From: Promethearchaeota archaeon
GTDB lineage: Archaea > Asgardarchaeota > Lokiarchaeia > Sigyniarchaeales > SOKP01
Reading direction: 5' to 3'
DNA: 17,211 bases
Assembly (NCBI GenBank): GCA_016840085.1
Contig: JAEOTA010000026.1
Span: 1 to 17,211, forward strand
Made by a program: the position numbers and the translations under genes. Below the pieces are notes generated by a model. It was not told where the DNA came from, ran no database searches, and saw nothing but the letters and a program-made list of their open reading frames with translations. Positions 1-17,211 of the stretch are shown piece by piece; positions within the stretch are counted from its first letter, which is position 1; each line of letters begins with the position of its first letter.

Positions 1-16
1 CATAATTAAGAAGGAA

Positions 17-757
17 TTGTTAGAGGAAATCTTTGAAGAATTAAAATTGGAAGAGAAAGAATTAGTTAATGAAATTAGTTCGATGATTTCTAAAAAAACT
101 CCTGAAAAGCAAATAATTAAGCATTCAACTACTACACCCCCCAAATCACAGACAATAAAAGCAGAGGAAAAAAATACTAATGAAGATAAAATAGAAAGAG
201 AAGTATATATTTCGGTTAAAACAATTCTAAAAGTAGCAAGTCATGCCCTTAAATATGCGAATTCTAAAATTCCTAAACAAAATTGGGTAGAAGTAATAGG
301 ATTACTCGCAGGTAAAGTAGATAATAAAAAGGGCATCTTACATATTGAGGATTACTATCCTATGGGTCATGGAACAGCTGTTTATGCTGAAATAAAAGAT
401 TATAGAAACTATGCCAGAGCTTTCCGAGATATTAAAAAGCAAAAGTTATTTATCTGTGGTTGGGCACATAGCCATCCTTCTTACGGATGTTTTATGTCTA
501 ATGAAGATATTGGCACTCAAACAAGATACCAAAAACTTTGGAACAAAGCTGTTGCCCTTGTTATCGATCCATACCTTATTGATGGAACTTCAGCAGGCTT
601 TGAAATTTATCGTGCAGATTTAACCACAAAAACTTGGTATCCTTTGGTTTATGGCATTAAAGGGTCATTAGACATTCGCATGCTACCAGAAATACTAAAT
701 TTTATGAATCCGATAATTGAAGGGAAAGCAGTTTATCTCGAATATGATGAAAATTGA
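17..757 (+). CDS. JAMM/MPN+ metallo-isopeptidase (Rpn11/CSN5-like deubiquitinase); the frame is open back to position 2, so the 5' end may be incomplete
   Basis: Complete MPN+ signature: EVIGLLAG (catalytic Glu), GWAHSHPSYGCFMSNEDIGTQ (H-x-H-x7-S-x2-D) and AVALVIDP, resembling Rpn11/CSN5 WYHSHPG(F/Y)GCWLS.xD..TQ. The N-terminal ~60 aa are charged and low complexity. Confidence 0.9.
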   Translation: MLEEIFEELKLEEKELVNEISSMISKKTPEKQIIKHSTTTPPKSQTIKAEEKNTNEDKIEREVYISVKTILKVASHALKYANSKIPKQNWVEVIGLLAGKVDNKKGILHIEDYYPMGHGTAVYAEIKDYRNYARAFRDIKKQKLFICGWAHSHPSYGCFMSNEDIGTQTRYQKLWNKAVALVIDPYLIDGTSAGFEIYRADLTTKTWYPLVYGIKGSLDIRMLPEILNFMNPIIEGKAVYLEYDEN

Positions 758-1935
758 AACAGATGAATTTTGGTGATTTTAAAACTGTGGTTAAAATTAA
801 ATCTGTGGCAATTGTTCTGGGGATATTTTTATTAATAGGCATAATACATGGTATTATTGCAGATTCGTTCAATGTGTTTGTAAGTTGGTTATTAATCGGA
901 ATCTGGTTAATCTATTCTTTTAAAGTTTTGAAAAATATTAAACAATATCGAGAATTTAATTCCCCTCATAATACTGCTTTTTTCTCTATCGGTCCTGTTT
1001 TTGTTGGAATTTTTTATTCTATTTGGGGTAACTTTACAGGTTTATTAGGAGAAAATCTTCTAGAAGGTTCAAACTTATATTTAAGTTGGTGGAGTATATT
1101 ATTTGGATTTCCTTATTTAGCGTATGGTTCTTATTCTTTATATCGGTGTTTCAAAAAATATAATGTAATATATTTCGGAACAAAAGCAATAAACGCACGT
1201 ACAATCGGTTATATACTGGCTTTAGTAGTCATTTTTTATATAATTTTTTATTGGATAATATTTTATGCTGTTATTGATTTTTATGATTCTATTATAATCC
1301 CTGTTCATTTTTACGTAGATCTTAATCTTTTACTCTTACTTATTAGTACAATTTTAATTTTTATTGTTTCTGGGTTATTCGGTACACAAAGAAGATTACC
1401 CACATTAACAAGAGATTATATCACAAGACGTACAAATAGATTGAATCATTTAACTTCTCCCCAGAGAACATCAAGCCCTAGAAGACAAAACGTAAGCACA
1501 AGTAGAACAACCAGATCATCTAGAATTACTCCCATTTCTCAAAGAAGATCAACTCAAACGAGAACTAAAACAACCTCTCGAACTGTGAGTAGGAAGACAA
1601 CAGCAAAACCTACTATAATTCCCCAAAGGAGTATAAGTTCTAGAGATTTTAGCAAATACAAACCAAAAGCAGGTCTTCTTTCAGTAGAGGATTTTAAATG
1701 CATTTTTTGTTTTAAATTACCTAAATTACCTGAAGATAATGGTAGAGGAATAATTTTATGCCCAAAATGTAGGTATCCCGCTCATGCAGATGAATTTAAA
1801 GATTGGATGCAAAGTTCAAATCTATGCTCAAGATGTAATGCGATAATTCCATCAAGCTATAGAAGAAATCCTAAGATAATCAGTGTAAAAAACTATAGTA
1901 TTATCTACAGGAATTTTCTAAAGAAAAATAAATAA
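754..1935 (+). CDS. Polytopic (~6 TM) membrane protein with Ser/Thr/Arg-rich linker and C-terminal RING-like zinc finger; putative membrane E3 ligase
   Basis: Six hydrophobic segments in aa ~18-210, a low-complexity S/T/R stretch, then C-x2-C-x16-C-x2-C-x4-H-x2-E-x3-W-x6-C-x2-C (nt 1699-1836). The TTG start overlaps the upstream TGA; there is an alternative ATG at 763. Confidence 0.7.
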   Translation: MKQMNFGDFKTVVKIKSVAIVLGIFLLIGIIHGIIADSFNVFVSWLLIGIWLIYSFKVLKNIKQYREFNSPHNTAFFSIGPVFVGIFYSIWGNFTGLLGENLLEGSNLYLSWWSILFGFPYLAYGSYSLYRCFKKYNVIYFGTKAINARTIGYILALVVIFYIIFYWIIFYAVIDFYDSIIIPVHFYVDLNLLLLLISTILIFIVSGLFGTQRRLPTLTRDYITRRTNRLNHLTSPQRTSSPRRQNVSTSRTTRSSRITPISQRRSTQTRTKTTSRTVSRKTTAKPTIIPQRSISSRDFSKYKPKAGLLSVEDFKCIFCFKLPKLPEDNGRGIILCPKCRYPAHADEFKDWMQSSNLCSRCNAIIPSSYRRNPKIISVKNYSIIYRNFLKKNK

Positions 1936-1949
1936 ATTTATTACAGAAA

Positions 1950-2903
1950 TTAAAATTTAATTCTATTTTTTAATTCTCCAATCGTGGTTTTTAATTCAGA
2001 ATACACATTGTGGTTATGAATACTTTCCATACTCAAGACTTTAAAAACGACTTTGAAATGTTCTTCTAAGTTAGGAAATCTCCTATTTATAAAATTTCTC
2101 GCCATTTCTCTTATAACATCTTCTGCAAATAACGGTTTCAAGTGAGCACTTCTGACAAGCTTAGCTTCGTCAGGTCTCTTTAAAACAGATTGTATTTTTC
2201 CACTCATGCTATCTTCAATTATATCAATTATATCTAAAACATCAATCTTATGATTATTTAGATCTTTAATTTGAACCATTATTGTGCCTATTGAACGTTG
2301 ATTATGGGAGCTAAAAGGTAATATATTAAGAAGTTTCTTAACCGTATCGTCAGAAATCTTAAGATCTTGTCTATTTTTAATGACACTTTCAGCATATTCT
2401 TGACTCATTTCTTTAGCACAAGGACAAACCGTCATACCAACCGCACTTGCTCCGATATAATAATTAAAATCGATTTCTCCAGATATGCTCTTTTTCACTT
2501 TTACTAAAGAACTGATATCATATGCCTTCTGAATAGTTCGTTGTTGATCATCTTTAGCTTGGACAATAATTTTGCCTTCAAGTTTCACATTTACCTTTTC
2601 TGTATATGGATGTCTTTCTAACAATTTTCTTGCTATTCTATCTCCAACCACCTCTACTGAGGGAGTAGGCTTGAATATTACTTCATTAATTATTTCTTCT
2701 ATAGTTTCACTTGTTCGAGACATATGAATCCCTCTTTTGTAACTAGGCAATGAAATTAAAGCTGAAATCTTTGGATAAAAAGAATATTTTTTATTTTCTT
2801 GGATTATTTCTACTTTTTTTTCAACTCCAACAATTCCAACTTTATCTATCGGAATATCAATAGAGGAACCTGAATCTTGTAAATCCTTTTTAAATTCGTG
2901 AAT
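1950..2903 (-). CDS. mptA: GTP cyclohydrolase MptA (FolE2 family); start extended from the ORF-track 2750 to ATT 2903 (or ATA 2906)
   Basis: Motifs RGIHMSR, GMTVCPCA, HNQRS, LKRPDE, P.FAEDVIR and ESIH.HN. The frame upstream of 2750 reads IHEFKKDLQDSGSSIDIPIDKVGIVGV..., the conserved FolE2/MptA N-terminus. GGTGG lies 6 nt before the ATT. Confidence 0.9.
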   Translation of the reverse strand: MHEFKKDLQDSGSSIDIPIDKVGIVGVEKKVEIIQENKKYSFYPKISALISLPSYKRGIHMSRTSETIEEIINEVIFKPTPSVEVVGDRIARKLLERHPYTEKVNVKLEGKIIVQAKDDQQRTIQKAYDISSLVKVKKSISGEIDFNYYIGASAVGMTVCPCAKEMSQEYAESVIKNRQDLKISDDTVKKLLNILPFSSHNQRSIGTIMVQIKDLNNHKIDVLDIIDIIEDSMSGKIQSVLKRPDEAKLVRSAHLKPLFAEDVIREMARNFINRRFPNLEEHFKVVFKVLSMESIHNHNVYSELKTTIGELKNRIKF

Positions 2904-2952
2904 TATTAACCACCAGTGTTAAAAACGTATTTTTATATATTCTATTCTTCAA

Positions 2953-2988
2953 AAGGATTAGATATAATATAAGGATTAGATATAATAT
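2953..2988. repeat. Perfect 18-bp tandem direct repeat (AAGGATTAGATATAATAT x2) in a divergent promoter region
   Basis: 2953-2970 is identical to 2971-2988. Confidence 0.9.
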
Positions 2989-2989
2989 A

Positions 2990-2997
2990 TTATAAAA
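2990..2997 (+). promoter_or_regulatory. Candidate archaeal TATA box for a leaderless amidohydrolase-arfC-cofG-cofH transcript
   Basis: TTATAAAA ends 25 nt before ATG 3023, and no SD-like motif precedes that ATG. The AT-rich background weakens the call. Confidence 0.4.
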
Positions 2998-3022
2998 TAT
3001 ATTTTACATTGCTTAAGAATTA

Positions 3023-4192
3023 ATGGCAAATAAATACTTATTTAGTAAATATGGTTTAATTGGAGAAAACTTGGATTTAAAACAAAATATTAATTTAGAA
3101 ATTGATCAAAGTGGAAAAATTTTAAATCTCTCTTATGATGATATAGATAAAAATTTGGAAATTTCACCAAATCATCAGATACAGTTAATGATTCCTGGTT
3201 TTATTAACTCACATATACATATTGGAGATAATTTTGCTAAAGAAATGGGTTTTAATAAAGAGTTAGCAGAGGTCGTTGCCCCTCCATTCGGTTTTAAACA
3301 TAAGTTATTAAGACAAACCTCTGAAGATATAAAAATCAAAGGAATGCAAAATGCTGTTTTAGAAATGCTTTCAAATGGTATTACGTTTTTTATTGATTTT
3401 AGAGAGGAAGGCGTAGATGGAGTAATTCTTCTAAAAAGGGCGCTTAATAATGCTCCTATTAATTTCTTAATTCTAGGACGATTTATGGATGAAAGTGAAA
3501 TAGATTCTATTTTTGATTTAGCTGATGGAGTTGGATTATCTAGCTATAAACAAATTACTTCAACAAATAAACAATTTGTGATATTAGCTAAACAAAATTT
3601 TGATAAAATTATTGCTTGTCACTGTGCGGAATATATTCGCAATGATGATTTAATAAAGGAAATGTTTAATGATAATTTTATTGATGTGGTCATTCATGGA
3701 ACAAAATTTGTCAAAAAAGATTTGGAAAATATAATTAAAAATGGTAAATCTCTTGTTTTATGTCCTCGTTGTAATGGGTATTTTGGAGTGGGTTTTCCCC
3801 CTATTAATGAAATTTTAAAATTGAAAATTCCGGTGTCATTAGGAACAGATAATCTAATGGTAAATAATACTGATTTATTTGAAGAAATGCGATATTTTTA
3901 TCGTATTTCAAGAGTTTTATGCAATTATAATAAAGAACTTCGAATTTCCTCTAAAGATTTATTAAAAATGGTAACAATAAATGCCGCTAAGAATTTTAAT
4001 CTAGAAAAAGAGTTTGGTTCAATTTCAAAGAGTAAATTTGCTGATTTTTTTTTAATTAACCTTAGCGATCCAAATCTATTTTTTTCTAACTTGGACTACA
4101 ATAATATATATAATTTAATTACTCAAAGAACTAAATCAGAAAATATAACTAAGACTTATATTAAAGGAGAGGTGGTATATGAAAGAAATTAA
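3023..4192 (+). CDS. Metal-dependent amidohydrolase (cytosine/guanine deaminase-related TIM barrel)
   Basis: PGFINSHIHIGD (HxH), HCAE, IHG, LCPRCN, VSLGTDN, TINAAK and GSI...K.ADF motifs. Confidence 0.9.
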   Translation: MANKYLFSKYGLIGENLDLKQNINLEIDQSGKILNLSYDDIDKNLEISPNHQIQLMIPGFINSHIHIGDNFAKEMGFNKELAEVVAPPFGFKHKLLRQTSEDIKIKGMQNAVLEMLSNGITFFIDFREEGVDGVILLKRALNNAPINFLILGRFMDESEIDSIFDLADGVGLSSYKQITSTNKQFVILAKQNFDKIIACHCAEYIRNDDLIKEMFNDNFIDVVIHGTKFVKKDLENIIKNGKSLVLCPRCNGYFGVGFPPINEILKLKIPVSLGTDNLMVNNTDLFEEMRYFYRISRVLCNYNKELRISSKDLLKMVTINAAKNFNLEKEFGSISKSKFADFFLINLSDPNLFFSNLDYNNIYNLITQRTKSENITKTYIKGEVVYERN

Positions 4193-4847
4193 TATACCAT
4201 ATATTATTTTAAGCGCCGCTATGACTATAGATGGTAAAATTGCCACTAAAAAAGGTGATTCAGAATTATCAAATAAAGCTGACTGGAAAGAAGTTCACAA
4301 ATTACGAACTGAAGTCGATGCTATAATGGTAGGAAAAGGCACAATTTTAAAAGACAATCCAAAACTGCACATTAAATATTATAATCATAGAGGATATTAT
4401 AGAATTGTTTTAGACAGCCACCTAACGATTCCTTTAGACTCTAATGTCATTTCTTTTCGCCAAGAAATTTATCCTACAATAATTTGTACGACTGAAAATG
4501 TTCCGTTGAATAAATTAAAAAAGTATGAAGATAAAGGTGTTAAGATCATTCAAGCAGGAGATGGTAAGCGTGTTAATCTAATAAAGACCTTAACAATATT
4601 AAAAGACTTTGGAATAAATTCTATACTCCTTGAAGGGGGTGGTAATTTGAACTGGAGTTTTATAGAATATAATTTAATTGATGAAATAAGGTTGACTATA
4701 GCACCTTGGATTGTAGGAGGAAAGGAAGCAACAAGCCTTGTAGAAGGAATAGGGTTTGAAAAGATAAGCACTGCACCTAAATTTGAGCTTTTTGATGTAA
4801 AAGTTAGAATTTATTATATAACTTTAAGATATAAAAGGAAGCAGTGA
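4179..4847 (+). CDS. arfC: 2,5-diamino-6-(ribosylamino)-4(3H)-pyrimidinone 5'-phosphate reductase (stand-alone RibD C-terminal domain, archaeal type)
   Basis: AMTIDGKIAT, VHKLRTEVDAIMVGKGTILKDNPKL, ILLEGGGNLNWSF and IAPWIVGG; no deaminase domain; SD-like GGAGAGGTGG just upstream. Confidence 0.88.
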   Translation: MKEINIPYIILSAAMTIDGKIATKKGDSELSNKADWKEVHKLRTEVDAIMVGKGTILKDNPKLHIKYYNHRGYYRIVLDSHLTIPLDSNVISFRQEIYPTIICTTENVPLNKLKKYEDKGVKIIQAGDGKRVNLIKTLTILKDFGINSILLEGGGNLNWSFIEYNLIDEIRLTIAPWIVGGKEATSLVEGIGFEKISTAPKFELFDVKVRIYYITLRYKRKQ

Positions 4848-5959
4848 TGAGGGTAAATAATATCAAGCAGTTAAAAAACTTAACCATAAAGAAAATAAAT
4901 AAAAAGGTTAAAGATATAAAAGCTCAATTATCCGAGGAAGAACGTAATATAATTACTTATTCAAGAAATTTTACACTTTCACTTTCAAATTATTGTATTA
5001 ATCAATGTGGATATTGTTTTTATAATTATAAAATTCCAAAGATACAGGGTGAAGGAAATGTTATTTTGCTTAGTAGTGAGCAGATGACAGCACTAATTCA
5101 AAAAGGCTTAGATTACAATTGTAAAGAAGTACTATTAATGTCTGGAGAACGTCCTGATAAGTTCTTAGAAGTTAAATCAGAATTAGAAAATAGAAATTAT
5201 AGTGATTTTATTGAATTTGTCAAAGATATTTGCACATCTTTGTTAGATTTCAATTTATTGCCCCATACTAATATTGGATTACTCAATTATGATGATATGA
5301 AGGAATTAAAAAATTATAATGCCAGTATGGGATTAATGTTAGAAAGCACTAATATGAAACTTTTTGAAAAAGGCAGTGTACATGAAAATTCACCCAGTAA
5401 ATTACCTACAAAAAGAATAGAACATATCAATAATGCAGGAAAATTAAAAATTCCTTTCACTACTGGTTTGTTGTTAGGTATCGGTGAATCGATTGAAGAT
5501 AGAATCAAAGATTTATATTTAATCAAAGATATTCATAAAAAATATGGTCATATCCAAGAAGTAATACTCCAAAATTTTGTAAATAAAGAAGGAGTTCCAT
5601 ACCAACCTAAAAATCCAATATCAATAGATGAAATTCTTAGGACTATAGGCATCGCGAAAATAATTTTTGAGAACGAGATTCCAGTTCAAGTTCCGCCAAA
5701 CCTAGTAAATGGTTTTGAAAAAGTATTTATAGATATGGGGATTGATGATTTCGGTGGAATATCACCATTCACCCTAGATTATATAAATCCTGAAAAGAAA
5801 TGGCCCCAAATTGATAAATTAAAGAATATTTGTGAAAATATGGGTTATACACTTAGAGAAAGGCTTCCAATTTATGAAAAATTTATAAACAAAAATGAGT
5901 TTCTTCCAGAAAATATTAAAAAAACAATAGATAATATTAATTTAAATGGAAATAACTGA
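4844..5959 (+). CDS. cofG: FO synthase subunit CofG (radical SAM)
   Basis: ITYSRN, CINQCGYC, LPHTNIG, NASMGLMLE, IPFTTGLLLGIGE, GHIQEVILQNF, QVPPNL, DDFGGISP.T.DYINPE..WP and LRERLPIY. Confidence 0.95.
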   Translation: MMRVNNIKQLKNLTIKKINKKVKDIKAQLSEEERNIITYSRNFTLSLSNYCINQCGYCFYNYKIPKIQGEGNVILLSSEQMTALIQKGLDYNCKEVLLMSGERPDKFLEVKSELENRNYSDFIEFVKDICTSLLDFNLLPHTNIGLLNYDDMKELKNYNASMGLMLESTNMKLFEKGSVHENSPSKLPTKRIEHINNAGKLKIPFTTGLLLGIGESIEDRIKDLYLIKDIHKKYGHIQEVILQNFVNKEGVPYQPKNPISIDEILRTIGIAKIIFENEIPVQVPPNLVNGFEKVFIDMGIDDFGGISPFTLDYINPEKKWPQIDKLKNICENMGYTLRERLPIYEKFINKNEFLPENIKKTIDNINLNGNN

Positions 5960-7076
5960 AGTTTTTAACCATATCAACAATGATATAAAAGTTATTTTAA
6001 AGAAAGCATTGAATTCTGAGGAAATTAGTGCTGAAGAAGCATTAAAATTATTTAAAGTAACTGGTAAGGAATTTTTTGCCCTTCAGAATGTAGCAGATAA
6101 ATTATGTTTCCTAAAAAAAGAAAATATTGTCACATTTATTATTAATCGGAATATAAATTTTACAAATATTTGCTTTCAAAAATGTAAGTTTTGTTCTTTT
6201 AGTGTTCCAAAAGATCATAGGGATGCTTTTTTACTGACTATCGAAGACATAAGAGAAAAGGTTATAGAAGCAAAAAGTTTCGGGTGTACTGAAGTGTGCA
6301 TTCAAGGAGGAATAAATCCAGAATTGAAGTTTGATTCTTATTTGGAAATTCTCAAAACTGTTAAAGAGATTGATTCTAAGATACATACACATGCCTTTTC
6401 TCCTCAAGAAATATTTTTTATGTCAAAATTATTTGATAATTCTATTGAAAATACTTTAAAAGAACTCAAAAAGGCAGGATTGGATTCAATTCCAGGCACA
6501 GCTGCTGAAATATTAGTTGATGAGATTAGAAAGATAATTTGTCCAAATAAAGTTTCAACTTCTCAATGGATAGATATTATTACTACGGCGCATAATTTAG
6601 GTATTCCAACAACCTCTACCATTATGTATGGACATATAGAAAAACTTTCTGATAGAGTCAACCATTTAGAGGTATTAAGAAGAATACAAAAGGACACGAA
6701 TGGTTTCACAGAATTTGTACCCTTACCTTTTGTTAAAGCAAATCCCATTTTATCAAATCTAAAAAAGTTTCCATTAAAACCAAGTTATGGAATGTCAGAT
6801 TTAAAATTATTTTGTGTTGCAAGGTTATTTTTAAATAACTATATAGATAATATTCAATGCAGTTGGGTTAAGCTAGGTCCCTCTTTTGCTCAAGTTTCTC
6901 TAAATTATGGGGTTAATGATTTCTCAGGTACATTAATGGAAGAAAATATTTCTAAAAGTGCGGGTGCAGAATTTGGTGAATATTTATCACCTGAAAAAAT
7001 GATAGAAATTATTAAAACCGCTGGAAAACACCCTGCTCAGCGAGATACGCTTTATAATATTATAAAATATTACTAA
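5946..7076 (+). CDS. cofH: FO synthase subunit CofH (radical SAM)
   Basis: NRNINFTNICFQKCKFC, EVCIQGG, HAFSPQE, PGTAAEILVD, TIMYGHIE, GFTEFVPLPF, NIQCSWVKLG and GTLMEENISKSAG; overlaps cofG. Confidence 0.95.
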   Translation: MEITEVFNHINNDIKVILKKALNSEEISAEEALKLFKVTGKEFFALQNVADKLCFLKKENIVTFIINRNINFTNICFQKCKFCSFSVPKDHRDAFLLTIEDIREKVIEAKSFGCTEVCIQGGINPELKFDSYLEILKTVKEIDSKIHTHAFSPQEIFFMSKLFDNSIENTLKELKKAGLDSIPGTAAEILVDEIRKIICPNKVSTSQWIDIITTAHNLGIPTTSTIMYGHIEKLSDRVNHLEVLRRIQKDTNGFTEFVPLPFVKANPILSNLKKFPLKPSYGMSDLKLFCVARLFLNNYIDNIQCSWVKLGPSFAQVSLNYGVNDFSGTLMEENISKSAGAEFGEYLSPEKMIEIIKTAGKHPAQRDTLYNIIKYY

Positions 7077-7251
7077 CTTCTATTTTTGAGATATTATGAA
7101 TAATAATCCTAAGAGTTTTCTTTTAGTTGGTGTTGCTCTCTCCTTAGCACACTTTATACAAATATCAAGCCCAAATGTTTCATAAGGAATGATTATTCAT
7201 GAAATAATGGAATAAACTTTTAGAAGATAATATAAAATGTAAAAGAAATAT

Positions 7252-7287
7252 GAGATTTTAAAATAAAGACAACAAAATCTCTTTTTT
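7252..7287 (+). terminator. Hairpin plus U-tract, putative terminator between convergent cofH and dehydrogenase genes
   Basis: GAGATTTT (7252-7259), a 14-nt loop, AAAATCTC (7274-7281), then TTTTTT. Confidence 0.45.
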
Positions 7288-7307
7288 ACTTAATAAATAA
7301 ATTTTTA

Positions 7308-9179
7308 TTAACTTCCGCGAGTTTGTAAAAAATCTAATATATAACGTTGGGCTATTAGATCTGAACTGACCTTACCTAAAACTTTTCCTTCTTCCACTAC
7401 TGGCATAGCTGAAATTTGAAACTGCTCTAATTCACGTACAATATCTAACACAGTTAAATTTGGAGAGGCTGTAATAACATTTTTAGTCATTATTTTATCA
7501 AGTTTAACATTAATTATTCCCTCAGCAGTAGCTTTAGTAATATCCCAATCAGTAACAACTCCTACTAATTTACCTTCAGAAAGTACAGCAATTATGCCAC
7601 TGTTTTCATTGATTATTAATGCCGCAGCTTCTTGAATATTTTTATTAACATCAATAGTAGGTATTGGAATCATAATATCTTGTGCTGTCCTTTCACTCTC
7701 TTTAGAAGTAAGGCGTAGGAGACTGATTCGTTCAGCTGCTACGCATGGTAACATATCTGGGTTTGTAGCTAATAAATCCACCAATTCAATCATATTATGA
7801 TGTATCACATCTTCTCTATATTCTTCACCTGCATTTAAGCGTTTTTTAGAAAGTTCAGCAAATTCATTAGAATTGTCTTTTAACCATTTTTCTACAGCAT
7901 CCTGATTTCCAAGCATTTCTTCAGGAATTTGCAAATTATCTGGAGTCTTAATTATATGTTCCTGAGCAGCAAAAATTACACCACCAGAATTTACTAAGTA
8001 ATCATTTGCGATCATCACTTTCTTATCTCGATATACAATTTGTTCCATTCGAGTACGGGCAGCTTTTCTATTTGGATCAGGAGAGTAGGTATTAGCACCT
8101 TCCACGATTACACTCCATTTTCCCATTCTTTCTACTAACATCGATGGGCTTTCTGAGGGATATACTCCAAGATAATTAAATATTGGAGCAGCAGGTATAA
8201 AACAAAATGCATTTTCAAGAAGTAAATTATTAGCATTTGTAGAAAATTTAGTAGGATGTTTATAACCCTTTTTCATGATTTTATTTTTAAAATAAATATT
8301 GGTAACTAGCTTTACTTTTTTCCATAGTTTATAAAGCTCATCAACAGGAAGACTTGATTTATTATATAAATAACCTTCTAAATCGCTAATACCAATTACT
8401 TTAGCTTCAGGAATTCTTTCTTTTAATATACGCGCTGCATGGGCACCAACTGCTCCAAAACCCTGAATTAGAACTGTAAGATCTTTAGATTCTGGTATTT
8501 CTAAATTAGCGAATTGCGGCAATACTCTCATTCTGGGTAAAATTTCTAGTAAGGTTTGCAGAGCAATAACCACACCCCCACCAGCAGCACCGAGTTCATC
8601 TATTCGATTTCCTCCCATTTCTAAAGGCTTAGATACGGCACAATCTATACCATTTTCTATAGCGATAATCTTCATATCAGCATCGTTAGTTCCAACATCA
8701 GGTCCTGGAATATAAATATCTTTATATCGATAAATTAACCTAGCAAAACACCGAACTATTTCTTTATGCTTCTCAACAGTTATTTCTCTCTCAGCTACAA
8801 TTCCTGCTTTACCCCCCCCATAAGGTAAATTTGCTGCTGCATTTTTTAGAGTCATACCTCTAGCTAAGTTATAAATATCTGAAGGTGTTATATCTGGTAA
8901 CATTCTAATTCCTCCCATGGATGGTTTACCCATAGATAAATTATCTACTACAAGATACCCCCCAATTTCTATTGGTGATTCTTCATTCCACATACAAACA
9001 ACAAGATCAGGACCAAGTTTATCAACCACAATCCCAATACGTGATAATAGAACTTCATCTGTGTGACTAAATTCTAAATAACAATTTCCTTTATTTTTTT
9101 TAAGTCGAGTTTTAAGAATGGCTTCTGAAAGATGCTTTTGAAGAAATATTTCCATTTTTCTCGGTATCATAATTATCAA
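7308..9179 (-). CDS. Glu/Leu/Phe/Val-family amino-acid dehydrogenase fused to a C-terminal CBS pair (ATG 9170 is an alternative start)
   Basis: GGIRM, MTLKNAAANLPYGGGKAGI, GPDVGT, QGFGAVG, VEGAN and DYLVNSGGV; CBS repeats (AQDIM...GKLVGVVTDWDI; IMTKNVIT...AMPVVEEGKVLGKVSSDLI). Confidence 0.9.
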   Translation of the reverse strand: MIIMIPRKMEIFLQKHLSEAILKTRLKKNKGNCYLEFSHTDEVLLSRIGIVVDKLGPDLVVCMWNEESPIEIGGYLVVDNLSMGKPSMGGIRMLPDITPSDIYNLARGMTLKNAAANLPYGGGKAGIVAEREITVEKHKEIVRCFARLIYRYKDIYIPGPDVGTNDADMKIIAIENGIDCAVSKPLEMGGNRIDELGAAGGGVVIALQTLLEILPRMRVLPQFANLEIPESKDLTVLIQGFGAVGAHAARILKERIPEAKVIGISDLEGYLYNKSSLPVDELYKLWKKVKLVTNIYFKNKIMKKGYKHPTKFSTNANNLLLENAFCFIPAAPIFNYLGVYPSESPSMLVERMGKWSVIVEGANTYSPDPNRKAARTRMEQIVYRDKKVMIANDYLVNSGGVIFAAQEHIIKTPDNLQIPEEMLGNQDAVEKWLKDNSNEFAELSKKRLNAGEEYREDVIHHNMIELVDLLATNPDMLPCVAAERISLLRLTSKESERTAQDIMIPIPTIDVNKNIQEAAALIINENSGIIAVLSEGKLVGVVTDWDITKATAEGIINVKLDKIMTKNVITASPNLTVLDIVRELEQFQISAMPVVEEGKVLGKVSSDLIAQRYILDFLQTRGS

Positions 9180-9420
9180 CTTTTAATGGTATTTTAAACA
9201 TTAAAAAGATAAAGATTACGGTTTACTTAAATATCTCTTATAGAATATCTTATAAATTACATTATCTATTCTATTATGCTTACTTATATGAGTTTTTCTG
9301 TTTTAAATGTTTGATCTAGAATTTTTAAATTTAAAAAAAATTCTAATTTGAACTAATATTACTTGGATTTATTACAAAAAAAATTATACAAATTTCATCA
9401 TTAAAATGAAGGTGTAAAGT

Positions 9421-9708
9421 ATGACAATATCAATAATCGCGACCGTCCGAGTTAAAGAAGGCAAAATGGGAGAAGCAAAAGAAGTTCTAAAGAAAATAGT
9501 TCCTAAAATAAAAGAATCTGAGCCAGGTACTTTAGAGTATATTCCACACACAGTAAAAGAAGATCCAAATGCTATTATGTTCTATGAAAAATATGTTGAT
9601 GCCGATGCCATGAAAGCACATTCGAAAAATTTGGGCAAAAATATGGCAGAATTTGGACCATTTTTAGAACCTGGAATGGATATAAAAAATCTTGAAGAAA
9701 TTCTATAA
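9421..9708 (+). CDS. Antibiotic biosynthesis monooxygenase (ABM)/putative quinol monooxygenase family protein
   Basis: 95 aa; IIATVRVKEGK...SEPGTLEY...FYEKYVD.DA..AH pattern; SD-like GAAGGTG 5 nt before the ATG. Confidence 0.88.
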   Translation: MTISIIATVRVKEGKMGEAKEVLKKIVPKIKESEPGTLEYIPHTVKEDPNAIMFYEKYVDADAMKAHSKNLGKNMAEFGPFLEPGMDIKNLEEIL

Positions 9709-9717
9709 ATCAAATCT

Positions 9718-9726
9718 CTTTTTTTT
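9718..9726 (+). terminator. Oligo-T terminator after the ABM gene
   Basis: C followed by T8 about 10 nt after the stop, in a 20-nt convergent gap. Confidence 0.45.
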
Positions 9727-9728
9727 AA

Positions 9729-11300
9729 TTATTCATCTTGAATATAAGGTTTACCTGAATGTAAGGAGAATTCTGCTTTATTTAATTCTCGACCTAAATA
9801 GTTTAAATGATAAATATCCTTAGTTAAACTTAATTTAATTATTTTTTTACTTAGAGCTTCAGCATTATCTCCGATAAAAGTATTTTTAAGCTCATTGTCA
9901 TTCGAAAAAAATAAGACATAAATTTTTTTAGAATAGTGATTAACATATATTCTAAAATACCCTTTCTTGTCTGGAATGTAAGCAATATTTTGTGTATTTA
10001 CTTGTATTGCGCTTTTTTTATCAATTTTGGGTACATCTTGACTTGTTTTGCCTTTTGCTTTAAAGAGTGATATTCCTTGATTTATAGGGGGCGTTCTATT
10101 ATGTTTTGATATATAATTTAATTTAATACATTCATGTAATTCTGAAACTCCACCCAATAATTTTGTACTATGTTCGACTGTGAATAAAATACCCATATCT
10201 AATTCAATTGCTATACTTGCTAACAATCCATTAATCCCAACAGAGTCTACGTCCATAAGCTCAACTACGTTTGAAACTCCAAAAAATAAAGGCAGCTCTA
10301 AATTTAAATTTTCAGTTTGGGATACGGTTTTTCCATATAAAAAATAAGTTTGTAAAGAATTACAAATTCCAGGTGATATAGGTGTTTCTAATAGAGGATC
10401 AGCGATTAATTTTGTAAAGCCATGCTTTTGCATTTCCTTAGTTAAAGTAAGTAGATTTTTAACCCTAGAACCTGGATCTTTTGGAAAAACTCCTTTATTC
10501 ACTTTTGTAGGTAATAATACAATTGGAATATCTTTCGGGATATTTAAAAATTCATGATAATTTCCTAGGTCAAAACTCAAAATCAAATCAATATCTTTTT
10601 TTATAGCTGCGAAAATCTCATCTTTTTGCATTGAATCAATACTAATTAATACATTAAAATTGTTTCGAATGAGGTCAATTACTTCTTTAACTCTTTTCGA
10701 GTCGGGTTTATTTGCTATACAACCAATATCAATTATATCTGCTCCCGAATGACTATAATGAGATACTTTTTTAATGATATCTTGATCAGATTTTTTGGTA
10801 CAATTAACTATTTCTGCTATTATTGGTGGTGCTATTCCGCGACCAACCATTATAGCTGAGGATTTTTCATTAAGATAAAAAGTGTGCTGGCAAAGGTTTT
10901 TCTTTGCTATTTCAGTGTTTTTTATTAAAACTTCCTTATACAATTCGTCTCCAGATACTTCCATTAATTTATTAGCTGGAATTGTATTAGATAATTCAAT
11001 TTTATGTAAATTTTCCAAAATAATAGGAATATCTGATGCAAATTCAGGACCTTTTTTAAGATTTACAGAAAATTGTTTTTCTAGCTCTGTTGTATCCCAT
11101 TGAACGAAACCAGGGATTAAAATTAAAGTATATTTTGATAAATTTAAAGATTTTAAGATTTCTTTTGTTATATTTTTAGTGAGAAATGCTGAAATCGATA
11201 CTGGTGCTTTATATACTTCTATATTATGTTCTATAATAGATTTAACAATTTTAGATACTGAAGTATAACTTTGTTGACCAGTTATGATGAGAATATTAAT
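9729..11300 (-). CDS. Dihydropteroate synthase-like protein (archaeal methanopterin-associated family, C-terminal DUF4346-like domain); start extended from the ORF-track 11018 to ATT 11300
   Basis: IIAEIV, GADIIDIG, ISIDS, IADPLL, FGVSNVVELMDVDSVGINGLLA; C-terminal DKKGYFRI...H.NYLGRELNKAE...GKPYIQD. The upstream frame reads INILIITGQ...LILIPG...KGPEFASDIP, matching the family N-terminal domain. Confidence 0.85.
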   Translation of the reverse strand: MNILIITGQQSYTSVSKIVKSIIEHNIEVYKAPVSISAFLTKNITKEILKSLNLSKYTLILIPGFVQWDTTELEKQFSVNLKKGPEFASDIPIILENLHKIELSNTIPANKLMEVSGDELYKEVLIKNTEIAKKNLCQHTFYLNEKSSAIMVGRGIAPPIIAEIVNCTKKSDQDIIKKVSHYSHSGADIIDIGCIANKPDSKRVKEVIDLIRNNFNVLISIDSMQKDEIFAAIKKDIDLILSFDLGNYHEFLNIPKDIPIVLLPTKVNKGVFPKDPGSRVKNLLTLTKEMQKHGFTKLIADPLLETPISPGICNSLQTYFLYGKTVSQTENLNLELPLFFGVSNVVELMDVDSVGINGLLASIAIELDMGILFTVEHSTKLLGGVSELHECIKLNYISKHNRTPPINQGISLFKAKGKTSQDVPKIDKKSAIQVNTQNIAYIPDKKGYFRIYVNHYSKKIYVLFFSNDNELKNTFIGDNAEALSKKIIKLSLTKDIYHLNYLGRELNKAEFSLHSGKPYIQDE

Positions 11301-12387
11301 TTAAATCACTTATCAACTTATCTTTTTCAAATGGAATAAAAATATCGTCCAAAATAGAGCCGGTAGCATCTTTTATTTTTAAATTGTTGACGATAGATTC
11401 AAATTTGCCCCCAAGAATGCCATTAGCTATGAAGGCAGCCCCTTGAGCAGCACGTTTTGCTATTTGACTATATGATTTCATTATTCTGACTGGAGCAACA
11501 TCAGATAAACCCTTAATCATTTTATCTTTTAAATATTTTAGATTAGCACCTCTTCCAGCCAATAATACTTCATTAATTTTATTTTTGCTAGAAAAGGAGG
11601 ATGAAATCCCAAAAACCGCCTTTTTCACACTTGATAAATAAGCCTTTAGGGCAATTTTTGTTTGTTCATCTTTCTCAGCCAAAAGAGTTATTTCATTTAG
11701 ACTCAAATCAGAATATCCTGAAATAAAAGCGACACCACCTCTATATATGTTTTTCTTATGGATAGTTTTGATAAGATAAGCAAGTTCTCCATCAAGAGAA
11801 CCACTTGCTCTGAAACCTAGAATATTTGAACCACCTATACCATCTATAACTTGACCATTTTCAATTGCTAATACAGCAGTGAATCCATAACCTATTTCAA
11901 CCATTATAAAGTTTGTCTCTTTAGGAGAAACACCAAATCTTTCTATTTGATCTCTAATTCCAGTTACAGTCGTACATATTTTATCGGCAGTACCCATGTC
12001 AATTTTGTTAATTTTTCGATATCTTGGAACCGTAGGTAAATGTTTAACACCGGGAACTATTATTCCGGGTATTTTTTGAGCTTTAATCAATCTTAACACT
12101 TTACCTAGACCTAAAAGTTTATTTTTTTCATGCTGTTCAAATTTCAGTAATGTGAAGAATATATCTTTTTCAGTTAAATCTTTCACTTCTTTTAATGGTA
12201 ATCCAAATCCACTTGGTGCAACCATTAAATCAATATTTTTAACAGATTTTATTATTGTTATTGCCTTTTGGGGATTCTGAATTAATTCTTTAGTAGGAAG
12301 CGACGTATCTAAAATTATTTGCTCATTATCTAATCCAAAAAAATCCCACGATTTACTGCCAGGGTCGATTCCAATTACTCTTACCAA
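11296..12387 (-). CDS. DUF1464 family protein (ASKHA/butyrate-kinase-like fold)
   Basis: RVIGIDPGSKSWD, APSGFGLP, PGVKHLPTVP.YRKINKIDMGTADK, VEIGYGF, IDGIGG, LDGELAY and AAQGAA.IANG. Confidence 0.85.
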   Translation of the reverse strand: MVRVIGIDPGSKSWDFFGLDNEQIILDTSLPTKELIQNPQKAITIIKSVKNIDLMVAPSGFGLPLKEVKDLTEKDIFFTLLKFEQHEKNKLLGLGKVLRLIKAQKIPGIIVPGVKHLPTVPRYRKINKIDMGTADKICTTVTGIRDQIERFGVSPKETNFIMVEIGYGFTAVLAIENGQVIDGIGGSNILGFRASGSLDGELAYLIKTIHKKNIYRGGVAFISGYSDLSLNEITLLAEKDEQTKIALKAYLSSVKKAVFGISSSFSSKNKINEVLLAGRGANLKYLKDKMIKGLSDVAPVRIMKSYSQIAKRAAQGAAFIANGILGGKFESIVNNLKIKDATGSILDDIFIPFEKDKLISDLN

Positions 12388-12581
12388 AAGAAACTCAAAT
12401 TTAAATTGAACTTATTTATAAGTAGTCATATTTTTTATTTATTTTAATAGTTCGCTTAGATTTAATAAGAATCTATTTATACTTTTTAGGCAGTTTTTTT
12501 AAATTAAACCAAAGATTTTAAGTAAAAAACATGAATTATTATTAAATTTTTAAAGATAAATTAAAATAATAGTAAATTTGG

Positions 12582-13124
12582 GTGAGAAACATTACCATAG
12601 TAAAAGTTTTTGTTTGTAAAATTTGTGGAGAAGCATATATTGGAGAGAAAGAACCTTCACGCTGTCCATTTTGCGGAGCGTATAAAAAATTTTTTGTAGA
12701 ATCAACAAAATACGATGATTCAGGAGCTTGGGATGTTGAATTAAATGAAAAAGATAGAATTAATGTCGAAAAAGCCTTGGAAGTAGAAATTTCGAATAAT
12801 ATATTTTATAAATGTGCAAGTAAGAAGACGCCTGAATTAGATGGTCAAAAAATTTTTAAAATTCTTGCTAAAGTTGAAAGTGAACACGCATCTGTTTGGA
12901 AGAAAATCCTTAAACTCGATAAAATAGATTTCCCTAAATATGACAAATGCGCCGCAGAATATACACCAAACCTTGAAGAATCTCATGCAAGGGAAGATAG
13001 GGCAATAAAATTCTATGGACAAGCTGCTGCTGAAGCTGAAAATCCACGTGTAAAGGAAATTTTTGAAGCTTTTGTAGAAGTAGAAACAGATCATCTTCAT
13101 TTGTCAGAAAAAAGATTGAAATAA
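12582..13124 (+). CDS. Reverse rubrerythrin (N-terminal rubredoxin-like domain plus ferritin-like di-iron domain)
   Basis: FVCKICGE...PSRCPFCGA, then ALEVE, ESEH, RE..AIKFY and ETDH di-iron ligands. The start is uncertain (GTG 12582 versus ATT 12591). Confidence 0.9.
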   Translation: MRNITIVKVFVCKICGEAYIGEKEPSRCPFCGAYKKFFVESTKYDDSGAWDVELNEKDRINVEKALEVEISNNIFYKCASKKTPELDGQKIFKILAKVESEHASVWKKILKLDKIDFPKYDKCAAEYTPNLEESHAREDRAIKFYGQAAAEAENPRVKEIFEAFVEVETDHLHLSEKRLK

Positions 13125-13136
13125 ACATCTAATTAA

Positions 13137-13147
13137 TTTTTTTTTTT
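13137..13147 (+). terminator. Oligo-T terminator after rubrerythrin
   Basis: T11 run 12 nt after the stop codon. Confidence 0.55.
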
Positions 13148-13277
13148 ATTTTCTTTAAAAGGGATTTTTTATAATCGATTAGAGAAGAACTTCAAGATGA
13201 TATAATATTTTGAGAATTTTACAGAATGTAAATTTTATTTTCTTTTGTGAATTTTTTTTATTTGGTGAATACTTGTA

Positions 13278-14246
13278 TTGATTGATTCAGTTCAAGGATA
13301 TATTTTTGAAATACAAAAGATGTCAACTGAAGATGGTCCTGGTATTAGAACAACAGTATTTTTTAAACAATGCCCTTTAAGATGTATATGGTGTCATAAT
13401 CCAGAATCACTTTTAAAAGAACCACAATTAGAATGGCTTAAACATAAATGTATTGGATGTAAAACATGTATAGAAACTTGTGAAAAAAATGCATTATTGT
13501 TTAATGAGGAAGGATTACAAATTGACAGAAAAAAATGCATAAGTTGTGGAAGATGTGTAGAAGAATGTCCTAGTACAGCATTGCATATGTTTGGTGAATA
13601 TTGGGATTTAGATAATTTATTTCATGAGATAGAAAAAGATAAAGTTTATTATTCTGAATCTAATGGTGGTATTACTATATCTGGTGGAGAACCAACCGTT
13701 CAGTCTGATTTCATTTTACAATTCTTGAAAAAATGTAAGGATAATGGCATTTCAACAGCGTTAGATACCTGTGGATACGCATCCAGGAAAATATATGAGA
13801 GTTTATTACCATATGTTGATTTAATTCTTTTAGATATTAAAGAAATTGATAAAAAAAAACATAAAGACTATACAGGAGTTACAAATGATGTAATCTTGGA
13901 AAATGCTATTTGGATTTCTAAATATGTTCAAGAAAACAACAAAAAAATTTGGATAAGAACACCAATTATTCCAAAATACACGGGGACAGATGAAAATATT
14001 AAAGGTATTGGTGAATTTATAGTTAATAAATTAAAAAATATTCCTGAACGCTGGGATCTTCTTTCTTTTAATCGGTTGTGTACTGAAAAGTATTCCAGAT
14101 TAGATATAGATTGGATTCTTAAAGATGAACCACTAATGACAAAAGAAGAGATGGAATATTTTTTTGAAATTGCTAAAAGTACAGGTGTTAAATTTGTGCA
14201 GTGGTCTGGTTTAACTAGAAAAAAAGAATCGCAAGATGGTGATTAG
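13278..14246 (+). CDS. Glycyl-radical enzyme activating protein (radical SAM with 2x[4Fe-4S] ferredoxin insert)
   Basis: EDGPGIRTTVFFKQCPLRCIWCHNPES, CIGCKTCIETC, CISCGRCVEECP, GGITISGGEP and DTCG; SD-like GGTGA upstream. Confidence 0.93.
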   Translation: MIDSVQGYIFEIQKMSTEDGPGIRTTVFFKQCPLRCIWCHNPESLLKEPQLEWLKHKCIGCKTCIETCEKNALLFNEEGLQIDRKKCISCGRCVEECPSTALHMFGEYWDLDNLFHEIEKDKVYYSESNGGITISGGEPTVQSDFILQFLKKCKDNGISTALDTCGYASRKIYESLLPYVDLILLDIKEIDKKKHKDYTGVTNDVILENAIWISKYVQENNKKIWIRTPIIPKYTGTDENIKGIGEFIVNKLKNIPERWDLLSFNRLCTEKYSRLDIDWILKDEPLMTKEEMEYFFEIAKSTGVKFVQWSGLTRKKESQDGD

Positions 14247-14267
14247 AAGAAATCTAAAAAATAAAAA

Positions 14268-14275
14268 TTTTTTTT
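14268..14275 (+). terminator. Oligo-T terminator after the activase gene
   Basis: T8 run about 21 nt after the stop, in a convergent gap. Confidence 0.4.
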
Positions 14276-14319
14276 CATGTTAAACTTGACAACTCTCTCA
14301 CAGTTAGATTAAAATAGTT

Positions 14320-16683
14320 TTAATAAAAATTTTCATAATCTTTGTATTGGTGCTCCCTCATACTTAATTTAGTCTTATATTTCCATACTGTGGATCTGAA
14401 ATCTTCATCAAGTACGCGAATTCTAAGCTTCTTGATAGATTCTCCAGACCAATTCTCCAATTCATCCAAATTGTTAATTTTTCTAGTTCTGACAGCTTCC
14501 CGTATTATTTCTGCGTTTCTAAAGCCCAATCGATACAATTCTTCAAGTCTCTCTTCAAGCTTTTTTACTGTAGCAGGACGATCTTTCCATCGTTCTAAAG
14601 TAGCTTGAAGTCCTGAAATCATATTATGTGAAATATAACCTCGATTTTCAATTACTCTTTTAGGAACAAATGCATGGTTTTTACGTTCATCATTCTCTGG
14701 GTTATAATCCATATGATGATAGCCTAATGTCTCTCCTCTTTTTAAAAGCTCAATTAGGTCAGTACCATCGAATGATGAAAAACCTCTCATTTCGCAGAAA
14801 TTGTTAAATCTTGCCTTAATTGACCTAAAATTTTCTCCGTATAATGATTCAGTTAATTTCTTTTTTTGTCTAGCCCTTCTTAATGAATCAAATTTTACTA
14901 ATAGCCTTTCTTGGGTATATTTTTCAAGACTTTTTTTAGCTTCGTGTCTAGAATTGTTAGGAATATATTTTTCAATAAAATTATTAAATCTACTAATAAT
15001 TTTATTAAACGTTTTTCTTTGAACGAATTTAGTATTTCTTTTTAATAAATAAAGAATAACACTTGGTTTAAGATTTTCTTTACTTAACTCATAAATCTTT
15101 AGATTCTTCACAAAACTAATTGGATCTAGGGCTGATAATTCAAACATTGATAAGATCAATTTTCCCTCTAAATAAGAAGGATTCTCTTTAATAATTTCTC
15201 TTAATTGGCTTTTGAATATTTCTCTATCATAGTTATGTTGAAATGGAAATAAAATTAGTTCATTTAAAAATTTCTGAAAATCACGAATTGTTTTTGAGAA
15301 ATAAGTTGGATTTAAATTAAAATCTACCAACTCTTCCTGAATTTTAGATTGAGTTAGATTTGTAATATTTTCATTTATTAAGCTAGAGAAAAATATTAAT
15401 GTAGCAGCTAAATATTTTGGATGCTTAATTTGAAATGTATCTATATTAAAATCATTTTTACTTGCCTGATTATATAGATTAACGCATTTCTCTTTTATAC
15501 TCTCAAATGGTAATTCTAATATTTCTATTCCTTCATCTACATATTCAATTAATTTATCATAATAAACATTATTATCAATTACACCATCTGGAACAGTAGG
15601 TTCATAATCTGAAATATTTATTTTATTAAAATAAATTTTATAAAGAAATTTTATTAAAACACTCAAATTCCCAAGATTGATTATTATTCTGCTTTCAGTA
15701 TTTAGTTTATTAATGAAATCAGTTTGAGTTAAATTCACAAAAGAGTTAATGATATAGAATAATAATGCTGAAGCGAAATATTTCGGATTTTTTGAATTTT
15801 TAGGTATATCCGAATACTTTATTTTCTGAATGATATTATTATAGTGGTAGATAATCATTTCTCTAAATTTTTCAAAGTTTTTTAAATGAAAAGTATTGAG
15901 AAATATATTAAGAAAATATTTAAAATCTACAAAATATTTTCCTTTTAAATCTGAATAAGCATAGTCCTTATAAGGAATCTCATAATAATCTCTATAAGTT
16001 TTTTTAAATTTGCTTAAAAACCATAATTTTCTATATCGTTTGAATGTACTCTCACTTAAATTTTGAGAATCAAGATTAATTGACGGTTTTCGACTAACAT
16101 AATTTATCCACATATTAAATGTGATAGGTATATTGTTTGAAATCTCTTCCAAATTTTCGTTTAAAAAATCCGAGATATAATATTGAATAGTTCCGTTTAT
16201 CCTACATTTCCTCTGAAACCACTTAACGTTGTCATTAACATCTAAATTATTAACTACTTCATCCATAAAGACGTGTCTTTCTTTTAGTTTAAATTCGTTA
16301 TTAATATTTATAAAGGTCTTGGTTTGCTCACTTTTTGATTTTTTTCGCGAATATTGATTAATAAATCCCGTCTTAATTTCAGTAAAATTGATATCATGAT
16401 CAACAGAAAATTCCAAACAATCTTTATCTTTATCGTAAAGAAACTCATTGGATATTTTTCTCTTTAAATACCTATTTAATATTAACTTTTTGACTCCAAT
16501 ATCATAATCCCAACCCCCTTTCACGTAATTCTGTGTATGCTTTTTAAAATCCTCTCCTAATAAAGAAATTAAATCTTTTGTTTGAAGTTTGCTTAAAACA
16601 GATATAAGCTTAGTTTTATCTTCTTCACTAAGCTTATCTTTTCGAATGATTTTTATTATTGTTGCTTTTTCTTTTATGGTCAA
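14320..16683 (-). CDS. Large hypothetical protein with two TFB/cyclin-fold-like repeats and a C-terminal HNH-like motif
   Basis: 787-aa ORF; internal repeat KNPKYFASALLFY...NLTQTDF / KHPKYLAATLIFF...NLTQSKI; C-terminal YHHMDYNPENDERKNHAFV...SH. The ORF is secure; the domain calls are by eye. Confidence 0.6.
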   Translation of the reverse strand: MTIKEKATIIKIIRKDKLSEEDKTKLISVLSKLQTKDLISLLGEDFKKHTQNYVKGGWDYDIGVKKLILNRYLKRKISNEFLYDKDKDCLEFSVDHDINFTEIKTGFINQYSRKKSKSEQTKTFININNEFKLKERHVFMDEVVNNLDVNDNVKWFQRKCRINGTIQYYISDFLNENLEEISNNIPITFNMWINYVSRKPSINLDSQNLSESTFKRYRKLWFLSKFKKTYRDYYEIPYKDYAYSDLKGKYFVDFKYFLNIFLNTFHLKNFEKFREMIIYHYNNIIQKIKYSDIPKNSKNPKYFASALLFYIINSFVNLTQTDFINKLNTESRIIINLGNLSVLIKFLYKIYFNKINISDYEPTVPDGVIDNNVYYDKLIEYVDEGIEILELPFESIKEKCVNLYNQASKNDFNIDTFQIKHPKYLAATLIFFSSLINENITNLTQSKIQEELVDFNLNPTYFSKTIRDFQKFLNELILFPFQHNYDREIFKSQLREIIKENPSYLEGKLILSMFELSALDPISFVKNLKIYELSKENLKPSVILYLLKRNTKFVQRKTFNKIISRFNNFIEKYIPNNSRHEAKKSLEKYTQERLLVKFDSLRRARQKKKLTESLYGENFRSIKARFNNFCEMRGFSSFDGTDLIELLKRGETLGYHHMDYNPENDERKNHAFVPKRVIENRGYISHNMISGLQATLERWKDRPATVKKLEERLEELYRLGFRNAEIIREAVRTRKINNLDELENWSGESIKKLRIRVLDEDFRSTVWKYKTKLSMREHQYKDYENFY

Positions 16684-16722
16684 AATCGTATTGTTATATA
16701 AATTCTCCTTTAAAATCTCCTT

Positions 16723-17211
16723 TTAATTTTGAAAATCAGGATTATTTTCATTAAAAATTTTTAGTAAAATGTAGTTCTTTTTTATTTCAACTAATTGATG
16801 AGCTATTTTTTTTACTACTCTTCTTCCTTCAGGAATTAAACTTTTTTCATAGTTTCGACGTTTATATTCCTTATAAATTGCTATAGAATGTTTTAATTCT
16901 TTAAAAAAATCATCAAATCTCGGATTATGTTCTTTTAATTGCTTAATTAAAAGCTTATTGTTATTGGTGAAATGATGAATTAAAAATTGTAGTTCTTCTT
17001 TAATTTCTCTAGAGATCTCTTGGTCTGTTGACTCCTCAATATGATTTTTCATAAATATTGCCCATTCTTGGGATACACTATTCTTTTCTAAAGAATCATA
17101 TGAAATTCCTTCTTTCTTGAATTGTTCTAATCTGTGAGAAATATTTAATAAAAATCTATTGGTTTTGTGTGAGATTTGTAGCATAGCTACTCTTTTACCA
17201 GCTCTCCTCAC
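16723..17211 (-). CDS. Hypothetical protein, C-terminal part (runs off the window edge)
   Basis: Open frame to the last base; charged, probably helical; no recognisable motif; co-directional with the 787-aa gene and 39 nt from it. Confidence 0.65.
   Translation of the reverse strand: MRRAGKRVAMLQISHKTNRFLLNISHRLEQFKKEGISYDSLEKNSVSQEWAIFMKNHIEESTDQEISREIKEELQFLIHHFTNNNKLLIKQLKEHNPRFDDFFKELKHSIAIYKEYKRRNYEKSLIPEGRRVVKKIAHQLVEIKKNYILLKIFNENNPDFQN

Follow-up and report, generated by a model that had tools for sequence, protein, structure and literature searches.

The window analysed here (17,211 nucleotides, the entire contig C13 of a 4.68-Mb genome in 89 contigs) opens with two adjacent genes that probably encode the membrane-anchored E3 ligase and the cognate protease of a self-contained Ala-Gly ubiquitin-like pathway at the inner face of the membrane. 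In relatives these two genes close a longer operon. Which genes it holds and in what order, the integrity of the catalytic motifs, the fold of the RING and a predicted membrane topology could be established directly. The reconstituted cascades of Caldiarchaeum and Helarchaeota suggest by analogy that the operon proteins carry out conjugation. In such a pathway the E1 would activate a modifier ending in Ala-Gly, and the E2 would take it over on its catalytic cysteine. The cytoplasmic RING, attached by a long flexible linker to an anchor of six membrane helices, would bind the E2 and promote transfer of the modifier onto lysines of proteins that sit in the membrane or close to it. The JAMM protease would trim precursors of the modifier with residues past the glycine, and would also remove the tag from its targets. 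The positions of the features are given in Table 1.

Table 1. Features of the operon and its surroundings; positions refer to the window unless another locus is named.
Feature	Position	Strand	Basis or remark
Rpn11-like JAMM/MPN+ metalloprotease, its 5' end cut off where the contig begins	2..757	+	N-terminal acidic helix and linker, then MPN domain; about 277 aa when complete
JAMM catalytic residues: Glu 290-292, His-Ser-His 467-475, Ser 497-499, Asp 506-508	290..508	+	sequence, alignment
GGTGA ribosome-binding motif, 10 nt before GTG 787	772..776	+	conserved in same-genus relatives
Probable E3 ligase: membrane RING protein of 382 aa	787..1935	+	probable start GTG 787
Six-helix membrane domain, predicted N-in/C-in; helix 4 is followed by a cytoplasmic loop with a short beta-hairpin	787..1386	+	model, loop charges
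Disordered basic linker, 19 Arg, 19 Thr and 15 Ser in 90 residues	1387..1656	+	model, composition
C4-H-E-C2 finger of RING fold, with Ile following Cys1, Glu as ligand 6 (1792-1794) and Trp (1804-1806)	1699..1836	+	alignment, fold match
Conserved C-terminal helix with an invariant Tyr, after the RING	1885..1926	+	alignment, model
Convergent GTP cyclohydrolase gene (FolE2/MptA type)	1950..2825	-	bounds the operon at its 3' end; outside the system
RING-less paralogue, examples	L044 7706-8290, L048 6313-6894, others		beside or near the RING gene

An earlier, sequence-only reading of the window had proposed a two-gene writer/eraser module and remarked that no ubiquitin, E1 or E2 gene accompanies it. 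This is true of the window, but only because the contig ends there. A public contig that is identical over positions 1-828 extends past base 1, and in the genome itself the operon is broken over two contigs: C67 stops within the gene for the ubiquitin-like modifier (Ubl) and C13 opens within the JAMM gene. On the map of a relative, C67 and C13 lie 2.16 kb apart; the gap would therefore hold the missing E1 and E2 genes of this genome, as deduced from that close relative. The pairing of the two genes proved general, with the JAMM gene directly upstream of the RING gene in all 28 related loci that have upstream DNA. The module itself turned out to be a five-gene operon, as E2, E1 and modifier are encoded directly upstream in relatives, and the presence of these cognate components strengthens the writer/eraser role. 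The order is Ubl–E1–E2–JAMM–membrane RING in Lokiarchaeia and Helarchaeota; in Heimdallarchaeaceae it is E2-JAMM-RING with Ubl-E1 nearby, and in Hodarchaeales-type genomes the five genes are clustered, with JAMM immediately before the RING gene. The Lokiarchaeum cluster corresponding to this operon was reportedly described by Spang in 2015. Homologues of the membrane RING protein are labelled Promethearchaeota/Lokiarchaeota, and matching reads originate from marine sediment. In distant relatives other genes take the place of the convergent GTP cyclohydrolase gene. A scan for promoters and terminators of the bacterial type gave signals at chance level.

Among 251 Asgard genomes, the E2 of the operon was found in 88 and the membrane domain in 94, and every one of the 88 E2 carriers has the membrane domain; these co-occurrence counts include kin and linked genes and are hence non-independent. 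Several whole Asgard families and two single-contig Lokiarchaeia genomes were without a match to the operon, so the system is widespread but dispensable. Bacterial Bil/Bub operons are a precedent for antiviral conjugation, and this patchy distribution, together with the extra modifier copies that relatives have scattered in variable regions, would suit a similar antiviral system in which the membrane protein senses infection. We consider this extremely improbable, since throughout the genus the operon is present as a single copy at a fixed site among housekeeping genes, and its E2 evolves very slowly. Upstream of the operon (G000:C67 6949-10758; L031 5555-9497), four genes are conserved in the genus, encoding a K-x-P coiled-coil protein, a second Ala-Gly modifier, an HTH regulator, and a membrane protein whose C-terminal ubiquitin-like domain lacks a terminal glycine. 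A protein of about 585 residues adjoins the operon in two loci (L035 2213-3961, L034 9694-11448), with a weak, below cut-off Cdc48_N match and a vWA domain; its C-terminus is a domain resembling the modifier.

The modifier of the operon has the C-terminus P-x-S-T-A-G, with Ala-Gly in 134 modifiers and Gly-Gly in none. A short tail follows the Ala-Gly in 21 of the 134, so that the precursor would need trimming. All 25 members compared match Pfam ubiquitin and none Ufm1; the latter identity, prompted by the single glycine, was rejected, as no Ufm1 profile match was present in these 25 members or in the genome. This genome encodes a separate Gly-Gly ubiquitin precursor (G000:C25 5898-6155) and another E1/E2 pair besides that of the operon (C78 52470-56842). 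The sequences are best read as making the tag of the operon an Ala-Gly modifier distinct from the Gly-Gly ubiquitin. In the operons of relatives, the GxGxxG motif and catalytic Cys of the E1 are invariant, as are the HPN motif and the Cys of the E2; the E1 is nearer UBA1, SAE2 and UBA3 (E about 1e-37) than UBA5 (1e-14). Two further stand-alone copies of the Ala-Gly modifier are found at G000:C18 1793-2125 and 16345-16673 (the second frameshifted), and a 550-residue protein at C78 189544-191193 combines E2/UEV-like matches with a C-terminal RING.

The acidic N-terminal tail of the modifier holds one or two K-T-P motifs, and a conserved protein neighbouring the operon contains many K-[T/I/V]-P motifs. 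Across such K-x-P neighbours, Lys stands two residues before 174 of 398 prolines (21% expected from composition) and Arg before 11; genome-wide, K-x-P is barely enriched, with 202 occurrences versus about 180 in shuffles. As Thr swaps with Ile or Val while Lys and Pro stay constant, the motifs are tentatively read as possible acceptor lysines, not phosphorylation sites. They could thus give a regulatory, SUMO-like tag with chain formation instead of a degradation signal, a speculative idea to which we lend limited credence.

The frame at the start of the window matches Pfam JAB with 50 bits (cut-off 22.5). Its closest solved relatives are the Caldiarchaeum Rpn11-like protease (CsRpn11, the best solved match) and then yeast and human Rpn11. 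The metal motif E...H-x-H-x7-S-x2-D is present, and the catalytic Glu, the H-S-H, the Ser and the Asp are invariant in 25 aligned orthologues. The gene had been called intact, which applies to the catalytic motif but not to the gene: no stop interrupts the frame as far as base 2, and with 277 residues in the nearest intact orthologue some 27 codons must be lacking at the contig start, which means that TTG 17 is not the start. Judging from the reconstituted Caldiarchaeum and Helarchaeota systems, the protease would cleave after the C-terminal glycine of the modifier. Its acidic N-terminal helix (window 2-90) has some likeness to a VASP-type tetramerisation helix, but this identity was rejected, as Pfam gave no hit at this N-terminus. 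The full JAMM motif is present in six open reading frames of this genome, this one among them, and three JAMM-motif genes are located inside 5 kb at G000:C49 83319-88254.

The membrane RING gene probably starts at GTG 787. The protein has 366 homologues. Homologues begin at this position, and in at least 13 same-genus relatives an in-frame stop lies between the stop of the JAMM gene and the start of the RING gene. Together with the conserved GGTGA motif, this makes it probable that the 4-nt TTGA overlap of the two genes, noted earlier, is not real but an artefact of choosing the first TTG. Translational coupling by overlap was rejected, with the start placed at the GTG that follows the conserved GGTGA. 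A single contig from an RNA library of a relative (n=1), about 94% alike, covers positions 628-1200, including the JAMM/RING junction; it may be DNA and is given no weight here.

AlphaFold shows six transmembrane helices for the membrane domain modelled alone (pLDDT 91), in agreement with the approximately six previously counted. The mean number of Lys and Arg alternates from loop to loop (1.7/0.2/3.2/0.6/5.2/0.2/4.8 in 26 diverse sequences), which predicts an N-in/C-in arrangement with the RING on the cytoplasmic side; the even number of helices had already suggested that the RING would be on the side of the N-terminus. The proposed low-complexity linker is also borne out, as roughly 90 disordered residues rich in Arg, Thr and Ser, followed by a folded C-terminal domain in the AlphaFold model. 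The helix after the RING is possibly a dimer or packing helix.

By sequence, no relative of the membrane domain was found in Pfam or among solved structures. Foldseek gave no match at E 0.001, and the Atlas yielded no usable feature match and, in a shape search, only a TM of 0.42 to a Promethearchaeota cluster; blank searches of this kind do not establish a new fold. Searching 1.84 billion proteins with a profile gave 95 matches, all with the same architecture, fragments of it or a RING-less paralogue, none longer than 465 residues; the few named proteins among the 95 are from Asgard archaea. This six-helix paralogue, related to the membrane domain with an HHalign probability of 97.5%, is encoded in Heimdallarchaeia either just after the RING gene or close to it, which suggests a heterodimer of the two proteins in that group.

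The protein had been likened to ERAD ligases, and with Hrd1 and gp78 it does share the layout of a multi-pass membrane domain followed by a C-terminal cytoplasmic RING; beyond layout, nothing was found to connect it to Hrd1, gp78 or MARCH/Doa10. The role proposed alongside, in quality control or sorting of membrane proteins, is conjectural. If it belonged to a proto-ERAD, its membrane domain would be a distant homologue of that of Hrd1 and gp78 and would pass misfolded membrane proteins to Cdc48 and the proteasome. Weak structural matches from three structure searches, to HRD1 (9uav_B, Z 6.3, rmsd 5.2, 112 aligned; 8ket_B, Z 5.7, rmsd 4.5, 112 aligned) and to yeast 9z0e_C (Z 6.2, rmsd 6.3, 157 aligned), point in this direction, as does the Cdc48_N-like/vWA/Ubl fusion that adjoins the operon in two genomes (Cdc48_N below the cut-off). 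However, unrelated soluble bundles of helices score as high as HRD1 (Z 5.7-6.3), identities are 3-6%, and the alignment registers conflict, helices 1-4 of the model aligning with 139-266 of human HRD1 and the whole domain with 11-220 of the yeast protein. The finger is not a RING-H2 (C3H2C3), the 95 profile matches are confined to the protein's own architecture, its fragments and its paralogue, and neither this search nor Pfam or solved structures revealed sequence homology of the membrane domain to Hrd1. A proto-ERAD function is therefore distinctly improbable. That the membrane domain is remote kin of Hrd1, and the operon an archaeal forerunner of ERAD-type membrane-protein ubiquitylation with its own Ala-Gly modifier, also seems quite unlikely. 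Unlike Hrd1 and gp78, the protein would work with a modifier of its own; the MARCH/Doa10 proteins share the C4-H-x-C2 ligand spacing in a membrane protein, but their RING-CH is N-terminal, whereas here the RING is C-terminal and ligand 6 is Glu.

Both structure and profile matches support a RING/U-box fold for the finger, described before as RING-like. The top nine structural matches are all RING or U-box domains (best Z 7.8, rmsd 4.3, 75 aligned), the profile matches the RING of RNF24 with E 1.2e-6, and in Pfam searches with 28 members Prok-RING_1 was found in 13 and zf-RING_2 in 12, at E up to 0.1. A non-RING zinc ribbon was rejected, the weak matches to IFT144-type fingers being outscored by RING matches. 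The spacing C-x2-C-x16-C-x2-C-x4-H-x2-E-x3-W-x6-C-x2-C provides seven Cys/His zinc ligands, not eight; the sixth ligand position is taken by Glu in 192 of the 193 homologues (72/73 distant and 120/120 near ones). The E2-contacting Ile after the first Cys and the helix Trp are conserved or invariant. Of the 73 distant homologues, 13 have the Pro of loop 2, with Ser mostly in its place, and none has a linchpin Arg following the last Cys, where Asn or Asp predominates. The complex predicted between the RING and the E2 of a close relative scored 0.58 versus 0.04 for the best control, which speaks weakly for binding, since E2-RING is a textbook pair that the model may have learnt. Of 80 solved and 110 mismatched pairs, 58 and 2, respectively, attained the mark; only 7 solved pairs but both mismatches did so at 0.60 or below, a range in which passes are often wrong. 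All contacts (100%) agree between runs, and the partner pLDDT is at least 89.

The unusual ligand 6, the absence of the linchpin Arg and the frequent lack of the loop-2 Pro would also be compatible with a RING that only anchors or scaffolds the E2 at the membrane, or that has lost ligase activity; the E2 would then direct conjugation through a consensus, as in Ubc9/SUMO, and the membrane domain would be a sensor. Conservation is much stronger in the E2 than in the membrane protein (mean column identity 73% versus 32%), and the recurrent K-[TIV]-P resembles a consensus read by an E2. This seems unlikely, given that the Ile and Trp that touch the E2 in active RINGs are retained here and that U-box and SP-RING ligases function despite missing zinc ligands. 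We favour an active membrane-anchored E3, the ligase activity being expected by analogy with the reconstituted Caldiarchaeum and Helarchaeota enzymes. Soluble stand-alone copies of the Glu-type RING also exist (L036 6493-6903, L062 6634-7299); one forms a tandem with the membrane gene, the other adjoins a modifier gene.

The ubiquitin operon of Caldiarchaeum subterraneum, with Rpn11, Ub, E2, E1 and a small RING protein, has been reconstituted (PMC5654768, PMC6043591). The same kinds of components, modifier, E1, E2, RING and Rpn11-like JAMM, are clustered in the relatives considered here, and are split by the assembly gap in this genome. Unlike in Caldiarchaeum, the RING is C4-H-E-C2 and is fused to six membrane helices instead of being small and soluble, and the modifier ends in Ala-Gly, not Gly-Gly, and has an acidic N-terminal tail. 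UFM1 is likewise a single-glycine modifier acting at a membrane, as is predicted here, but the present system has a ubiquitin-family modifier, an E1 that is not of the UBA5 type (from sequence profiles only), a canonical HPN E2, a RING E3 and a JAMM protease.

The ligase might instead mark membrane cargo for the Asgard ESCRT machinery. Asgard UEV proteins bind ubiquitin (bioRxiv 2023.07.25.550441, PMC9192718), and a membrane ligase would supply the upstream step that such a pathway lacks. On the other hand, no ESCRT gene was recognised from the gene content of the loci inspected, and the Ub and ESCRT regions of Lokiarchaeota are separate (PMC9192718). The ESCRT-linked E1/E2/RING cascade of Helarchaeota uses a ubiquitin with a di-glycine end (bioRxiv 10.1101/2023.07.25.550441), in contrast to the Ala-Gly of this operon, and a Gly-Gly ubiquitin is separately encoded on C25 of the present genome. 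A role in ESCRT sorting is thus very improbable, and we retain the membrane-anchored E3 with its own Ala-Gly modifier as the preferred reading.

PMC9192718 catalogues Asgard Ub/E1/E2/DUB clusters in the same organisms as here and gives the E2 HeimAB125_09840. The modifier of AB_125 has the locus tag HeimAB125_09790, and this distance of five tags would fit the gene order of the operon; the cluster is thus probably already among those catalogued. In that survey E3s were defined by IPR018611, and its accessible part mentions no membrane RING. Our literature search, some subscription papers aside, found no description of a membrane Asgard ligase, a Glu-type finger or an Ala-Gly modifier. The entry IPR018611 is, we assume, the UFL1 family. 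The archaeal E3s described in accessible papers are of the small RING kind. A multi-pass RING protein encoded alongside a dedicated modifier, E1, E2 and protease, found from Lokiarchaeia to Heimdallarchaeia, is a complete five-protein set that could be rebuilt in vitro. Asgard archaea are close relatives of the ancestor of eukaryotes, and a probable membrane-built ligase closing an Asgard tagging operon implies that ubiquitin-style tagging at the membrane, with no link to Hrd1 shown, may be older than eukaryotes.

The rest of the window is occupied by other genes. A 787-residue open reading frame on the reverse strand (14320-16683, -) has no NCBIfam match and no significant Pfam match. At 7308-9179 (-), a dehydrogenase of the Glu/Leu/Phe/Val type is fused to C-terminal CBS domains. 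A cofactor cluster (1950-7076) comprises the FolE2/MptA-type GTP cyclohydrolase, an amidohydrolase, a RibD-like reductase, and CofG and CofH for synthesis of the F420 precursor.
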